DNA from: Caldisericales bacterium
GTDB lineage: Bacteria; Caldisericota; Caldisericia; Caldisericales; Caldisericaceae
Reading direction: 5' to 3'
Length of the DNA: 64,000 bases
NCBI GenBank assembly: GCA_015489815.1
Contig: WFZA01000049.1
Location: forward strand, 59,554-123,553
Shown here: piece after piece, positions 1-64,000 of the stretch
Layout: each line of letters opens with the position of its first letter
Numbering within the stretch: position 1 is the first letter of the stretch
The notes under the pieces: generated by a model
What the model was told of the DNA's origin: nothing
What the model saw: the letters and a program-made list of their open reading frames with translations, nothing else
The model's database searches: none
Made by a program: the position numbers and the translations under genes

Positions 1-929
1 TTTTCAGAGATTCCCATAAGAGTTTCCATGCTATTGTCCAGAACAGAAATGACTTTTTCCTCATCGGCTGAGAACTTCTTGCTTTTTGCTTTTTCAACAA
101 ACAAGCCCTTAAACACAGAAACATAAGTAAGTACATCGTTAGGCTCAGTAATGGGAATAGCGCCGTCCTTTATTAGCATATTCGTACCTTCGCTCATTTT
201 ACTCGTAATGTTCCCTGGCACTGCGAATACATCGCGCCCCTGCTCGGCAGCAAGACGGGCAGTAATGAGGGAGCCGCTTTTCTTCGCAGCCTCCACGACA
301 ATTGTAGCATAACTGAGACCGCTGATGATCCTATTTCTGAATGGAAAGTTAAAAGGTTTCGGTTCGGTTCCAAATGGAAATTCAGAAATCACCGCACCAT
401 AATCACTATAAATTTTCTCAGCCAGAAATTTGTTCGATGCAGGATAAATCCTATCAAGACCGCTTCCTATAACGGCAAAAGTCTTTCCACCAGCAGTAAT
501 TGCACCGCTATGAGCAGCGCTATCTATTCCCAGAGCAAGCCCGCTTACCATAATAATACCAAACCTCGCAAAAGATGCGGCAAACTTTTGCGCAACAGTC
601 TGGCCGTACTTCGTACACTTTCTTGAACCAACAATACTAATCAAATATTTACCAGAAGATGATAAATCCCCCTTTACATAAAGAACGAGTGGGGGGTCAC
701 TAATCTCTTTCAGTAAAAATGGGTAATCTTCGTCTTCCATTGTTACGATTTTTACATCAAGGCTTTTTGCTTTTTTGATTTCTGCTTCAGCAAATTTTAG
801 ATCAGTATCGCTAAAAAATTCCTTAGTAGAAATGGTATTATTTTCTAAAAAATATCTATATACTTTAGAAAAGCGCCTTCTTTCTTTAAACCGCATACTG
901 TTTAATGCCACATATCTTACTAAGTTCAT
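1..929 (-). CDS. dprA: DNA processing protein DprA (Smf); C-terminus runs off the window edge
   Basis: Manual reverse-strand translation from an ATG near 929 gives MNLVRYVALNSMRFKERRRF...GSGLDRIYPASNKFLAEKI...GSLITARLAAEQGRDVFAVPGNI, a typical DprA Rossmann-like core. The ORF continues to position 1. Confidence 0.8.
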   Translation of the reverse strand, partial: MNLVRYVALNSMRFKERRRFSKVYRYFLENNTISTKEFFSDTDLKFAEAEIKKAKSLDVKIVTMEDEDYPFLLKEISDPPLVLYVKGDLSSSGKYLISIVGSRKCTKYGQTVAQKFAASFARFGIIMVSGLALGIDSAAHSGAITAGGKTFAVIGSGLDRIYPASNKFLAEKIYSDYGAVISEFPFGTEPKPFNFPFRNRIISGLSYATIVVEAAKKSGSLITARLAAEQGRDVFAVPGNITSKMSEGTNMLIKDGAIPITEPNDVLTYVSVFKGLFVEKAKSKKFSADEEKVISVLDNSMETLMGISE

Positions 930-977
930 TTTTCTATAATACACTATTTCAATGAATATTCAAATATGATATAATAG

Positions 978-1120
978 ATTTCAGCCTCCAGGGCAAGGTG
1001 AGCGGACAAACAATCCGCAATTCCTGATCGGTGGTGATAGGTTTATGCCTTAAGCCCACGAGCCAAAAAGGCCGATTCGGTGAGAATCCGAAGCCGACAG
1101 TATAGTCTGGACGGAAGGAG
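978..1120 (+). ncRNA. FMN riboswitch (RFN element)
   Basis: The 3' part ...CCGAUUCGGUGAGAAUCCGAAGCCGACAGUAUAGUCUGGACGGAAGGAGG matches the conserved RFN 3' consensus (GAAGCCGACAGUGAAAGUCUGGAUGGGAGAAGGA). The upstream GGGCAAGGUGA and AGCCCACGAGCC segments match GGGCAGGGUGAAAUUCCC and AGCCCGUGACCCG. The P1 5' strand CCUCC (~984) pairs with GGAGG (~1116). It sits directly upstream of a RibU-like ECF S-component. Confidence 0.7.
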
Positions 1121-1147
1121 GTGAACGCTGACCCTGGACAGCTATTT

Positions 1148-1693
1148 ATGCAACAATCAAAACTGAGAGCAGTACTCTTTGCAGGTATTCTTGCAGCACT
1201 TGGATTCGTATTAATGAGGTTTACGGAATTCCCTTTAATTCCCTCAGCTGCTTTCCTCAAAACAGACCTTGGAGACCTTCCAGTACTACTTGGAACCATA
1301 TTCCTTGGGCCATGGTACGGAATAGGAATGGTATTTACAAAAGATTTGCTTTATCTCTTAAGTGGAGGAGGTGGAGGCGGTATTTTAGGTGCATTCATTA
1401 ACTTTATTGCCGTAGGTACACTTGCCTTTGTATTGGGACTATTTACTCAAAAAGCGAAAAACTATATTAGTATCACTATTGGCTTTATTACTGGAACAAT
1501 CACAATGACAGTTTTAATGTTTTTCGTAAATATGTGGGCGGTTCCCACTTTCTGGTCACCTGGAATAACACATAAAGCACTTATGACTTACCTATACACT
1601 GTAAACCTCCCTTTCAATTTATTAAAAGGTGCACTCGACACTATTTTTACGCTTCTACTTTATGCTGCATTAAAAAAGAGGCAAAGAGTATAA
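1148..1693 (+). CDS. ribU: ECF transporter substrate-specific (S) component, probably the riboflavin transporter RibU
   Basis: Six-TM small membrane protein MQQSKLRAVLFAGILAALGFVLMRF...DLGDLPVLLGTIFLGPWYG, typical of ECF S-components. It lies downstream of the FMN riboswitch. The track ORF starts at a GTG at 1121 that abuts the GGAGG, so the ATG at 1148 is the more plausible start, but the start is uncertain. Confidence 0.65.
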   Translation: MQQSKLRAVLFAGILAALGFVLMRFTEFPLIPSAAFLKTDLGDLPVLLGTIFLGPWYGIGMVFTKDLLYLLSGGGGGGILGAFINFIAVGTLAFVLGLFTQKAKNYISITIGFITGTITMTVLMFFVNMWAVPTFWSPGITHKALMTYLYTVNLPFNLLKGALDTIFTLLLYAALKKRQRV

Positions 1694-1698
1694 AACAA

Positions 1699-1725
1699 AT
1701 ATGGGAGGCCTAATACCTCCCATAT
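1699..1725. terminator. Bidirectional intrinsic terminator hairpin between convergent ribU and rplT
   Basis: Perfect 10-bp stem ATATGGGAGG-cctaata-CCTCCCATAT flanked by A/T runs on both sides. Confidence 0.5.
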
Positions 1726-1754
1726 TAAATTCCAAAGATATATTTGTTTCTGTA

Positions 1755-2123
1755 TTAATTTTTAACTTCTTTTCCAAGTGCTTCCTTTGCTTTACTAACT
1801 AATTCTTCAAAAGTTTTCTGGTCGTTAACTGCAAGATCTGCAAGCATCTTTCTGTCAATTTGAATGTTAGCTTTCTTTAATCCGTTCATAAATTTACTAT
1901 AGGAAAGCCCAAACTGTCTTGAGAGCGCATTTATCCTTATAATCCAGAGATTCCTGAACTCTCTCTTCCTTTCTCTTCTATGAACATAAGAATTTTTCAA
2001 GGCATGCATAACAGCTTCGTTAGCTACTTTAAAGCGTTTAGACGCAGCCCCTCTATAACCCTTTGCCATTTTAAGAATTTTCTTATGCTTTCTCCTATTT
2101 ACAACGCCGGCTTTTACTCTCAT
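1755..2123 (-). CDS. rplT: 50S ribosomal protein L20
   Basis: [42 protein letters not shown]... is a canonical L20 sequence. Confidence 0.95.
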
Positions 2124-2139
2124 TTAACTCACTCTCCTT

Positions 2140-2343
2140 TCACTTTAAATAAGGAAGAAGCGCCTTTATGTTCTTCATGTCTTCTTTTGTTACGACCCTT
2201 TTTTTGAGTTGTCTTTTCTTTCTTTTCATTGTCTTTTTCTCAAGATGGTGACTATGCCCGGCACCATAAGCAACTATTTTTCCACTACCCGTTACTTTAA
2301 ATCTTTTAGCTGCTGATTTTGTCGTTCGCATCTTTTTTTTCAT
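2140..2343 (-). CDS. rpmI: 50S ribosomal protein L35
   Basis: [24 protein letters not shown]... is a canonical L35. Confidence 0.9.
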
Positions 2344-2890
2344 TTTTATCTCTCCTTTCCTTCAATTTTTTCAATGTTTCCTTTGTTGGCTCCATATAGA
2401 AAATGAGATTCCTTCCTGACAGTTTTGGCTCACTTGAAACAGTTGCAACATCGGAAAGTGCATCAATAATCTTATGAGCAAGTTCAAATCCTTTTTCAGT
2501 ATGCGCCATTTCCCTACCTCTAAACCAGATTTCAAGTTTAACACGATTTCCGGATTCAAGAAACTTCCTTACTTTTTTATTCTTTGTATCCAGGTCATTC
2601 TTATCAATCTTAAGTCTATAACGCATCTGCTTCATTTCAACTTTCATCTGCTTCTTCTTGGCTTCTTTTTCTTTCTTATTTTTCTCGTATAAGTACTTGC
2701 CTAAATCAACAATTTTGCAAACAGGGGGATTTGCACTTGGAGCAATTGCCACGAGATCGAGATTTTTGTCGCGTGCAATATTAAGCGCCTCACGAGAACT
2801 AACAATTCCCACTTGATTTCCATTTTCGTCAATTAATCGTACTTCTTTCCACCTAATTCTTTCGTTCGCAATAACATCTTTTTCTTTAAT
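2306..2890 (-). CDS. infC: Translation initiation factor IF-3, with a non-canonical ATT (AUU) start
   Basis: IF-3 core (...[26 protein letters not shown]...[16 protein letters not shown]). Upstream of the track ORF the frame stays open through [26 protein letters not shown] back to an ATT preceded by GGAGGTGAaaat. AUU initiation of infC is a known autoregulatory feature. Confidence 0.85.
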
Positions 2891-2902
2891 ATTTTCACCT
2901 CC

Positions 2903-2934
2903 ATAAAAAAATTAGGTAGCACGAGGCTACCTAA
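2903..2934 (-). terminator. Hairpin plus U-tract immediately 5' of the infC RBS (thrS terminator or infC-rpmI-rplT leader attenuator)
   Basis: On the minus strand: TTAGGTAGCCTCGTGCTACCTAA followed by TTTTTTTAT, then GGAGGTGAAAAT-ATT. Confidence 0.4.
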
Positions 2935-3045
2935 TTTATAAAGTATTTTATTATAAAAAACCTTTTCGCAAGCCTCGAGCCGCTTAAGGTAGGGTAAAAA
3001 CCCTTTTTCTTTAATTTTCTGACTTATTATACAGGTTTATTACTT

Positions 3046-4965
3046 TTAATCAATAGTTTTATTTTTAACTTCTTCTTTAATCATGTCAACAAACTCATTA
3101 AATTTAACCGGCCCTAGATTTCCCTTATGTCTTTTACGCACAGAAACAGTTCCATTTTCTACTTCCCTCTGTCCTATTACGAGAACATAAGGAATTTTTT
3201 CCTTTTCTGCATCACGAACTTTAGCATTCATCTTTTCGTTTCTCGAATCGAGTTCTACTCTTATATCATTGCTAAATAACTCATCGTAAACCTTTTTAGC
3301 ATATTCCAACTGATTTTCAGAAATTGGCACAATCTTTACCTGAACAGGTGCAAGCCATGTTGGAAAAGCACCAGCATATTGCTCAATTAATGTTCCAAAG
3401 AATCGTTCCATAGAACCAAGTACGACCCTATGAAGCATAATTGGTCTGTGTGGATTTCCGTCTTTTCCTATGTAAGTTACATCAAATCTTTCGGGAAGGT
3501 TAAAGTCTACCTGGACAGTAGGACCCTGCCACTCTCTTCCCAATGCGTCGACCAACTTTACATCAATTTTTGGACCGTAAAATACGCCTTCACCTGGATC
3601 TATTTTGTAAGGCAGCCCTAACTTCTCCACTGCGACTTTTAGCGCATTAGTAGCAAGTTCCCAGTGTTCAAGTGAACCCACATACTTTTCGGGACGAGTA
3701 GACAGATAGATGTTGTACTTATCAAACCCAAATGTTTCAATCATAAACTTAGTAAAATCCAAAACACCTATAATTTCGTCCTCCAACTGTTCCGGAGTAA
3801 CAAACAGGTGGGCGTCATCCTGAGTAAAGCCCCTAACTCTTAGTAGCCCGTGTAGTACTCCGGATTTTTCGTATCTATAAACTGTCCCAAGTTCCGCATA
3901 CCTAATTGGTAAATCTCTATAACTCCGCATCCTTGACTTATAGACCATAATATGGAAAGGGCAGTTCATTGGTTTTACCATGTATTGCCCTTTGTCCACC
4001 TCCATAGGAGAGAACATGTTTTCTCTGTAAAAATCCCAGTGGCCTGAGATTTTCCACAAATCCACGCGAGCAATGTGCGGCGTGTACAAAAATTGATAAC
4101 CACGCTTTATGTGTTCCTTTTTCCAGAAGTCCTCAATAACCATTCTTATCACAGCACCTTTAGGATGCCATAAAATAAGCCCTGGGCCCACATTTTCGTT
4201 AATACTAAACAAGTCTAATTCTTTCCCAAGCTTCCTATGGTCGCGTTTTTTCGCTTCGTCCAGGAAGTGAAGGTATTTCTTAAGGCTATTTTTAGTTGCA
4301 AAGGCAGTACCATATATACGCTGAAGCATTTTATTTTTTTCGTCTCCACGCCAATAAGCACCTGCAACAGAAAGAAGTTTAAAATTTTTCAAGTACCCCG
4401 TGGAAGGAATGTGAGGACCTCGACACAAATCTGTAAAATCCCCTTGAGTATAAATACTCACCGTATCGTCAGGAATTTCAGACAAAATTTCAAGTTTATA
4501 TGTTTGACCTTTACTTCTAAAAAAGTTTTCTGCTTCCTTTTTTGATAGGACTCTCCTTTCGAATGGATAATTTTCTTTTACGATTTTCTTCATTTCTGAT
4601 TCTATCTTTTCGAGGTCTTCAGGCGTAAAAGTATGGTCAAGATCAAAATCGTAGTAAAAGCCGTTTTCTATTGCAGGTCCTATAGTGTACTTAGCGTCCG
4701 GAAAGAAGTGTAACACCGCCTGTGCCATAATGTGAGATGCACTATGTCGCAAGATCTCTTCGCCCTCTTTAGAATTTATGTATATAGGAACAATTTCACA
4801 GTCACTTTCTAAACTATCTGACAGATCCAATAATTTATCTCCACACCTTACAGCAATAATATCTTTCTTATATAGACCAAGAGATTCGAGAGCCTCTTTC
4901 ACTGATATACCTTTTTTAAAAAGAAGTTCTTTATCTCCTGCCTTTATTTTAATATTCTCTGACAT
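3046..4965 (-). CDS. thrS: Threonyl-tRNA synthetase
   Basis: 639 aa with a TGS N-terminal domain and a class II core (e.g. [36 protein letters not shown]). Confidence 0.95.
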
Positions 4966-4994
4966 TCGATTCCTCCTACCAGTAGATAAAGTTA

Positions 4995-5068
4995 TGGTGG
5001 GCGATAGTGGAATCGAACCACTGACCTCTTCGGTGTCAACGAAGCGTTCTACCTCTGAACTAACCGCC
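4995..5068 (-). tRNA. tRNA-Val (anticodon GAC)
   Basis: The reverse complement GGGCGGTTAGTTCAGAGGTAGAACGCTTCGTTGACACCGAAGAGGTCAGTGGTTCGATTCCACTATCGCCCACCA folds as a cloverleaf with anticodon loop TTGACAC and an encoded CCA. The + strand ORF 4778..5131 is an artefact over it. Confidence 0.9.
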
Positions 5069-5080
5069 CACTCTCTTATT

Positions 5081-5109
5081 ATTTATACTGAAAAACAAAT
5101 TCCTGTCAA
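5081..5109 (-). promoter_or_regulatory. Sigma-A-like promoter for tRNA-Val and the thrS-infC-rpmI-rplT operon
   Basis: On the minus strand: TTGACA-16 nt-TATAAA, about 10 nt upstream of the tRNA 5' end. Confidence 0.4.
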
Positions 5110-5135
5110 GTATTTTACGGATTTAGATTAAAAAG

Positions 5136-5165
5136 AAAACCCCTCCACAAATTGGAGGGGTTTTC
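5136..5165 (-). terminator. Intrinsic terminator after the ABC substrate-binding protein gene
   Basis: AAAACCCCTCCA-caaa-TTGGAGGGGTTTT, a perfect stem with U-tracts on both strands. Confidence 0.6.
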
Positions 5166-5185
5166 AAAGAACTTATGTTAACTAA

Positions 5186-6859
5186 TTAGTGTTCACCTAT
5201 ATCTGCACGAATCTTTGCTGCAAGTTCTTTAAGCCCATTTTCAGGAGTCGTCTTTCCAAGATACACTTTTTGTAGTTCAGCAGAAATATCCCTCCTTGCA
5301 GTATTCCATGCAGCAGTTGGAGGCTCAGTCAAACAATTTGCAAGTTGATCGTAACCCGCCCTGAGGTCAGGATGCTCATTAAGGAAGTTCTGAAGGATAG
5401 GAAGCTTAAGAGCAGACTTTCTTACAGGAAGGTAACCAGATCCAACAGCCCAACGAGCAGTCTGTCTCGGTGAATCAAACCACTTAACAAACTTCCATGC
5501 ACCCATTTGCTGTTCAGCAGTAGAGTTCGTTCCAAAGATTACGACATTTGTACCATACATTACGGAATGCTGACCTGCAGGACCTGCTGGAAGTTCTGCT
5601 TCAGCAAATTTAAACTTTCCACCCACTGCTTTATTAATGTAGTAGTAACTTGCAACGCTTGCAAAGATGAATGCACATCTCTGGTTTCCAAAGTCAGTCT
5701 GATACGCATACCTTGTCGTAATATGCATTGCTCCACTCTTCACGAGGTCGTTAAACTTTTGCATTGCAATGAGCCCTGCTGGTTCGCTAGTGTTGGGAGT
5801 TTTATCGAAGAGGACCTTTCTGTAGTCATTAGAGAGCACCTGTCCTCCATATTCGTAAACTCTTGCATACCATACATCTACAGATGGAGTATAAGACACA
5901 CCCCACTGACTACCGTCAGACTTGGTAAGTGCTTTACAATCTTTTTCAAACTCGTCCCATGTCTTTGGAACAGAAAGTCCGTTCTTTTTAAGCATATCGA
6001 TGTTATAGTACATCACAATGTCACTCTTGTTGAACGGGAGCATCCAGAGTTTCCCGTCAGGAAGATAACCGTCTTTCCACATGTTTTCAAAGAAGTCTTC
6101 TCTATCTTTTTTAAGAAGGCCTTCTGGACCATAAACAAACTTCTGCATAGGAATTAAGTAACCACCAGTAATGTACTGCGCTACCCAGTTTTCGTATGCC
6201 TGAGTAAGCACAGGTGGATTACCAGCTGCAATTGCTGCAATAGTTTTCTGCTGAAGCGGCCTGTAACTTGAGAAAGAGGTACTGTCAATTTCAATTCTTG
6301 GATGGGTAGCATTAAACTCTTTTACGAGAGCCTTTAGCGTATCGCCCTGCTTGTAGTTCATTGCATTCCAGAAGGATACTTTCACCGGTTTCCAGTCAGG
6401 AGAATACTTAATCGTTACGGAACGCTCAGTACCATTCCAGGTAACTTCCATTCCAAGAGTTTCAGCAACAAATCTTACAGGAACAACCGTTCTTGAAGTC
6501 TTTACAATAATTGTAGGTGGCGCATCAAGATAAACATCATACCCATTTGCCTGTGCTTTTACATCATCGATCTTCAAAATAGCGATATTCTTTCCAAGAG
6601 TAATAGTAACAGTCCTATCCTTAGGATTCCACTGAACATTTGCCCCCATTGCCTCAGATACAAATCTAATAGGCACCATAGTTCTGTTGTTCATTATTAC
6701 TGGCGGTTGATCAAGAGGCTTTTCTACTCCATTCACATACGCCACCGGTTTACCAATGTAGATCTTAACAGTAGTTACATTTTCAGCAGCAGTTTTAGAG
6801 AAAGGTACAATAACTGTTACAGCAAGTAAAAGAGCAAGAATCAATGCAAGATACTTTTT
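5186..6859 (-). CDS. Carbohydrate ABC transporter substrate-binding protein with two N-terminal copper-amine-oxidase N-terminal-like (stalk) domains
   Basis: Signal peptide, then two ~60-aa repeats (...VNGVEKPLDQPPVIMNNRTMVPIRFVSEAMGANVQWNPKDRTVTI... and ...YLDAPPTIIVKTSRTVVPVRFVAETLGMEVTWNGTERSVTI), then a family-1 solute-binding domain. There is no lipobox. The likely start is the ATG at 6859 (M5 of the track ORF), which has a GAGGAGG RBS. Confidence 0.8.
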   Translation of the reverse strand, partial: KKYLALILALLLAVTVIVPFSKTAAENVTTVKIYIGKPVAYVNGVEKPLDQPPVIMNNRTMVPIRFVSEAMGANVQWNPKDRTVTITLGKNIAILKIDDVKAQANGYDVYLDAPPTIIVKTSRTVVPVRFVAETLGMEVTWNGTERSVTIKYSPDWKPVKVSFWNAMNYKQGDTLKALVKEFNATHPRIEIDSTSFSSYRPLQQKTIAAIAAGNPPVLTQAYENWVAQYITGGYLIPMQKFVYGPEGLLKKDREDFFENMWKDGYLPDGKLWMLPFNKSDIVMYYNIDMLKKNGLSVPKTWDEFEKDCKALTKSDGSQWGVSYTPSVDVWYARVYEYGGQVLSNDYRKVLFDKTPNTSEPAGLIAMQKFNDLVKSGAMHITTRYAYQTDFGNQRCAFIFASVASYYYINKAVGGKFKFAEAELPAGPAGQHSVMYGTNVVIFGTNSTAEQQMGAWKFVKWFDSPRQTARWAVGSGYLPVRKSALKLPILQNFLNEHPDLRAGYDQLANCLTEPPTAAWNTARRDISAELQKVYLGKTTPENGLKELAAKIRADIGEH

Positions 6860-6904
6860 CATACTACACACCTCCTCGTTTAATTTATTTTTAAATACTT
6901 TTTA

Positions 6905-7747
6905 CTAACCTTTTAATGCACCTCTTGAAAGGCCTTCTATAAATTGTTTCTGGAAAATAAGGAACAGAATCAAAACGGGCGTCATTGCCATAGTTGCACC
7001 CGCAGTAAGCAACCCCCATTGCTGGCTTTCTTCTCCTAAATAGGAATTCAATGCCACCTCAAGAGGCCAGATGTGCGGGTCTCTTGCAACAATTAAAGGC
7101 CAGAGGAACGAATTCCAGCTGCCAAGAAACACAAATAACGATAATGTAAGCAGCATCGGCGTAGCCATAGGAACTGCAATAGAAAAGAAGTAGCGACCTA
7201 TGGAACAACCGTCTACCTGCGCAGCTTCCCACAATTCGTTAGGAAGAGTCTTAAAGAACTGCCTCATAAGAAATATACCAAAAACACTTGCACCCCATGG
7301 AATGATCATTGCCTGGTAAGTATTAAGCCAATGCAGGTTTTTTAAAATTACATAGTTAGGAATAAGCAACATTTCCCCGGGTATCATCATAAGTCCTAAT
7401 AAAAGCATAAATATTTTGTTCCTTCCTGGGAAGCGTATTTTTGCAAATGCAAACCCAGCAATAGTAGAATTAAATACAGACAAAAGTGTGGTAGTAGTAG
7501 CAATGAAAACTGTGTTCCATATAAACCTCCACCAGGAAATACCGAATGGTGGGTTGGTCCACATCTGTTTGTAATTGCCAAAATAAAAATCCGGAATAAG
7601 TTTTGGTGGATACCTAAACAAGGTAGACGCTTTGTCAAGTGATGAGATCACCATCCAATAAAATGGGAACGCCATAATTACAACTGCAATGGAAAGTATT
7701 AGATATGTAAAGAAAACAGACCACTGAAATTTTTTATGCCGCTTCAT
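6905..7747 (-). CDS. Carbohydrate ABC transporter permease (MalG/UgpE-like)
   Basis: Six-TM permease with an EAA-like loop (EAAQVDGCSIGRYFFSIAVP). Confidence 0.85.
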   Translation of the reverse strand: MKRHKKFQWSVFFTYLILSIAVVIMAFPFYWMVISSLDKASTLFRYPPKLIPDFYFGNYKQMWTNPPFGISWWRFIWNTVFIATTTTLLSVFNSTIAGFAFAKIRFPGRNKIFMLLLGLMMIPGEMLLIPNYVILKNLHWLNTYQAMIIPWGASVFGIFLMRQFFKTLPNELWEAAQVDGCSIGRYFFSIAVPMATPMLLTLSLFVFLGSWNSFLWPLIVARDPHIWPLEVALNSYLGEESQQWGLLTAGATMAMTPVLILFLIFQKQFIEGLSRGALKG

Positions 7748-8708
7748 TTTTGGCCTCCGTTCTTTGCTCTCCAGAGTAAAATACTTTTCTACCCGTAAAT
7801 TTCATATTGAGTAGTGTCAAAGCAAATATAAACACGAATAGCATAACCGCAACTGCACTCGCATAGCCCGCCTGCCAATCATCAAATGCCTTTACATATA
7901 GATAATACCCCATAGTGGTCGTAGAATTATACGGACCACCGCTCGTCATAACAAACACAGGAGTAAACATCTTAAATGCACCTATCATAGAAATTATTAA
8001 AATAAAGAATGTAGTTGGAGAAAGAAGAGGCCATACTACATTCCAGAATACGCCGTTTCCGTTTGCTCCGTCAATTTCTGCAGCTTCTTTAAGTTCGGGA
8101 GAAACACCAGACAAACCCGCCATAAAGATAATCGTATCAAAGCCAATTTCGTGCCAGGATACATATATCACAATAGCAATAAGTGCCGGCGGGAAGCTTA
8201 AAAGCCAGTTAACCGTCGGTAAGTGAAGCATATTCAGAAAAGCGTTAATAATACCGTACTTTGAGCCTTCGAACATCCACATCCAGACGATCGAAGTCGC
8301 AACGAGTGGTGTAACATACGCGATAAAGATTCCGAGCCTGAAAAAGCTCTTAAACCTAATAGGTTTCATAAGAAGAACGGCTAATATAAGAGAAATTGTA
8401 ATTTGCAAAGGAACACTCATAGCCACATACTCAATTGTAACGAGTACAGAGTGCCAGAATTCTGGAGCATAAGGAGAACGGAACAATAAGTTTTCGTAGT
8501 TCTGCAATCCTACAAAGTGCTTTGGACCAATCATATTCCAGTCCAGCGTGCTAATGTAAAAGACAAAGATTGATGGGAATATTGAAAAAGTAAGCAAAAT
8601 TAATGTAGCAGGCGAAATAAATAAATAACCTGTAAGCGCTTCCTTTAGGCGTTTAATCCTTTTTCTTCTTTTAGAAGTTTCAGCATCATACCTTTCCAGC
8701 TCGCTCAT
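7734..8708 (-). CDS. Carbohydrate ABC transporter permease (MalF/UgpA-like)
   Basis: Permease with an EAA motif (EAAEIDGANGNGVFWNVVWPLLSP). It overlaps the downstream permease, indicating an operon. Confidence 0.85.
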   Translation of the reverse strand: MSELERYDAETSKRRKRIKRLKEALTGYLFISPATLILLTFSIFPSIFVFYISTLDWNMIGPKHFVGLQNYENLLFRSPYAPEFWHSVLVTIEYVAMSVPLQITISLILAVLLMKPIRFKSFFRLGIFIAYVTPLVATSIVWMWMFEGSKYGIINAFLNMLHLPTVNWLLSFPPALIAIVIYVSWHEIGFDTIIFMAGLSGVSPELKEAAEIDGANGNGVFWNVVWPLLSPTTFFILIISMIGAFKMFTPVFVMTSGGPYNSTTTMGYYLYVKAFDDWQAGYASAVAVMLFVFIFALTLLNMKFTGRKVFYSGEQRTEAKNEAA

Positions 8709-8789
8709 ATTTTTCTCCTTTCTTACAGCATATTATTATAACCAAATCAAATATTTCTGTCAAACAAAATTTCCATTAAATGCAAATTT

Positions 8790-9884
8790 CTATTTTATTA
8801 TTTTAAAAGGTGAACCTTCTTCATTATACAAAGTTATTATACTTTTACTAATACCGTACCTGACTAATTGTGCAAACATTGCGTGTTTAAAAAACTTTTC
8901 ACTATCAAAGTGCTCTACATCTATCAAATTTAATCCAAGCTCTTTTGCCCTTACTGCAGTATGGTAAGAAATATCTCCACTTACAAAAACATCTACACCA
9001 AGCCTCGCAACAGTTTCGAGTAATGTTCCACCAGCACCACTACAGAAAGCCACAGTATTTATAGGAGCATTTAAAGATCTCACAATCCTCACATATTCTG
9101 CGTCTAACTTGCTTTTAACGAAGTTGGCAAAATTCTCAAGCGTGGCAAACGATTTCACGCTTCCTAAAGTCCCAATGCCAAACTTGTTAGTAAGCCGTAA
9201 CTCGTAGATGTCATATGCGGGTTCTTCGTAAGGATGTGTTTTAAGCAATGCACTAACTGCATCCTGTAAATACCTTTCTTTTACTACGGTTTCTACCTTT
9301 ACCTCTTTTGTATACGCGACTTTGCCTTTTTCCCCAATAAAAGGGTGCGTACCCTCAAGAGGCCTAAATGTCCCAATACCCTCTACATTAAACGAAGCGC
9401 GATCGTAATTTCCTATAACACCAGCGCCTGCCGAAAAGACAGCATCCTTCACCTTATCCGCATATTCTACCGGAACATAAAAAGAGAACTTAAATATTTT
9501 TTCGTTTGCAGGCTGAATAGGTCCTTTCTTATTCATACTCAACAAATTACTTACATAATCATTGAGTCCGTTTTCTGCAACATCAAAGTTTGTATGCGCT
9601 GCAATAAGATTCAATTCATTCGTTAAAGCTTTATAAAGAAAGGGTTTTTCCTGTTTAATCACGGTTTTAGTAGAAAAGAAAAGTATAGGATGATGAGTAA
9701 GGAGCACATTTGCTCCGCTATGAATAGCAAATTCAATAGATTCGTCCGTCACTTCAAGGGCAAGTGCTATTTTTGTAACTTCTGCTTCCAGATCTCCTAT
9801 CTGCAAGCCACTATTATCGTAGCTCTCCTGAAGAAAAAACGGAGCAAATTTGTCAATTACACCTAAAAGATCTTTAACCTTCAT
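8790..9884 (-). CDS. Nif3-family dinuclear metal-centre protein (YqfO/YbgI-like)
   Basis: YDNSGLQIGDLEAEVTKIALALEVTDESIEFAIHSGANVLLTHHPILF is the Nif3/NGG1p-interacting signature. Its 364-aa length implies an insert domain. Confidence 0.8.
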   Translation of the reverse strand: MKVKDLLGVIDKFAPFFLQESYDNSGLQIGDLEAEVTKIALALEVTDESIEFAIHSGANVLLTHHPILFFSTKTVIKQEKPFLYKALTNELNLIAAHTNFDVAENGLNDYVSNLLSMNKKGPIQPANEKIFKFSFYVPVEYADKVKDAVFSAGAGVIGNYDRASFNVEGIGTFRPLEGTHPFIGEKGKVAYTKEVKVETVVKERYLQDAVSALLKTHPYEEPAYDIYELRLTNKFGIGTLGSVKSFATLENFANFVKSKLDAEYVRIVRSLNAPINTVAFCSGAGGTLLETVARLGVDVFVSGDISYHTAVRAKELGLNLIDVEHFDSEKFFKHAMFAQLVRYGISKSIITLYNEEGSPFKIIK

Positions 9885-10456
9885 AAGTTCTTCAGCTCAC
9901 TCGTTCTTAACTTTTGCAAAGTACCCCAGGAAAACAACCAGACGACAAATCCCACAACGAAAGACATTACACTCTGCAATAGACTTTTAACATTTACACT
10001 CAAGTAAGAATCAGGTATATTTGGTTTTGGCGCTCCGGGGATTTTCTGGTTAGGAGTGATAGGAACATCTACATAATTTACCGAAAAAAAAGAACCAATA
10101 ATCGTTATAAATGAAAAAACGAAAATCATTAAACCTATAAAAGAAACGATGTAAAAAAACAAATTTCCCCAGAAGTTAACATCGTTTTGAGTTTTACTAA
10201 GAGTACCTGGACCGAATCTCCCTTCTTTTTTTATAATGTTCCAATGGGATAAAAACAGTAAAAGACCAGCAAGAATTGCCGCAATATCACGAGCTACTTC
10301 TGAAACAAAGTAAAGATCTTTGCCGCTTCCACGAAAAACAAAACTAATACTATGTTGCGAGGCTGCAATAAAAGAAAAAATAAGCATAATCACACCAACG
10401 AGACTTACGAGATAAAGATATATACTCCTCAAAACCTCTGTTTTGCTGTACATACT
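9881..10456 (-). CDS. Hypothetical integral membrane protein
   Basis: Multi-TM ORF. The track start (10534) overlaps tRNA-Arg. A more plausible start is MYSKTEV at ~10456, which has an AAGGAGGG RBS. Confidence 0.5.
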   Translation of the reverse strand, partial: SMYSKTEVLRSIYLYLVSLVGVIMLIFSFIAASQHSISFVFRGSGKDLYFVSEVARDIAAILAGLLLFLSHWNIIKKEGRFGPGTLSKTQNDVNFWGNLFFYIVSFIGLMIFVFSFITIIGSFFSVNYVDVPITPNQKIPGAPKPNIPDSYLSVNVKSLLQSVMSFVVGFVVWLFSWGTLQKLRTSELKNL

Positions 10457-10472
10457 CCCTCCTTTAAAAAAA

Positions 10473-10549
10473 TGGCGCGCCCAGCAGGAGTCGAACCTGT
10501 AACCTACGGTTCCGTAGACCGTCGCTCTATCCAATTGAGCTATGGGCGC
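10473..10549 (-). tRNA. tRNA-Arg (anticodon ACG)
   Basis: The reverse complement GCGCCCATAGCTCAATTGGATAGAGCGACGGTCTACGGAACCGTAGGTTACAGGTTCGACTCCTGCTGGGCGCGCCA has a 7-bp acceptor stem, a CTACGGA anticodon loop and an encoded CCA. Confidence 0.85.
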
Positions 10550-10581
10550 CTATTAGTATTATAGTATAAAACAATGCAAAT

Positions 10582-12783
10582 TCAAATATTTTTGTTTCTG
10601 TGCCTTTCTAACATGGAGAACAAAGATTGTTCTCTGTCTATAAAAAGAGGGAACGATATAAAGTCATTCTCAAACTTGGTCCTGAAGTTTCTGTTCTTAA
10701 ATCTTCCGTCAAAGTAAAAAACGACGGCTTCATTGGTATTTTTTAATACTTCTATCGACACATTCTTCAATGTAAAAAACGAATAAAGCACAAAAAGACT
10801 ATTCCCGTTATTAGATACAATGGGTATAGATGGAAGTTTTACAAAATATACTTCTTTATACGGAAAGGATTCGACCGAGACATCGTACAAGTATAGTTCC
10901 ACTTCCCCTCTTTCGCCTTTTAAATCGATTCCGCGTGCCTTTGCTGACATACCTTTTCTTTTTAGCAAAAAGTACACTTTTTTAAGCATCTCCTGTGAAG
11001 AAAAAAACATAACTGAGGAAGTGCCTTCTTGATGAACTTTTAAAAAGAAGTCTGCAAATTCATTTACAAATTCGTCTCTATTTGGCGAATGCATAAAATT
11101 TGGAATAAACGAAATGAAGTCGCCTTTTTGTCTTTCAATTTTTAATTCTGTCCCGCTCAATCCCGTAAAATCAGATAGAACATTTTTGTGATTATCTACA
11201 CTCAAAGATTCACTAAAGAAAAGAATACTTTTAGAATGTTCTTTAATATCTCTAAATAAAGATTTTGGAGTACCATTGTAAGCAAATATAACGATACGGT
11301 TATTTCTTTTTTCAACCCAAAATTTGTTTGACTCAAAAAAGTGCTCTAACAATGGATTACTTACACCTTCAAAAAGAGACTTTATCGCACCAGCCTCAGT
11401 AGTTGCATCCTCACCGATGTGTTTTGTTTCAAGGTGTTGAAAGATGTCACTTAAATACTTAGCGGTTATATCGTTTATTCCGTGATACTTCGAAAAGAAC
11501 AAAAAATCTTCAAGTGAGAAGCCCATTTTAGATAAATAAAAGGTCTTGATTACTCGATATGAGTTTAAAACGATAAGCTTTCTGTTTAAAACTCCAAGAG
11601 AAATATTCATTCTATTAAAAAGAAAAGAAGGTCTTAGCAGTACGATATCACTATAAAGCGCTTCCCTTATCTGCTTTTTAAAAGGACAAACTTCTTCATA
11701 GGGGCATTCACTTGCATTGTCACAAAAGGATAATAACCTCAAAAGGGGATTTTTTATAATATGTGTAGGTACATTCTTCAACGAAAAATCTCGTGTTTTG
11801 TAAAGGTAAGAGAAAAGCGTGGCAAAGTACATTTTGAAGTTATCCGGCAGTAGATCTGGGTTCTCCAATATTTCGTCAATTCTTTTAGGGCATATAAAAC
11901 GATTAATATTATCAAGTCGTGTAACTTTCAACCCCTTCTCAAGTGCAGTTTTAAATATTAGCTCCTCGGTTTCCTGATTGTAAACAACGATAGAAACCGG
12001 GTGAGAAAAAGAATAATTTACAATGTCTTTTAGAAGTGTTTTATCCGGCTCACCTTCTATGTACGAAACTTCAGAGCCAAAATACTCGTCAATCAGAGAA
12101 TGTGGAGGTGTTATTCCATTGAATGGAAGTGTCATCTGTTCAGGTTGCCTCTTTACACTCCAAGAAAATTCCAGTTCAGCTTCCTCTGGTTTTTCCCAAC
12201 CTTTGCCAAATATCAGGTCATAATGTCTGATACCATTAGAGACATCGTATAGCCTATGTAGCAGATAAGGCGGGGAATTTTTCATTTCTTCTACAATTTT
12301 ATTAAATAAAGAAAAAAGCATCATCGTATCGGATAATGCCCTATGCGCTTCTTCTTTTTTAAGAGAAAGTGTTTTTACGAGATTCTGTAAACTGTGCGAC
12401 TGAAGGGATGGAAAAAAAATTCTGGATAGTTCAAGAGTGTCAAAGAATTCGTTGGGTAAATGCTCACCTAAAAATTTTTCAAGAAAGATCCGATCAAAAG
12501 ATACATTGTGCGCTATAAGAGGATAATTTCCTATAAAGCGCTTCAACTTATCTTTAATGACTCCTGCTTCCGGAGCATCTTTAACATCGTCAAATGTAAT
12601 GCCCGTTAGATTGGTTACAAGCGAAGGAATATTTCTGTGAGGCCTTACAAAAGAATGAAAGTGTTCTACTACTCTGCCACCTCTTACTTTTATTGCACCA
12701 ATTTCTATCACCTCGTCGGAATCAGGATTGAGACCGGTAGTTTCAAGGTCAAAAAAGATTAAGGCAAGTTCTTTCTCATCCAT
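10582..12783 (-). CDS. DnaQ-like 3'-5' exonuclease fused to a DinG-like C-terminal region that lacks recognisable helicase motifs
   Basis: N-terminus FFDLETTGLNPDSDEVIEIGAIKV...IAHNVSFDRIFLE...HRALSDTMM shows DEDDh Exo I-III motifs. No GxGKT or DEAH motif is found in the remaining ~550 aa, and a Cys cluster (CDNASECPYEEVCPF) is present. Confidence 0.7.
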   Translation of the reverse strand: MDEKELALIFFDLETTGLNPDSDEVIEIGAIKVRGGRVVEHFHSFVRPHRNIPSLVTNLTGITFDDVKDAPEAGVIKDKLKRFIGNYPLIAHNVSFDRIFLEKFLGEHLPNEFFDTLELSRIFFPSLQSHSLQNLVKTLSLKKEEAHRALSDTMMLFSLFNKIVEEMKNSPPYLLHRLYDVSNGIRHYDLIFGKGWEKPEEAELEFSWSVKRQPEQMTLPFNGITPPHSLIDEYFGSEVSYIEGEPDKTLLKDIVNYSFSHPVSIVVYNQETEELIFKTALEKGLKVTRLDNINRFICPKRIDEILENPDLLPDNFKMYFATLFSYLYKTRDFSLKNVPTHIIKNPLLRLLSFCDNASECPYEEVCPFKKQIREALYSDIVLLRPSFLFNRMNISLGVLNRKLIVLNSYRVIKTFYLSKMGFSLEDFLFFSKYHGINDITAKYLSDIFQHLETKHIGEDATTEAGAIKSLFEGVSNPLLEHFFESNKFWVEKRNNRIVIFAYNGTPKSLFRDIKEHSKSILFFSESLSVDNHKNVLSDFTGLSGTELKIERQKGDFISFIPNFMHSPNRDEFVNEFADFFLKVHQEGTSSVMFFSSQEMLKKVYFLLKRKGMSAKARGIDLKGERGEVELYLYDVSVESFPYKEVYFVKLPSIPIVSNNGNSLFVLYSFFTLKNVSIEVLKNTNEAVVFYFDGRFKNRNFRTKFENDFISFPLFIDREQSLFSMLERHRNKNI

Positions 12784-12801
12784 AAATTTGTTTTTTCCTT
12801 T

Positions 12802-15165
12802 CTATTTTAAATAAACAATTGTGACGCCTGTGCCACCTTCGTGGATGTCACCTGTTCGAAAGTGTGCAACATGAGTTCGTTTTCTTAAGTATTCTATAAC
12901 GGCATGCCTCAGTGTTCCGCTGCCTTTTCCGTGCACGATATAAACAAAGGGAAGCCCTACGAGATAAGCCGTATCCAGATACTTATCCAACTTTTCCAAC
13001 GCTTCTTCTACAGTATATCCATGAAGGTCCAACTTCATAGGTACCTGAAGGTCAGGTATGTTAAATTGGCTCTCTCTGTCTTGATTTTTATTTTTAACTT
13101 CTTCCTCTGGTGGTTCAAAAACATCTTCTATGGGAAGCGTTGCGCGGATTGCACCCATCTGGACGACTACCTTGCGTTTTTCAGGAAACTTCTGAATTAC
13201 GATACCTTGCTGTTTGAAGCTGCTAATGTAAACGATGTCTCCCTCGTCAAAATCGTTCATTTCCAAGTGTTTTTCAGCATTTTGATCTGACTTATTAGAC
13301 CTCACTTTCTCTTCGATCTTTTGCGTTTCGGCTTCTATTTGCTTTTTTAATTCCTGGATTTTTTTCTGGCTCTTTATCTCGTTTTCAAGCGTGTTCAACA
13401 ATTCGTTCATTTTATTTTTCGTTTCACGGACGATCCTTCTTGCTTCCTCGTATGCCTTCCTGATTTCCCGTTTTTTCCGTGCATCAATATAGGAAAGCTT
13501 ATCTTCGTAATTTTTCTGCAACTCTTCTATTTCATGTCTCCGTTTTTCTATTTCTTCACGAGAAGAGCTAATCGCCTTCTGGTCCTGCGAAATTTTAGAA
13601 AGATATTCTTCGGCTCGCAAGTGTTCTTCAGAAAGCTCCTTCCTCGCAGCGTCAATAACACTATGATCCAGACCAAGCCTTTTTGCTATTACAAAAGCAT
13701 GGCTTTCTCCAGGAACACCTATGTACAGCTTATAAGTAGGTTTCAATGTATCCACATTAAAGCCTACAGAAGCATTCTGAGCAAAAGGGAATTCAAATGG
13801 AAATTCCTTTAACCTGCTATGATGTGTAGAAACTACAGTAATACATCTTTTCTCGTATAATTCTTTTAGCACTGCAAAACCAAGCGCTGAACCTTCCTCG
13901 GGATCCGTGCCTGCACCTAACTCGTCTATAAGCACGAGCGAATTTCTATCTGCATTCTCAAGGATGTCTACAATTTTTTTAAGGTGTGCGGAGAAAGTAG
14001 ATAAATTTTGTTCTATACTTTGTTCGTCTCCTATGTCAGCAAAAACCCCGTCAAAAAAACCCATTTCAGAATTAGAGTAAGCAGGAATGTGCAGACCAGA
14101 CTGCATCATTAAAGTAAAAAGCCCAATCGTTTTTAAAGTTACGGTTTTTCCACCAGTATTGGGTCCCGTTATGATAAGCATGTAGTAATCTTCTCCAACG
14201 GACACATCTATGGGGACGACCCTATCACGGCCAATAAAAGGGTGCCTCCCTTGAATAATGTTAATTTTACGCGTATTGGTGAACTGAACTTCGGCACCTT
14301 CCATGTTGAGTGATAACTTCGCTTTTGCAAAGATAAAATCAAGATTATAAATCGTATTAAGCGAGGCATAAATTTGTTCAGAGTATTTATTAATCTCCTC
14401 TTCAAGTTCCAGAATAATCCGCTCAGTTTCCTGTTTTTCTTTTGCAGTAAGTTCAACGAGTTTATTATTTAAGTCCACGACTGAAAGTGGCTCTACAAAA
14501 AGCGTCAGCCTGCTACTTGATTCATCCTGAACTACACAGGGAAATGCATTCTTTCCGCTTTGTTTAATGGGAATTACATATCTGCCGTTCCTTTTCGTTA
14601 TAATCTGGTCCTGAACGATCCCCTCGTAAGTTTTAGAATATATAATGTGCTGAAGTAATGTTTGGATCCTCACATATGTGGCATGAATCTCTCTTCTAAT
14701 TATACCTAAAAGTGGAGAAGCTTTTTCTGAAATCGTACCATCAGGCTCCACTGTATCGTTTATTTTTCTTACCAGATGTTTAAATGCCGAAAGTTTTTCT
14801 GCGTACCTGCCAAGTAAAGGATACTCAAGAGCATGCGTACGCAGAATCTCTTTTGTTTCCGATACTGCATTCAGAATTGATGCAATTCTTAAGAGTTCGT
14901 CGCCAGAAAGAACCTTTAAAACTTTTACGCTTTCAAAAAGAGACTCTGCACCGACAAACTCTAAAAAGGGAAGTGTCCCATATTGCTCGTAAAACCCCTT
15001 TGCTTCCGTAGTTTCTTTTAGGGCATTGCGTGCTGTTTCGTAGTCATCAAACGGCAAAAGTTCCAGTGCAAGTTCCTTACCGTGGTCAGTAACGGCAAAG
15101 TTGGAAAGTTGCTGCAAAATAAGGTCAAAATTTAATGTTTTAAGTGTTTCCTTGTTAATAACCAT
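12802..15165 (-). CDS. mutS2: Endonuclease MutS2
   Basis: Walker A GPNTGGKTVTLKTIG, a long coiled-coil linker and a C-terminal Smr domain (LDLHGYTVEEALEKLDKYLD...VYIVHGKGSGTLR). Confidence 0.9.
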   Translation of the reverse strand: MVINKETLKTLNFDLILQQLSNFAVTDHGKELALELLPFDDYETARNALKETTEAKGFYEQYGTLPFLEFVGAESLFESVKVLKVLSGDELLRIASILNAVSETKEILRTHALEYPLLGRYAEKLSAFKHLVRKINDTVEPDGTISEKASPLLGIIRREIHATYVRIQTLLQHIIYSKTYEGIVQDQIITKRNGRYVIPIKQSGKNAFPCVVQDESSSRLTLFVEPLSVVDLNNKLVELTAKEKQETERIILELEEEINKYSEQIYASLNTIYNLDFIFAKAKLSLNMEGAEVQFTNTRKINIIQGRHPFIGRDRVVPIDVSVGEDYYMLIITGPNTGGKTVTLKTIGLFTLMMQSGLHIPAYSNSEMGFFDGVFADIGDEQSIEQNLSTFSAHLKKIVDILENADRNSLVLIDELGAGTDPEEGSALGFAVLKELYEKRCITVVSTHHSRLKEFPFEFPFAQNASVGFNVDTLKPTYKLYIGVPGESHAFVIAKRLGLDHSVIDAARKELSEEHLRAEEYLSKISQDQKAISSSREEIEKRRHEIEELQKNYEDKLSYIDARKKREIRKAYEEARRIVRETKNKMNELLNTLENEIKSQKKIQELKKQIEAETQKIEEKVRSNKSDQNAEKHLEMNDFDEGDIVYISSFKQQGIVIQKFPEKRKVVVQMGAIRATLPIEDVFEPPEEEVKNKNQDRESQFNIPDLQVPMKLDLHGYTVEEALEKLDKYLDTAYLVGLPFVYIVHGKGSGTLRHAVIEYLRKRTHVAHFRTGDIHEGGTGVTIVYLK

Positions 15166-16826
15166 TTTTTAAGCTCGCTTTTCTCAAAAGTATTTACGAC
15201 ATTCTCCTTCTTAAGACCTGCTCGTCTCAAAATCTTCACCCCATACTTCATAAAATTTAAGTGTCCCGCATTATGAGAGTCTGTGTCCACGGAAAAATAC
15301 TGCACGCCAAAATTGCGTGCCTGTTTTATCAAATTAGACGACAAATCCATCCTATTTGGGAAAACATCTACTTCGAGCGCAACATTATACTTCACAGCAC
15401 AATCAAATACCTTTTCCATATCGAGTTTAAACCCCTCGCGAATTGGGACGAGCCTACCTGTAGGATGGGCGAGTATGTCTATAAAACCCGAGGAAAGTGC
15501 ATTTGTAATGCGCCTGGTACTTTCCATTTTGTCGTCTTCAAAACCCGTATGCATCCCCCCAATGCGTATATCCAGAGAATTCAATAAACTGTCTCCATAA
15601 TCAATATCTCCATTTTTTCCAATTTCCAATTCACTTCCTTTTAATAGTGTAATCTCTCCACTCTTGTTCATTTTATCAATAATTTTAATTTGTTTCAACA
15701 ACCTATGACTATTCAATCCATTAGCTACTCTTGCACTTTCTGAGTGATCCGTTATAGCAAGGTATTCGTAACCGTGAAAAATTGCTTCTTCAACCATATC
15801 GTAAAGAGAGTTAGTTCCGTCACTAAAGTCTGTATGCGTATGAAGATCCCCATTAATATCGTCGTAAGTTATAAGCTCTGGAAGAAGATTTTTAGAAGCT
15901 GCTTCTACCTCCCCACCTCCTTCCCTGAGTTCGGGAGGTATGTATTGAAGAGATAAACTTTTGTATAGTTCTTCTTCGCTTCTAAACGGAAAGTCTATGT
16001 ATCCTTCTCGCGAGACTTTAAATCCTTTTACTTTAGCAATGTGTTTAATTTTATTATTATGAACCTTTGAACCAGTATAATATGCAAGAGCAGAATAAAA
16101 ATAAGGTTCTTTAACGATAAGAAATTTTAATTCTGTATTTCGTCTGTCAGTTAAATACAACTTTTCTCCACTTTCTTTACTGACTCGTTTAAAACGAATA
16201 TTCTTTTTAATCACCGACTTTGCAAATTCCACATCTCCCTTTATTCCGATCACGACATTTACATTACTTGCGACTTCCTTACCTCTGCGCACGCTCCCTG
16301 CAACTTCCACTTTTTCAATTCCGTTTTCTCTTAAAAGACTCTTAATGGAATTACCGTAGGAAAATCCCTCAAATAAAGTAAGAGTCTTTTTTCCTTTTTC
16401 GTAAGCAAGTAAACTTTTCCGTACCTGTTCCTCAATACGAATACCAAATCCGTTAGTACTACGCATTTTACCGTTTGTTATAATGCGCCTTAAGTCAGAT
16501 ATAGAACCTACTCCAAGTGCCTCGTATATTTTGATAGCATTGTCCGGACGCATTTCCGGTAAACTGCCTATCATCCTGAGACCTTTTGGTATTAAATCTT
16601 CCAGCTCTTTTTTGAAAGAAAGTTTACCAGTGCGAACCAGTTCGTCTACATCTGCACGAACTCTCTCTGGCAAAAACAGAATATCTTCTACACTACTTAT
16701 GTTTCTCTCGAGCGCAGCAACAGAAAAAGCACTTTTTTCGTACATGGATGCAAGCCTCCTGTTTCCCTGTAAGGAAAGAAGAGTCTTTACATCCATAAGA
16801 TTAAGCGCTATTTCCCAATTCGTCAT
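15132..16826 (-). CDS. polX: DNA polymerase/3'-5' exonuclease PolX (Pol-beta-like domain plus PHP domain)
   Basis: HhH/pol-beta N-terminus and a C-terminal PHP domain (LHTHTDFSDGTNSLYDMVEEA...ITDHSE). Confidence 0.85.
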   Translation of the reverse strand: MTNWEIALNLMDVKTLLSLQGNRRLASMYEKSAFSVAALERNISSVEDILFLPERVRADVDELVRTGKLSFKKELEDLIPKGLRMIGSLPEMRPDNAIKIYEALGVGSISDLRRIITNGKMRSTNGFGIRIEEQVRKSLLAYEKGKKTLTLFEGFSYGNSIKSLLRENGIEKVEVAGSVRRGKEVASNVNVVIGIKGDVEFAKSVIKKNIRFKRVSKESGEKLYLTDRRNTELKFLIVKEPYFYSALAYYTGSKVHNNKIKHIAKVKGFKVSREGYIDFPFRSEEELYKSLSLQYIPPELREGGGEVEAASKNLLPELITYDDINGDLHTHTDFSDGTNSLYDMVEEAIFHGYEYLAITDHSESARVANGLNSHRLLKQIKIIDKMNKSGEITLLKGSELEIGKNGDIDYGDSLLNSLDIRIGGMHTGFEDDKMESTRRITNALSSGFIDILAHPTGRLVPIREGFKLDMEKVFDCAVKYNVALEVDVFPNRMDLSSNLIKQARNFGVQYFSVDTDSHNAGHLNFMKYGVKILRRAGLKKENVVNTFEKSELKKWLLTRKHLKH

Positions 16827-19234
16827 TCTTTTCTCAATTTTCCGTTCAAAGTAAGTTTTACATTCTTTTCAAGAGTTTCAATAAACGATTCAAGTTCCTC
16901 TCTCTTCATAGTTCTGTTTTCAGAATAAAACGCAAGCGAGTAAGCAAGATTTTTCTCGTTTTCAGAAAGAGGTTCTCCAGTATATATGTCGAATAATTCA
17001 ACCTCTTTTAACTCAGCAGGCGCAGAATCTTTAATAACGCTCCTTACCTTATATTCGGGGATACTTTTGTCTACTACGATAGCAACATCCATTTTTAACG
17101 GTGGGAACTGAGAAACCGGGACATACTCTTTTTCTGGGATTGATTCCGACATAATACGGCTAATAGAAACCTCCGCATAAAATACGGACTTTTTGACGCC
17201 AAATGACTTCGTAACTTCGTCCCGTACTTTACCTATAAATCCTACACTTTCCCCGTTAAGAATTATCCCAGCCGTTTGATACGGATGCAAAAAAGCAACT
17301 TTGTATTCCTCAAACTGAGGATTGATGCCTACTTTCTCAAAAAATTGCTCCAACAAGCCCTTCAAGTAGTAAAAGTCGTAAGGTAAACTTCTTTTAAACG
17401 GATTTAGCAAAACTCTATCTCCGTAAACGAGAATACCGAGAGCGGTCTCTTCGTCGTACCTTTTCCCGTTATAGTGAAAGACAGTGCCTAACTCAAAAAC
17501 TGCCATACTTTTTACGCCTCTGCTACTATTTAACTCGGCAATGTCCATTAATACGGGAAACAGCGAAGGTCTCAGTACTTCGAAGTCTTTGCTGAACGGG
17601 TTAGTAACTTTAGCTATGTCTTTAACACTAATGTTTGCTTTCCTCACGAGGTCCTCGTTAATAAGGGATACGGTTACTGCTTCGGTAAGGCCAAGAATAG
17701 AAAGAGTTTCTCTTACTTTCCACAAAAACTCTTCTTCTTTCGTGCGCACAGCACTCTTGAGTTTGCCGCTCAGAAGTTCTTCCCCAAAAGAATTATATCC
17801 TTTCATCCTTAAAACTTCCTCGATAAGGTCTACTTCTATGTTTATGTCTCGCCTGAACGAGGGAGGATATACTTTAATAGAATCTCCAGCATCTTCGTAT
17901 TTAAAACCTTCGAAGTCAAAACATCTCTTCACTTCGTCTTTAGGAACACTGCGTCCTAAAATCCTATTTATACGCTCTATTCTGACGGTAACAGGCGTGG
18001 GAGGTTTAACATCGTCAAACGCATTACTTTTCGCTGCCGTTCCACCTGCCTCTTTCGTAATAAGTTTTGAAGCAAATAAAGAGGCTTTTTCGGGAAACAA
18101 CGGATCTGTACCTTTTTCAAACAATATTGACGCATCTGTAATTAGTTTCAGGCTGCGTGCACTTCTCGATATACAGGAAGGTAAAAAGTACGCACTTTCT
18201 AAAAATACATTCTCCGTGTTCTCACTTACTTCCGTTTCTTCTCCACCCATTACTCCAGCAAGTGCAATAGGCCTATACTTATCAGAAATAACGAGATTCC
18301 ACTTATTCAAATTTCTCTCTACGCCATCAAGCGTCTTTAACTTTTCGCCTTCTTTAGCAAGCCTTATACGAACCTCTTCTTTAATTTTATCGTAGTCAAA
18401 TGCGTGCAATGGTTGGCCGTAAAACTTCAATACAAAGTTAGTAATGTCCACTACATTATTAATAGGCCGCACTCTAAGCATAAACAATTTTTTCCTTAGT
18501 TCATACGAAGACTCTTTTACTTTTACACCCTTTATTAATCTGCCAGAGTAAAATGGTGCAAGTTCTTTAGCTTCTACGACGAGTGGAAGAGGAGTATTGC
18601 CAGAAAGTTCCAGTGCAGTATCTATTTTAAACTGAGAAAAGTCTGCTTTTCTGTTTTCCTTTTTTGCTTTTAGGATTTCAACCCACCTTGCAACACCAAC
18701 GAGATAAAAAGCATCAGCCCTATCAGGCAAAAGAGAAAGGTCAATAAACTCGTCGTCTATTGGTAATACATCCTCTACCGGATCTCCAACTGGAGTACCC
18801 TCAGGAAAAACAAAAATACCTTCCCTTTCTTTGTTACTCAAAAGCTCTTTGTTAAGCCCTAACTCTTCGTACGAGCAAAGCATGCCGTAAGAACAGAGGT
18901 TAACTTTGCTAAAAAATCTCGTCTCAATTTTTCTGCCACCCGAAATCTTACTGTTAGGCAACGCCAACGGAACGACATCTCCACTGTGCAAATTCGTTGC
19001 AGCAGTTACAACCTGCAACTTCTCTCTTCCCGTATTCACCAGGAGTTTGAACAGTTTGCTTTGAGGAATTTTCTCAAGATTTTCTACACGCGCAGTTACG
19101 ACATTCTCAAAATCGTGTTTTACCTTTACAACTTCTTCGACTTCCAATCCCAACAAAGTTAATTCATTTGCAAGTTCTTCGCTCGTATATTCAAAAGGTA
19201 TTGTCTCCCTTAATAGTTTCGTTGAAATTAACAT
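16823..19234 (-). CDS. pheT: Phenylalanyl-tRNA synthetase beta subunit
   Basis: 803 aa with tRNA-binding, B3/4, B5 and FDX-ACB domains. Confidence 0.95.
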   Translation of the reverse strand: MLISTKLLRETIPFEYTSEELANELTLLGLEVEEVVKVKHDFENVVTARVENLEKIPQSKLFKLLVNTGREKLQVVTAATNLHSGDVVPLALPNSKISGGRKIETRFFSKVNLCSYGMLCSYEELGLNKELLSNKEREGIFVFPEGTPVGDPVEDVLPIDDEFIDLSLLPDRADAFYLVGVARWVEILKAKKENRKADFSQFKIDTALELSGNTPLPLVVEAKELAPFYSGRLIKGVKVKESSYELRKKLFMLRVRPINNVVDITNFVLKFYGQPLHAFDYDKIKEEVRIRLAKEGEKLKTLDGVERNLNKWNLVISDKYRPIALAGVMGGEETEVSENTENVFLESAYFLPSCISRSARSLKLITDASILFEKGTDPLFPEKASLFASKLITKEAGGTAAKSNAFDDVKPPTPVTVRIERINRILGRSVPKDEVKRCFDFEGFKYEDAGDSIKVYPPSFRRDINIEVDLIEEVLRMKGYNSFGEELLSGKLKSAVRTKEEEFLWKVRETLSILGLTEAVTVSLINEDLVRKANISVKDIAKVTNPFSKDFEVLRPSLFPVLMDIAELNSSRGVKSMAVFELGTVFHYNGKRYDEETALGILVYGDRVLLNPFKRSLPYDFYYLKGLLEQFFEKVGINPQFEEYKVAFLHPYQTAGIILNGESVGFIGKVRDEVTKSFGVKKSVFYAEVSISRIMSESIPEKEYVPVSQFPPLKMDVAIVVDKSIPEYKVRSVIKDSAPAELKEVELFDIYTGEPLSENEKNLAYSLAFYSENRTMKREELESFIETLEKNVKLTLNGKLRKE

Positions 19235-19248
19235 TGGAAAATGCCTCC

Positions 19249-20229
19249 TTACTTAAACTGTTCCAGAAAACGCAGATCATTTCTATAAAAGAATCTGATA
19301 TCTGGTATATTATGCTTGACCATGGCTATTCTCTCTATGCCCCAACCAAATGCAAAGCCCTGGTACTCTTCAGGGTCTATTCCTGCGTTTTTTAAAACAT
19401 TTGGATGCACCATACCAGAACCACCCATTTCAAGCCAACCACCAAAGTTTATCGAAGTTTCCGCCCCGGGTTCTACGAATGGAAAGTACGAAGGGTTAAA
19501 TCTTACTTCTACACTTTCACCAAACATCCTTCTGGTAAACTCTGAAAGTGTGCCTTTCAAATTGGCAAAGGAAACATTTTTATCTACGACGAGTCCCTCC
19601 ACTTGATGAAATATAGGAAAATGGTGTGCATCAGGTGGATCTTTACGATAGCACCTTCCAATTGCGATAATTCTAATCGGTGGTTTGTACTTTTCCATTG
19701 TCCTTACCTGTATGGGCGAAGTCTGCGTACGAAGAAGAAATTCATTCAACAAATAAAATGTATCCTGCATGTCACGCGCAGGGTGAAATTCAGGTATGTT
19801 TAATGCTTCAAAGTTGTAATACTCATTTTCTACTTCTGGCCCGGTCATTATGTCAAATCCCATCGAAAGGAATATTTTTTCAACCTCCAGCATCGTTTTC
19901 GTAAGGATGTGGAGGCCACCCTGTTGAAGTTTTAACCCCGGAACCGTAACATCAATTTTTTCCTGAAGTAGCTTCTTTTCTCTTTCGATGTTTTCCTGCT
20001 CTTTTATTGACTCCCTGAGAACATTTTCCATTAAGGACTTTAATTCGTTAATCTTCTCCCCAAAGATTTTACGCTGTTCTTTCGGAGTAGATTTCATTTC
20101 CTTAAAAAGTTCTGCAACCTTGCCTTTTCTACCAAGAAAGTACTTCTCAAGATCTTTTAACTCGCTCAAGGTCTTACCCTTTACTTTCTCGTAAAATTCT
20201 TCCTTTAACTGAGAGATTTTATCTTTCAT
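19249..20229 (-). CDS. pheS: Phenylalanyl-tRNA synthetase alpha subunit
   Basis: Class II motifs (FHPARDMQDTFY, GRCYRKD, GFAFGWGIERIAM). Confidence 0.95.
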   Translation of the reverse strand: MKDKISQLKEEFYEKVKGKTLSELKDLEKYFLGRKGKVAELFKEMKSTPKEQRKIFGEKINELKSLMENVLRESIKEQENIEREKKLLQEKIDVTVPGLKLQQGGLHILTKTMLEVEKIFLSMGFDIMTGPEVENEYYNFEALNIPEFHPARDMQDTFYLLNEFLLRTQTSPIQVRTMEKYKPPIRIIAIGRCYRKDPPDAHHFPIFHQVEGLVVDKNVSFANLKGTLSEFTRRMFGESVEVRFNPSYFPFVEPGAETSINFGGWLEMGGSGMVHPNVLKNAGIDPEEYQGFAFGWGIERIAMVKHNIPDIRFFYRNDLRFLEQFK

Positions 20230-20370
20230 TAAAAATCCTCCGATTCGTCGTATTTAAATAAATTGTATGCATAAGAAATAAATTGTCAATGAGGTTGTTT
20301 TTTATTTTCAACTGATTCTCTTTTTACAAAATGTAAATTGCGAAAAATAACTATAACCGTATAATTAAGT

Positions 20371-21207
20371 ATGAAAGAAAATGCCTATGCAAAAATAAAT
20401 CTTACTCTTGAAGTTTTAGGAAGATACATTAACGGATATCACGGAATCTCATCTGTATTTCAACAAATCAGTTTACACGATTCGATCGTAATCGAAAAAA
20501 CTAATGGAGAAACTAAAATTCAGTCAAATTGGGATATCGGTGAAGAAAATACAGTAACAAAGGCAATAAATGCATTTGAGAAGAAGACACGCACTTCCGT
20601 AAAAGTTTCCGTAAAGTTAACAAAAAGGATTCCAATGCAGTCAGGACTTGGCGGGGGAAGCAGTGACGCTGCAACAGTACTGAAAATGTTAAATACGATG
20701 TACGGGAATCCTATAGAAGTGGTGGAGTTAAAAAAAATAGCTACACTTATAGGTGCAGATGTCCCATACTTTTTTACTGGACATACGGCACTCGTTTCCG
20801 GCAAGGGCGAAAAAGTAAAACAGATACTTGGAAACCTGCATTATTATGTCGTTTTGTGTTTACCAGAGTCTGGAGTACCCACAAAACTTGCATATACGCT
20901 GTCAGATAAATACAAACTTTACGACGAAGGAAAGCATACACAAAAATTACTTTCTGCAATTAGAAAAAAACTTCCAATAGAAGGATATCTGTATAACCAC
21001 TTTGAAGTGATTTATCAGAAGGAACCCAACTTCAAGAAGCTGATAGACTTTCAAAAAAGGATCGAGACGATTACAAAAAGAAAAGTACACCTCAGCGGCA
21101 GCGGAAGCGCATTTTTTATTCTGTTTAAGAATCAGAAGGAATTAACAAAAGCAGCAGAAAACCTTAGGAAAAATGGCATTTCTATTATTGAAAGCGAGTT
21201 CGTCTAA
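20371..21207 (+). CDS. ispE: 4-diphosphocytidyl-2-C-methyl-D-erythritol kinase
   Basis: GHMP kinase with KINLTLEVLG and PMQSGLGGGSSDAAT motifs. Confidence 0.9.
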   Translation: MKENAYAKINLTLEVLGRYINGYHGISSVFQQISLHDSIVIEKTNGETKIQSNWDIGEENTVTKAINAFEKKTRTSVKVSVKLTKRIPMQSGLGGGSSDAATVLKMLNTMYGNPIEVVELKKIATLIGADVPYFFTGHTALVSGKGEKVKQILGNLHYYVVLCLPESGVPTKLAYTLSDKYKLYDEGKHTQKLLSAIRKKLPIEGYLYNHFEVIYQKEPNFKKLIDFQKRIETITKRKVHLSGSGSAFFILFKNQKELTKAAENLRKNGISIIESEFV

Positions 21208-21264
21208 CGATTGCCATAACGACGAGTATTTTTCTATAACCACATTTTTTGCTAAAATACCGCT

Positions 21265-21642
21265 ATGATTAAACTGATATACATAGCAACAGGTGGTGCA
21301 ATAGGTGCAGTACTCAGGTATGCAACTTCAGGTTTGTTTTACGCTTTAATGGGAACAAACTTCCCGTACGGGACGCTCTCAGTAAATGTTATAGGTTCTC
21401 TACTTATAGGATTTTTTTTCGAACTTTTAGAGCAAACTACGATATCTTCTGACATGCGTTTGCTGATATTCGTAGGTATATTTGGCGCATTTACTACATT
21501 CTCGAGCTTTAGCCTTGAAACGGTAAACTTATTTAGAGATGGAGAAATAATGCTCGCAACTGCAAACATTCTTCTGAACAATGTTCTTGCAATAGGAGGA
21601 ACGATATTGGGCATTCTCTCTTATAAGTACTTTTTTATTTAA
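21265..21642 (+). CDS. crcB: Fluoride ion channel CrcB/FluC
   Basis: 125-aa four-TM protein, MIKLIYIATGGAIGAVLRY...GTLSVNVIGSLLIGFF. Confidence 0.85.
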   Translation: MIKLIYIATGGAIGAVLRYATSGLFYALMGTNFPYGTLSVNVIGSLLIGFFFELLEQTTISSDMRLLIFVGIFGAFTTFSSFSLETVNLFRDGEIMLATANILLNNVLAIGGTILGILSYKYFFI

Positions 21643-21659
21643 CAAAAAGGGGTGATTAA

Positions 21660-22001
21660 ATGGAATTACCAGAAAATGGGACACTACTCAGAATTTTTAT
21701 AGGGGAAACGGATAAACACAACGGGAAGCTTCTTTATGAAGCAATTGTAAGCAAAGCAAAAGAACTAAACCTTGCTGGAGCCACAGTATTTAGAGGTATT
21801 CTTGGTTTCGGGGCACAGAGTAGAATTCACGCAGCAAAGTTTCTAAGGCTCTCTGAAGACGAACCAGTGGTAATAGAGATAGTAGACAAAAAAGAAAGAA
21901 TAGAACAAATTCTGCCGTTTCTCAACGAAGTAGTTGACAACGGATTAATTACGATGGAAGAGGTCAAAATTCTCAAATATGTACACAAAAGAAAAAAGTA
22001 G
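21660..22001 (+). CDS. DUF190 (PII-like) protein commonly partnered with crcB
   Basis: 113-aa protein, LLRIFIGETDKHNGKLLYEAIVSKAKELNLAGATVFRGILGFG. It lies directly downstream of crcB. Confidence 0.7.
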   Translation: MELPENGTLLRIFIGETDKHNGKLLYEAIVSKAKELNLAGATVFRGILGFGAQSRIHAAKFLRLSEDEPVVIEIVDKKERIEQILPFLNEVVDNGLITMEEVKILKYVHKRKK

Positions 22002-22035
22002 AGCGCAAATTAACTTAATACGCTCTACTTTTAAT
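22000..22035 (+). terminator. Possible terminator after the DUF190 gene
   Basis: AGAGCG-15-nt loop-CGCTCT followed by ACTTTTAATCTT. The large loop makes this a weak call. Confidence 0.3.
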
Positions 22036-22040
22036 CTTAC

Positions 22041-25000
22041 TTATGGATAAGTAATAGTTATACTACGCGTTGCATTATCCCATACGATTTTTGCACCAAA
22101 TGCCTCTGCTATAAACCTTAAAGGCACCATAGTGTGATTCTTTATAATGAGAGGCGGTGCATCAAGCATTACTTTTTTGTCGTTAATTGAAGCAAAACTT
22201 TTTCCTATTTGAAGGATAATCGTCCTGTTATTTAGAGTAATAAATACGAGTTTAAATACAGGATACCACTGAATCTTTGCACCAAATGCTTCCGATATAA
22301 ATCTTATTGGAACGAGCGTTCTGTTTTTTACTATCAGCGGCGGCGCATCAAGCAATTTCTTTTCGCCATTTACTATCACATACTTGTTTCCAATTTGAAG
22401 TATTATAGTAGTTTTAAGAATAAGTTTTACGGGAATTGATACTTTAGTTTTATTCCCTGCAAGGTCTGTTGCAACGACACTAATCGTGTTAAGGCCTTCT
22501 TTTGAAAGCGTTAAGGTGCAGGAGAACGAATAATCCTCCGGATTTACAGGTACTGAAATACCGTTAACTGTTACCTTTGCATTCTTTTCAGTCTTTCCCT
22601 TTACAGTTACAAATTGAGAGTGGATTACCTGGAATGCAACAGGAGCAAACACGGTAAGTTTTGGTGGCGTAGTATCTACACTTACGGTAAGGTTTACAGT
22701 TGTGACATTACCCGCCTGATCCGTTGCCTTAATAACAAATGCCGTTTTCTCTGAGATATTTTGGGAGTAAGTAAACGAACCGTCAGGAAGGACATCTACC
22801 GACTTTCCGTTCACCGTTACCGTCGCACTTTTTTCAGTTTTCCCCTTTATTACGCAATTATGTGTGTTTAATACTTCGTTATTTTTAGGTGAAAGAATAG
22901 TAAGTTTAGGAGGAATAGTATCTACTTTAAACTTCTTACTAACTACATCACTTTTGTTGTTTTCGTTATCAACTGCATAGCAGTAAAGCGTGTGCACTCC
23001 ATCAGGCACAGAGATCGGAGAAGTATAAATAGTAGGACTTCCGTTATCAAAGTAATAGTAAATTACCGGATGAGGGTCAATCGGGCTACTCGCAGTAAGT
23101 ATTACGATCGGATGCGTCTTGTAGTAGCCATTTAGTCCGTCTGGATTTTCAGGGTTAACGCTCATAGACACGGTAGGCAAAGCAACAATAGTAACCTTTT
23201 CTGCCTTTATCCAGGTAGGCTCTGCCGTGGTAGAGATTTCAAAGTAATAGTCACCTGTAGTCTTCGGATTTTTAATACCTGCACTTTTGTCAATTACCGC
23301 AGTTACGGTTGAATTAGGATAAATGTACACAGGTGTTCTTACTTCTACGACACTTCCTGAACGAACTCTTACATAACTAACAGGCATATTATTTATCTTT
23401 ACGGAAGTTATCGGAATATTGTGTGGCAGATAAAAACCGACTGGGAATTTTATTAAAATTTTGTCCACTCCTGCTTGAAGTGCGCCTGAGGCACCCGTTA
23501 CGAAAGAAACTGTAATAGAAATATTTTTACCAACGCCATTACTGCTTAGTTTTACTGTGGGATTCAATATATGAGATTTTACGATATGCACCTCGTAACT
23601 TACGGATACAGAATCTGCAGAGGTATACACTGAAAAGCTATAAGTTCCAGCATTATCTGGATTTCTGATGCCAGCCTCTTTTTTAAACACCACGGTAACA
23701 TTTGAATTATTGCCTACATAAACAGGAGTAATTATCGTAACTTTTCTATTTGAGATCGTAACATTGTACGCTTTACTACCGTTTACCAGAACATACGAAG
23801 AGTTAAAGTAAGAAGGTAGTTTAAATCCCTGTGGAAATTCCACAAAGATTTTACCGGAAGAAGCAGACAGTGCACCACCTGAGGAAGTAACAAACGCAAT
23901 GGTGCATTCAGAATTTGCATTTTGAGTATTAGGTTTCAATGTAACATTCAAATTTGATATTGAAGTTCCAACGATATTGTACTTGTTAGAAGTCGCTGGA
24001 ATTACATCTCTATTCGTAGAGAGCGTTAAAGTATACAATCCCGGAGGCGGATTTTTAATCCCGTAATTAGAAGAGATAAGGACATTGCAGGATGAGTTAT
24101 TGCCCACCGAAAGATTATTTGGCAGGTATATGGTTAAAGTTTCCCCGTTAACATACCTGCTCGCCACGCTTACGCCGTTTATCGTAATGTAATTTGGGCT
24201 TCCGTTAGGAATTTGCGTTCCCTGAGGGAAAGTAATTTTAATGTAGTCACCACCCGTGAGTGCCCCGTTAGGACCCGTAACAAACCAGATAGAATAAGTT
24301 GCTGCAGCATACGCCGTGTTGGGAGAAACAGAAACTGTAAGATTCTTTATGTTACTTTGCACGATCGTATACGAATTAGAAGTTGCAAATGCAGGCTCCT
24401 TGTTCGTAGCAAGTTGAATTGTATATGTGCCAGCAGGTGGGTTCTGCACTCCAAAGTCTGTAGTTATGTCAATAGAAGCCGTATAGTTCGCAGGACAATT
24501 CACAGGCGTCTTTATGTCGAGTTCAAGATTGCCCACTCTCGTAACACTTGAACAGTGATATCCATTTACCAGTACATAAGAAGCATTAATCGTAGAAGGA
24601 AGGACAGTACCCGAAGGAAATTTCACATATATGTGGTCATTGGTGTAAAGTGAAACATTGGGAACAAAAGAGATTGCATAGTCAGCAATACTTCCACTTG
24701 AAAGCGGGCTTACGATTACGGTCAAACTCCTTACCGTCTGTTGTATGTACAACGGATATGTCTGCGCTGCTTCCTTTGAAGTAGAAACCGAAATATCGTA
24801 ACTTCTCCCTCCAACAGGCGGATTCTTGATACCAGCAGAACTGTAGATTTGAATGTTTACACTTCCGTTTGCTGCAAGATCCTGTCCAGGATAGATTCTT
24901 ACCGTCTTCCCGCTTACAGTAACATTATAGGGCAAGACTCCGTTCACCCTTACAGCATTTTTATTAATCGTCGTAGGGACATAAAACTCATTTGCAAACT

Positions 25001-25196
25001 GCACTGAAATGTAATTCGCGTTTCTTGAAAGTGCCGCTGCTATCGTAATAGAAATTGTGTAGTTTGAAACCGTATTGGGCGTGTCTGGATTTGCAACTAC
25101 ACTATTTACCGTAAGCGCAAACGCAGAATGCGGTAATACCACCATTACAAGCAAGAGCACGAGAAAAACTGAAAGTACTCTCTTCATTTTTACCAC
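22041..25196 (-). CDS. Large secreted cell-surface protein: six or more ~115-aa novel repeats, two Ig-like domains and two C-terminal CAO-N-like anchoring domains
   Basis: Signal peptide. Repeat modules each end in ...S(S/N)xGI(K/Q/R)NP(P)xGxYxxxxST. They are followed by TPPKLT...KGKTEK...VNG Ig-like modules, and then LVPIRFISEAFGAKIQW and MVPLRFIAEAFGAKIVWDNATRSITI. Confidence 0.7.
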   Translation of the reverse strand: MVKMKRVLSVFLVLLLVMVVLPHSAFALTVNSVVANPDTPNTVSNYTISITIAAALSRNANYISVQFANEFYVPTTINKNAVRVNGVLPYNVTVSGKTVRIYPGQDLAANGSVNIQIYSSAGIKNPPVGGRSYDISVSTSKEAAQTYPLYIQQTVRSLTVIVSPLSSGSIADYAISFVPNVSLYTNDHIYVKFPSGTVLPSTINASYVLVNGYHCSSVTRVGNLELDIKTPVNCPANYTASIDITTDFGVQNPPAGTYTIQLATNKEPAFATSNSYTIVQSNIKNLTVSVSPNTAYAAATYSIWFVTGPNGALTGGDYIKITFPQGTQIPNGSPNYITINGVSVASRYVNGETLTIYLPNNLSVGNNSSCNVLISSNYGIKNPPPGLYTLTLSTNRDVIPATSNKYNIVGTSISNLNVTLKPNTQNANSECTIAFVTSSGGALSASSGKIFVEFPQGFKLPSYFNSSYVLVNGSKAYNVTISNRKVTIITPVYVGNNSNVTVVFKKEAGIRNPDNAGTYSFSVYTSADSVSVSYEVHIVKSHILNPTVKLSSNGVGKNISITVSFVTGASGALQAGVDKILIKFPVGFYLPHNIPITSVKINNMPVSYVRVRSGSVVEVRTPVYIYPNSTVTAVIDKSAGIKNPKTTGDYYFEISTTAEPTWIKAEKVTIVALPTVSMSVNPENPDGLNGYYKTHPIVILTASSPIDPHPVIYYYFDNGSPTIYTSPISVPDGVHTLYCYAVDNENNKSDVVSKKFKVDTIPPKLTILSPKNNEVLNTHNCVIKGKTEKSATVTVNGKSVDVLPDGSFTYSQNISEKTAFVIKATDQAGNVTTVNLTVSVDTTPPKLTVFAPVAFQVIHSQFVTVKGKTEKNAKVTVNGISVPVNPEDYSFSCTLTLSKEGLNTISVVATDLAGNKTKVSIPVKLILKTTIILQIGNKYVIVNGEKKLLDAPPLIVKNRTLVPIRFISEAFGAKIQWYPVFKLVFITLNNRTIILQIGKSFASINDKKVMLDAPPLIIKNHTMVPLRFIAEAFGAKIVWDNATRSITITYP

Positions 25197-25311
25197 CTCC
25201 TATGGAATATTATACCTCTACTTATATAGACGGAAAACTACCAAAAAAGTTCCACACCCAACAAACAAGGATAAATACTGACCAAAATAGAAAATTACAC
25301 TTACGAGTAAT

Positions 25312-26247
25312 TTATTTTTCGATGTATTTGTAAAATTTTTGCCCTTTTAGTCCCAATTCAACTATCTTATGTTCACTCTCCAGGAGCTCAATGTACTTTA
25401 AAACTTCGTCACGATGTACACCGAGGCCTTCTGCAAGGTCTTCAAGTGTCTGAGGCCTGATGCGTATACTGCTAATAATTGCCTTTTCAAGATCCGGTTT
25501 GTAAGCAGCATTCGTCTCTCTGTTGAAAGGCTTTATAATTTCTGCACCATTGCCTATAATTTTCTGCGCAAACTTTAATTCTTCGTCGTCCAGTGGCTTT
25601 GCAAAACCAAAAGCAGGCGGCCTTACGACCGTATTTATCTGTACCTTGTCAGCCTTTATTTCTGGAAGCACTTTCGAAAGTGCACGATAGTTTTCCTCAG
25701 TATCGTTTACCCCTTTAACGAGCATTATCTCAATAAGCAAAGTTCCTTTGTATGCTTTCCTGAAGTCGATAATTCCAGAGATGATTTTTTCTGCAGTTAC
25801 GCCTTTTGCAGGCTGATTTACTCTTCTAAGGTACTTATCGTCTGCTGCATCCAGAGTACACTTCACAAGATCAGCTGGTAGAAGTTCCTCTCTTACCTCC
25901 GGCAAATGCAAAAGTGTAGAATTCGTTAAAACGGCAACAGGAATTGACGTCATTTTTTTAATCTCACGGATCATGTAACCGATTTTAGAATTAAGAGTTG
26001 GCTCGCCAGAACCAGAAAATGTAATGTAATCTATTTTCCCGGGATATGTTTTTAGATATTCGCTTAGTTCGCTAAGTATCTCTTCTGCAGGAATATACTC
26101 TTTTCTTTCAAGCGTAAGCTGTGTAGTTTTTGCAACTTCACAGTAAACACAATTAAAGCTGCAAACTTTTAGAGGCACAGGATCTATACCAAGAGAAACA
26201 CCCAACCTTCTTGAAGGAACAGGACCGTATATGTGTTTGTATTCCAT
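25312..26247 (-). CDS. Radical SAM enzyme with a C-terminal winged-helix-like tail
   Basis: CSFNCVYCE (CxxxCxxC) follows the GPVPSRRLGVSLGIDP motif, and the GSGEPTL glycine-rich SAM motif is present. The last ~60 aa (TLEDLAEGLGVHRDEVLKYIELLE) look like a wHTH domain. Confidence 0.8.
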   Translation of the reverse strand: MEYKHIYGPVPSRRLGVSLGIDPVPLKVCSFNCVYCEVAKTTQLTLERKEYIPAEEILSELSEYLKTYPGKIDYITFSGSGEPTLNSKIGYMIREIKKMTSIPVAVLTNSTLLHLPEVREELLPADLVKCTLDAADDKYLRRVNQPAKGVTAEKIISGIIDFRKAYKGTLLIEIMLVKGVNDTEENYRALSKVLPEIKADKVQINTVVRPPAFGFAKPLDDEELKFAQKIIGNGAEIIKPFNRETNAAYKPDLEKAIISSIRIRPQTLEDLAEGLGVHRDEVLKYIELLESEHKIVELGLKGQKFYKYIEK

Positions 26248-26266
26248 TTTTTTTCACCTCCCTGAA

Positions 26267-26293
26267 CCCCCCGTTCATTTTTGAAACGGGGGG
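26267..26293 (-). promoter_or_regulatory. GC-rich intercistronic stem-loop between the NifX-like and radical-SAM genes
   Basis: CCCCCCGTT-9-nt loop-AACGGGGGG, a 9-bp stem in an AT-rich genome. It has no U-tract and is followed on the minus strand by the AGGGAGGTG RBS of the radical-SAM gene. Confidence 0.4.
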
Positions 26294-26300
26294 ATAGTTG

Positions 26301-26822
26301 TTATCTTTCAGATTCAATTTTTTCTATACGGTTAATCAGGTTCTGTGTTCTCTTTTTTAATACTTCCACGGCCTCTTTTAAACCTTTAATTTCAGCACTC
26401 AAGTCAAAATTTTCAGAACGAGAAGCACGATGTGGTTCGTGTTCACCAGAGTGCTCGTGTTCGTGTTTAGGCTCAGAAAAAACGACATTTTCTGGTGCAT
26501 TTGCAAATTCACCTTTCTTATAGCGTTCCACTGCTTCCCTTAAGGTTCCTGTAACTCCCGTAATAATTTTTACACCAGCCTCCTGTAATACCTCTCCAGA
26601 ATTCGGTCCCATATTTACAGTTAAAACGACATTTGCTCCTTTATTTACTATGAACTGCGCAGCCTGTATACCCGCGCCACTCATTGCGCTCGCAGCCGGG
26701 TTCGGTACAATTTCAAACCTATCTGTGTCCGTATCGTAAAAGGCATAATACGGACACCTACCGAAGGAACTACTTACCATTGCGTTTTCATCACTGCCAT
26801 CTGACGGTAAACAAATAATCAT
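26301..26822 (-). CDS. NifX/NafY-like (dinitrogenase FeMo-cofactor-binding domain) protein with a His/Glu-rich and coiled-coil C-terminal extension
   Basis: GRCPYYAFYD...GAGIQAAQFIVNKGANVVLTVNMGPNSGEVLQEAGVKII matches the Nitro_FeMo-Co fold (PF02579-like). The tail is PKHEHEHSGEHEPH followed by a heptad-rich EIKGLKEAVEVLKKRTQNLINRIEKIESER. Confidence 0.75.
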   Translation of the reverse strand: MIICLPSDGSDENAMVSSSFGRCPYYAFYDTDTDRFEIVPNPAASAMSGAGIQAAQFIVNKGANVVLTVNMGPNSGEVLQEAGVKIITGVTGTLREAVERYKKGEFANAPENVVFSEPKHEHEHSGEHEPHRASRSENFDLSAEIKGLKEAVEVLKKRTQNLINRIEKIESER

Positions 26823-26834
26823 ATCTAACCTCCT

Positions 26835-27128
26835 CTACTTTTCCAATTCCGAAAGTCTTTTTTCAATTTCCGTTAGTGTATCGGAAATGTTTTTCAAAAC
26901 ATCGTGGATTGCAAGAACCTCGTCTTTTTTGCTATATCCGTATGAGGCATATGGCGTATATTCAACACCATTTGGATAGTACCCCCACTTCCACCATCCG
27001 CGTGGAAGCCATGGATAAGCCCTACAATAAGGGGTAGGATTGCCAAATCCATATGCCCTACCAAAGCCATAGCCAAAGCGTCTGCCATAACCAAAACCAC
27101 CGCCAAAACCATAACCGTATCTGAACAT
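26835..27128 (-). CDS. Small Gly/Tyr/Arg-rich low-complexity protein with a C-terminal coiled coil (DUF5320-like)
   Basis: MFRYGYGFGGGFGYGRRFGYGFGRAYGFGNP...WWKWGYYPNGVEY followed by DEVLAIHDVLKNISDTLTEIEKRLSELEK. My recollection is that DUF5320 proteins combine a G/R-rich N-terminus with a coiled-coil tail. Confidence 0.55.
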   Translation of the reverse strand: MFRYGYGFGGGFGYGRRFGYGFGRAYGFGNPTPYCRAYPWLPRGWWKWGYYPNGVEYTPYASYGYSKKDEVLAIHDVLKNISDTLTEIEKRLSELEK

Positions 27129-27132
27129 ATTG

Positions 27133-27534
27133 TCACCTCCCTTCTTTATTTAAAATGTTTTTAATTTTTACATGCCCATCTGCTTTTAAAACTCTGCAAG
27201 CATCGTACGATGCTTTGCCCTGTGCAATTGCAAGTGCACAATCCATACAGGTAGGATACCCGCACGCCTTGCAATTAATTTTAGGTAAAACTTCGTAAAT
27301 TTCATCAGCCAATTTTTTTGTTTTTTCGTCAATATTTTCTAACGAACTTCTCACAGTAGTATCAGTAACAAATACCCCTTTACTGCTCCTGCCATAAGCA
27401 ACGCCTCTACCAACTCTCCGGCCAAATCCTCTACCCAGCCCTCTGCCAAAACCGCGGCCTTTTCCAATTCCACCGCCTCTTCTACCGGTAAATGGCCCTT
27501 CTCCCCGTGGTCCTGTTCCATCACCAAAAGGCAT
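27133..27534 (-). CDS. Gly/Arg-rich (RGG/GRG repeat) protein with a C-terminal RnfB-type putative Fe-S cluster motif
   Basis: N-terminus MPFGDGTGPRGEGPFTGRRGGGIGKGRGFGRGLGRGFGRRVGRG. The C-terminus CKACGYPTCMDCALAIAQGKASYDAC matches the CxxCGYPxC...AxAIAxG...C motif of the RnfB/ACS 'FeS' domain (PF04060-like). Confidence 0.6.
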   Translation of the reverse strand: MPFGDGTGPRGEGPFTGRRGGGIGKGRGFGRGLGRGFGRRVGRGVAYGRSSKGVFVTDTTVRSSLENIDEKTKKLADEIYEVLPKINCKACGYPTCMDCALAIAQGKASYDACRVLKADGHVKIKNILNKEGR

Positions 27535-27968
27535 TACTTGTCACCTCCGTCCTTACAATTTCCACACTCACCAAATATTTGCATTTCAAAAGAAGATAAA
27601 CTAAAGTTATACTTATTTTTCAACAATTCTTTAATTTCTTTAAGGAACTTTCTGACTTCCTTGCTATCCTCTGAAAAATCCATTATGTCGCCGCAATTCG
27701 TGCAAACCAGATGAATCTTAGCAATGTGTGGCTTCTTTTTTAACTGATAGTGCTTTTTCTTTTTCCCAGAAATAGAAATAGATTCTACAACTCCATTCTT
27801 TTCGAACAACTTTAGACTTCTATAAACAGAAGCAAAGCCAATACCTGGATAAAGTTTTCTTGCTACTTCAAACACTTCTTCCGCCGTTAAGTGTTTTTTG
27901 CTATTATTTAATACGGCAAGTACTACTTCGCGTGGTTTTGTCATTCTGAAACTATTTTTTACTTTCAT
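27534..27968 (-). CDS. Fur-family metalloregulator (Fur/PerR/Zur-like)
   Basis: MTKPREVVLAVL...HLTAEEVFEVARKLYPGIGFASVYRSLKLFEKNGVV, a structural Zn site (CTNCG...ECGNC). The start is taken at the MKVKN ATG, which has an AAAGGAG RBS; this is M13 of the track ORF. Confidence 0.8.
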   Translation of the reverse strand: MKVKNSFRMTKPREVVLAVLNNSKKHLTAEEVFEVARKLYPGIGFASVYRSLKLFEKNGVVESISISGKKKKHYQLKKKPHIAKIHLVCTNCGDIMDFSEDSKEVRKFLKEIKELLKNKYNFSLSSFEMQIFGECGNCKDGGDK

Positions 27969-28166
27969 GCTATCATCTCCTTTGAAATTGATTATTATTC
28001 TCATAAATATGATACTAAAAAACTAAAAAATTGCAATACCTTTACAACGCCTTAACCTGCAAAAATACGGTGACTTCCTCAAAAATAAGTATTGTGTAAT
28101 TTTTAAATTTTGCTATAATACCGCCTTGCTAAAATAACAGTAATTTTTAAAAACTTGAGGTGTAAA

Positions 28167-29519
28167 ATGATTAAAAAATGGTTTGTTTCATACGGATTAC
28201 AAGGCATAGGGTTGAGCAGTTTAATGATAGTTATAACACTATTTGCAGCGGTTGCACTGCACGGTAATGTGCAACAAGCAACTGCAGCAGCGGCTTTATA
28301 CTCAACGGGCACACTCGTAGGCTCATTATTCGTGGGCAACCTGCTGGATAGAAAGCCGCTTTACGGGAGAGTCGTTTTCTCTGGTTTTATGGCAAGTAGT
28401 ATAATAACTGCAGTTATGCCGTTCTCTTTTAACTTAAAAGCATATATGGTATCCGCAATTCTGCTTGGCTTCTCAATATCTATGATAAATCCAGCTATTA
28501 CGCTTTACCTTTCACGCCATTTTGACGACGAAAAGTATAGGAAGTACATTAATAACTTCTATCTTGGGAATAGCATCGGCATAACGCTCGGTACATTCGC
28601 AGGAGGATATATTCTTTCTGTATTGCCAATGCTCGCAGAAGCAGATAGGATGAGAATATTGTTTCTCGTTTCGTCTCTGCTTTTTGCAATTAGTGCTGTA
28701 ATCAGCGCTGACATCCCTAAGATAAAAAGAATTAAAAGGGTACGAAAAGAAAGAAAGTTTACGGTAAGTGTTAGGCCTATTTTTGCAAGTCTAAGGCTTA
28801 TTCCCCGTACATTTCCAAAGAAAATCGATCTTTCTGCATTCAGCAAAGAGATTAAGCTCTACCTTGCTGGAGTATTTACGATATTTTTTGGTGCTAACCT
28901 ATTCTTCTCCCCGTTTCCCGTATATCTAAAAGAAGGCCTCAGCATACCTGCATCGACAATTTTCCTTATGTATGGACTGGGAAACATAGCAGCGACACTT
29001 GCTTATCTGTTCACACGGCATGCAATGGAACGCTTTAGAGACTTTTCGATTATGCGCGCCGTTTTATGGGCGCGCATCTTTAGTTTCTTTGGAATCGTCG
29101 TATTTGGTATGTTACACTCAATAGAATGGACCCTTATCACATTTGTTCTGATAAACTTTACATGGCCATTTCTTTACATTACATCCACAGTCCAGGCAAC
29201 GAAACTTGCAAAAGACGAAAACAAAGGGAGAGTACTTGGATTATTTAATGTCGTAATTAGCTTTGCAGTAATACTTGCATCATTTTTGTCAGGGATGCTG
29301 GCACTTCGCATAGGATACTATCTTACATTTTTGATAGGTGCGGTAATTTTGTTCATAGGCGAGAGAATAACATATCTCGTTGCAAAGAAAGTGCCTATTC
29401 CGAAAGAAATCGTAGAAAAACTTAACGAACGAAAAAAGAAAGAAAGTAGAATAAGGAAACTTAAAATTAGAAAATTCTCAGGCTTTTTAAAAGAAAAAAA
29501 TTCAGGGCAGTGCTTTTAA
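28167..29519 (+). CDS. MFS transporter
   Basis: 12-TM protein transcribed divergently from the Fur-family operon. The start is at the MIKKWF ATG, which has a GAGGTG RBS. Confidence 0.8.
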   Translation: MIKKWFVSYGLQGIGLSSLMIVITLFAAVALHGNVQQATAAAALYSTGTLVGSLFVGNLLDRKPLYGRVVFSGFMASSIITAVMPFSFNLKAYMVSAILLGFSISMINPAITLYLSRHFDDEKYRKYINNFYLGNSIGITLGTFAGGYILSVLPMLAEADRMRILFLVSSLLFAISAVISADIPKIKRIKRVRKERKFTVSVRPIFASLRLIPRTFPKKIDLSAFSKEIKLYLAGVFTIFFGANLFFSPFPVYLKEGLSIPASTIFLMYGLGNIAATLAYLFTRHAMERFRDFSIMRAVLWARIFSFFGIVVFGMLHSIEWTLITFVLINFTWPFLYITSTVQATKLAKDENKGRVLGLFNVVISFAVILASFLSGMLALRIGYYLTFLIGAVILFIGERITYLVAKKVPIPKEIVEKLNERKKKESRIRKLKIRKFSGFLKEKNSGQCF

Positions 29520-29537
29520 AGTACTGCCCTTTTGTAA
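29504..29537 (+). terminator. Terminator hairpin at the MFS gene end, between convergent genes
   Basis: AGGGCAGT-loop-ACTGCCCT followed by TTTGTAAT. Confidence 0.4.
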
Positions 29538-29556
29538 TCAAGTGTATCGTGTCGTT

Positions 29557-30546
29557 TTAGTCTAGACTATTTGGATCGACGCTTCTGCTCCAATCAATTT
29601 TAAACAGGTCGAGAAGTTCTGAGATAATGGTAGAGTCAGAAGTAATGTATCCCATTTCCCTGTTCATGTCCAGAGAAGCACTCGAGAAGTTATTTGAACC
29701 TATGTAAGCACGCTTTCCGTCTACGATAATCACCTTTGCGTGCACATACGGATCTGGAAGTGACTTTATGTGTTCTACCCCTAATTGATCTACCGCATAG
29801 GAATTTCCTGATACTCTGTAAAGAGGCGGAATAATAATCCTTACTTTTATTCCTTTTTTAATCTCTTTTTCAAGCAGGTCGTTTATTTCGCTGTCCTCAA
29901 CTTCTTGCTGCCAGATGTCAATACTTGTTTTTGCACTCTTTATGAGGTCTTCTATTTTTTCTCTTGAGTTTACGGGACTTACCACGAGGTTCGGATCCTT
30001 TATCTCTTTTACTGGTTGTCTGTTCCAGTCGCTATTGAATATTTTTACGAGTTCGTTTATTGCATCTTTATCTGTTACCTCTACACCAAACTCCCTATTC
30101 TTATGGAAAGTACTGTACGTGAAGTTACCAGTAAAGATGTATGCCTTTTCGCCGTCGATAATTAAGAATTTTGCATGTGTTAGGAAGTATGCAGGATTTG
30201 CCCACTTCATCTGCACACCGTAGTGGCGCAACATGTTCCTTATCGCCCAATTCTCCGTATCTCCCCCAACGGGGCTCTTTTCAAACATTACTTTTGTTTC
30301 AATTCCTCTTGCAGATGCTCTGCCAATTACCCGCGCAAGATCGTATTGTGTAAAACCGTATATCTCAAGATATACAGACTTCTTTGCATTCTGGATTGCT
30401 TTGAGCACAGGAACCATTCCAGAATAGTTCTCCACGATGAGTTCTGGAGATATGGCAGCAGGAATCGTCTTTCCCAGTATAGGCGTAAACGAAAGACTTA
30501 AAAACGCAACGCAAAGTAATATAGAAATTAAAATTTTCTTTTTCAT
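29557..30546 (-). CDS. Secreted phospholipase-D-family protein (two HKD motifs; cardiolipin-synthase-like)
   Basis: Signal peptide; HAKFLIIDGEKAYIFTGNFT and HAKVIIVDGKRAYIGSNNFS HKD motifs. Confidence 0.8.
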   Translation of the reverse strand: MKKKILISILLCVAFLSLSFTPILGKTIPAAISPELIVENYSGMVPVLKAIQNAKKSVYLEIYGFTQYDLARVIGRASARGIETKVMFEKSPVGGDTENWAIRNMLRHYGVQMKWANPAYFLTHAKFLIIDGEKAYIFTGNFTYSTFHKNREFGVEVTDKDAINELVKIFNSDWNRQPVKEIKDPNLVVSPVNSREKIEDLIKSAKTSIDIWQQEVEDSEINDLLEKEIKKGIKVRIIIPPLYRVSGNSYAVDQLGVEHIKSLPDPYVHAKVIIVDGKRAYIGSNNFSSASLDMNREMGYITSDSTIISELLDLFKIDWSRSVDPNSLD

Positions 30547-30558
30547 TTTTTATCCCTC

Positions 30559-32820
30559 CTATCCGCCGTAAATAATCGTCACGGTACGCGTCGTTCCATC
30601 CCACTCGACCTGCGCACCAAATGCTTCCATAATAAAGCGAATTGGCACATAGGTCCTGTTATGAATAATAATCGGCACAACTTTAGGATTGTTTGGATCT
30701 ATCTGTTTGGGGACGCCGTTTACATACGCCGTGTTCTTTCCAATGTATAGTTCAACTTTATCGTTGTTTAGCGTAATCGTTACTTTGCGCTGAACGGGAT
30801 CCCATTCTACATCCGCACCAACTGCTTCAGTTACAAACCTTATCGGAACAAGTGTTCTGTTATTTTCAATAATAGGAGGAACATCTGTTGGGACGAACTT
30901 TCCATTTACCGTCATTCCCTTCTGGTCAATAACCATTTTTACTACCACTTTACTGCTCTTTTTCTGGTCGTAAATGTATAATCCACCTGATTCCGTACCA
31001 ACGAAAATTGCTCCACTCTTTTTGTATACAAAGTCCGGGCTAAACACCGTTCTGAAAACATATCTATTATCTTTGTCCCCGTTAATGTTCGTCCACATAT
31101 TTCCCTCGTCGAAACTCAGGTAAACCCCATCCCAGGAACCTGCAAGAATAATGTGGTCATTTGCAAAGTTTGGGGAAAGTTTTACGCCGTCGTCCCACAT
31201 GTGGTACTTTAACAACGCATCAGATATATTGGTGAAACTATCTCCACCGTCTTTTGAGAGATATAATCCTGCACCCATCGTCCCTACGATCAGCGTCTGA
31301 TCGTTTTCAAAGTTTCTTGAAAGTGAAATATCTGCAATCGTATAGTGAGGGATTTTATTAAACCCAATGGATGTCCACATTTTGCCCTGATTTAAGGTTT
31401 CGTATACAGTGCCACCATTCGTGCCTATAAAGATTGCGTTACCCACGCCGTCAACTGCCGTAATGTCAGTATCGTACGGTAACATACCCTTGTTTCTCTG
31501 AACAAATGTACTTCCACCGTCGGTTGAAACGAACATTCCCTTATCTCCACTGCCTACATATATTACACCCTTTTCGTCCTCAAATAGTACGGAGATGTAA
31601 TTCGTGTCGATGTTTACTTTACTAAAAGTACTTCCACCATCGGTTGTTTCGTATAAACCGTCACCTTCAGTTCCTACGAAGTATGTCTTCGAATTTCCGC
31701 AAACACTCGTTACGATGTCGCCTTCGGGAAGCGCGGAAACATTTGTGAATGTCTTGCCTTTATCTGTAGACTCGTAAAGTCCATTCCACTTAGTACTTAC
31801 AAATACTGTGCCGTCGTTTGCGTAATCCGTAGAAAAGTTGATTGCCGTAATGTCAGTGCAGGTAATTCCGTAACTTGACTTCGTAAAGTTACCGTTTTCT
31901 ACTTTATACACACCTCTTCCCTGCGTACCGACAAAAATTGTGCCATTATCGACACAGATCGCAGAAAGAATAAGGTTGCCGTCCTTTGCAACGCTTTTCC
32001 AATTTTCCCCATCGTATTCCATTACACCGTTTGAAACAGTTGCCGCATACACTTTACCGTTATCCAGCACGAAGTCATTTATTTTGTAACCTTTAAGCAT
32101 GTGATCTAAATTATCTGCACTGCCCATAAACATACCATCGTAAAAAGTAGAAATATAAAAAGTGCCGTCCTGGTAAATAATTTTTGATACCGGACTTTCC
32201 GTTACACTGTCTACGATTTTTTCGGAATCTTTTCCGTCAAGGCTTACTTTATAAACAGTTCCATCCTCACAACCTACATAAACATAATCGGAAGTTGCGT
32301 AAATTGCAGTTGCCGTAGGTTTAGTAAACCTTGCAATTGTTTTCCAGAGCTGTTCCTGCTTATTCCATTTCATCAGCAGGCCGTCAAACGACAGTGCAAA
32401 AATGTCACCTTCAGAATCTTCCGCAAGGCCTATAATGTAACTTGATTCAAGGCCCATGTTAAAGAACTGGAAGTGCTGCCCTTTGTCCCTGCTTAAAAAT
32501 ACACCATCTTTCGTCCCGAGAAATAAACCATCCTTACAGTAATTTTTAGATATAAGAACTGCATTCGCACCTTCAGAAAAAGTAAATGGGAGCTTTTCCC
32601 ACTTCTTTCCAGAGTCAGTGCTTTCAAAAATCGCTGCATCAGTAGAGGCAATAAGCGCTCCACCAGACATTTTTTGAATTGAAGTTATAAAGCCACCGTT
32701 TATTGATGCAGGATTTCTCCAGTGGACTTCGTCGTCAGCCTTAGCAATGTGACCAAAAAAGAATAAAGGCATAACAACCAGTGCAAGAACAACAAATAGT
32801 ACTAAAAACTTCTTTTTCAC
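30559..32820 (-). CDS. Secreted BNR/Asp-box beta-propeller repeat protein with two C-terminal CAO-N-like anchoring domains
   Basis: Multiple S-x-D-x-G-x-T-(W/F) repeats (STDSGKKW, SRDKGQHF, STDKGKTF, TTDGGSTF, STDGGSTF, SKDGGDSF). C-terminus ...NNRTLVPIRFVTEAVGADVEWDPVQRKVTI...HNRTYVPIRFIMEAFGAQVEWDGTTRTVTI. Confidence 0.7.
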   Translation of the reverse strand: MKKKFLVLFVVLALVVMPLFFFGHIAKADDEVHWRNPASINGGFITSIQKMSGGALIASTDAAIFESTDSGKKWEKLPFTFSEGANAVLISKNYCKDGLFLGTKDGVFLSRDKGQHFQFFNMGLESSYIIGLAEDSEGDIFALSFDGLLMKWNKQEQLWKTIARFTKPTATAIYATSDYVYVGCEDGTVYKVSLDGKDSEKIVDSVTESPVSKIIYQDGTFYISTFYDGMFMGSADNLDHMLKGYKINDFVLDNGKVYAATVSNGVMEYDGENWKSVAKDGNLILSAICVDNGTIFVGTQGRGVYKVENGNFTKSSYGITCTDITAINFSTDYANDGTVFVSTKWNGLYESTDKGKTFTNVSALPEGDIVTSVCGNSKTYFVGTEGDGLYETTDGGSTFSKVNIDTNYISVLFEDEKGVIYVGSGDKGMFVSTDGGSTFVQRNKGMLPYDTDITAVDGVGNAIFIGTNGGTVYETLNQGKMWTSIGFNKIPHYTIADISLSRNFENDQTLIVGTMGAGLYLSKDGGDSFTNISDALLKYHMWDDGVKLSPNFANDHIILAGSWDGVYLSFDEGNMWTNINGDKDNRYVFRTVFSPDFVYKKSGAIFVGTESGGLYIYDQKKSSKVVVKMVIDQKGMTVNGKFVPTDVPPIIENNRTLVPIRFVTEAVGADVEWDPVQRKVTITLNNDKVELYIGKNTAYVNGVPKQIDPNNPKVVPIIIHNRTYVPIRFIMEAFGAQVEWDGTTRTVTIIYGG

Positions 32821-33650
32821 CTTATACCACCTCCTATCGTGTCAAGCTTTCCATTATATACCAATCTTGCTTTTCCCAAAAGAAAAATCTCGTTATCTCT
32901 AAATTCAACTACAAGGTCTCCTCCTTTCATTTTTACGAGTAAAGAATTTCTACCCATCAACTCTTTTGCAACAAACGCAGAGGAAACTGCCCCTGTGCCA
33001 CAGGCAAGTGTTTCTCCCCAGACTCCGCGTTCAAATGTCCGGACGCATATGTGGTCTCCACAGAGTTGTACATAGTCCACATTAATTCCGTGAGGAAATA
33101 CCTCTAAATTTTTTGCGATTTCAATGGAACGGGCAATCTGCACTTTATTAACATCGTCAACGATCGTTACTGCATGAGGCTCACCGGGAGAAACGATCGT
33201 AAAGTCCATACCTTTTAATTTCAACTTTAAAATTCTCTTTTCTGTAGGAGGATATACAAATTCACCGATAGAGTGCATGGGACCAAATTTAACTTTATAA
33301 AGTGATTCCTCCTTTGAAACAGTGTAAATACCCGCAAGTGTTTCGATTTTTACCAGATCCTTCCCTTCGTTTTTGTACAGATGTGCTGCAACACAGCGAA
33401 TTCCGTTGCCACACATCGAGGCCTCGCTTCCGTCAGGTTCACATACTCTCATCTTTACATCTGCAACTTCAGAGCTTTCCAGATATAAAAGGTCATCTGC
33501 ACCAACAGAAAACCTTCTTCTGCATACTTCCTTTGCGAAATTCAACGGATCTTCAAGTGGAAACTTCCTGCCGTCAACGACGACGAAGTCATTGCCAGCC
33601 GCTTCGTACTTGTCAAACTGTATCGTCTTCTTTTCGGACAATTCTACCAC
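32817..33650 (-). CDS. dapF: Diaminopimelate epimerase
   Basis: GNDFVVVD and CGNGIRCVA, the two catalytic-Cys motifs. Confidence 0.9.
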   Translation of the reverse strand: MVELSEKKTIQFDKYEAAGNDFVVVDGRKFPLEDPLNFAKEVCRRRFSVGADDLLYLESSEVADVKMRVCEPDGSEASMCGNGIRCVAAHLYKNEGKDLVKIETLAGIYTVSKEESLYKVKFGPMHSIGEFVYPPTEKRILKLKLKGMDFTIVSPGEPHAVTIVDDVNKVQIARSIEIAKNLEVFPHGINVDYVQLCGDHICVRTFERGVWGETLACGTGAVSSAFVAKELMGRNSLLVKMKGGDLVVEFRDNEIFLLGKARLVYNGKLDTIGGGIR

Positions 33651-34878
33651 CTACCTTCTGGAGTTTGTTTTCTATACTCTCGTAACCTCTGTCGATGTGG
33701 TAGACATTTCTGACGCGCGTTATACCTTTTGCAGTAAGTCCTGCAGTAACGAGTGCAGCACCACCTCTCAAATCAACGGCAGCCACATCTGCACCCTGTA
33801 AAGAATCCACCCCTTTTACAAATGCAACATTATTCTCTACTTTTATGTCAGCACCCATTTTTACGAGTTCGCTTGCTGCACTGAAGCGATTTTCAAAAAT
33901 CGTCTCTCTAATCACGCTGCTACCGTTTGCAGTAGTAAGCAAAGCCATCATTTGTGGCTGTGCATCAGTGGGGAAACCAGGGTACGGCATAGTTTTTATG
34001 TTAACGGCATTAAGCGGATTGGGAGCGTAAATCCTTACGGAATTATCAGACGGAAATTCTGCAAACGCACCCGCCTCCTTTAACTTCATAGTAACTGGCT
34101 CAAAGTCGTGCGGATGAACATTCTCAAGAGTAAGGTCGCCATGAGTTGCAGCTCCCATAACGAGGAATGTTGCAGCCTCAATTCTATCGGGTATTATACC
34201 AAAGTCAACAGGATGCAATTCCTTTACACCTCTTATTTTAATAATCCCGGAACCGTTCATTTTTATATCAGCCCCAGCAGCGTTTAAAAAGTCAACGAGA
34301 TTCTTAACTTCTGGTTCCTTTGCTGCATTTTCTATTACCGTTTCACCGTCACTTACTGCCGCAGCAATAATGATGTTTTCAGTTGCACCTACACTGGGAA
34401 AGTCGAGGTAAATAGAGTTACCTTTCAGTTTATTGGTTTTTCCTATAAGGTATCCGGAGTCCCAGTCAACGCTTACCCCAAGCAACTTTAACCCTTTTAA
34501 GTGGAGGTCTATAGGACGCGCTCCAATGTTGCAGCCGCCAAGAGAAGGAAGCATTGCACTCCCATTCCTCCCAAGCAATGCACCGAGTAAAGTTTGCGTT
34601 CCTCTTAAACTGTGTTTTTCGTTCTGCTTCACTTTTGAAGAAATCTCGCTTCTCGTGTCGAGCATTACTCCACTTTCAGTTCTCTCGACGCCCACGCCTA
34701 TCTCCTTGAGAACCTCGAGAAAGTGCCTGATGTCAAGTATGTCAGGCACATTTTTTATGTGCATTTTGCCTTTGATCAAAAGTGCAGCAGAAAGCACTGG
34801 GAAACTTGCATTCTTTGCACCAGAGATAGTTACTTTCCCTTTTAGGGGTACGCCTCCTTCTATTTCGAGATATTCCAT
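33613..34878 (-). CDS. murA: UDP-N-acetylglucosamine 1-carboxyvinyltransferase
   Basis: ISGAKNASFPVLSAALL... is a conserved MurA N-terminus. 421 aa. Confidence 0.9.
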   Translation of the reverse strand: MEYLEIEGGVPLKGKVTISGAKNASFPVLSAALLIKGKMHIKNVPDILDIRHFLEVLKEIGVGVERTESGVMLDTRSEISSKVKQNEKHSLRGTQTLLGALLGRNGSAMLPSLGGCNIGARPIDLHLKGLKLLGVSVDWDSGYLIGKTNKLKGNSIYLDFPSVGATENIIIAAAVSDGETVIENAAKEPEVKNLVDFLNAAGADIKMNGSGIIKIRGVKELHPVDFGIIPDRIEAATFLVMGAATHGDLTLENVHPHDFEPVTMKLKEAGAFAEFPSDNSVRIYAPNPLNAVNIKTMPYPGFPTDAQPQMMALLTTANGSSVIRETIFENRFSAASELVKMGADIKVENNVAFVKGVDSLQGADVAAVDLRGGAALVTAGLTAKGITRVRNVYHIDRGYESIENKLQKVGGRIVRKEDDTV

Positions 34879-34879
34879 G

Positions 34880-35985
34880 TCATACTCCTTTCAACAGATA
34901 TTCTTTTACAACAGATGCAATACGCTCACCTGCTTTTCCGTCTCCAAACGGATTTCTTGCCTCCGCCATTGATGCATACAATCGTTTATCGCTAAGTAAT
35001 GTCTCAGTATACTTCTCTATACGCTCCTGGTCTGTTCCAACAATTTTTACGACACCTGCTTCCACGGCCTCTGGACGCTCCGTAACATCCCTTAGAAGAA
35101 GAACAGGCTTTCCAAGAGAAGGCGCCTCCTCCTGTATGCCTCCAGAATCCGTTAATATAAACAAACTTTTTGACAGTAGATACACAAATTCGTCGTAACG
35201 CATAGGCTCCATTAAAGATACATCTGGATTATTGCCAAGCACTTTATTCACCGTTTCTCTTACGACGGGATTCTTGTGGACGGAAAAGACAAAGTGCACC
35301 TTGCCACTGTGTTTCTTACTTACATTGTTAATTGCATTACAAATTGCCTCCATTGGCTTGCCCCAATTCTCTCTTCTGTGTGCAGTAATCACGACGAACG
35401 GTTGTTTGAACGGTAACTTTATCCCCTTGCGAGCATTAATACGAACGATTTCTTTCACTGCATCAACGACGGTATTGCCCGTAATAAAAACGGAATTCTT
35501 CGAAACGCCGCTCCTCAGCAGATTCTCTCTTGCCTTTTCCGTGGGAGCAAAGTGCAAATCAGAAATTGCGTCCGTAAGAACTCTGTTTACTTCCTCAGGA
35601 TACGGCAAGTACTTATTAAAGGTTCTTAAGCCTGCTTCAACATGCCCAACTGGCACTTTTTCGTAAAAAGCAGCAAGAGCAGAGGAAAAAGTCGTCGTCG
35701 TGTCTCCGTGTACGAGCACGAGGTCGGGTCTGTCTTTTTCAAAAATCTTTTTCAACCCATTCAACACCTTCACCGTAATCTTCGTAAGTGTTTGCCTGTC
35801 TTCCATCACGCTTAAGTCGTAATCGGCCTTCATTCCGGTAAGTTCCAACACCTGTTTAAGCATTTCCTGGTGCTGGCTCGTTACGATAACTTTTGTTTCG
35901 AGTTCTTTAATGTCCTGCAGTGCCTTGTATACAGGATACATCTTAATTGCTTCTGGGCGGGTGCCAAATATGAGAAAAACTTTTT

Positions 35986-35989
<4 letters not shown>
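34880..35989 (-). CDS. wecB: UDP-N-acetylglucosamine 2-epimerase (non-hydrolysing)
   Basis: MKKVFLIFGTRPEAIKMYPV... is a canonical epimerase N-terminus. The start is placed at the MKKVF ATG (M31 of the track ORF), which has an AGGAGT RBS. Confidence 0.85.
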
Positions 35990-38851
<2,862 letters not shown>

Positions 38852-39169
38852 AATTAGGCCTCCTTCCCGACCTTTAAGTTTCCACTTTTTCCTTTATATT
38901 TATACCAATATTTAAATAAAAATCAACTACACTCGTAGAAGATCCCCGAACGAATACCTGTATTAGTTCTTCCTGAAAGAGCTTTTCTGCATACAGAACC
39001 TGCACGACTTAAATCCTATGGAATAGCCTTTTCTCAAATCTTCAAGTCTGAAATTAAATCCTTTTTAGAAAGATTAAACAAAATTGTTGAACGGCACAGT
39101 AAAAGAGCTGTCACAAAAAATTTTAATAAAAATCAATCTTGAAAGCGCCAATAATCGAAATTGAAACTC

Positions 39170-39345
39170 ATTATCACAAAATTTTGAACCTTTAAAACCC
39201 TGTATTTATCAAGGCTAATTCAAAACATGCCATTTAAATGCCCATAGACGCAAATCTTGAGAAAAATCGGGTAAATATACCTGCAAAACGCTTAAAACGC
39301 CTTATTTTAGAAGGCAATAAAGCCTGTATTTATCAGTGTTTCTTT
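39170..39345 (+). repeat. Copy A of a ~170-bp intergenic repeat element
   Basis: About 90% identical to the reverse complement of 63270..63455. It is bounded by internal direct repeats CCTGTATTTATCA (39199 and 39323) and carries a CATTTAAATG palindrome. Confidence 0.6.
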
Positions 39346-39931
39346 GATCCAGACCAAAATTAAATATGATTTTTCAGGTTATAATTCTTAGAAACCCTTT
39401 ATTCATCTGCATTTCTTAATGTCACAATTTTTCACTTTTCCGAACAAAAATTCGATATTTTTACCTTAAATTAGCCTCAATAAAGTTTAATAATAACTGC
39501 ACTAAAGTACAGCGTTTTAGTAAGTGCTTTTAGGAGGTAAAGCGGGAATCCTAATACTCATAACCACTTATTGCCGTAGCATGGCTGCTATATCTATTGC
39601 CCACATCGCAAGTTACAATTACATTCAAGTCCCAAATCACCCCTAAAAACTTTTCCTTATTTTTACTTATAGAAGTCCATGGTTTCCAGCAGAGAAAAAT
39701 GTTAAAAAGACATTTGCACAAGTACCGTAAATTGTTGTGCTTATAATTATTAAAGGAAAGCAACTCGAAAAACAGACTTTGCACTATTTCAGGAATTGAA
39801 CGAAGCATTTTTTGGAGAAGGCCATTCAATATAAATTCCTCCACGGCACAAAATAGCCTCCAGACATTTTAGAGCAAGTTTGCTGCTAATTAAGATAAGT
39901 GATAAGCAGAATACATCCGAAAATCACTGAG

Positions 39932-40026
39932 AGTTATAACTATACTGATAAAGATTTTCCTCCCATAACATAGCAACCGAAGTTATTAATACTACGAGTA
40001 TGTAGAACAAAGTTATAGTTATAACT
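39932..40026. repeat. 13-bp perfect inverted repeat (AGTTATAACTATA / TATAGTTATAACT) with a 69-nt loop, flanked by direct repeats CAGAATACATCC(R)AAA
   Basis: The inverted-repeat arms are at 39932-39944 and 40014-40026. The direct repeats are at 39907-39922 and 40095-40110. Confidence 0.4.
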
Positions 40027-40332
40027 ACAAATGTGACCGATTAACCTTTTAAAAATCTCTCTTTCTAAATTTTATTTATAAAGGTGTGGAATTTCAGAAT
40101 ACATCCAAAAGTTTTCAGGAAGTTGTAGTTCATTTAACAAGTGTCTTTCTACAGTACAACGATTGGAGTACTTGCTCGTATGTATTAACAAGGGGCGCAA
40201 AGTTGCAATATAACGGTGCGAGGAATAACTAAAGCTCAAAATTTTATCCTTTACGATCTTTAGATTCAAAAAGTATAAGACTTCTGGAATATAGCAGCCT
40301 TAAAGCAATTTTATTCAGGCTCAAAAAGTAAA

Positions 40333-40603
40333 GCGCTGTGCGTCTGCAGTTGACTGCTCCTTACCAGCGGTACGGCAGCAGGAAACTCCAGTGAGGCAAC
40401 CCTACGGCACATGGTACACCTTCTTACCGCTGCTTCCTTCCGGACCTCACGGGGTTCAAAGGCTTCCATTGCATAGGACCCCACCTTCAACATTTCCTAA
40501 CTGCCGCCAGCCTGACAAGGAGACAGCCGCCTGCAGATTGTCAGCCCCGGTATAGCAGGTTCCGGGTTACAGGGCACTGCTATCTCCCCGCTTTAGCACA
40601 GCA
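40333..40603 (-). ncRNA. ffs: Signal recognition particle RNA, long Bacillus-type form with Alu domain (ffs/scRNA)
   Basis: The minus-strand sequence UGCUAAAGCGGGGAGAUAGCAGUGCCCUGUAACC... matches the Alu-domain 5' region. ...GUGAGGUCCGGAAGGAAGCAGCGGUAAG...CAUGUGCCGUAGGGUUGCCUCAC matches the domain IV helix 8 motif. This GC-rich ~270-nt island sits in AT-rich DNA. A TATAAT at 40609-40614 (minus) lies just upstream. Confidence 0.85.
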
Positions 40604-40640
40604 ATACTATTATAGCAGAAACGACAATTATTTAAATCAC
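40604..40640 (-). promoter_or_regulatory. Putative ffs promoter
   Basis: The minus strand reads ...TTTAAAtaattgtcgtttctgcTATAATagtattgc, with the -10 about 7 nt upstream of the SRP RNA 5' end. Confidence 0.4.
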
Positions 40641-41593
40641 GGATTACTTGGATTATTTTGCGGAAGTTTCAAAAGTGGAAACACGAAGTTTTTCGTTTGA
40701 TTTCTCTTTATAGTAATTTGCGTGACGAAGGGGAGATAACCATTCTTTACGATTTTAACTTTATAAGTTCCAGGCTTTACATTAATCTGTTTAAAAGGCG
40801 TTTTCCCGCTATCCTTTCCGTTTATAAATATTTCGGCACCAGTCGGTCTGGAATCTATAGACAGGACTGTTGATGCTTTTTTGAGTGTTATGTTTCGCTC
40901 TACCTCCTCACCTTTATTCACGGTAATCTGTTCTTCGTAAGGTGCATAGCCGTCCATTGTTAATCGTAAATCGTATTTTCCTGCATCAAGATTATTTATA
41001 ACTATCGGAGTAACGCCTTCGTTCTTTCCGTTTAGGTACACAGTTGCACCAGGAGGCGTAGAATTAACCGAGAGCGAGACAGACTGAGGCTGAAGTGTTG
41101 CAACGAGTTGTATTACTTTGTAACTTTCCGCGTCAATCTTTTGCGACCATATAGCAAAGTCCTGTTTTTTAACTTCAACGAAGTGTTCCCCAAGTGGCAG
41201 GTCGTCTATCGTAATGGGAGTTAACCCCTTTTTAATTCCGTCAACATAAACTTCTGCTTCGGTTGGATAAGAAGAAACCTGCAAAACAAAAGTGACATGC
41301 TCGAGGTTTGCAATAACGGTAACTTTTGGTTTATCCTTCGTAATAGAAACACTTTGCGTAAAAGTGCGGTAGCCGTCGTGCTTTACCTGTACTTCGTATT
41401 CTCCGAGTTGTAAACCATTAATCGTAAGAGGAGTAACACCTTTTTTTACTCCGTCAAGATAAACATCAGACTTTTGAGGAAATGAATCTACAAATATACT
41501 TCCACTCACATTGTTCATAGAGAAGAAAGCTACGACGGCAATTAGAGCAATCACGCCAAGAACCGCAACTAAAATAATGCCTTTATTTTTCAT
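40637..41593 (-). CDS. PEGA-domain protein (four PEGA repeats) with an N-terminal TM anchor
   Basis: Repeats of ...VDGxKKGxTPxxIxxLxxGxYxVxxxKxGY.... The likely start is the MKNKGIIL ATG, which overlaps the tmk stop (ATGA). Confidence 0.75.
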   Translation of the reverse strand: MKNKGIILVAVLGVIALIAVVAFFSMNNVSGSIFVDSFPQKSDVYLDGVKKGVTPLTINGLQLGEYEVQVKHDGYRTFTQSVSITKDKPKVTVIANLEHVTFVLQVSSYPTEAEVYVDGIKKGLTPITIDDLPLGEHFVEVKKQDFAIWSQKIDAESYKVIQLVATLQPQSVSLSVNSTPPGATVYLNGKNEGVTPIVINNLDAGKYDLRLTMDGYAPYEEQITVNKGEEVERNITLKKASTVLSIDSRPTGAEIFINGKDSGKTPFKQINVKPGTYKVKIVKNGYLPFVTQITIKRNQTKNFVFPLLKLPQNNPSNP

Positions 41594-42198
41594 ACGATCA
41601 ACCCCCGTTTGAGAATTTCTTCTTCTACATCTTTCCACACACTTTCTTTATCCCTACCTGCATCTATAACGATAAATCTATCAGAGGTCTTTGCAATTGA
41701 AAGATATCCATTTCTTACCCGCGTAAGAAATTCAAGTCCTGCACGCTCTATCCTGTCTCTACTGTGAAGTCGCTCAAGCCCTTTAGAAGGCGGCAAATCA
41801 AAAATAAAAGTTAGGTCAGGAAGGATACCGCCAAGCACTTTGTCGTGAACATACTCAATAAACTCAAGAGAAACACCTCTTCCGAAGCCCTGATAAGCCA
41901 CTGAAGAGTCGTGAAAACGGTCTGATATTACGACACGCCCACTTTCAATAGAAGGCAGTATAAGGCTCTGAATGTGTTCCTTTCTGTCAGAAGCAAACAG
42001 CAAAAACTCAGAAACAGGATTCATGTCTTCGTAGAGCAGAATTTCTCTTATCTTTGCACCAAGTTTCGTTCCACCAGGTTCTTTCGTAAAAGTAACTTTT
42101 CTTCCTTTTGTTTCAAAAAGTTTTTTGATTTTCAGTGCCTGCGTGGTTTTGCCAGATCCATCTATTCCTTCAACAGTAATAAAAATGCCCCTGCTCAT
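41590..42198 (-). CDS. tmk: Thymidylate kinase
   Basis: FITVEGIDGSGKTTQ P-loop and the DRF/DSS motifs. Confidence 0.9.
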   Translation of the reverse strand: MSRGIFITVEGIDGSGKTTQALKIKKLFETKGRKVTFTKEPGGTKLGAKIREILLYEDMNPVSEFLLFASDRKEHIQSLILPSIESGRVVISDRFHDSSVAYQGFGRGVSLEFIEYVHDKVLGGILPDLTFIFDLPPSKGLERLHSRDRIERAGLEFLTRVRNGYLSIAKTSDRFIVIDAGRDKESVWKDVEEEILKRGLIV

Positions 42199-43697
42199 TT
42201 TTTGCCTCTCGTAGGATATATAACAATTCTTCTGTTTGGTTCAAGTCCCACTACTTCGCAAAAAAGCCCGTATTTACTTATAAACTGCTTTTCTTCTTCT
42301 AAGATTTCCGCATTTGCAGGTGGAAGCTCAACCATCCGTCCACTTTCAAATACTCTTTGTACATACTCTTCGAGTTTACCGTAATCAAGTACATATCCTC
42401 GAGAGTAATTTCTTTTTACTTTGCGTAAAAACTCCTTTATACTCTTTAGCGAATTTTTTTCAATGAGTTCTACACTCACGCCAATACGGTTTGCTGCATT
42501 TAAAGCGTCTCTATCCTTTTCAAGTTTTCTGCGCACGGTAAGAAGAATGTCTGCTCGTCCAAGATCGTTTACTACTTCTACAGGGGCACGCGTCGAATGA
42601 ATGCCGCGCTCAAGGTAACTCGTGTTTATTCCGTAGGGAAAAACCCTTACCACGGTTCTTTCTTTATTCTCAGAAACGAGTGAATTAGTTTGCATACTTT
42701 CACGGCTGATAGAAGCATTTTCTGCTGTCCGTATTTCCGGATTAACGGGGAAGCCTCTAAGCAAAGCGTCCACCGTTTCAGCAAGGTCGTAATAAATGGC
42801 AAAAACGCCCCTTTCTCTGATTTCGATTAATATCTGGAATGTAGGTGGAGACTTACGCTCAAGAGTCGTTTTTTGTGTTCCACGCCGCGCTGCCTCTTCG
42901 TCACCCAGCGTTACGGCACTTATTCCACCTATCAAATCCTGCAAAGTTGGATTCACGAGTAAATTCTCAATGCTCGTTCCGTGCGCAGTTCCTATAAGCC
43001 TCACACCTCTCTCAGCAATCGTCCTGCACGCCTTTGCTTCTTCAGTGCGCCCTATTTCGTCAATAATAATTACTTCTGGAAAGTGGTTTTCAACGGCTTC
43101 GATCATTACATCTTCCTGCGCTTTCCCAAATGGCACCTGCATTCTCCGTGCCCTGCCAATTCCAGGGTGAGGGATGTCGCCGTCACCAGCAATCTCGTTT
43201 GAAGTGTCTACTATAATTACGCGTTTATTTTGCTCTATACTAAGAACACGCGCTGCCTCCCTCAAAAGCGTAGTTTTACCAACGCCCGGCTTTCCAAGAA
43301 TCAAAATGCTTTTGTCACTTTCTATGATGTCTTTTATCGGGTCAATAGTTCCGTATATTGCCCTACCTACCCTGCAGGTAAGACCAACGATTTCTCCACG
43401 CCTATTTCTGATTGCAGAAATCCTGTGAAGTGTACGCTCAATTCCTGCTCTATTGTCCCTATCAAACACACCAACGGAAGAAACGACGAAGTCTATTTCC
43501 TTTTTCGTAATCGGTTCTTCCCTTAAAAACACCGTTTTATCCGCAAAGCGCGCTTCCGGTACTCTGCCAAGATCCAATACAACTTCAATAAGATTATCAA
43601 AATTACCGATTTCTTCTATTTTTTCTTGAATGTCTCTGGGCAGGATTCTTAGGAATGCTTCTTTTTCAAATTTCTTTTGCTCTTCTATGCTTTCCAT
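42195..43697 (-). CDS. R3H-domain nucleic-acid-binding AAA-type ATPase (SpoIIIAA/ycf45-like)
   Basis: ILILGKPGVGKTTLLRE Walker A, VIIIDEIG Walker B, and a C-terminal R3H-like region. Confidence 0.7.
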   Translation of the reverse strand: MESIEEQKKFEKEAFLRILPRDIQEKIEEIGNFDNLIEVVLDLGRVPEARFADKTVFLREEPITKKEIDFVVSSVGVFDRDNRAGIERTLHRISAIRNRRGEIVGLTCRVGRAIYGTIDPIKDIIESDKSILILGKPGVGKTTLLREAARVLSIEQNKRVIIVDTSNEIAGDGDIPHPGIGRARRMQVPFGKAQEDVMIEAVENHFPEVIIIDEIGRTEEAKACRTIAERGVRLIGTAHGTSIENLLVNPTLQDLIGGISAVTLGDEEAARRGTQKTTLERKSPPTFQILIEIRERGVFAIYYDLAETVDALLRGFPVNPEIRTAENASISRESMQTNSLVSENKERTVVRVFPYGINTSYLERGIHSTRAPVEVVNDLGRADILLTVRRKLEKDRDALNAANRIGVSVELIEKNSLKSIKEFLRKVKRNYSRGYVLDYGKLEEYVQRVFESGRMVELPPANAEILEEEKQFISKYGLFCEVVGLEPNRRIVIYPTRGKK

Positions 43698-44316
43698 CTT
43701 TTATGTCTTTACTCCAGAAAAATTTTTCAATTCTTTCCTTTACCTCGCTAATGTCGTCAAACAAACTATAAATCTCGTACTTCTCAGTATCAATAGTGAT
43801 TACGGGCGCAATAGTAAAGTTTGCAATCCACTCGTCGTACCTTTCGTTAAGTTTCTTTATGTAGGAACGCTTGATACCTTTTTCGTATAAACGCCCGCGC
43901 CCTTTAATTCTCTCCATAAGCGTAGGGACAGATGCCTTTAAATATACGACAAAATTAGGCGGAGTAAGATCCTCCAGAAGAAAGTCGTACACCCGCTTGT
44001 AAACCTTGTACTCGTTTTTTGAGAGCAGCGTTTTTGCAAACACTTCCGCATCTTCATATATAGACCTATCCAGAAGCAGGTATTGCGAAGTTTTCTCGGC
44101 TCGCCTCTGCATCTTTGCTCGCTCCGTGAGAAAGAATAATTGAGAATGGAGAGCCCATCGCTTAGGATTTTTATAAAAGTCTTTCAAAAAAGGGTTCCTC
44201 GATTCTGGCTCAGGGACAGTATCAAACCCCCACTGTTCAGAAAGATACCTGGTAAGAGTTGACTTACCAACACCAATGTTGCCTGCAATTGCAACGAGAA
44301 AAACAGGCTTACTCAT
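43666..44316 (-). CDS. Deoxynucleoside kinase (dCK/dGK family)
   Basis: VAIAGNIGVGKSTLT P-loop and a DRS motif (LLDRSIYED). Confidence 0.85.
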   Translation of the reverse strand: MSKPVFLVAIAGNIGVGKSTLTRYLSEQWGFDTVPEPESRNPFLKDFYKNPKRWALHSQLFFLTERAKMQRRAEKTSQYLLLDRSIYEDAEVFAKTLLSKNEYKVYKRVYDFLLEDLTPPNFVVYLKASVPTLMERIKGRGRLYEKGIKRSYIKKLNERYDEWIANFTIAPVITIDTEKYEIYSLFDDISEVKERIEKFFWSKDIKDGKHRRAKEI

Positions 44317-45875
44317 CTTCTCATCGCCTGCCAGATAAACTTAAAGGGAAGGGTAGAATTAAAGAGTAATTTTTTATGGATGTCGGACAGTTTCATTCCT
44401 TTCCTCCGGTTACTCATCTTACTAATAAAGTAGTTTATAGAATTGAGCCCCACCACACTTTTTAAACTTTTCCCATTCTCAGATACGATATTGTAAAGAA
44501 ATGTCTCCTTATTCTGGATAATTTCATTTTCTTCAATCATTGAATAAATTCTGGAGAGGTCAGTAAGGTTGTTTAATATTTCGTTTTCTATGAACGCTTT
44601 CATTAGAGTTACATACTGGTCGTACAAAGAAACGAGTTCAAATTTCAAACCAAATTCTTTCTTCAGGTAATCCCTCATTTTAATTTTCGCATAGAGTTCC
44701 CATCCTTCGTTAAACAGAGCATTGTCAAACATCTTACGAAGTTCGTTCTTGTTTCTCCTGAGAATCTCAGACTGATATGCCCTACCAGGATAGCCTACGG
44801 CAACGAGCCTTAAGATCGTTTTGTAAATAGAAACAGGCTTAACGATTAAAACGGGAATTCCGTTGTGAGAATCAAACGGACCTGGAGGAATAATTATGTT
44901 ACTGCTCAAGTTTGCAAGGGAGTTAAACTTCCTTTCGTTATCCTGTAATACCCTCCTATAATCAACGGAAAGCCCGGTATCTCCAAAGATAGGCCTACCA
45001 GAGCGTACAATCTTTTCAAATAGGTCGAGAACTTCTTCAAGCGTAATTTCTCTTTCGTCTTCAAGTACTTCCCGTAAAACTTCCCTGTAGGGTGAAGATA
45101 TTTTGATTTCCCTTGCTTTTTGCATTATTAGCGCGGCAAGTTTTTCCATTCTTTCCTTTAGAGAAAGCTCGAGTTCTTTCAAAGGATAGTCTTCCATGTA
45201 TTCTCGTTTAATTTTCTTTATGAAGTTCATCTTCTTGGTATTGTTGGATAAAGGTAACATGTTCACCACGCGCTCAAGGTCGTCCAGCGCTTCCTGCACC
45301 GGAAGTTTTATCGTTTTGAGTTGCTCTTTAAAGTTAGAGTCCACTTTACCAGACAGATAGTCCATATACTCGTTGAAAAATTCTTTTATAATAGCAATCC
45401 GTTTAAGGGCAAACTCCTTTTCGTTTGATTCTGAAAATTCAAGGTTTTCCTTTGCAGCGCGCACTATGTTTTCTATTTCTGAAGCCCTGTCAAAAAAGTT
45501 TTTTATGCGAACATAAAAAGGCGCGTAAGAGCCAAATGCAGGATACAGCAACCCATCGTATATCGTAGAAACATATAGAAATGGACTCGACTTAAACTCT
45601 TCTTCGTCCAGCCACTTTAATTCGTTGTCCACCCGGCGCTCCAACATTGAGAGTTCTGTGTTTTTCTGAAAGCGTTTCTTCAACTTAAGAGAAAAGGCTT
45701 TTTTTCTGAAGTCCGCAAGGGTAGAACGCCACTTTTTAAAGTCTTCCTTTTCAAAACTCCCCAGGCGGTAATCATATCTATGGATACCTCGTTTGGTTGC
45801 CTTTACGGGAAAACGAAAAAAGTATTCTTCAAAGTACGATTCTCCCAGCGAAGTCACTGCAGTGTTTTTACTCAT
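44313..45875 (-). CDS. DUF885-family protein
   Basis: 520 aa. The N-terminus, EEYFFRFPVKATKRGIHRYDYRLGSF, is typical of DUF885. Confidence 0.55.
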   Translation of the reverse strand: MSKNTAVTSLGESYFEEYFFRFPVKATKRGIHRYDYRLGSFEKEDFKKWRSTLADFRKKAFSLKLKKRFQKNTELSMLERRVDNELKWLDEEEFKSSPFLYVSTIYDGLLYPAFGSYAPFYVRIKNFFDRASEIENIVRAAKENLEFSESNEKEFALKRIAIIKEFFNEYMDYLSGKVDSNFKEQLKTIKLPVQEALDDLERVVNMLPLSNNTKKMNFIKKIKREYMEDYPLKELELSLKERMEKLAALIMQKAREIKISSPYREVLREVLEDEREITLEEVLDLFEKIVRSGRPIFGDTGLSVDYRRVLQDNERKFNSLANLSSNIIIPPGPFDSHNGIPVLIVKPVSIYKTILRLVAVGYPGRAYQSEILRRNKNELRKMFDNALFNEGWELYAKIKMRDYLKKEFGLKFELVSLYDQYVTLMKAFIENEILNNLTDLSRIYSMIEENEIIQNKETFLYNIVSENGKSLKSVVGLNSINYFISKMSNRRKGMKLSDIHKKLLFNSTLPFKFIWQAMRR

Positions 45876-46674
45876 CTGGAATCTTCACCTTTTTATTCAC
45901 ATTAGATACTTTAAGGTCAACTTTGATGTTCTGGCCTTCAGCATTACTTTCAAATGTTAATTTAGAAATAAAACCGTCAGGTGAAAGCGTAATTTCCATA
46001 CACATATTAGGCCACTTAAAAGTAATACTGTCAAAGTTGCACGCTACGCTGTCAGGTTTAGAGCCAGGAAATATAGAGGAAATGAGGTCTGCAAGTGGCA
46101 TAAAAACGATGTTTTCGTTAACAAACTTATCTTTTTCTTCGCCAGTAAGCTCTTTCCAGTTGCCGTTATCAAAAGTATAGAACTGCTTGTCTTTGTACAT
46201 CACCTTATAGTGAGCATTAGTAAAGTCACTGTCGTAAGAGAATTCAAAATTACCTTTGTAAAAGGCAGAGTTAATTTTTTGCGTTTGTGTCTTTCCGTTA
46301 TCACTGGAATAAAGAACATAGTTGTACTCGTAAGAATAGGCACTGTTTAGCATAGTATTAAGATCTTTTTGTATTTCAGCAAAGTCCGCTTGCTTTAACT
46401 TTACGGTATCCCTTGAAAGAACGATAGAGATGGGAACTTTCAAAGTTCCCATCTTAAATCCAAGGCGGCTTACGGTAATACCGTCCTGAAAAATAGAGTG
46501 AAAAAAAGATGTATTACCGTTTCGGTCCGCAATGTACAACCCGGATCCAGTAGCGACCTTTGCATATGAAACGGGAGAATTATCTCCTGCGTTAAGCACA
46601 GTCACGCTTACTTTCTGGAATACGGCAAAGAATAAAACAATTACGACGAGCAGTACTATTATTACTCTTCTCAT
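45868..46674 (-). CDS. Hypothetical membrane-anchored protein
   Basis: N-terminal TM segment with no recognisable domain. The start is taken at M21 of the track ORF, which abuts the upstream stop. Confidence 0.45.
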   Translation of the reverse strand: MRRVIIVLLVVIVLFFAVFQKVSVTVLNAGDNSPVSYAKVATGSGLYIADRNGNTSFFHSIFQDGITVSRLGFKMGTLKVPISIVLSRDTVKLKQADFAEIQKDLNTMLNSAYSYEYNYVLYSSDNGKTQTQKINSAFYKGNFEFSYDSDFTNAHYKVMYKDKQFYTFDNGNWKELTGEEKDKFVNENIVFMPLADLISSIFPGSKPDSVACNFDSITFKWPNMCMEITLSPDGFISKLTFESNAEGQNIKVDLKVSNVNKKVKIPDE

Positions 46675-47504
46675 ACTTCTCCGGGCTTGAATTGAGAGGG
46701 CACTGCAAGGTTCAGCAGGCTTCTGTAAAACCACCTCATAAACTTTTTGTACCTGTTGTCAATCACGATGTACTTTTTGTTTTTGTTTATTAAATTATTC
46801 GTATACTTCACGAGGTATTGTTGTTTTTTAAACGAAAGTGCATCCCTTTTTATTTTGTCGTATTCTTTCTTGAATACCTCCTCCGGGTTCTGGCCATCTT
46901 TTACATACGCATAGGACCACTCTTTAAAGTACTTTTTAACTTCTTCAGGCGTTATAGTAATGTTTTTAGTTAGTGCGTCTTTCTCTTTTTGTGCAATAAC
47001 CTTCTCCCTCAAAATCTGCAAGAGTTGTTTTTCGGTTATTCCTCTATTCTCCAGCTCGGTTTTAAATGCCTGCTCTGGATTCGTAGAGTCACCTATTACC
47101 TGCTTTTTAAAGTCGTATAAAGCTTTATCCAGTTCCTCTTTACTGCATGTAAAGTGATTTTTTAAACCCATCAGGTAGTATAGCCTTCTTGCAATTACTG
47201 CCCTTTTCGCAAAGTTCGTCAGCGTATACCTTACAAATGCCCCTTTTGGATCAGTGCCAATACTAGCAAGGTTTACATTATTTTTATATGCCTGATCCAC
47301 GATTTCACTCGACATTTCGTAGTTGTAGATAGGAGTTCCTTTTACATAAGCATAAACATTCCTGCCTGCATAGATGTATCCGTATGCACTAAACAGAAAA
47401 GCAGATACTATCACCACGACGAGAATAACGATTAAAGCAGGATTTTCAGCAATTCTTTTGAAAAAACTTTTACTTTCTTTTTTAACTATCTTTCCCTTTT
47501 TCAT
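46671..47504 (-). CDS. SurA-N-like chaperone-domain protein (no PPIase domain)
   Basis: TM anchor followed by a helical region resembling the SurA/PpiD N-terminal chaperone domain. It lies immediately downstream of the parvulin gene. Confidence 0.45.
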   Translation of the reverse strand: MKKGKIVKKESKSFFKRIAENPALIVILVVVIVSAFLFSAYGYIYAGRNVYAYVKGTPIYNYEMSSEIVDQAYKNNVNLASIGTDPKGAFVRYTLTNFAKRAVIARRLYYLMGLKNHFTCSKEELDKALYDFKKQVIGDSTNPEQAFKTELENRGITEKQLLQILREKVIAQKEKDALTKNITITPEEVKKYFKEWSYAYVKDGQNPEEVFKKEYDKIKRDALSFKKQQYLVKYTNNLINKNKKYIVIDNRYKKFMRWFYRSLLNLAVPSQFKPGEV

Positions 47505-47507
47505 GTG

Positions 47508-49184
47508 TTAACCACCACCACTGATTGGCTTAAGTGGCTGCGTACTTCCGCCAGACTTTCCATTGTTGGAAGGAATAACTGGCGCTGGATTGTTCGAACC
47601 GCCGCCCTGGGCATTGTTCGTTCTCCCGGTTGCTTTATTCCACCAGGCAACAAAACTGTCCCACTGCTTACCGAAGTGCTTCTTAAAGAAGATGACGAGT
47701 TCCTTCCACGGGTCAGTCGTTCGGACGCCGTATTCCTTTTTAAGTTTTTCCAGGAATTCCTTTTCTACTTCCTGTTTTTTCTGCGAAAGCAAGTCGTTTT
47801 TCACCTTCTCGTAGATTTCTTTATTGTCCAGAGAGGCCTTTACTGGTGCCTTTTTCTCAACGAGTTCTATTACGGCATATCCCTGAGGAGTGTCAATAGG
47901 CCCTGCCGTTTCACCAACCTTTAAATTGTACGCCACCTTAAATATCGCTGGGTCAGTTTTTTCCGTAATGTATCTGCTCATAAGGCCTTTGGCTTTCTTT
48001 AGCATTGGGTCGTCGTCTGAAAGTTCTACTGCTCTATCAAAACTCATACCCTTCTTCAGTTGAATTGCAACAGAGTCTGCACTCATTTTTGCATTCTCCT
48101 TACTTCTCTTATCGTCCTTCTTGTACTTGAACCAGGCAATTTTTACCTTTACCTTTGCAGGCTCGTCGTACTTTGCGCTCTCTGGCTTCTTTGCGATAAT
48201 GTGAATGATGTGGTATCCAAACTCCGTTTTTACGGGCCCTATAATGTCACCGGGTTTTGCACTCGGGTTAAAGCACGCATCTTCAAAAGGCTTCACCATC
48301 TGGCCTCTTGAGAAGAATCCTAAATTTTCGTATCTTGCAACTTCTTTTCCGCTTTTAGCTTCTTTTTTATTTAACTCATCTGCTTTCTTTTTTGCAAACG
48401 CAGCAAAGTTAAACTTTGAACCTTCTTTCTTTTTCTCTGCAAGGAATTCTTCGTAGATCTGTTTGGCTTCTTTCTCTTTTTCCTGCCACACGCTCTCAGG
48501 CGCGTTTTTATCCACTTTTAAAAGGAAGTGCTCTGCATCCACCTGATAAGTAGAATTCCAGAACTTCCTGACATCCGCATCAGTAATCTTTATGTTCTTG
48601 TACTGGGAATCCAGTGCAGCCTGGGCAAGCAGTGGCCTTTCTACATAAGGAGTAAGCATTTTCTTTAGGTAATTTTCATACGCTTCCATCGAACCGTAGC
48701 GAGCGGCAATAGAATCTTCAAATATCTTCTCTCCATTCTGCTTTTTGCCCTGCTCGATAATTTGCTTAATCTGGTCTTCCATATTTTTGTTAAACTTTGC
48801 CATGTCAATTTTTAAGTGATGCGCTTTTGCATACTGCACGAGTAAGGATTGATTAATTAAACTGTTGAGAACGCTCTTTCGCAAGTTATCCCTCATACTT
48901 GCATACTTAGGATTGTTCAAATCAACCCCATACTGCTTATACATGTTCACATAATAGTTAAACTGATTCTGGACTTCTTCGTTCTTTATTACTTCCTTAC
49001 CAACCCGGGCTGCTACATCCTTATCTGCCTGCCCCCATGCCCATAGGCCGGTAAGCGTAAGAATAGAAACGATTACTATTCCAACAACGATTTTTACCCA
49101 CAGGGGAGTGCCTCTCCTCTCGTTCTTTACGGGTTCGAGGAGGCCTTCCCTTCGCATTTTTCTTATTTTACTTTCTCTTCCCAT
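47508..49184 (-). CDS. Peptidyl-prolyl cis-trans isomerase, parvulin type (PpiD/PrsA-like), with a Gly/Ser-rich C-terminus
   Basis: Parvulin domain ...FEDACFNPSAKPGDIIGPVKTEFGYHIIHI.... Confidence 0.8.
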   Translation of the reverse strand: MGRESKIRKMRREGLLEPVKNERRGTPLWVKIVVGIVIVSILTLTGLWAWGQADKDVAARVGKEVIKNEEVQNQFNYYVNMYKQYGVDLNNPKYASMRDNLRKSVLNSLINQSLLVQYAKAHHLKIDMAKFNKNMEDQIKQIIEQGKKQNGEKIFEDSIAARYGSMEAYENYLKKMLTPYVERPLLAQAALDSQYKNIKITDADVRKFWNSTYQVDAEHFLLKVDKNAPESVWQEKEKEAKQIYEEFLAEKKKEGSKFNFAAFAKKKADELNKKEAKSGKEVARYENLGFFSRGQMVKPFEDACFNPSAKPGDIIGPVKTEFGYHIIHIIAKKPESAKYDEPAKVKVKIAWFKYKKDDKRSKENAKMSADSVAIQLKKGMSFDRAVELSDDDPMLKKAKGLMSRYITEKTDPAIFKVAYNLKVGETAGPIDTPQGYAVIELVEKKAPVKASLDNKEIYEKVKNDLLSQKKQEVEKEFLEKLKKEYGVRTTDPWKELVIFFKKHFGKQWDSFVAWWNKATGRTNNAQGGGSNNPAPVIPSNNGKSGGSTQPLKPISGGG

Positions 49185-49218
49185 ATACTCACCTCTCTAT
49201 GTATTTTATCATAAAGTA

Positions 49219-50019
49219 TTATCTTTTAAAATTCCATTGCTCTGTAGAATACTTTTCTTTGTACAGCCTATCTGCAAGTAGATTCTCTTCCTCAGAAAGT
49301 TCAGTTTCAACGAGTTCTTCTCCAAGCACTTCTGCCATTCCCTTTTTTAATGTATCCTTTATCATATCAAAAGTAATTTCCCTGCCTATTTCGTCGGAAA
49401 GGGAAGATATTTTTCTCAAAGCAAGTTTAGCAAGTTTCTTTTTTTTCTCGGCATCCATGTTAAAGCAATCAAATATATCGTCCACATCTACTCTATACAG
49501 AATAGAACCGTGCTGCAAAAGCCCGTTGCTATTTCTCATCTGCGCAGAGCCCACAACCTTCTTTCCGTTTATAAGAATGTCGGAAAATGTTGGTGCAGCA
49601 AAACAGGACGGAGAAGAAATTTCGTTGTCTTCCCTACTAGAAAAGTACGCCTTTCCGCCCAATAACTCGATCGCCCTGATAATACCTCTGCAAATGTAGT
49701 GGAACGAATCAAGCAAGTTCATTTCAAGTATTCTGTGCGGATAAGCAATAGTCACGCTGTAAGTAAGTTCCTTATCGTGAAGGACGGCGCGCCCTCCCGT
49801 CGGCCTCCTTACAAAGTCGTAACCTTTCTCCCTGCACCTTTCTACATCTACTTCTCTATTCATACTCTGAAAGTATCCGATAGAAAGCGTCGGAGGCACA
49901 AACCGATAAACTCTCAGTGCAGGTGGAAGTCCTTTCTCTTTTTCTAAAGTGAGCAATGCTTCGTCAATTGCCATATTCATTGCTCCGTTATTTTCTCCAG
50001 TGTCAATAAATCTTATCAT
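49219..50019 (-). CDS. Lipoate-protein ligase/octanoyltransferase family protein (BPL/LPL catalytic domain)
   Basis: NMAIDEALL...RRPTGGRAVLHDKELTYSV. Confidence 0.8.
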   Translation of the reverse strand: MIRFIDTGENNGAMNMAIDEALLTLEKEKGLPPALRVYRFVPPTLSIGYFQSMNREVDVERCREKGYDFVRRPTGGRAVLHDKELTYSVTIAYPHRILEMNLLDSFHYICRGIIRAIELLGGKAYFSSREDNEISSPSCFAAPTFSDILINGKKVVGSAQMRNSNGLLQHGSILYRVDVDDIFDCFNMDAEKKKKLAKLALRKISSLSDEIGREITFDMIKDTLKKGMAEVLGEELVETELSEEENLLADRLYKEKYSTEQWNFKR

Positions 50020-50063
50020 ACAAGTGTATATTTTACTAAAAAAGTCAGAAAATCAAAGCACGC

Positions 50064-51239
50064 TTAAACTTCTCGTTTTTTTGCCTCTTTCCAGAGGTTA
50101 TCCTTTTCGGACTCGCTCATTTCAGCAAGTTTCCCGTTAGAAGCATCTTTTACAAACCCAAAACGCTTTCTGAACTTATCAATGGATAAGAATAATGCAT
50201 GCGCAGGATCTATCCGTAAAAAGCGCGCGAGGTTGATAACGGAAAAAAGCAAGTCACCCAGTTCCTCAGAAACACTTTCGTTACTTTTAAGCGCCGCTTT
50301 AAGCTCCTCTGTTTCTTCAGAAATCTTGTCAAAAATCTGGTTGACACTGGTAAAGTCGAAACCTGCCTTGCGCGCTTCCTCCTGTTCGTCAAATGCAACG
50401 ATAAGTGCGGCAAGCACCTTTGCTATGTCTACAGTCCTTTCTTTCTTTTCTTTCCTCTTTATGTTCTCCCACTGGTCAAGAACAGCCCTACTATCCTTTA
50501 TGCTCGTTTTACCAAAAACATGCGGATGCCTTCTATACATCTTTGCAAATATGCTGCTTGTAACATCTTTTATACTAAATTTGCCTTCCTGTTCTGCAAT
50601 AACAGAGTGCAATACTACCTGAAGCAGGACATCGCCTAACTCTTCCCGCATTCCTTCAAAATCGCCTTTTTTAATTGCTTCTGCTAATTCAAGCGGCTCT
50701 TCTATAAGTTCGGGGATTAACGAGTCGTGAGTTTGTTCCCTGTCCCATGGGCACTGGTGCCTTAAAAGTCTTATCAATTCGTTAAAGTAATAAAATGAGG
50801 AAAGCGTATCATTCAGATAATACAGCACGATATCGTCACTGAAGTTATCCAGAAAACGCAAGTAATCCGCTGGAAGATCCGTATAATTTTCTCCGTAAAC
50901 GACTTTTAACGCTTCCTTCTTTTCGCACCCAGAATAAATTAAATACAGCAAAGCATAAAATGGAGAGCGCAGCACTCCATCTTTACAGTGTATAAGAAAT
51001 GGGAATTTCACTTTTTTCAAAAAAGATGTATAAAATAGAAACTCCCTTACCTCAAAACTATCCAGTTCTACAACAGGAAAGTGCCTGTACTCTATATCGT
51101 CAGGAATAATTTTCCGGTCCAATGGTTCTTTAGTAAGCGAAATAATAGCACGAATTCCCATTTTTCTCATCTTTTCGATGTCAGATTTTGAAGGAAGTCC
51201 GCTTACTGCAACTTCGTTCTCTACGATCCATCTAAACAT
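50064..51239 (-). CDS. Fusion of an N-terminal dual-specificity/PTP-like phosphatase domain and a tandem MazG NTP pyrophosphohydrolase
   Basis: HCKDGVLRS (CX5R PTP signature) within the first 150 aa. This is followed by two MazG EExxE/GDxLF motifs (LIEEPLELAEAI...EELGDVLLQV and SEETEELKAAL...EELGDLLFSV). Confidence 0.75.
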   Translation of the reverse strand: MFRWIVENEVAVSGLPSKSDIEKMRKMGIRAIISLTKEPLDRKIIPDDIEYRHFPVVELDSFEVREFLFYTSFLKKVKFPFLIHCKDGVLRSPFYALLYLIYSGCEKKEALKVVYGENYTDLPADYLRFLDNFSDDIVLYYLNDTLSSFYYFNELIRLLRHQCPWDREQTHDSLIPELIEEPLELAEAIKKGDFEGMREELGDVLLQVVLHSVIAEQEGKFSIKDVTSSIFAKMYRRHPHVFGKTSIKDSRAVLDQWENIKRKEKKERTVDIAKVLAALIVAFDEQEEARKAGFDFTSVNQIFDKISEETEELKAALKSNESVSEELGDLLFSVINLARFLRIDPAHALFLSIDKFRKRFGFVKDASNGKLAEMSESEKDNLWKEAKKREV

Positions 51240-54200
51240 AGGCTTTCTCCCCGCTTAAAATGTTTAACACAAAGTATATCTGCTGGATTACCTTCTCGTT
51301 ATTTCTTAAAAAAGAAAGGTAATCCTTACCAATTCTTACGGTATTGTCGTTTGACAATAGTTTTTTAAGTCCCTCGGTGGAAATGGAATGATTCTTTTCA
51401 ATCGTAAAAAATATTCTATCGTCTTCCTGAAAAATTTCCTTTACTCCTATGTCTCGCATAATAATTTCACACTTTCCAACATCAAGCAAATTTTTTACCT
51501 CTGTGGGAATCTTTCCGAATCTATCTTCAAATTCGTTTCTTATTCTTTCAATTGTAGAGAAATCCGGCGCAGTCGTTATTTCTCTGTAATACCTCATTCT
51601 TTCCACATTTATTGGAATGTAGTCGGACGGTATAAAGTACTTTTCTGCAACTCTCACGATAGCCTCTTTCCTGACGGGTTTCTTTTCGCCGCGTAGTTCT
51701 GCTACTGCTTCTTCCAGCAAACTTACATACATCCCGTACCCAACGGAAACGATGTGACCGTGCTGCTCTTTTCCGAGCAGGTTTCCTGCACCTCTCAGTT
51801 CGAGATCTTTTATTGCAATTTTAATGCCCGCACCTATCCCGCTAAATTCCTTTATCGTTTCAAGCCGCTCCTCTGAAACAGCCCTCAATCCTTTTTTCGG
51901 AGTAAACAAAAAGTATGCAAATGCTTTTATGTGCGAGCGGCCTATTCTTCCACGAATCTGGTACATCTGTGAAAGCCCAAAATTTTCTGCACTATCCACG
52001 ATCAAAGTGTTTACAGACGGAATGTCAAGGCCGTTTTCTATAATCGTCGTAGAAACGAGCACCTGGGTATCACCTTTGTAAAAAGCAAGCATCGCATCTT
52101 CTAATTGATACTTGTTCATCTTTCCGTGAGCAACGCCGACTTTTACATTATTTCCAAGAGAATACTTAAGCTTTTCGGCAAACGAATAAATATCTTCTAT
52201 TTTGTTGTGAACTACAAACACCTGCCCATTTCTGTTAAGTTCAAACTCGACTGCTTTTTTTACTATATCCCAGCTAAAAGGCATAACAAATGTTTTAACG
52301 GGAATTCTTCCTGGGGGAGGCGTGTTTATGAGAGAAATAGACTTTAAGTTTATCAGTGCAGTGTGGAGTGTTCGTGGTATCGGCGTTGCAGTAAGAGTCA
52401 ATAAGTCAATGTTTGCACGGAGTTCCTTTATTTTTTCTTTGTCTTTAACTCCAAATTTTTGCTCTTCGTCGATAATTAAAAGTCCTAAATCCTTAAACTT
52501 CACATCTTTTGAAAGTAATCTGTGAGTGCCTACGATAATATCGAGCGTTCCGTTTTTAAGTTTTTGAAGAATTTCTTTTTTCCGTTTTGTTTCCGTAAGC
52601 CGTGAGAGCATCGCAACTTCTACGGGAAACAGATGTAAGCGCTCTTTCAAAGTGCGCTCGTGCTGCATAGCAAGTATCGTCGTGGGAACCAAAAATGCGA
52701 CCTGTTTAGCGTTCATCACTGTCCTGAATGCAGCCCTTATTGCAATCTCCGTTTTGCCGTATCCCACATCACCGCAGATCAACCTATCCATAGGGACTGG
52801 TTTTTCCATGTCATTAAGCACATCTCTCAAGGCCGTTTCCTGGTCTTCGGTAAGTTCGTAAGGAAAAGAAAGAGAAAGAACTTTTTCTTCTTCAGGATAA
52901 GGTCTAAAAGAAAAACCCCTTTTAAGTTTCCTTTCTGCTTCTATTCTTAGCAGCTTCCTTGCAAGGAGCCGTGCATTTTCAGCAGCCTTTTTTTTCGTTT
53001 TGTTCCACTCGTCACCGTGCAGCCTGTTCAACGGGACGATTCTTCTATCTCCAATGTAACGCTCAACGGAAGAAATGCGCTCCATTGGCACATACAACTT
53101 TTCTCCGTTACGGTATTCGATGAGCAGATATTCTTTTTTTATACCATTTCGCTCTATCGTTTTTAGCCCTCTGAAAATACCTATGCCAAAATTTTTGTGA
53201 ACCACATAGTCTCCGTCGTTCAACTCCTCAACACTGGATATTTCTTTACTAAAGAGCACTTTACGCTTTGTTTTGTGCAGTTCGTAATGAGGAAAAAGTT
53301 CCTTATCAGTAATTATAATTGCTTTGTCCGTTTCTATGCCCTGCTCCAGATTGCCCCGAAGCAAGTATAACCCTTTTTCGTGCGAATAGTTTAAACGCGG
53401 CGAAAGATCGTACAAAGATAAAAGTTCCTTTACGCGCTCGAATTTTGAGGTAACAATTAAAACACTTTTTTCTTTTAGATAACTAAGTATAAATTCTTTC
53501 AAAGACGAAAACGCAGAGAAATTCTCCATCACCTGAGTGATATCTAAGTCTATTACCTCATTTGAAGTATTCACTTTTTCAAGATAAATACTCTTTTTAT
53601 CAGGTAAAACAGACAAACCCTTTTCTACTCTTTCAAAGCCTATGTCGAGAATTTCGTCTGCTTCAAGGCTTTTTCTGTAAACTTCACGAGTTTCTTCCAG
53701 AAATTCGTCAAACTTTATGTCACCAAAAAATACTTTCCTGAAGTCCGTAGTTAAATCAATAAGCGATTCGTAACCAAGTATGCCCTTATCAAGAAAAGCT
53801 GAATAATACGAAATACCGTTATTTTCTCCACTTTCAAGATTTTTAACATCTGCCTGCAACACATCCATAAGGTATTCGTCTTTACCTTTCGAAAGAGTAC
53901 GAATTTTGTCCTTTACGATACTTAAATCTTTTTCACGGCCTGCAAAAAAGAAAACGGGGAATAGTTCCACCTTATCAACTCTGCTTAAAGAAAGCCTGCT
54001 TTCAATTGAAAAAGTTTTTATGTCGCTTATCTCGTCGTATTCAAAGTCTATCCTTAAAGGATTTTGAAGAGCAGCAGGATAAACATCCAGCACATCTCCT
54101 TTTACTGAGAATTCTCCTCTTCCTTCAATTTCTTTCACTCTTTTATACCCAAACGATACGAGCATTTTCACGAGGTGTGATTGCTTTAGATTTTCTTCTC

Positions 54201-54588
54201 TAAACAGTTGAATTTTTTTCACATCGTCACGCAAAATTGCAGGATCAAAGGCACCTTTAAGTGTAGTTAACACTATTTTCTTATCCGCTTTATAGAACTC
54301 GTCAAAAAACTTAAACTTCCTTTCAACCTGCTCCCTCTCAACGAGACTATTTTCCAGTGGAAATACGCCAAGCTCCGGGTTTACAATAACTTTATCGAGT
54401 GCATTACTCACCGTAGATAATTGTTTTTCGGAGTTTACAACTATTAAAATGTTCTCGTCGTTTAATTGATTCACGAGTGCAATAAGCACTGCAATGTAAG
54501 GAGTATTGAGATGGACATCTCCTTCTAATATCGCCTGGAGTACTTTTTGCCTGCCAGCAAAAAGATCGTTAAAGCGGATATTTAGCAT
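51232..54588 (-). CDS. mfd: Transcription-repair coupling factor
   Basis: 1118 aa with a UvrB-homology N-terminus, an RNAP-interaction domain, an SF2 translocase core (LICGDVGYGKTEIAIRA, DEEQKFG) and a TRG motif. Confidence 0.95.
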   Translation of the reverse strand: MLNIRFNDLFAGRQKVLQAILEGDVHLNTPYIAVLIALVNQLNDENILIVVNSEKQLSTVSNALDKVIVNPELGVFPLENSLVEREQVERKFKFFDEFYKADKKIVLTTLKGAFDPAILRDDVKKIQLFREENLKQSHLVKMLVSFGYKRVKEIEGRGEFSVKGDVLDVYPAALQNPLRIDFEYDEISDIKTFSIESRLSLSRVDKVELFPVFFFAGREKDLSIVKDKIRTLSKGKDEYLMDVLQADVKNLESGENNGISYYSAFLDKGILGYESLIDLTTDFRKVFFGDIKFDEFLEETREVYRKSLEADEILDIGFERVEKGLSVLPDKKSIYLEKVNTSNEVIDLDITQVMENFSAFSSLKEFILSYLKEKSVLIVTSKFERVKELLSLYDLSPRLNYSHEKGLYLLRGNLEQGIETDKAIIITDKELFPHYELHKTKRKVLFSKEISSVEELNDGDYVVHKNFGIGIFRGLKTIERNGIKKEYLLIEYRNGEKLYVPMERISSVERYIGDRRIVPLNRLHGDEWNKTKKKAAENARLLARKLLRIEAERKLKRGFSFRPYPEEEKVLSLSFPYELTEDQETALRDVLNDMEKPVPMDRLICGDVGYGKTEIAIRAAFRTVMNAKQVAFLVPTTILAMQHERTLKERLHLFPVEVAMLSRLTETKRKKEILQKLKNGTLDIIVGTHRLLSKDVKFKDLGLLIIDEEQKFGVKDKEKIKELRANIDLLTLTATPIPRTLHTALINLKSISLINTPPPGRIPVKTFVMPFSWDIVKKAVEFELNRNGQVFVVHNKIEDIYSFAEKLKYSLGNNVKVGVAHGKMNKYQLEDAMLAFYKGDTQVLVSTTIIENGLDIPSVNTLIVDSAENFGLSQMYQIRGRIGRSHIKAFAYFLFTPKKGLRAVSEERLETIKEFSGIGAGIKIAIKDLELRGAGNLLGKEQHGHIVSVGYGMYVSLLEEAVAELRGEKKPVRKEAIVRVAEKYFIPSDYIPINVERMRYYREITTAPDFSTIERIRNEFEDRFGKIPTEVKNLLDVGKCEIIMRDIGVKEIFQEDDRIFFTIEKNHSISTEGLKKLLSNDNTVRIGKDYLSFLRNNEKVIQQIYFVLNILSGEKAYV

Positions 54589-54590
54589 AA

Positions 54591-55181
54591 TTACTTTGCA
54601 GAAGGTGCGTTATAGATAGATTGGGCCTTTTCCACACCCAGAAAGATTACATCTTCAACTGCATCTGCAGCTCTCACCAGAGATTCGTTCACGATGTCAA
54701 CTTCACTCTTTTTAAATGGCGAAAGGACATAGTCAATTACATCTTCCTTGCTCTCAGGACGACCAATGCCTATACGCACTCGTATAAAAGACGGGCCGAT
54801 TAAAGATATTATAGAGCGCAATCCTTTATGCCCTCCGTCGCCTCCGCCCTTTTTAATACGAACAGTGCCAACGGACAAATCAAGGTCGTCGTGAATAACT
54901 ATAATGTGGTCAGTTGGAACTTCAAAAGCATACTGAAGAGGTTTGACAGCCCTTCCTGACAAATTCATGTATGTAAGTGGTTTTGCAAGGACTACGGTTT
55001 CTACTTTGCCGTCTCTCTTTACTACACCCTTATTATAAAACGATTGATACTTAATTTTCTTAGGAATGATTTTCCACCTATTTGCAAGTATGTCCACCAC
55101 CATAAAACCTGCGTTATGGCGTGTGTTTGCATACTCGTCACCTACATTACCCAATCCCACTATAAGAAACATTTTTATCAC
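54591..55181 (-). CDS. pth: Peptidyl-tRNA hydrolase
   Basis: FLIVGLGNVGDEYANTRHNAGF... is a canonical Pth N-terminus. Confidence 0.9.
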   Translation of the reverse strand: MIKMFLIVGLGNVGDEYANTRHNAGFMVVDILANRWKIIPKKIKYQSFYNKGVVKRDGKVETVVLAKPLTYMNLSGRAVKPLQYAFEVPTDHIIVIHDDLDLSVGTVRIKKGGGDGGHKGLRSIISLIGPSFIRVRIGIGRPESKEDVIDYVLSPFKKSEVDIVNESLVRAADAVEDVIFLGVEKAQSIYNAPSAK

Positions 55182-55266
55182 CGCGTATATTCTACAAATT
55201 TAATGCTTTATTGCAAGAAAGTAAAATAAGTATAAAATGAATAAAGCAAAAATTTGGAGGTGAGTT

Positions 55267-56205
55267 ATGGGATCTTTAATTCTTTGGACACTATTGTTAA
55301 TTGTCGTACTGGTCATCGCATCTAAAAGTGTTATTATCGTAAAACAGGCAACGGCTGCAATAGTAGAGCGTTTGGGACAATATTCGCGTAAGCTTGGGCC
55401 CGGACTTCATGTATTGGTTCCTTTTATAGAATCAGTAAGAAAAGTAGTAGACTTAAGAGAACAGGTGTGGGATTACCCATCACAAGAAATTATTACAAAG
55501 GATAATGTGGTGGTGAAAATAGACAATGTTATGTATTACATGATAACCGATCCCGTAAAGGCAACATACGAGGTTCAAAATGTAGACCAGGCAATATTAA
55601 AACTCTCACAAACGGCAATTCGTAACATCTGTGGAAATTTAACACTTGACGAACTTCTCACCTCCCGTGAACGAGTGAACGAAGTATTAAGGCAGGATCT
55701 CGACAAAGCAACAGACCCATGGGGAGTAAAAGTAACACGCGTAGAACTAAAGGCCATTAACCCTCCACCAGAAATTCAGGAAGCAATGACAAAGCAGATG
55801 AAGGCAGAGAGAGATAAGCGCGCAATGGTGCTTGAAGCAGAAGGAGTAAAGCAATCTGCTATACTTAAAGCAGAGGGAGAGAAACAATCGGCAATTTTAA
55901 AAGCAGAGGGCAAAAAGCAATCCCAGATTCTTGAAGCAGAAGGAGAAGCACAGGCAATCGTAACCGTTGCAAAAGCAAAGGCCGACGCAGCCGAAGCATA
56001 CTTCACCGGGATACACAAAGGAAACCCAACAAAAGATGTAATTGCAATACAATATATGGACACATTAAACAAAATTGCAAACGGTAAAGCAACAAAAGTT
56101 TTCCTGCCGTATGAATCATCCGCACTGCTTGGTTCTCTCGGAGCAATAAAAGAAATATTTAACAACGGAGGAGCCACTCAAAAGACAGATGAGAAGAAGA
56201 AATAA
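55267..56205 (+). CDS. SPFH/band-7 (stomatin/HflC-like) membrane protein
   Basis: N-terminal TM, an SPFH core and a C-terminal heptad Ala/Glu-rich region (KAEGEKQSAILKAEG...). Confidence 0.85.
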   Translation: MGSLILWTLLLIVVLVIASKSVIIVKQATAAIVERLGQYSRKLGPGLHVLVPFIESVRKVVDLREQVWDYPSQEIITKDNVVVKIDNVMYYMITDPVKATYEVQNVDQAILKLSQTAIRNICGNLTLDELLTSRERVNEVLRQDLDKATDPWGVKVTRVELKAINPPPEIQEAMTKQMKAERDKRAMVLEAEGVKQSAILKAEGEKQSAILKAEGKKQSQILEAEGEAQAIVTVAKAKADAAEAYFTGIHKGNPTKDVIAIQYMDTLNKIANGKATKVFLPYESSALLGSLGAIKEIFNNGGATQKTDEKKK

Positions 56206-57475
56206 CGCACTGCAAGTAGTCGCTGCCACTTTATTCATACTCGTTTTAATTGCAGGAATGTATGCATGGGTAATGTATAAAAAAAACACGGCCCCTAAAA
56301 GTGAATCCGTTATCGTTTATTACTACGAACCAATTTCAATGGAACTTATACCTCAAAAGGTTAGAGCAGAGCTACCTGAAAATCCGGCATTAAAAGTAGA
56401 GAAGGTTGTAAACCTGCTAAAAACTCCCAGGGCATCTTCTGGCTTATTTCCTGTATTAAACAAAGATGCTACTGTAAATTCCGTAAGATTCAATAACGGT
56501 ATTTGCACGGTAGACCTAAACGAGAAATCAACGGAGATTAAACCTCTTACCGTCCGAATGGAAGCAATCACTGTATACGGACTGGTCAATACTCTAACTA
56601 AAATTAACGGTATAACTGCAGTGCAAATAACGATTGACGGAAGAAAACAAAAGTACTTCAACCACTACATAGAAGTTGACGAACCCTTAACCCACCTGTC
56701 AACTGCCCTTCCCACGGGGAAAACAGTCGCCTTATACTTTGCAACACCCGACTTTAGTCATCTTTCAGTAGAAGAAAGGGAAGTCGTAAGCACCCAGAAT
56801 CCCGTAATACTGGGAAAGGAAATATTAAGAGAACTATTCTACGGCTCTATGGACGGACTTTCCTCGACTTTTCCAAAAGATACTAAGTTAAACGATTTTT
56901 ATATAAAATCGGGAGGAATAGGAGTAGTTGACATCAGTTCCTCAATCTTGAAGCATCCACTTGGCTCAGGTGGCGAACAACTCCGCGTAATGTCACTGGT
57001 AAATACACTAACAGACTTACCTGACATAAGTGCAGTTAAAATCCTTATAGACGGAAAACCCATAAATACGCTTTACGGGAGTGTAGATACATCTAATCCG
57101 ATCCCACGCTTTTTAGGCATAACGCAGGATAACGATGTGGTAATACCTTACTATACCCTAAGAATAGGAGGCAAAACTTTCTTCTGCCCGTTCGTTAAAA
57201 CTATTAAAGGCAAAGATAGAATAACTAAACTGTTCAATCTACTAAAAGTGCCAGATAACGGCTTTGGAACATACATTTCTGCAAATACAAAACTTTCGTC
57301 GTTCTCACAGAATAAAAACAGTAGAATACTTACGCTTAACATTACGACGGGCAATACATCCGAGAAAGATGCGGAGAATATTGCAAAAGAACTCGTTTTG
57401 TCTTATAAAGAATTCCCCGATATAAACGAAGTAAAAGTAAAAATAAATGGAGTGCTGATAAATGTTTTTCAATAG
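56189..57475 (+). CDS. GerMN-domain protein (two GerMN repeats), membrane-anchored
   Basis: TVDLNEKSTEI...GLVNTLTKINGITAVQITIDG and a second VDISSSI...SLVNTLTDLPDISAVKILIDG. Confidence 0.7.
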   Translation: MRRRNNALQVVAATLFILVLIAGMYAWVMYKKNTAPKSESVIVYYYEPISMELIPQKVRAELPENPALKVEKVVNLLKTPRASSGLFPVLNKDATVNSVRFNNGICTVDLNEKSTEIKPLTVRMEAITVYGLVNTLTKINGITAVQITIDGRKQKYFNHYIEVDEPLTHLSTALPTGKTVALYFATPDFSHLSVEEREVVSTQNPVILGKEILRELFYGSMDGLSSTFPKDTKLNDFYIKSGGIGVVDISSSILKHPLGSGGEQLRVMSLVNTLTDLPDISAVKILIDGKPINTLYGSVDTSNPIPRFLGITQDNDVVIPYYTLRIGGKTFFCPFVKTIKGKDRITKLFNLLKVPDNGFGTYISANTKLSSFSQNKNSRILTLNITTGNTSEKDAENIAKELVLSYKEFPDINEVKVKINGVLINVFQ

Positions 57476-58952
57476 AAAAAAACAGGAAAGAATTACATAC
57501 ACGGCAAAATTTGTTTACACGAATAAAACATTTAAAGAAAACTACAGCATATATACAGAAAACGGAAAAATTATAGAAACTGGAAACAGAGAAGCAATAA
57601 AAGAACAGTTTCCTTTTACTAAGGAAGTTAAACTGGACGGAATACTGTACCCAGGATTTATAGATAGCCACATACACCTTAATGAACTTGCACTGTCTCT
57701 GCATTCTTATAGTGGAGAAACATTAAAGACATTTAACGATCTTAAAAATTTCGTTATTGAACATTCTAAAAGCGATACAATATACATCCAGAATTTCGAC
57801 TTCAACTTACTTACGAAGGAAGATTGGCAGAAATTATTCGAGATTCCGATACCGATATTTATCCAGAGTATTGACGAGCACTCCGTTTTTGTTAACAACG
57901 CAGCCATAAAAGAGCATAAAGTAGAAGTAAAAGAATACGAAGGCGGGGAAGTTGTTAAACAGAACGGTAAATTTATTGGTATTTTAAAGGACAATGCAAT
58001 CCTCAATGTAAGCACGATTAAAAACAGACGCACATCAAAGGAAGAGATTAAAAAAACCATGTCGTATCTTCACTCAATGGGAATCGTCGGTATTACAAAC
58101 TTTGATTATTTAATATACGACACACTACTCGAAATGGAAAAAGAAAAAGCATTGAACTTACACATCTTTCAGGGAATCCCCTGTGATAAAGCAAGCGATT
58201 TAATCAAAAATAAAATAACCACAGGCTCGGGAAGTAACTACCTCCAAATCGGCCCATTAAAGTGTTTTATCGACGGTTCACTTGGCTCTCAAACGCTTTT
58301 AATGAAAGAGCCACAATACGAAAGTAAATTTCACGGACTACAGACGATAAACGAAAGTGAACTGGAGTACATCGTAAAAGTAGCAAATGAAAGTAGACTG
58401 CAAGTAGCAACCCACGCAATAGGGAGTAAAGCAGTACACATCGCACTCAAAGTTTTTCAAAAAGTTGGAAAAAGTAACATGAGAAACCGAATAGAGCACT
58501 TTCAATTCCTCAGTAAAGACGACGAAACACTCGCAAAAGAAACGGAATTTATTGCCTCTATGCAGCCAGCCCATTTTAATGCCGATAAAAAACTGTTTGA
58601 AAAATACTTTGATAACGGTTACCAGCACGCTTACGACTGGAAGTTCCTTTTTGAAAGCGGGAAAATCGTTGCTTTTGGATCGGATGCGCCTGTGGTTTCA
58701 CCATCCGTATTTAAGGAAATGGATAGTGCAATAAACCGATACAAAGAGAAGACATCGGCAACATCTGTTATAAGGGCGTACACGGAAGATGGGGCAAGGG
58801 CAAACTTTTACGAACGAAGTGGAGGGAGAATCGTAAGAAATATGAATGCCGACTTTGTTCTATTAGACAAACCAATTAAAAAATACACCAACTTTTCAAC
58901 GATAAGTGTAATTTCTACAATAATAGGGGGGAAGCTCGTATGGACGAAGTAG
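57462..58952 (+). CDS. Amidohydrolase-family metal-dependent hydrolase
   Basis: GFIDSHIHL, ...ATHAIGS..., GSDAPV. Confidence 0.75.
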   Translation: MFFNRKKQERITYTAKFVYTNKTFKENYSIYTENGKIIETGNREAIKEQFPFTKEVKLDGILYPGFIDSHIHLNELALSLHSYSGETLKTFNDLKNFVIEHSKSDTIYIQNFDFNLLTKEDWQKLFEIPIPIFIQSIDEHSVFVNNAAIKEHKVEVKEYEGGEVVKQNGKFIGILKDNAILNVSTIKNRRTSKEEIKKTMSYLHSMGIVGITNFDYLIYDTLLEMEKEKALNLHIFQGIPCDKASDLIKNKITTGSGSNYLQIGPLKCFIDGSLGSQTLLMKEPQYESKFHGLQTINESELEYIVKVANESRLQVATHAIGSKAVHIALKVFQKVGKSNMRNRIEHFQFLSKDDETLAKETEFIASMQPAHFNADKKLFEKYFDNGYQHAYDWKFLFESGKIVAFGSDAPVVSPSVFKEMDSAINRYKEKTSATSVIRAYTEDGARANFYERSGGRIVRNMNADFVLLDKPIKKYTNFSTISVISTIIGGKLVWTK

Positions 58953-60457
58953 AAGTAAAATTAATAGGTGCTATCTTAACGGACAAATTCTTATTGATTA
59001 ATGCTATAAAACACGGTCTAAATAAAGACTTATTTAAAGGAAATGAAGCAAAAGCTCTCGTAAACTACATCATCAAAACCTATGCAAAAACGGAAAGAAC
59101 AGTAGACATTGACACATTAATCATATCACTCCAGGAGGAAGGAATATACAACGAAAGAATGAAACTCCTTCTGGAAGAAGCACAAAAAGTAAAACCAATT
59201 TCGCTGGAAACGCTTATAAGTCTTATAGAAATATTAAAAAAACGAAAAGCAGAAAAAGAACTTTTGAAAATTAGCGAAAAGATAAAGAACTACATCGAAA
59301 GTAAGCGAAAAATAGACATTACTGAATTTAGCGGCAACATCATTAACGAAATTAGAAGCATCATTCAAGGACGCGTAAGAAAAACAATTAAACCCGTAAG
59401 GACACAGCTTATAATATTTTCAAGCGAGGTAGCAAACAGGACTGGAACGCAGTCGAACATTCTGGGATACTCGCTAGACCCCTACACGCGATTAACAGAA
59501 TCTCTTTCTGGCGCACGAAGAGGATTTTACTATGCTCTCGCTGGAGCACCAAGGCGAGGAAAAACAAATTTTATGCTAAAACTCGCATCTCACATTGCAA
59601 AAAACGAAAATATTCCGGTGCTTTACTATTCATGGGAACAAACTTCAAGAGTTTTATTCCTCAGGATTTTCTCACAGGAATCTTTGATACCCCCTTATAA
59701 ATTAGAGACTGCTGACATAGCAAACGACCCCGTCCTTGCAGAAAAGTTTAACAGTGGGTATGCAAAAATTGAAGAATACATGAATTACTTGTATCTCATA
59801 GAAGGCGGACGCGAAGACACGGTAAATAAAATACGAAGCCACGCATTCTCCGTAATGCAGGAGAACGAAACCGACAGAGTTGCAATTTTCATAGACTATT
59901 TACAGAAAGTGCCTACGACGATACTATATCAGGACCTCGCACAGCAGGTAGACGAAGTATCCGGCGGACTTGCAAATCTCTCTCTTGAACTAAATTGCCC
60001 TATATTCGCTATATCTTCCTTTGATAAGGAAGGCGTAAAGTTAGACAGCGAAGAAAGCAAAGTACGCCCCACGATGTTTAACTGTACAGGCGGAGGCGAC
60101 ATAGAATACGACTCTGATGTCGCAATGGTAATAGTAAAGGACTTTAAAGATACGCACGCTCTAGAAGAGAAAATTGATAACGCTATAAAAGAAGGCAGAA
60201 TTAATCCAAAGCAGATTCCTCACTTCGAAATATTAAACTTGTACATTGACAAAAATAGAGATGCCCCGTTTGGAGGCAATATTATTATCCAGTATTTATT
60301 CTTAATCGAAGATAACAACCTCGTAGAAATAGGATACAAAAACTTGGAAGAAGAACGGACTTATGCTAAAGTATCAAAGCTGTTTAACTGGATGATGGAA
60401 CAGGGATATCTCCAGAACATGAGAGGAGATACCCCAATAAACGAAGAAGAATATTAA
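58940..60457 (+). CDS. Divergent DnaB-like RecA-fold ATPase (DnaB-N-like domain plus P-loop core)
   Basis: N-terminus VEVKLIGAILTDKFLL resembles the DnaB N-terminal pattern. Walker A GAPRRGKTNFMLKLA; Walker B VAIFIDYLQ. It is far more diverged than a typical replicative DnaB. Confidence 0.55.
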   Translation: MDEVEVKLIGAILTDKFLLINAIKHGLNKDLFKGNEAKALVNYIIKTYAKTERTVDIDTLIISLQEEGIYNERMKLLLEEAQKVKPISLETLISLIEILKKRKAEKELLKISEKIKNYIESKRKIDITEFSGNIINEIRSIIQGRVRKTIKPVRTQLIIFSSEVANRTGTQSNILGYSLDPYTRLTESLSGARRGFYYALAGAPRRGKTNFMLKLASHIAKNENIPVLYYSWEQTSRVLFLRIFSQESLIPPYKLETADIANDPVLAEKFNSGYAKIEEYMNYLYLIEGGREDTVNKIRSHAFSVMQENETDRVAIFIDYLQKVPTTILYQDLAQQVDEVSGGLANLSLELNCPIFAISSFDKEGVKLDSEESKVRPTMFNCTGGGDIEYDSDVAMVIVKDFKDTHALEEKIDNAIKEGRINPKQIPHFEILNLYIDKNRDAPFGGNIIIQYLFLIEDNNLVEIGYKNLEEERTYAKVSKLFNWMMEQGYLQNMRGDTPINEEEY

Positions 60458-60468
60458 GGAGGTGAAGT

Positions 60469-61686
60469 ATGGTTACTCAGGAATTTATTAAAAAACTCGT
60501 AGTAAAGAACGACAACAAAATCGTCCTTCTCGTAATGGACGGTGTTGGCGGATTGCCTAACGAATTTGAAAAGACCGAAATAGAGTCTGCCTACACGCCA
60601 AATCTTGACGAAGTAGTAAAACACGCAATTACAGGTATTGCAGATCCCGTTTCTATGGGAATTACTCCAGGTTCAGGACCGGGGCATCTCGGTATTTTTG
60701 GATACGATCCGGTAAAGTGGGAAATAGGTAGAGGTGTCCTTTCAGCCTTAGGTATAGGTTTTCCTATAAAAAAGAAGGATGTTGCGGCAAGAGGAAACTT
60801 TGCAACGCTTGATAAAGACGGGAAAATCGTAGACAGACGGGCAGGAAGAATTCCCACCGAACTGTGCAAAAAACTCACCGAAATGATCCAGAACGAAATT
60901 AAAGAAATTGACGGCGTAAAAATATTTATTCGTCCCGTAATGGATTACAGGTTCGTAGTTATCTTGCGCGGCGAGGGACTGTCAGATAAAATAGCAGACA
61001 CCGATCCACAGGTTACGGGCGTTAAACCACTTCCAGCAAAAGCGTTAAGTAAAGAGGCAGAAAAAACAGCAGAAATTTTAAACAAGTTTATCGAAAAAGC
61101 ACACGAAATCATAAAAGACCAACACCCTGCAAACGGTTTGCTGCTCAGAGGATTCGCTGAATATCCCGACATTCCAACGATGGAAGAGGTATATGGATTG
61201 CATCCTGCCGCAATTGCAACTTATCCAATGTACAAAGGTCTTGCAAAACTCGTAGGCATGGACATTTTAGATGTGCCAGGAATGGAAATAACAGACGAAC
61301 TTAAAGTCCTTAAAGAAAATTACGATAAGTACGACTTTTTCTACTTCCATGTAAAGAAAACTGACTCTTACGGAGAGGACGGCAACTTCGAAGCAAAAGT
61401 GCACTTAATAGAAGAAGTGGACAAAACTATCGTTCCCGAGATTCTAAAACTGAAACCTACCGTGTTTGCAATAACGGGTGACCACTCTACTCCTGCAAAA
61501 ATGAAACAGCACAGCTTCCACGGTGTACCGTTTGTGCTTTACTCTGAAAACGCAAGGCCAGACAGAGCAGAGTACTTCTCCGAAAGAGAAATTGGCACAA
61601 AAGGCGGGCTTGGCAGGTTTGAAGCAAAAAACGAGATTATCCTTATGCTTGCCCACGCAATGAAACTCAAAAAATTCGGAGCATAA
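60469..61686 (+). CDS. apgM: Cofactor-independent phosphoglycerate mutase, archaeal-type
   Basis: ~405 aa; LVMDGVGG...ITGDHSTPAKMKQHSFHGVPFVLY. Confidence 0.85.
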   Translation: MVTQEFIKKLVVKNDNKIVLLVMDGVGGLPNEFEKTEIESAYTPNLDEVVKHAITGIADPVSMGITPGSGPGHLGIFGYDPVKWEIGRGVLSALGIGFPIKKKDVAARGNFATLDKDGKIVDRRAGRIPTELCKKLTEMIQNEIKEIDGVKIFIRPVMDYRFVVILRGEGLSDKIADTDPQVTGVKPLPAKALSKEAEKTAEILNKFIEKAHEIIKDQHPANGLLLRGFAEYPDIPTMEEVYGLHPAAIATYPMYKGLAKLVGMDILDVPGMEITDELKVLKENYDKYDFFYFHVKKTDSYGEDGNFEAKVHLIEEVDKTIVPEILKLKPTVFAITGDHSTPAKMKQHSFHGVPFVLYSENARPDRAEYFSEREIGTKGGLGRFEAKNEIILMLAHAMKLKKFGA

Positions 61687-61692
61687 AAAGTA

Positions 61693-62448
61693 ATGCAAAT
61701 TGCTCTTTTACTAATAGGTGACGAAATACTTAACGGTGAAAGAGAAGATCTGAATGCACATTACCTTATTAAGAAGTTCGGAGAGAAAAACCAAAAACTC
61801 TCCGAACTTCTCGTCGTTCCGGACGAAATAGAAAAAATCAAATCTGGGATTTTATACTTAACAAAAGGAAACGACTTTATTATTACTTCTGGAGGATTGG
61901 GGCTTACACCAGACGACAAGACGCTTGAAGCAATTGCCTCCGCTCTAAACCTCGACATTACAAAAGATGCAGAAGTTAAAACACTTATAACAAACAGTCT
62001 TGAAAGATTAAAAGTTAAAGTTAAGCCATTCATTATAGAAGAATTTAGTAGAAGAATAGATAACGCTGATGTGTTTCCAAATGAAGTAGGCGTCGCTCCC
62101 TGCCAGCATATTACATTTCAAAGTCGTTCTATTTTCGTATTACCAGGAGTGCCCAGCGAATTCCGTTACTTTATAAATAGTGTAGTTATGAAATACATAG
62201 AGAAAGTAGACAAAGAGAGAACTGAAACATTCCTCGTAAACGGAAGGGAATCAGACTTTGCAGACATATTGCAAAAAATAGAAAAGGAATTCTCCGTTAA
62301 AACCGCCTCTTATCCTCCAGTAGAAATTGGCGAAAATTATGTAAAAGTAAAAATTACAGGGAGAGAAGATCTCGAGCCTGCTGTTAAACTGTTTACTTCT
62401 TTGTTAAAGAAAAGAGGTATAGAAATTGAAAAGAGAGTTTCCACATAA
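61693..62448 (+). CDS. CinA N-terminal / MoaB-MogA-like molybdopterin-binding-fold protein
   Basis: IALLLIGDEILNGEREDLNAHYL...FIITSGGLGLTPDDKT. Confidence 0.7.
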   Translation: MQIALLLIGDEILNGEREDLNAHYLIKKFGEKNQKLSELLVVPDEIEKIKSGILYLTKGNDFIITSGGLGLTPDDKTLEAIASALNLDITKDAEVKTLITNSLERLKVKVKPFIIEEFSRRIDNADVFPNEVGVAPCQHITFQSRSIFVLPGVPSEFRYFINSVVMKYIEKVDKERTETFLVNGRESDFADILQKIEKEFSVKTASYPPVEIGENYVKVKITGREDLEPAVKLFTSLLKKRGIEIEKRVST

Positions 62449-62890
62449 TCCAATTGTAGCGGTAGGAGGTGTAATTCTTAAAAACGAAAAAGTTCTGCTC
62501 GTAAAAAGGCAAAACCCGCCAGATAAAAGTATGTGGAGCATTCCTGGTGGTGCAGTAGAACTCGGCGAAGCGCTTTCTGAGGCAGTTCAAAGAGAGATAA
62601 ATGAAGAGTGTGGAATAAAAGTAGATAACGGACAGATAATTGCAGTAATAGATAAAATTTACTCTGCAAAATCAGGCGTCCTGTATCACTACGAAATTGT
62701 AGACTTTGAATTTAAAGATTTTATCGGAACTCCGCATCCAGGAAGTGATGCGTTGGATATAAGATTTTTTACATTCAACGAAGCTTTAAATTGTAAAACT
62801 GTTGCAACAAGCGTAAAAGAACTAATCGAAAAAATTTACATACACTCCATAGCAAAAAAATCACCGTTGTATCTTACATATAAAATATAA
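62426..62890 (+). CDS. NUDIX hydrolase
   Basis: Nudix box GGAVELGEALSEAVQREINEECGI. Confidence 0.8.
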   Translation: MKREFPHNPIVAVGGVILKNEKVLLVKRQNPPDKSMWSIPGGAVELGEALSEAVQREINEECGIKVDNGQIIAVIDKIYSAKSGVLYHYEIVDFEFKDFIGTPHPGSDALDIRFFTFNEALNCKTVATSVKELIEKIYIHSIAKKSPLYLTYKI

Positions 62891-63269
62891 AAAATAATTT
62901 ATTGCTCACGCCTCAATCTTTTGCACAGCAAAAAACGAGAGGAAATTTTTAGGTAAACAGTTTACTCTATGCACAGCCATTTACACAATTCAAAAATTAT
63001 TTATCAAATATCCAAATATATGGCACTTTGAAGCATAGTAGAAGAAAAGTAAAAACACAAATTCTAACATGTCAATCACATAAAGAAGTAAAAAGTAGAA
63101 TAAAGGCAGTAAATATGAAGTTTACACTCGAAATTGGCCTTTTCTTACGCATACGAACAATTTTTTCGCTTTTTGGTTGAATTTTGTCTATTTTTGACAC
63201 TTAAGAAACCCTTTATTTATGCAGGTTTCTATTTTCGATAATTTACTCAAATTGATAATTTCGAAGTGA

Positions 63270-63455
63270 TTTTTAAGAAATACTGATAAATACAGGCTAT
63301 ATTGCAATTTTCGTATGCCCTAAAATAAGGCATTTTAAGCGGTTTTGGAGGTATATTTACCCGATTTTCCTCAAGATTTGCCTCTACGGGCATTTAAATG
63401 GCATATTTTGAATTAGCCTTGATAAATACAGGGTTTGTTAAGGTTAATTTTCTGC
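63270..63455 (-). repeat. Copy B (inverted) of the ~170-bp intergenic repeat element
   Basis: Its reverse complement aligns to 39170..39345 at ~90% identity. It includes both CCTGTATTTATCA direct repeats and the CATTTAAATG palindrome. Confidence 0.6.
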
Positions 63456-63603
63456 AATAAGGTATTCTTTAGGGAAGGTGTTTTTTATTATTTTTGCCAG
63501 AATAAAATCTCCTCTTCTTCTAATAATCTTTAGTTACTTTTGCGAAGAATCTTATTCTTTCCTCTCATCCTCGAGTGAGCGTCAGCGAGCGAAGGATCTT
63601 ACA

Positions 63604-63640
63604 TTAGAAAGGACACAAAGTTTCCTTTCTAACTTTTCTT
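63604..63640 (+). terminator. Perfect 10-bp hairpin TTAGAAAGGA-9-TCCTTTCTAA followed by CTTTTCTT
   Basis: Seen directly. No upstream gene can be assigned, so its function is unclear. Confidence 0.3.
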
Positions 63641-63867
63641 CCTGTGGAGGAATAAAGTGAATTAGGTAGTTGATTTTGTTAAAAAGTAATTTTGCAAGGA
63701 AAAAAGGTAAAATCGTTAGCTGCATTTTCCCAAATGTAGGATTATTAAGGCAGAGATTCTTCGCTGTGCTCAGAGTAACAAATCTAAAATATTTTTTGTT
63801 AAGGCATAGATATTTCACCGACGATTCTTAGTTAAAAGATAAATACTACATTTGTAAAATTCCCTTG

Positions 63868-63900
63868 TTAAAAATAAATCCCCCGCTTTCTCAGCGGGGG
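63868..63900 (-). terminator. Intrinsic terminator for a minus-strand transcript entering from beyond the window end
   Basis: CCCCCGCT-ttctc-AGCGGGGG is followed on the minus strand by ATTTATTTTTAA. Confidence 0.45.
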
Positions 63901-64000
63901 ACCGAGGAGTGAATAAGGAAAGCGGTCACAGATCTGCTTTTTTAGGTAATTTGTACAGCACATCGTCATAAGGTGTACGGTACAATTTTGACTTTAATAG

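Follow-up and report, generated by a model that had tools for sequence, protein, structure and literature searches.

A five-gene operon of a Caldisericales bacterium (contig WFZA01000049.1), on the minus strand from 27968 to 25312 of the 64-kb stretch analysed here (the window), joins a Fur-family regulator to two DUF5320-type proteins, a NifX-like protein and a radical-SAM (rSAM) enzyme. The reading favoured here, with a probability of roughly 40%, is that this Fur-box operon is autoregulated and encodes a compact, lineage-specific module for Fe-S handling by NifX-like and DUF5320 proteins, with the rSAM enzyme as a recurrent partner. Most probably it serves to manage labile Fe-S (or metal-sulfide) species in response to iron or Fe-S, the rSAM enzyme being a functional partner in this process. 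The cluster would then be a newly recognised, compact form of the little-understood "orange protein"/IssA-type clusters with which anaerobes handle Fe-S. Gene content, gene order, conservation, the Fur box and gene fusions were observed directly, and from them we infer a role in cofactor maturation or delivery, its biochemical steps, which way the regulation works and what the rSAM enzyme acts on.

The gene cluster and its conservation

An earlier reading of this DNA from sequence alone had described five co-directional, tightly packed genes. All five open reading frames were found on the minus strand (Table 1), and the junctions, in gene order, are a 1-nt overlap (TAATG) and gaps of 4, 12 and 53 nt. 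The domain assignments of that reading also proved correct, each one, in Pfam and NCBIfam profile searches.

Table 1. Features of the operon and its surroundings, in window coordinates
Feature	Position	Strand	Evidence or remark
MFS transporter (context only; membership of the unit uncertain)	28155..29519	+	Pfam MFS_1 3.2e-41
Sigma-70-like promoter, TTGCAA-16-TATCAT	28009..28036	-	upstream of Fur gene
Predicted Fur box	27984..28002	-	15/19 to GATAATGATAATCATTATC
Fur-family regulator, 144 aa	27534..27968	-	Pfam FUR 1.5e-28
DUF5320::FeS two-domain protein, 133 aa	27133..27534	-	Pfam DUF5320 + PF04060
Divergent DUF5320 protein, 97 aa	26835..27128	-	Pfam 22.9 bits; independent DUF5320 HMM 21.7 bits
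NifX-like (PF02579) protein, 173 aa	26301..26822	-	Pfam 1.5e-24
Intercistronic GC-rich hairpin	26267..26293	-	between NifX-like stop codon and rSAM RBS
Radical-SAM enzyme, 311 aa	25312..26247	-	Pfam Radical_SAM 72.1 bits

At least six related genomes keep the gene order, with rSAM identities of 69-77% and differing flanks. The five-gene order is intact in the window and in loci L087 (where the downstream flank differs), L093 and L094. Loci L089/L090 and L095 are variants with a Fur fusion, an inserted MBL gene and other surroundings, and L048 is a cluster from another phylum, in a MAG labelled Actinomycetes. The identical order recurs in independent genomes despite differing flanks, so chance adjacency does not account for the arrangement; the operon character that had been claimed is supported. 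The MFS gene is transcribed divergently from the Fur gene, and the intergenic region with the Fur promoter is common to both. This divergence is found in the window, L087, L093 and L094, but not in L089, L095 or L048.

Promoter, Fur box and regulator

The Fur box (GAGAATAATAATCAATTTC, with an inner 7-1-7 of TGAGAATAATAATCA) directly follows the -10 hexamer, on top of the likely transcription start. Each of the seven loci compared, L048 included, has a box that matches at 15-17 of 19 positions and lies at -33 to -36 relative to the Fur ATG, and shuffling of each upstream region gives p<=0.006. The relatives have better promoter matches at the same position (TTGACA-17-TATAAT). A canonical box in the same place in seven loci argues for the metal-responsive control proposed earlier and is a predicted operator for Fur at a regulated promoter. 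A longer Fur ORF begins at 28004; since that ATG is inside the Fur box, the ATG at 27968, which has an RBS (AAAGGAG) and whose position as the start is conserved in the relatives, is used instead.

The suf operon of E. coli, controlled by Fur and IscR, resembles this arrangement in that Fe-S handling genes lie behind a promoter-overlapping Fur operator, although its gene families are entirely different. By this comparison, such an operator should lead to induction at iron or Fe-S scarcity. On classical Fur logic, the operon should be expressed when cells starve for iron, and a Fur box over the promoter implies repression when iron is plentiful. Expression under iron starvation fits a Suf-like carrier or salvage role, and not IssA-like storage under an excess of iron and sulfide. 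Unlike in Fur/IscR-type operons, the operon here encodes its own regulator, which a sister clade has joined to an Fe-S domain in one protein.

The regulator scores 99.8 bits against Pfam FUR (cut-off 23.1), which spans an N-terminal DNA-binding winged helix and a dimerisation domain, and its best PDB match is C. jejuni Fur (1e-19). Its structural Zn(Cys)4 site is complete, with both CxxC pairs present (CTNC and CGNC). The regulatory metal sites of E. coli Fur consist of H33/E81/H90/E101 and H87/D89/E108/H125, and in the alignment the window protein departs from these canonical residues. At the first site these are H, Q, H and D, the Gln standing in for E81 in the whole clade. In the second, H87, D89 and H125 are replaced by I, I and F, a loss that is also clade-wide, and E108 adjoins an alignment insertion. 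The Fur protein of L048 has canonical metal sites.

The Fur gene is closely tied to the gene that follows it. In the window, the ATG of the 133-aa protein gene overlaps the Fur stop codon, and in the sister clade the two form Fur::DUF5320::FeS fusions, which make up nine protein clusters with identities as low as 57%. The C-terminal CxxC of Fur is also lost in the fused forms, and there is one case of Fur fused to a full DUF5320 protein. The Fur-FeS fusion could be neutral stop-codon loss between coupled genes. In the favoured reading, the Fur-family protein would repress its own operon by binding the box at the transcript start. The translationally coupled DUF5320::FeS protein, with its cationic segment and CoFeSP/RnfB-type [4Fe-4S] domain, would act physically with Fur, probably reporting Fe-S or redox status; the degenerate Fur sensor sites of the clade agree with such reporting.

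The NifX-like and DUF5320 proteins and their closest studied relatives

DUF5320 proteins (PF17253), for which just two incidental mentions turned up in the literature, are defined by an N-terminal MPxGDGTGPxGxGPxTGRG motif, a G/R-rich linker and a C-terminal coiled coil. The 133-aa protein (DUF5320, 40.4 bits, cut-off 27; PF04060, 50.1 bits, cut-off 23) has the N-motif (MPFGDGTGPRGEGPFTGRRGG) and an RG-rich linker in residues 1-60 (pI 12), with a PF04060 domain of the RnfB/CoFeSP type in the coiled coil's place. This C-terminal domain contains the motif CKACGYPTCMDC...C, which follows the PF04060 pattern CX2CX4C...X16C with cysteines conserved in the alignment, and it is predicted to bind a [4Fe-4S] cluster. 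It gives partial NCBIfam matches to the ACDS gamma subunit (6e-12) and RnfB/RsxB (1e-10). The DUF5320::PF04060 architecture is confined to 14 protein clusters. The 97-aa protein, which scores below the cut-off of 27 for DUF5320, has the linker and a heptad coiled-coil tail (residues 67-97) and lacks the N-motif; its orthologue at L089:4405-4767 reaches 74.8 bits against PF17253.

The NifX-like protein (Pfam Nitro_FeMo-Co, 86.5 bits) is globular in residues 1-105, followed by a His/Glu-rich linker (KHEHEHSGEHEPH) and a C-terminal coiled-coil tail with heptads, which matches DUF5320 weakly (8.4 bits). The closest solved structures are TM1290 (1rdu, 1.3e-17), MTH1175 (1eo1, 1.5e-17) and ORP (2wfb, 2e-13), and no NifX, NafY or NifB chain is among the PDB matches; the C-terminal domain of MrpORP matches at 3e-8 in NCBIfam. 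NifX::DUF5320-C fusions occur elsewhere (Pfam-verified), and G/R-rich tails follow the NifX domain in L048 and also follow PF04060 domains. Upon expression, the NifX-like protein and the 97-aa Gly/aromatic/Arg-rich protein would pair via their similar C-terminal coiled coils, forming a scaffold on whose NifX domain labile, anionic Fe-S (or metal-sulfide) species would be held.

Among studied systems, the Desulfovibrio ORP complex and Pyrococcus IssA come closest. IssA (PF2025 of Pyrococcus furiosus) has, next to its PF02579 domain, a thioferrate-binding tail that is cationic, aromatic and rich in Gly. Of the tail's 70 residues, 15 are Gly, 14 aromatic and 7 cationic, with one Cys and a Pro-rich stretch; the tail's pI is 10.7, and expression of IssA is iron-dependent (PMC5524996). 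The window operon shares the PF02579/IPR003731 domain (of the same clade as MTH1175), a cationic Gly/aromatic low-complexity segment with a single Cys, and, as predicted from its Fur box, a link of expression to iron. Residues 1-66 of the 97-aa protein (16 Gly, 23 Tyr/Phe/Trp, 7 Arg/Lys, 6 Pro, 1 Cys, pI 9.6) come close to the IssA tail in composition. One might therefore regard the operon as a split IssA, a store rather than a carrier, in which the NifX-like domain nucleates a thioferrate-like Fe-S polymer and cationic DUF5320 proteins, recruited by coiled coils, serve as the tail. The proximity of the NifX-like protein to MTH1175, the structural template for IssA-type domains, and to TM1290 also favours this idea, as does the G/R tail on the NifX-like chain itself in L048. 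The idea is nonetheless improbable. The low-complexity segments of the window are on separate DUF5320-type polypeptides with coiled-coil tails, and the NifX-like chain has an acidic, His/Glu-rich segment (residues 106-140, pI 5.4) where IssA has its cationic one. From the Fur box, regulation should run in the opposite direction, IssA works without partner proteins (PMC5524996), and storage leaves the additional PF04060 domain and rSAM enzyme unexplained.

The ORP complex of Desulfovibrio vulgaris (Orp3/4/5/8/9, encoded by the orp operons), whose parts are known and in which MrpORP transfers Fe-S (PMC6345978), is like the window operon in being anaerobe-specific, with a small NifX-like core protein and small accessory Fe-S proteins. 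It also has a dedicated Fe-S-linked regulator, since the orp operons are under OrpR, which senses redox via a [4Fe-4S] cluster (PMC8359166). However, control there is by sigma-54, OrpR and IHF, in contrast to the sigma-70-type promoter and Fur box here. The two ferredoxin-insert MinD-type ATPases (Orp3/4) and the Mrp-NifX protein (Orp9) are absent from the 64-kb window, which has none of the MinD-Fer4 or Mrp ATPases of ORP clusters. ATPases of the Orp3/4 type are found upstream in the sister genome L089 and at 18 of 80 distant rSAM loci; the neighbourhood of DUF5320, NifX-like and Mrp/MinD genes that the sequence-only reading had mentioned for anaerobes was seen at other loci. The two ORP papers compared here, one of them the OrpR paper, make no mention of a radical-SAM gene.

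The radical-SAM enzyme

The rSAM enzyme has the cluster motif C29xxxC33xxC36 and the family motifs GPVPSRRLGxSLGID, SGSGEPTL and NTVxRPP, and is a member of a very large uncharacterised family. Among 75 homologues the only conserved cysteines are C29, C33 and C36 (the window protein has 4 Cys in total), so the enzyme lacks ligands for a K-cluster. Residues 251-308 form three helices and a beta-hairpin, a winged helix, in an AF2 model; the C-terminus gives profile matches to ArsR-type regulators and, in homologues, to TrmB/HTH_11, which upholds the wHTH-like C-terminus that had been proposed. No characterised family was reached. In NCBIfam the scores for MoaA (46.2, cut-off 284), the tungsten cofactor oxidoreductase rSAM maturase (44, cut-off 380), TYW1 (38.7, cut-off 318), PflA (38.0, cut-off 232) and RlmN (23.3, cut-off 290) are all below threshold. 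Foldseek found generic rSAM cores only, with TM-scores of 0.5-0.6 that reflect the shared core and nothing beyond it.

That MoaA and the tungsten maturase are the best partial matches could indicate Mo/W sulfide handling, with a distant MoaA-like or W-cofactor-maturase-like enzyme and a NifX-like protein that binds a thiometallate cluster as ORP does. ORP carries the Mo-Cu-S cluster [S2MoS2CuS2MoS2] (PMC6345978), and its match to the NifX-like protein fits this proposal. DUF364, linked to molybdate/tungstate uptake in the literature, adjoins the rSAM gene in 7 of the 80 distant loci. The proposal is very improbable, because the scores are far under the cut-offs, the C-terminal auxiliary-cluster cysteines of MoaA are absent, and control is by a canonical iron-type Fur box, not ModE. 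A search of the rest of the window for guild genes, DUF364 among them, found none.

The sequence-only reading had likened the operon to a split NifB. The likeness is that a PF02579 domain accompanies the rSAM enzyme and, elsewhere, is joined to it in one protein, and NifB is among the fold matches (6y1x, E 1e-9, TM about 0.53). As family membership, the comparison is not supported. Strict NifB-like identity is at odds with the lack of auxiliary-cluster cysteines and the grouping of the NifX-like protein with TM1290, MTH1175 and ORP; no NifB model is among the NCBIfam matches listed for the enzyme. No nif genes lie near the operon.

The distant loci bear on how firmly the rSAM enzyme belongs to the module. 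NifX-like genes occur at 19 of 80, DUF5320 at 13 and MinD-Fer4 at 18; at least one of these is present at 24, on the same strand every time, and in superclusters of MinD-ferredoxin ATPase, DUF5320 and NifX-like genes the rSAM gene is at or near the 3' end. None of the three is found within 8 kb at the other 56, so the enzyme is not obligately tied to them. It might be a housekeeping tRNA/rRNA-modifying or other general enzyme that sits beside Fe-S genes as an Fe-S client, leaving Fur, the DUF5320 proteins and the NifX-like protein as the unit. Its neighbours vary, a Calditrichota rSAM (P0022) stands without any cluster, and the winged helix is similar to DNA-binding ArsR/TrmB domains. The best fold matches include TYW1 and RlmN, and JGI names homologues "wyosine synthetase". 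Loose linkage of this kind is a serious but somewhat unlikely alternative: TYW1, RlmN and every other named family score below threshold, TYW1 has an auxiliary cluster that this enzyme lacks, the gene's place on the same strand, last or nearly last, recurs across phyla in those 24 loci, and MBL and rSAM stop and start codons overlap in L089, L095 and L092. The association of Fur with an rSAM enzyme, raised earlier as not known to be described, is conserved in relatives and yet lineage-restricted, with Fur at only 1 of the 80 distant loci.

Between the NifX-like and rSAM genes lies a hairpin (CCCCCCGTT-N9-AACGGGGGG, without a U-tract). All four genomes with NifX directly before rSAM have one at -19 to -23 kcal/mol, the sequence differing each time. 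It sets the rSAM gene apart from the upstream genes, as loose linkage would have it, and could be a terminator that uncouples the gene. In the favoured Fe-S handling module, the single-cluster rSAM enzyme would come from the same transcript, with its level probably lowered by the conserved hairpin, and would act on the NifX-bound cluster or be served by it. NifX::rSAM fusion proteins, found in two clusters (P0055 and P0106), support this functional link and speak against loose linkage; they differ from NifB in that their NifX domain is N-terminal.

Operon layout and predicted control

The operon consists of five open reading frames on the minus strand, found exactly as the sequence-only reading had them, and the spacing of their junctions was likewise borne out: a 1-nt overlap (TAATG at 27534) is followed by gaps of 4, 12 and 53 nt. 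Pfam confirmed all of the domain calls made in that reading. The first gene encodes a Fur-family regulator (FUR, 99.8 bits), the second a 133-aa protein with DUF5320 (40.4 bits) and the PF04060 "FeS" domain (50.1 bits), the third a 97-aa protein with a sub-threshold DUF5320 match (22.9 bits), the fourth a NifX-like protein (Nitro_FeMo-Co, 86.5 bits), and the last a radical-SAM enzyme (rSAM; Radical_SAM, 72.1 bits). By NCBIfam, the PF04060 domain groups with the N-termini of the ACDS gamma subunit and RnfB. The rSAM locus is identical in hot-spring-type metagenome contigs and in the MAG GCA_027075265.1, and the closest named homologues belong to Caldisericaceae/Caldisericota.

Positions of the operon, its candidate control elements and other features of the window
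Feature	Position	Strand	Remarks
FMN riboswitch	980-1126	+	Rfam, 94.5 bits; upstream of plus-strand ORF 1121-1693
crcB (fluoride channel) and DUF190 pair	21265-22001	+	just downstream of the operon locus, opposite strand
Very large secreted protein	22041-25196	-	flanks the operon
Five-gene operon	27968-25312	-	
GC hairpin, 9 bp	26293-26267	-	between the NifX-like stop codon and the rSAM ribosome-binding site
Predicted Fur box, GAGAATAATAATCAATTTC	28002-27984	-	directly after the promoter; 15/19 against the classical Fur box
Promoter-like TTGCAA-16-TATCAT	28036-28009	-	upstream of the Fur gene
Very large secreted protein	30559-32820	-	flanks the operon
ORF-poor stretch, about 1.4 kb	38900-40330		no ORF of at least 100 aa, no Rfam or tRNA match; between a 416-aa gene ending at 38851 and SRP RNA at 40336-40601
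Fur-box-like site, GAAATTGAAACTCATTATC	39157-39175		inside the ORF-poor stretch; sole other 15/19 match in the window

The match to the Fur box is weak evidence when taken from a single window, because about 0.85 matches of at least 15/19 are expected per shuffled window, and the window scan alone is not significant. The case is stronger when based on conserved position. In all seven loci compared (the window, the related genomes L087, L089, L093, L094 and L095, and L048, from a MAG labelled Actinomycetes), a box matching at 15-17 of 19 positions precedes the Fur gene; relative to the start codon it lies at -33 to -36, immediately behind a TTGACA-17-TATAAT promoter. Shuffles of each upstream region gave p<=0.006. 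This comparison shows the operon as very probably under the control of the predicted Fur box, and the constant position of the box fixes the Fur start at ATG 27968, as had been proposed.

An equally stable hairpin (-19 to -23 kcal/mol) occurs at the NifX-rSAM junction in all four genomes that have the NifX-like gene directly before rSAM. Its sequence differs in each while the structure is kept, and the copy in the window is without a U-tract. The hairpin may be an intra-operon attenuator or stability element that would hold the enzyme below the level of the upstream proteins. A simple terminator scan around the operon gave nothing convincing.

The preferred reading, to which we assign a probability of about 40%, is that the operon is an autoregulated Fur-box unit that handles labile Fe-S or metal-sulfide species, with the rSAM as a functionally linked partner.

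Conservation in close relatives and the Fur regulator

The gene order Fur, DUF5320::FeS, small G/Y-rich protein, NifX-like protein and rSAM is common to the window, L087, L093 and L094 (72-77% rSAM identity), as is a divergent MFS gene; the downstream flank differs in L087. Two further assemblies (L089/L090 and L095) have 69-71% rSAM identity and different genomic surroundings. In these, Fur is fused in frame to DUF5320::FeS, giving a protein of 264-265 aa, and an MBL-fold gene is inserted before rSAM with overlapping stop and start codons; upstream in L089 lie two MinD-type ATPases with ferredoxin inserts. The fusion is not an artefact: nine protein clusters carry it, down to 57% identity and in one case on a 573-kb contig. 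In a tenth protein (P0179), Fur is fused to a full aromatic-rich DUF5320 with a coiled coil. The two-domain DUF5320::PF04060 architecture is restricted to the window's lineage (14 clusters). L048 repeats the order of the window exactly, with Fur, DUF5320, DUF5320 with a coiled coil, a NifX-like protein with a G/R tail, and rSAM, followed by DUF89.

The MBL-fold hydrolase gene (about 240 aa; L089:5279-6004, L095:5282-6004, L092:1423-2085) overlaps the start of the gene for rSAM or a NifX::rSAM fusion in several lineages. It is present in 16 of 80 loci around distant rSAM homologues and absent from the window, whose junction holds the conserved hairpin.

The Fur clade was aligned to solved Fur proteins and to E. 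coli Fur, whose residue numbers are used here. H33 and H90 are kept and Asp replaces E101; E81 is Gln in every clade member; and H87, D89 and H125 are replaced by Ile, Ile and Phe/Ile/Leu, respectively. The residue E108 adjoins an alignment insertion and has no placement in the clade. The C-terminal CxxC is lost in the fused forms. The L048 Fur has fully canonical residues. DNA recognition by the window clade looks classical, since the Fur box is conserved. The metal-sensing apparatus, judged from these residues, appears degenerate exactly where the Fe-S domain partner is coupled or fused. The PF04060 [4Fe-4S] protein may work with Fur as a status sensor; alternatively, it would possibly serve as an electron donor to the rSAM. 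A parallel exists in Desulfovibrio, where the orp operons are controlled by OrpR, a regulator that senses redox via a [4Fe-4S] cluster (PMC8359166). If true, coupling or fusion of a Fur with degenerate metal sites to a CoFeSP/RnfB-type Fe-S domain would be a new mode of Fe or Fe-S sensing.

The candidate Fe-S handling proteins and the radical-SAM enzyme

DUF5320 modules consist of an N-terminal MPxGDGTGPxGxGPxTGRG motif, an RG-rich linker and a C-terminal coiled coil, and they appear to be redistributed among the proteins of the window. The 133-aa protein carries the motif and linker (residues 1-60, pI 12) ahead of PF04060; the 97-aa protein has a segment with 16 G, 23 Y/F/W, 7 R/K, 6 P and 1 C (pI 9.6) followed by a heptad tail; and the NifX-like protein has a His/Glu linker and a heptad tail of its own. 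With a DUF5320 HMM built without the 97-aa protein, that protein scored 21.7 bits and the NifX-like tail a weak 8.4 bits; a score of 54 bits for the 97-aa protein was discarded as circular, the HMM having included it. In the preferred reading, the NifX-like and cationic DUF5320 proteins would assemble via their coiled coils.

Among solved structures, the NifX-like domain comes closest to TM1290, MTH1175 and the Desulfovibrio orange protein (ORP). It is also found as PF02579 in IssA, the iron-sulfur storage protein of Pyrococcus, which joins it to a tail that is cationic, aromatic and rich in Gly, has a single Cys, and has been proposed to wrap around anionic thioferrate (PMC5524996). The 97-aa protein has the same chemical character as this tail, and the operon might be a split IssA-type storage system, an explanation that we regard as improbable. 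Were Fur to act in the classical way, the operon would be induced when iron is scarce; a carrier or salvage role of the Suf kind would fit such induction better than storage of the IssA kind.

The rSAM enzyme belongs to a very large family. Of 8,000 scored candidates, 7,986 matched at E<=1e-10, corresponding to about 8,000 clusters at 90% identity, with about 50% identity across bacterial phyla and Methanocellales. The motifs GPVPSRRLGxSLGID, CxxxCxYC, SGSGEPTL and NTVxRPP are sharply conserved. The enzyme falls in no named NCBIfam family, the best scores being 46 bits for MoaA (cut-off 284) and 44 for a W-cofactor maturase (cut-off 380). Its predicted structure is confident (pLDDT 88.7), and in a fold search the minimal core was most like PFL-activase, TYW1, NifB, RlmN and viperin (E about 1e-9 to 1e-10, TM 0.5-0.6). 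The suggested likeness to NifB did not hold at the level of family: only three Cys are conserved, so the enzyme has no auxiliary cluster and is not a NifB, MoaA, TYW1 or SPASM enzyme. The wHTH-like C-terminus was upheld by profile matches as an ArsR/TrmB-like winged helix. A role for this helix as a RiPP-recognition element with DUF5320 as substrate was set aside, because the matches are to DNA-binding winged helices and DUF5320 lies near rSAM in just 13 of the 80 distant loci.

The wider guild around rSAM homologues

ORFs were called in the 80 distant loci and profile searches were run within 8 kb of rSAM; jackhmmer and custom HMMs replaced single-sequence phmmer, which was too insensitive (one Fur and four DUF5320::FeS matches). 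NifX-like proteins occur in 19 of these loci, MinD-Fer4 in 18, and at least one of NifX-like, DUF5320 or MinD-Fer4 in 24, always on the same strand; 48 have some guild family. Fur is present only in L048 (1/80). No PF04060 match was found by jackhmmer in the 80 loci, and the FeS domain is therefore outside the general guild near rSAM.

The immediate neighbours of rSAM vary: NUBPL/Mrp-type ParA, MinD+Fer4, MBL, ARMT1-like/DUF89, DUF6485, CGGC, NifU_N, DUF6125, DUF364, CDF transporters and Nitro_FeMo-Co. The enzyme could be a housekeeping one that is only loosely linked to the operon, an alternative that is unlikely but the most serious of those considered. About one lineage in four has a NifX-like partner next to rSAM, and some have the two fused. 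The operon might instead handle Mo/W-sulfide, as the homology to ORP, the DUF364 neighbours and the weak MoaA and W-maturase similarity of the rSAM would favor; we consider this very doubtful. The preferred reading gives the rSAM a functional link to the proposed Fe-S handling proteins.

A typical supercluster has MinD-Fer4 (two to four copies), DUF5320 (one to three), NifX-like genes (one to three) and MBL, then rSAM (L008 from Methanocellales, L031, L032, L047, L057 and L064). Domain fusions tie the parts of the guild together, and point to the context of the rSAM family. They include NifX::rSAM with the NifX domain N-terminal (P0055, P0106), NifX::DUF5320-C in L008, L031 and L057 (verified by Pfam), and PF04060 followed by a G/R tail (P0149, P0153, P0161). 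Downstream neighbours of rSAM include three Cation_efflux and three Nitro_FeMo-Co matches, and NifX-profile matches directly downstream of rSAM homologues (L018:4606-5820, L058:8972-10237) are consistent with cation-diffusion-facilitator (CDF)::NifX fusions; these would once more connect the NifX-like domain with metal species. Sampling from DUF5320 or PF04060 recovered the same guild without rSAM: L096 has DUF5320, two MinD-Fer4 genes and one NifX-like gene, and L098 has NifX-like, CbiA and PF04060 genes.

In P0149, P0153 and P0161 (L098:3050-3430), PF04060 comes first and a GRGxGRG tail after, the reverse of the window protein; the Cys pattern is altered, with the first Cys of CxxC lost and PCxGC added. 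In a Woesearchaeota MAG (L097:7001-7687), a DUF5320 gene abuts a gene for DUF134, a predicted DNA-binding protein, and a Zip metal permease adjoins; the arrangement is reminiscent of Fur, which likewise pairs a DNA-binding regulator with DUF5320.

Little is understood of how strict anaerobes traffic and store iron-sulfur species. Outside nitrogen fixation, studies of NifX-domain proteins have, to our knowledge, dealt only with the ORP complex and IssA, and for both the role in the cell is unclear. The operon module belongs to these known, poorly understood systems, to which it adds the Fur/Fe-S regulatory pairing, the lineage-specific DUF5320::PF04060 architecture and the recurrent rSAM partner. 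Literature searches found no paper on the function of DUF5320, on this rSAM family or on Fur fused to an Fe-S domain, and nothing relevant on COG1433/COG1149 with radical SAM or on DUF6125/DUF6485/CGGC. A very large uncharacterised rSAM family now has recurrent partners (NifX-like, DUF5320, MinD-ferredoxin and MBL proteins), and DUF5320 is a named but unstudied family with modules repeatedly combined with Fe-S-binding domains. Speculatively, and with low probability, the single-cluster rSAM family and the NifX-like domain could give anaerobes a second radical route, independent of NifB, for building, remodelling or mobilising complex metal-sulfur species on a NifX-type scaffold. DUF5320 proteins would then be cationic co-scaffolds and, in Caldisericota, a [4Fe-4S] domain partnered with or fused to Fur would have taken over its sensing. 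For biochemical work, the compact set of five genes offers a convenient minimal system.

Both secreted proteins that flank the operon end in C-terminal copper-amine-oxidase-N1-type "stalk" repeats; one has Big_13 and Glucodextran_B domains, the other beta-propeller and Sortilin-Vps10 domains. The one nearer crcB is absent at that position in L087, L093 and L094. The crcB/DUF190 pair is kept in L093 and L094; Rfam, at its gathering threshold, gave no fluoride riboswitch for it.

Follow-up and report, generated by a model that had tools for sequence, protein, structure and literature searches.

The ORP complex (Orp3, Orp4, Orp5, Orp8 and Orp9 of D. vulgaris; MrpORP) is specific to anaerobes and is built around a small NifX-like 'Di-Nase' core, and in Desulfovibrio Fe-S or Mo-Cu-S clusters are bound and exchanged by Di-Nase domains and by proteins of the ORP complex (PMC6345978). 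A similar core is encoded, next to two small proteins rich in Gly, Arg and aromatic residues that we call A and B, in the window analysed in the present study, by which we mean the whole stretch of 64,000 nucleotides from a Caldisericales bacterium. The likeness extends to the MinD/Mrp-ferredoxin ATPases, the same ones being present in most loci of other phyla that carry relatives of A and B (DUF5320, PF17253). However, no such ATPase (Orp3/4/9 type) is encoded in the 64-kb window, which for this reason is not a canonical ORP cluster; ORP control depends on sigma-54 and an enhancer-binding protein, whereas a Fur-family protein is found here, and DUF5320 proteins are not among the listed ORP subunits.

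Other described systems resemble single parts of the locus. The NifX-like domain adjoins a radical SAM enzyme, like the domain pair of NifB, although it differs from the NifB/NifX/NafY proteins in grouping with TM1290, MTH1175 and ORP; no nitrogenase genes were found among the ORFs flanking the cassette. With the large subunit of CoFeSP (2h9a, 4c1n, 4djd) and with RnfB (8ahx), A has in common all four cluster-binding cysteines, but in A the domain stands by itself at the C-terminal end of a disordered DUF5320 protein instead of belonging to a corrinoid protein or a membrane complex. Regulators such as IscR, RirA, NsrR and the reported [2Fe-2S] form of Fur also couple a metalloregulator to a possible Fe-S sensor (PMC11672702); here, by contrast, the candidate sensor is an appended CoFeSP/RnfB-type module on a DUF5320 linker, encoded in the window by a separate gene, and we found no description in the literature of a Fur protein joined to such a module through a DUF5320 linker. 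Eukaryotic RGG/RG and FG/YG regions (FUS, hnRNPs, nucleoporins) are alike in their Gly/Arg/aromatic composition and predicted disorder, a purely compositional resemblance, as A and B have no RNA-binding domain, RNA context or detectable homology to them.

DUF5320 itself comprises widespread small proteins of anaerobic bacteria and archaea, in which an invariant N-motif is followed by a disordered Gly/Arg/aromatic region and, at the C-terminus, by a coiled coil. It has no fewer than 4,271 clusters at 50% identity (E<=1e-10), so that the first-pass annotation was wrong to regard this composition as rare in bacteria. Our literature search returned no experiment or functional study on DUF5320, whose name is mentioned only in passing, in two papers, and nothing relevant on PF17253, PF02579 or DUF134, on NifX with a coiled coil, or on Fur-RnfB fusions.

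Organisation and coding status of the cassette

The genes of the cassette and its divergent neighbour are as follows.

28155..29519, plus strand: MFS transporter (PF07690), divergent, with a promoter region in common with the operon
27534..28004, minus strand: Fur-family regulator (PF01475, 99.8 bits), first gene of the operon
27133..27534, minus strand: protein A, 133 aa, DUF5320::Fe-S fusion
26835..27128, minus strand: protein B, 97 aa, divergent DUF5320 paralogue (B-type)
26301..26822, minus strand: NifX-like protein, domain plus C-terminal extension
25312..26247, minus strand: radical SAM protein (PF04055), closing the cassette

GGAGG-type ribosome-binding sites precede the genes of A, B and the NifX-like protein, the spacing within the operon is tight, and the stop codon of the Fur-like gene overlaps the start of A (TAATG). 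A scan for terminators gave no signal above chance. The order of the cassette genes is the same across 8 Caldisericales genomes, down to about 40-50% identity; the position of the MFS transporter is kept in L001, L002, L003, L005 and L006, and that of the radical SAM gene in L001, L002 and L004-L007. The radical SAM protein has no relative in the PDB by sequence search, and members of its family lie no more than 6 kb from DUF5320 genes at 7 further loci (of about 67) from several phyla.

Both small ORFs were confirmed, on the minus strand. That they might be untranslated chance frames in G-rich DNA is a reading favoured by their low-complexity sequence, by overlapping ORFs in alternative frames and by the Pfam score of B, which is under threshold. 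Against it stand the ribosome-binding sites and tight spacing, the gene order kept to about 40-50% identity, the invariant motifs described below and the ratio dN/dS, which in comparison with L001 comes to 0.20 in A and 0.14 in B at dS values of up to 0.8; over the low-complexity region and motif of B, dN is 0 with dS about 0.57. Because the conservation data already refute this reading, to which we assign practically no probability, it was rejected, and A and B are real, conserved genes.

Architecture of A, B and the NifX-like protein

The following segments were distinguished within the three proteins.

27379..27534, minus strand: A, residues 1-52, N-motif MPFGDGTGPxGxGPxTGRRGG and then GRG-hydrophobic repeats, predicted disordered
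27289..27360, minus strand: A, residues 59-82, short internal heptad-like helix (shuffle p = 2e-4)
27184..27303, minus strand: A, residues 78-117, CoFeSP/RnfB-type [4Fe-4S] domain with Cys88, Cys91, Cys96 and Cys113
27042..27128, minus strand: B, residues 1-29, Gly/Phe/Tyr/Arg low-complexity region
26979..27044, minus strand: B, residues 29-50, invariant block GNPTPYCRAYPWLPRGWWKWGY with the sole Cys of B
26838..26930, minus strand: B, residues 67-97, heptad (coiled-coil) tail, a = V/L/L/L, d = I/I/I/L
26505..26822, minus strand: NifX-like protein, residues 1-106, NifX-like/ORP-type domain (Nitro_FeMo-Co; PF02579, 86.5 bits)
26304..26504, minus strand: NifX-like protein, C-terminal extension, His-rich linker (residues 107-137, KHEHEHSGEHEPH) plus heptad tail (residues 138-173)

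What A and B have in common with DUF5320 is the N-motif MPxGDGTGPxGxGPxTGRG, the Gly/Arg-rich disordered middle, the coiled coil and the NifX-like neighbours, each of the two departing from this scheme in its own way. A has neither the family Cys23 nor the terminal coiled coil and carries PF04060 instead, whereas B has no N-motif, scores below threshold and possesses an invariant aromatic/Cys block of its own.

In A, residues 1-79 match DUF5320 at 40.4 bits (threshold 27; profile positions 1-89 of 99) and residues 83-114 match PF04060 at 50.1 bits against a threshold of 23. A has homologues in 14 clusters with the same two domains and in 8 Caldisericales genomes, and the DUF5320::PF04060 fusion was found in Caldisericota only; A is a new architectural variant of a family already catalogued. 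The motif residues M1, P2, D5, T7, G8, P9, G11, G13, T16, G17 and G21 are all present in A and invariant in 14 homologues, and the N-motif is also invariant in 33 canonical DUF5320 proteins. Cys23, found in roughly 90% of the canonical family, is replaced by Ile23, and residues 1-87 contain no Cys at all. The Gly/Arg-rich composition noticed earlier is borne out (38% Gly and 19% Arg over residues 1-52), but the term 'RGG boxes' fits only loosely, there being a single RGG among what are mostly GRG-hydrophobic repeats. AlphaFold2 gives pLDDT values below 50 over most of residues 1-66 (segments 1-7, 11-14, 20-26 and 36-66) and predicts helices at 59-65 and 70-82, in a model otherwise of low confidence (pLDDT 56); the helix at residues 59-82, with its heptad pattern and a Pfam alignment that reaches profile position 89, is read as what is left of the coiled coil of the family. 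The heptad tail with which A had been thought to end is not there: the C-terminal half is the four-Cys Fe-S domain of PF04060, and no heptad pattern is seen in residues 118-133 (p = 0.69). Residues 78-117 match 2h9a, 4c1n and 4djd in the PDB (E about 1e-8) and also RnfB in 8ahx, and Cys88, Cys91, Cys96 and Cys113, invariant among the A homologues, pair with C17, C20, C25 and C42 of 2h9a, so that a cluster is putatively bound at these residues.

The score of B for PF17253 is 22.9 bits, under the threshold of 27, and its orthologues in Caldisericaceae score 17-25 bits, yet the orthologues that occupy its place in L007 and L008 reach 75-78 bits. On the strength of these same-position orthologues and of a homologous tail (hhalign 98%, E = 2.7e-13 against the canonical DUF5320 tail), B is assigned by sequence comparison to DUF5320. 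The N-terminal MPxGDGTGP motif is absent from B, which starts with MFRYGYGFGG, and among the orthologues only those of L007 and L008 have it. The index of the collection lists a protein identical to B in 41 blocks, and 24 of the carrying contigs were read; a PDB search gave no sequence relative. The Gly/Tyr/Phe/Arg-rich character described by the first-pass annotation was confirmed for residues 1-29 (41% Gly, 21% Phe, 17% Tyr and 14% Arg), a region coded by a weak 18-nt tandem repeat (27066..27116, 2.8 copies). In the adjoining block, residues 29-50, all 9 orthologues agree at 17 of the 22 positions, and its segment NPTPYCRAYPWLPRGWW is also present in P0060 (labelled Calditrichaeota at NCBI) and P0061 (ENA). 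By eye the block resembles the Dehalococcoidia B-type motif PPWPYVGxGRGGLPRC; hhalign gave no link between the two. The heptad tail of B could be verified: positions a and d are 89% hydrophobic, against 9% elsewhere, none of 5000 shuffles matched this pattern (p < 2e-4), and AlphaFold2 predicts one helix at residues 67-96 (pLDDT 83-94), with values below 50 at residues 1-36 and 45-63. This tail also aligns with that of the Dehalococcoidia B-type proteins (hhalign 97.7%).

The NifX-like domain matches TM1290 (1rdu), MTH1175 (1eo1) and ORP (2wfb) with E values of 1e-17 to 2e-13. Its C-terminal extension is absent from the solved NifX-like relatives (116-136 aa) and is kept in 7 orthologues, and the heptad character of residues 138-173 holds up against shuffling (p = 0.002). 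Profile comparison of this tail with DUF5320 tails gave a weak match (65-84%; 84% with the tail of B), and the cores differ, B having L at a and I at d, and the NifX-like protein I/V at a and L at d. By the Harbury a/d rules, the core of B would predict a tetramer. Thus, of the coiled-coil tails said to be shared by three proteins, those of B and the NifX-like protein stand, while A has no terminal tail.

The Fur-like regulator and its control region

The closest solved structures of the Fur-like protein are those of C. jejuni and V. cholerae Fur. Its translation probably begins at the ATG at 27968 (MKVKNSF...), since a promoter-like site and an operator-like sequence fall inside the longer version of the ORF. 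The -10 box lies at 28014..28009, and between it and the ribosome-binding site of the Fur-like gene a tentative operator was located.

27983..27997, minus strand: Fur-box-like candidate operator TAATAATCAATTTCA

This candidate agrees with the 7-1-7 Fur box of B. subtilis at 11 of 14 positions. At the same place, L003 and L006 have a promoter (TTGACA/TATAAT) and a ..AAATCATTATCA element. A search of the window for the classical 19-bp E. coli Fur box, with up to 3 mismatches allowed, found none.

The Fur-like protein of the window retains both CxxC pairs. In the alignment with V. cholerae Fur, 4 of the 8 regulatory ligands of the latter are substituted (E81Q, H88I, D89I and H125F), and such substitutions fit sensing through a partner. 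Adjacent Fur proteins in other phyla retain the canonical HHHH motif. In a sister clade of Caldisericota the Fur-family regulator and A form one in-frame fusion: eight protein clusters with the order Fur::DUF5320::FeS are 57-89% identical to the query, which was the L007 fusion, one of them (P0220) being named 'transcriptional repressor' at NCBI, and one more cluster joins Fur to a canonical DUF5320. In the fused repressor of this clade the structural Cys4 site has been lost. The Fur::A junctions are unlikely to be assembly errors, because nine independent clusters have them.

Genomic associations and possible function of A and B

Neighbours were counted within 6 kb of the DUF5320 genes in 67 loci of other phyla. 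NifX-like genes are found in 51-52 of these loci; 44 have MinD/Mrp-type ATPases and 14 have Fur, and in 12 of the 14 Fur-bearing loci Fur is directly upstream of a DUF5320 gene with the N-motif. In most loci a canonical DUF5320 stands beside a NifX-like protein without a tail. The order Fur, A-type, B-type and NifX::coiled-coil recurs in Dehalococcoidia, and all ten long NifX-like proteins of the Dehalococcoidia type that were tested carry a fused DUF5320 low-complexity region and coiled coil, with both Pfam models above threshold; such NifX::DUF5320 fusions are evidence for a physical or functional link. The earlier proposal that A, B and the NifX-like protein belong together is thus supported in spirit, by kept gene order, by the recurrence in Dehalococcoidia and by the fusions.

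We propose, at slightly better than even odds (roughly 0.55), that A and B are connector subunits of a Fur-controlled, ORP-like module for the handling of metal clusters. In this mechanism B and the NifX-like protein would oligomerise through their DUF5320-type coiled-coil tails, as homo-oligomers or mixed, thereby gathering the NifX-like domains together with the single conserved Cys and His residues of the flexible regions, and the Gly/Arg/aromatic regions would serve as flexible, mutually sticky tethers. A, in which the terminal coiled coil and the family Cys appear to have been exchanged for a CoFeSP/RnfB-type [4Fe-4S] domain, may partner the Fur-like regulator physically, and would most probably signal to it the Fe-S or redox status. 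Family membership, conservation, gene order, the domain fusions and the helical tails are what the data show, while the oligomerisation partners, the cluster binding and the sensor role are the parts of this proposal that we infer. Several points speak against it: the adjacency to Fur could mean mere regulation of the operon by Fur, the adjacent Fur of other phyla having the canonical HHHH motif; the coiled coil may be purely homo-oligomeric, as the NifX-like proteins of most loci are tail-less; the tails of B and the NifX-like protein differ in their cores and match weakly; the window has no MinD/Mrp-ferredoxin ATPase; and the model of A is of low confidence. The proposal leads to the testable ideas that disordered Gly/Arg/aromatic connectors organise the trafficking of metal clusters in anaerobes and that such connectors feed Fe-S status into Fur-type regulation. 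Furthermore, the near-constant partnership of DUF5320 with NifX-like proteins, covalent fusions included, and the Fe-S-domain variant with the clade that fuses it to a Fur-family repressor, offer handles on the family which may help to explain the poorly understood ORP-type systems.

A bolder extension, which we regard as rather improbable, is that DUF5320 modules build a multivalent, possibly condensate-like hub that recruits NifX-like carriers, Fe-S proteins and, via A, the Fur repressor. Were this true, the Fe-S or assembly state of the hub, and not direct binding of Fe(II) to Fur, would govern how far the operon is transcribed, with control exerted by sequestration of the regulator or by appended [4Fe-4S] sensing. 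Taken as a rival reading, the analogy drawn by the first-pass annotation would have A and B bind RNA or phase-separate like eukaryotic RGG proteins, the coiled coils adding multivalency. Composition and predicted disorder agree with this analogy, as do the up to five tandem DUF5320-like genes with Arg/aromatic 'stickers', many of them also coiled-coil, in some loci; a DUF5320 protein of M. mazei is a candidate G-quadruplex binder by motif screen (PMC7565180), and MrpORP of the ORP system was found at the cell pole (PMC6345978). However, the context lends it no support, being entirely related to metal and iron: the conserved neighbourhood contains NifX-like, Fe-S, MinD/Mrp and Fur genes and no RNA-related gene. 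There is, moreover, only one true RGG triplet, and conservation reaches beyond composition to single residues (the N-motif, the single Cys, the 22-aa block of B and its dN of 0). We consider the analogy improbable and have rejected it.

The radical SAM gene within the operon suggests two further roles. B, and perhaps A, could be a peptide precursor modified by the enzyme, for instance by Cys/Trp/Tyr cross-links in NPTPYCRAYPWLPRGWW, a suggestion in keeping with a small product and an invariant aromatic/Cys core. This was also rejected, as very unlikely indeed: scans of the radical SAM protein against Pfam and NCBIfam gave no SPASM or RiPP-recognition domain, the enzyme is near DUF5320 genes in just the 7 loci mentioned above, the protease or exporter that usually accompanies peptide natural products is missing, B ends in a conserved coiled-coil tail and its family is fused to NifX-like and Fur domains. 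Alternatively, A could be a dedicated donor of electrons or clusters to the radical SAM enzyme or to a NifX-bound cofactor, in a split NifB-like pathway. A radical SAM enzyme together with a NifX-like domain mirrors the architecture of NifB, and this NifB-like pairing argues for such a donor, as do the electron-transfer function of PF04060 domains in CoFeSP and RnfB, the spread of the radical SAM family over DUF5320 loci of several phyla and the NifX::DUF5320::2xFer4 protein encoded by L074. Yet the comparison of the radical SAM enzyme with NCBIfam gave no NifB match, and the stable in-frame fusion of A to a Fur-family regulator in the sister clade points to the regulator as the partner; a donor role is held to be unlikely. 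The roles of donor and of partner to the regulator are compatible with each other in A.

Operon layout and regulatory region

The two small Gly-rich proteins A and B are encoded in a tight series of five genes on the minus strand of the window, next to a divergent transporter gene.

Genes of the Fur operon and its neighbour (window positions)
27534..28004, minus strand: Fur-family regulator, first of the five-gene series
27133..27534, minus strand: A, 133 aa, DUF5320 (PF17253) followed by a PF04060 Fe-S domain
26835..27128, minus strand: B, 97 aa, divergent DUF5320 protein
26301..26822, minus strand: N, NifX-like, 173 aa, heptad tail behind a His-rich linker
25312..26247, minus strand: radical SAM protein, last of the five-gene series
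28155..29519, divergent to the Fur operon: MFS transporter, position kept in five Caldisericales genomes

The Fur stop codon overlaps the start of A (TAATG), the following spacings are 4 nt (A-B), 12 nt (B-N) and 53 nt (N-radical SAM), and a GGAGG-type ribosome-binding site precedes each of A, B and N. The window belongs to a Caldisericaceae genome, and eight Caldisericales species genomes (L001-L008) share its order MFS/Fur-A-B-N-radical SAM as far as their contigs reach, that of L003 ending in B and that of L008 after N. A Fur-box-like element (27983..27997, 11/14 match to the B. subtilis 7-1-7 box) comes after a conserved promoter, which suggests that the operon may be autoregulated. For the Fur-like gene, the long ORF call (27968..28004, MRIIINFKGDDS...) probably places the start too far upstream: it contains or adjoins both the -10 box (28014..28009) and the Fur-box-like element, the ATG at 27968 is preceded by a good ribosome-binding site (AAGGAGATGA), and fused Fur homologues begin at the position equivalent to MKVKNSF. 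The MFS transporter may be co-regulated through the promoter region shared with the operon.

Proteins A and B within the DUF5320 family

The Gly/Arg/Phe and Gly/Phe/Tyr/Arg composition recorded in the first-pass annotation is borne out in A (residues 1-52, 38% Gly and 19% Arg) and in B (residues 1-29, 41% Gly, 21% Phe, 17% Tyr and 14% Arg). The heptad ends assigned there to both proteins are found in B only, whose residues 67-97 form a clean heptad helix (89% hydrophobic a/d positions vs 9% elsewhere, equalled by 0/5000 shuffles); in the AlphaFold2 model one helix spans 67-96 (pLDDT 83-94), and residues 1-36 and 45-63 score below 50. The C-terminal half of A is instead the PF04060 domain (50.1 bits), residues 118-133 show no heptad pattern (p = 0.69), and the sole such pattern is a short internal helix at 59-82 (p = 2e-4). 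The similar tail attributed to N is present at residues 138-173 (p = 0.002).

A is a member of the already catalogued DUF5320 family (40.4 bits, threshold 27). It retains the whole N-terminal motif, in which M1, P2, G8, P9, G11, G13, G17 and G21 are invariant and D5, T7, T16 and C23 reach at least 90%; however, the family Cys is absent and a four-Cys domain is in place. Cys88, 91, 96 and 113 align to C17, C20, C25 and C42 of the [4Fe-4S] domain of the CoFeSP large subunit (2h9a, E = 1e-8), and RnfB (8ahx) also matches. B scores under the threshold (22.9 bits), but its tail matches the family tail with an hhalign probability of 98%. At its position the two most distant of the eight genomes, L007 and L008, encode a canonical DUF5320 (75-78 bits, motif MPGGDGTGPLGQGPMTGRGLGYC), and B is therefore a divergent member that has lost the N-motif. 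In its 22-aa block GNPTPYCRAYPWLPRGWWKWGY 17 positions are invariant among nine orthologues, and P0060 (labelled Calditrichaeota by NCBI) and P0061 carry the block almost letter for letter.

Both genes are under purifying selection, with dN/dS of 0.20 (A) and 0.14 (B) against L001, the closest species representative, and dN = 0 at dS ~0.57 in the low-complexity region and motif of B; the refuting condition named in the first-pass annotation, that these ORFs are untranslated, is thus not borne out. The GFGYGR-type hexapeptide repeats of B stem from a weak 18-nt tandem repeat in the DNA (27066..27116, 2.8 copies, 78% match), and because orthologues differ in the length of the low-complexity region, replication slippage is suggested.

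DUF5320 is listed in Pfam with unknown function, and the searched literature holds incidental mentions only. A profile built from 33 canonical members retrieves 11,108 matches at E<=1e-3, part of which are low-complexity or coiled-coil false positives, since P0101, a repetitive coiled-coil protein of 4,931 aa, scores 94 bits (E=5.2e-22); the 4,271 clusters (50% identity) at E<=1e-10 are a safer count, yet not a clean one, as P0101 also passes. The composition, which had been supposed rare in bacteria, is therefore typical of a large family and not rare in prokaryotes, and A and B resemble eukaryotic RGG proteins in composition alone.

Gene fusions and neighbourhoods across phyla

What is new here is the Caldisericota-specific DUF5320::FeS architecture, its split or fused relation with a Fur-family regulator, the Fur-A-B-NifX order conserved across phyla, and the recurrent NifX::DUF5320 fusions. 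Only 14 protein clusters combine the two domains as DUF5320::FeS, and 8/8 full-length genomic matches are Caldisericales/Caldisericota MAGs; the reversed order (FeS domain, then GRG repeats) is present elsewhere (P0029, P0033, P0041). The Fur ORF of L007 and L008 continues in frame into A, and the protein database holds eight Fur::DUF5320::FeS clusters (263-272 aa; identity to the query, the L007 fusion, 57-89%), one of which, P0220, is named 'transcriptional repressor' by NCBI; one further cluster is Fur::canonical DUF5320. Of the long NifX-like proteins tested, 10/10 pass the Pfam thresholds of Nitro_FeMo-Co and also of DUF5320 (30-48 bits, profile positions ~10-99); these ten consist of NifX, a low-complexity region and a coiled coil, with two extra ferredoxin domains in one. 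Gene fusion is classical evidence for joint action of the unfused counterparts encoded in the window; here it pairs A with the Fur-like regulator, and the NifX-like domain with DUF5320-type tails. The fused Fur proteins have lost the C-terminal CxxC of the structural site. Aligned to V. cholerae Fur, the window protein carries E81Q, H88I, D89I and H125F, which we tentatively take to hit four of the eight regulatory ligands.

The survey beyond Caldisericota covered 67 DUF5320 loci. A NifX-like gene is found at a distance of up to 6 kb in 51-52 of them, a MinD/Mrp-type ATPase in 44 and a Fur-family gene in 14; in 12 of these 14, Fur sits immediately upstream of an N-motif DUF5320 gene. Of 74 loci, 33 carry 2-5 DUF5320-like genes in tandem. 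Dehalococcoidia have the order of the window: Fur is followed by an A-type gene with the N-motif and without a coiled coil, and then by a B-type gene whose product has a Gly/Phe/Arg region, the block PPWPYVGxGRGGLPRC and a coiled coil; NifX-like closes the series, in some cases after a canonical member. This is the ORP-type neighbourhood of Desulfovibrio, where Fe-S clusters are bound and handed on by NifX-like domains termed 'Di-Nase' and by MinD/Mrp proteins (PMC6345978). A MinD/Mrp ATPase was not found in the window, which therefore holds a minimal version of this neighbourhood.

The Calditrichota locus L081 has FeoAB in addition. Its B-type protein (6001-7329) is apparently split: the low-complexity region and NPTPYCRAYPWLPRGWW block are encoded by one gene, an aromatic region and the coiled coil by another. 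Next in order come NifX::DUF5320, Fur, two ATPases of the MinD-ferredoxin type, NifX-like and FeoAB. Cys-rich ends that resemble zinc ribbons (CxCxxCG...CxxCG) are joined to the DUF5320 N-motif, or to NifX with GRG repeats, at L041:5992-6210, L066:5268-5957 and L024:4685-5326, putatively another metal-binding partner of the DUF5320 connector module.

Proposed function of the cassette

We propose that B and N most likely oligomerise through DUF5320-type coiled coils, while the Gly/Arg/aromatic regions would serve as flexible, mutually sticky tethers with a single conserved Cys or His. A would provide a putative [4Fe-4S] domain and dock onto the Fur-like regulator, to which it would probably signal the Fe-S or redox state. 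Weak points of this proposal are the match of only 65-84% between the N tail and DUF5320 tails, the different core residues of the B and N tails, and the tail-less NifX-like proteins that adjoin most canonical DUF5320 proteins. Alternatively, and compatibly with this sensing role, A could supply electrons or clusters to the radical SAM enzyme and to the NifX-like domain, two partners that may form a split NifB-like pair. The radical SAM protein is without a PDB sequence relative or an equivalog family; in favour of the donor role, its family is found in seven other loci of several phyla, within 6 kb of DUF5320/NifX-like genes (among them L040:5116-5982, L069:5889-6950, L063:10349-11365, L018:8899-9666 and L030:10769-11542). 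The cassette would be of high interest should the ideas of a connector or condensate and of Fe-S sensing hold.

Elsewhere in the window, 22041..25196 and 30559..32820 encode two very large secreted proteins of cell-envelope or S-layer type, both ending in copper-amine-oxidase-N-like repeats; Ig-like modules are repeated many times in one, and BNR/sortilin-like repeats are present in the other.

Follow-up and report, generated by a model that had tools for sequence, protein, structure and literature searches.

The small repeats of bacteria that come closest to the elements reported here are MITEs, such as Correia/NEMIS of Neisseria and RUP of Streptococcus pneumoniae, and the modular repeats represented by the BIMEs (REP clusters) of enterobacteria and BOX of S. 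pneumoniae. REP units are GC-rich and have stems of 10-12 bp. A third relevant phenomenon is the small hairpin-loop inversion, in which a spacer flips between short inverted repeats; these are known mainly from chloroplast non-coding DNA. Our literature search found no interspersed repeat family described for the phylum Caldisericota. In this work we describe two sequences from a genome of this phylum. With somewhat better than even confidence, we take them to be members of a lineage-specific non-coding interspersed repeat family, nearest to MITEs and to mosaic REP/BIME or BOX repeats.

The two sequences lie in a 64-kb stretch of DNA, which we call the window. Exact matches to its proteins are in MAGs from hydrothermal metagenomes, and homologs are labelled Caldisericaceae or Caldisericota. 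The original prediction described an inverted pair of ~170-bp repeats, 24 kb apart and ~90% identical. A repeat search of the window recovers the pair as inverted arms of 119 nt at 39171-39289 and 63342-63460 (87% identity), with a second pair of arms of 31 nt at 39314-39344 and 63275-63305 (94%). BLASTN likewise aligns 39187-39344 on the plus strand with 63445-63275 on the minus strand (87.1% over 171 columns, E=2.5e-47), confirming the pair but placing its identity at 87%. A pairwise alignment of the two copies contains a single 11-nt indel.

The setting of the copies is also as predicted, each lying in a large ORF-free, AT-rich region of ~32-33% GC, against 39.1% for the window. The spacer of locus A (38852-40335, GC 32.7%) runs from the start of glyA to the 3′ end of a large SRP RNA gene (40336-40601, minus strand, 188 bits). 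That of locus B (62891-63926, GC 32.3%) separates the 3′ ends of a NUDIX gene and an ATP-citrate lyase gene. Two features of these spacers deserve separate mention. About 330 nt of locus A (window ~39890-40217) is missing in two related assemblies, L026 and L035, which have ~60 nt there; within this segment, 39920-40006 has 78% identity to sequence on contig L012, upstream of the element there, and may be another repeat or insertion. At locus B, the NUDIX stop codon is separated from the element's 3′ end by 258 nt (62891-63148) that are ORF-free and 76-80% conserved in three species; this conservation matches that of the element and exceeds that of the spacer on its other side (54-66%), and the segment is absent from other elements of the same subtype. 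The NUDIX gene itself (window 62426-62890) is called as only 54 aa in the ortholog at L029 10734-10898 (GCA_054011935.1), where an in-frame TAA stands in place of a sense codon in the window; this is probably a pseudogene or an assembly error.

The most conspicuous component of the two copies is the 13-mer CCTGTATTTATCA, found exactly at 39199 and 39323 on the plus strand and at 63284 and 63420 on the minus strand, i.e. twice per copy. At 0-1 mismatch it matches nowhere in the window outside the two copies, and at up to two mismatches there are 9 window matches against 1.7 expected. The original prediction had these direct repeats bounding the element. We set the boundaries by aligning non-orthologous copies, which places the ends further out, at 39181-39461 (locus A, plus strand) and 63149-63452 (locus B, minus strand). 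The element thus starts ~20-25 nt upstream of the first 13-mer and extends 115-125 nt beyond the second. Family elements are 280-305 bp long with 30% GC, the window copies being 281 bp (A) and 304 bp (B). They belong to two subtypes, T1 and T2. An nhmmer profile built from six T1 copies matches the element at locus A (E=1.8e-88), and one built from six T2 copies matches that at locus B (E=1.6e-91); the two profiles find no third copy in the window. The repeated unit is really ~21 bp long, AAACAAACCCTGTATTTATCA, and each element holds three copies of it together with one degenerate inverted copy.

The 5′ (L) module is common to both subtypes and has a mean column identity of 84% in a 12-copy alignment. 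In the T1 copy it occupies 39181..39346 on the plus strand, the portion that had drawn attention originally. Its parts are arranged in the order leader, first unit (M1), variable P1 cassette, conserved core, second unit (M2) and GTRTTTCTT. M1 is the 13-mer at 39199..39211, with the extended 21-bp unit starting at 39191. The P1 cassette that follows is ~34 nt long, and different cassettes occupy the same position in other copies. Variant a, found in the T1 copy at 39212..39245, holds CATTTAAATG at 39231-39240; this palindrome is present in the window copies, as had been predicted, but belongs to only one cassette variant and is not a family-wide feature. The conserved core reads TAGA..ATCTTGAGAAAAATCGGGTAAATATACCTGCAAAACGC..TTAAAACGCCTTATTTTAG. 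A central box, GGGTAAATATACC (39269..39281), is the unit in inverted and degenerate form (8/12 matches) and is invariant in 11 of 12 copies. It is followed by a short hairpin, GCCTT-ATTTTAG-AAGGC (39299..39315), where GCCTTATTTTAG is invariant across all copies, and by M2 (39323..39335), a direct repeat of M1 lying 124 nt downstream. The L module of the T2 copy (63273..63452, minus strand) has M1 at 63420-63432, the central box at 63350-63362 and M2 at 63284-63296, with an 11-nt T2-specific insert upstream of M2 (about 63307-63319). Its M1-M2 spacing is 136 nt.

The two subtypes are defined by the 3′ (R) module, which exists in two forms (39347..39461, plus strand, in the T1 copy; 63149..63272, minus strand, in the T2 copy). 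Both carry a third unit, M3, that lies ~73-82 nt beyond M2 and is more degenerate than M1 and M2. In the T1 copy a stem AGAAA..TTTCT (39390..39416, plus strand) encloses a spacer holding M3 (CCTTTATTCATC) in direct orientation, which gives a direct-repeat trio at 39195, 39319 and 39392. In the T2 copy the stem AGAAACC..GGTTTCT (63204..63230, plus strand) encloses M3 inverted relative to M1 and M2. This difference in M3 orientation, direct in T1 and inverted in T2, holds across the family, and only these two combinations of units were seen. The T1 members are winA (the window copy at locus A), L011, L012, L013, L014, L020, L026/L035 and L037; the T2 members are winB, L015, L016/L029, L017, L018, L019 and L031. 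The 3′ limit of family similarity falls, in the T1 copy, at a 4-bp hairpin CGAA-CAAAAA-TTCG followed by a T-rich run (39441..39454, plus strand), on which the terminator scan made no call.

The subtypes explain an oddity of the window pair. A second shared motif had been noticed in direct rather than inverted orientation, and AGAAACCCTTTATTYAT does occur exactly on the plus strand at both 39390 and 63204, the opposite of the relative orientation of the rest of the element; the cause is the M3 spacer, flipped between T1 and T2. Local alignments suggested wholesale inversion of the R module between subtypes. This was rejected by global alignment with shuffles, in which the two forms are colinear (z=3.8 forward, equalled by 1/500 shuffles; the reverse complement gives z=1.0). 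The sole flipped part is the ~14-nt M3-bearing spacer inside the AGAAAC/GTTTCT arms.

The flip has structural consequences. With M3 inverted to M1, T2 gains a long-range hairpin: in the T2 window copy the two units form a 19/21 inverted-repeat pair resembling terminal inverted repeats, and the folding z-scores are -2.9 and -3.5 on the two strands. T1 has no terminal inverted repeats because all three of its units are direct, and it folds no better than shuffled sequence (z of -0.8 on the element strand and 0.0 on the opposite strand). The inverted units of T2 are not true ends, since similarity among copies runs ~25 nt past M1 and ~60 nt past M3.

A spacer between inverted repeats that is found in both orientations within one family also brings to mind a phase-variable DNA switch, with the M3 spacer or the whole 3′ module being flipped by a site-specific recombinase. 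We consider this very improbable. Every assembly and species has one and the same orientation at each of the loci A, B and L013, and no recombinase gene is adjacent. The subtype of each locus is equally stable, B being T2 in 6/6 assemblies of the window species and A being T1 in 6/6 complete assemblies. Copies that are old, fixed and invariant in subtype argue against an active switch, and the strong divergence between T1 and T2 3′ modules means that the flip is old. One old flip of the internal stem-loop spacer has produced the two subtypes, and the window pair is simply a T1 and a T2 member whose 24-kb distance and opposed orientation are coincidental.

The extent of the family was surveyed with two patterns. 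A species-level scan (one genome per species) for CCTGTATTTATCA-N100-130-CCTGTATTTATCA returned six sites, each on a contig of its own in a single Caldisericaceae MAG, JALVXB01. Four further contigs came from JGI metagenomes, scanned with the internal pattern GGGTAAATATACCT..GCCTTATTTTAG, which is independent of the 13-mer. Overall there are at least 10 distinct loci, at least seven of them in one related species (the six JALVXB01 contigs plus locus A in a sister assembly). The concern that only the two window copies might exist is thereby removed, and these dispersed loci, with the orthologous copies described below, support the MITE-like or REP-like intergenic repeat family that was among the candidates first proposed. 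Four Logan contigs (L009, L010, L030 and L036) terminate inside an element, which fits because repeats break short-read assemblies.

The family was seen in a narrow Caldisericaceae clade only. Genomes whose GlyA is 92%, 91% and 82% identical have no element in ~21 kb around glyA, and none was found at the outgroup loci L033 and L038, two more distant relatives without synteny at the element loci. A phage or plasmid origin was rejected: among viral contigs there were 0 matches for the architecture pattern, 0 for the core pattern and 5 for a degenerate 19-mer (chance level), and BLASTN against plasmids and phages was empty.

These results also bear on the 24 kb between the window copies. Two inverted copies at this distance could mark the boundaries of an inverted-repeat-flanked island or composite transposon, or could be a chance local duplication, but we give such readings practically no weight. 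The family has many other loci, the two copies are of different subtypes, and the intervening housekeeping genes stand in the same order in the distant relative L033, which is without elements. The original prediction had doubted an island on account of these housekeeping genes, and rightly so; the copies are two independent family members, each fixed at its own locus in several species. In this interval lies a point (window ~55180-55270) at which gene orientation changes together with AT and GC skew, with pth and mfd on the minus strand on one side and Band_7..DnaB..NUDIX on the plus strand on the other, an arrangement kept in L033. The window holds no DnaA-box cluster, so this is probably a boundary between divergent gene clusters and not an origin. 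A replication origin was also rejected for the elements themselves: there are 19 near-matches to the DnaA box TTATCCACA against 15.8 expected, none of them in either spacer. Nor is element orientation tied to replication, element strand and local GC skew having no consistent relation. Elsewhere in the window a 77-nt segment occurs four times at 62-73% identity (6639-6715, 22090-22166, 22276-22352 and 30812-30888), each time inside a large minus-strand ORF. A protein domain common to these ORFs is the probable cause; the gene at 30559-32820 carries Cu_amine_oxidN1.

Orthologous copies show how the elements have evolved. A T2 copy occupies locus B in three lineages: the window species, a JALVXB01-like species (L016, L029) and the lineage of L031, where the CinA-like protein has 84% identity. 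At locus A the window shares its T1 copy with L026/L035 (GlyA 98%), and three assemblies have a T1 copy at the L013 locus. The copies are thus old and fixed at their loci. Ortholog identity is 78-91% for the elements and 76-81% for the adjacent non-repeat spacer, whereas the SRP RNA reaches 98.9% and the glyA 5′ region 97%. Between-species divergence of the elements is thus about equal to that of neighbouring spacer DNA, i.e. near-neutral. At locus A the L-module core, at 93%, is somewhat better conserved than the flanking sequence, at 81% (Fisher p=0.003); the corresponding difference at locus B (83-85% vs 76-80%) is not significant. The locus A signal could reflect weak constraint and not only homogenisation, although gene conversion could mimic it.

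Paralogous copies are 74-86% identical, about the same as orthologs (78-89% in this comparison), and the copies are mosaic. P1 cassette variants are independent of subtype and differ between orthologs, the T2 copy of the window carrying variant a and its ortholog L016 variant b1; L013 has cassette a, and L020/L037 have b plus a different leader. Segments have therefore been exchanged between copies, which points to gene conversion.

No shared or per-copy direct repeat was found at the alignment boundaries, which are ragged and make this a weak test for target-site duplication. All examined loci are occupied in every assembly and species of the clade, with neither an insertion polymorphism nor a clean pair of filled and empty sites among them; routes to empty sites through glyA, CinA-like and sigma-54 activator orthologs led to occupied sites or to rearranged outgroup loci. 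No transposase adjoins the examined copies and no autonomous parent element was found. Past transposition is something we infer. Its spread, to about ten intergenic sites or more, would date to the ancestor of a small Caldisericaceae clade, and the element was presumably mobilised by an enzyme that acted in trans and recognised the repeated 21-bp unit. Since then the copies would have stayed fixed, drifting at a roughly neutral rate and partly homogenised by gene conversion, probably with no present cellular function. They look like old, passively evolving relics of a mobile element, not like a gene or a switch.

Are the elements nevertheless genes? No ORF is conserved across 12 copies. A protein-coding or type I toxin gene was considered and rejected: a shared 41-48-aa ORF (MP[IV][DE]ANLE..) occurs only with cassette variant a, its ATG being lost in variant b and its frame shifted by an 11-nt indel. 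A known RNA family was rejected on the Rfam result, which gave nothing at gathering score, nothing at E<=10 for copy A and only chance-level matches for copy B. A structured RNA was rejected too, the evidence from alignment folding, z-scores and the P1-closing hairpin all being weak or absent. RNAalifold gives -8.25 kcal/mol for 12 L modules and pairs the central box with M2, yet covariation across copies, proposed earlier as a check, is absent, 0/20 predicted pairs showing compensatory changes. The P1-closing hairpin exists in some variants, where it is weak at -2 to -8 kcal/mol; 4-7 of 15 copies lack it.

A small RNA gene family was another of the candidates originally proposed. On a fuller version of this reading, each copy would be its own transcription unit or carry an outward promoter, and the unit would act as a seed or protein-binding loop. 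Several features are as this reading would have them. Nearly every copy has a CAAAAT hexamer 12-15 nt upstream of M1, the intervening bases varying, and -10-like hexamers stand at fixed columns in both subtypes. On the reverse strand, 7/7 T1 copies and 5/7 T2 copies have TAAAAT; on the forward strand, all 7 of 7 T2 copies have TTATCA-N16-17-nAAAAT. However, such kept hexamers are indistinguishable from plain conservation in a family this AT-rich and highly similar. Inside the two window copies, consensus scans detected neither a sigma-70-type promoter nor an intrinsic terminator, and no -35 element is conserved across copies, whereas the promoters next door are canonical (TTGATT-N16-17-TATAAA for glyA, kept across species, and TTTAAA-N16-TATAAT for the SRP RNA). 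The only terminator-like feature is the 4-bp hairpin at the 3′ end. Several of the RNAalifold pairs are G-U on the element's forward strand only, most elements have no co-oriented gene downstream, as expected for stand-alone units, and the conserved L core at locus A fits an RNA as well. Against this, T1 folds no better than shuffled sequence with 0 compensatory pairs, and divergence is like that of spacer DNA, far from the 98.9% of the SRP RNA. Base composition also differs, the elements having 30% GC against 53-60% for the structured RNAs of this genome, namely an FMN riboswitch (980-1126), tRNA-Val (4995-5069), tRNA-Arg (10473-10549) and the large (Bacillus-type) SRP RNA. On balance the candidate is unsupported and we think it unlikely.

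The third original candidate was a set of regulator-binding modules. In its fullest form the elements would be binding-site arrays for a lineage-specific DNA-binding protein (nucleoid-associated, regulator or recombinase), with the 21-bp units as putative operators. Every copy has 3-4 units at conserved spacing in AT-rich, intergenic sequence, and in copies retrieved by searches independent of the units, M1 and M2 together carry just 9 mismatches over 182 positions. But the unit is absent outside the elements in the 64-kb window at 0-1 mismatch, so it is not a general operator. The genes flanking the elements share neither function nor orientation, being unrelated housekeeping genes that are mostly convergent. 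In addition, the non-unit blocks ATCTTGAGAAAAATCGGG and GCCTTATTTTAG are equally conserved, the third unit tolerates either orientation, and overall divergence is near neutral. This candidate, too, found no support, and we rate it just as unlikely as the small RNA genes.

A reading that draws on both has the elements as genes for clade-specific, ~280-300-nt, unusually AT-rich regulatory RNAs or RNA/DNA decoys, whose 21-nt unit, present three times, would titrate one RNA- or DNA-binding protein and whose two subtypes would stem from the loop flip. We regard this as distinctly unlikely. Were the copies indeed transcribed or protein-bound they would constitute a new regulatory family, but nothing found points there.

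The neighbourhoods of the elements hint at changes in gene order. In the genomes with GlyA 92%, 91% and 82% identical, glyA lies 49-64 bp behind an ABC-transporter operon. JALVXB01 has a four-gene operon of the same architecture followed by a T1 copy (L011), and in the window clade a T1 copy precedes glyA in matching orientation. This suggests a rearrangement in which each junction carries a copy of the element, a reading that we keep tentative because identity between the operon proteins is just 52-61%. In the outgroups glyA stands directly behind a DZR_2 / Peripla_BP_2 / FecCD / ABC_tran operon, an adjacency lost in the window clade. The glyA promoter and 5′ region (window 38852-38925 and L021/L022/L024 ~9950-10000; TTGATTTTTAT..TATAAAT..GGAGG) are kept across species, and upstream homology with the outgroups stops ~70 nt before the ATG.

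The same spacers host a second, GC-richer family of short repeats (about CACTCTGAGCGnAGCGAAGAGTCTCTGCC, and CCTTCGCAAAgaCGGCTCAGGACGA), lying 20-300 nt upstream of the 5′ ends of many elements. Sites are found in the window (63559-63600, 63742-63782) and at L011 (5245-5320, 5540-5575), L013 (5443-5474), L015 (1274-1312, 4563-4781) and L016 (6884-6915). In L011, L015 and L017 this repeat abuts the left edge of the element, and the spacers resemble repeat dumps.

The family described here is useful in several respects. It explains two large spacers that otherwise appear empty and why assemblies of MAGs in this Caldisericaceae lineage break time and again, and its members flag sites of possible gene-order reshuffling. 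The phylum, for which our literature search found none described, thereby gains a documented family of interspersed repeats. Furthermore, the mosaic cassettes and flipped loop provide a small example of gene conversion and of short-inverted-repeat-mediated inversion in bacterial repeats.

How, then, do these elements compare with known systems? Like the MITEs, they are small (<600 bp), AT-rich, non-coding, multi-copy and intergenic, their copies are 75-90% alike and serve as recombination substrates, and T2 folds into a long hairpin through inverted units that resemble terminal repeats. They differ from MITEs in several ways: target-site duplications were not seen, nor was a parent IS found, the ends of T1 are not inverted, and similarity passes beyond the inverted units. 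Copy number is also low at ~7-10, with no insertion polymorphism in the clade; this number is low for REP families as well.

In their architecture the elements resemble BIMEs and BOX: they are modular, combining a short repeated unit with linker modules, the units may be direct or inverted, subtypes are distinguished by the form of a module, copies are mosaic, and the preferred site is between convergent genes. They part from REPs in that the unit palindrome is just 3-5 bp (CCTG-TATTTAT-CAGG) and lost in several copies, as opposed to stems of 10-12 bp, in being AT-rich where REPs are GC-rich, and in having tens of times fewer copies. Finally, the reversal of a ~14-nt spacer between AGAAAC/GTTTCT arms with colinear flanks resembles small hairpin-loop inversions, with the difference that here the flip defines two old repeat subfamilies and not alleles at one locus.
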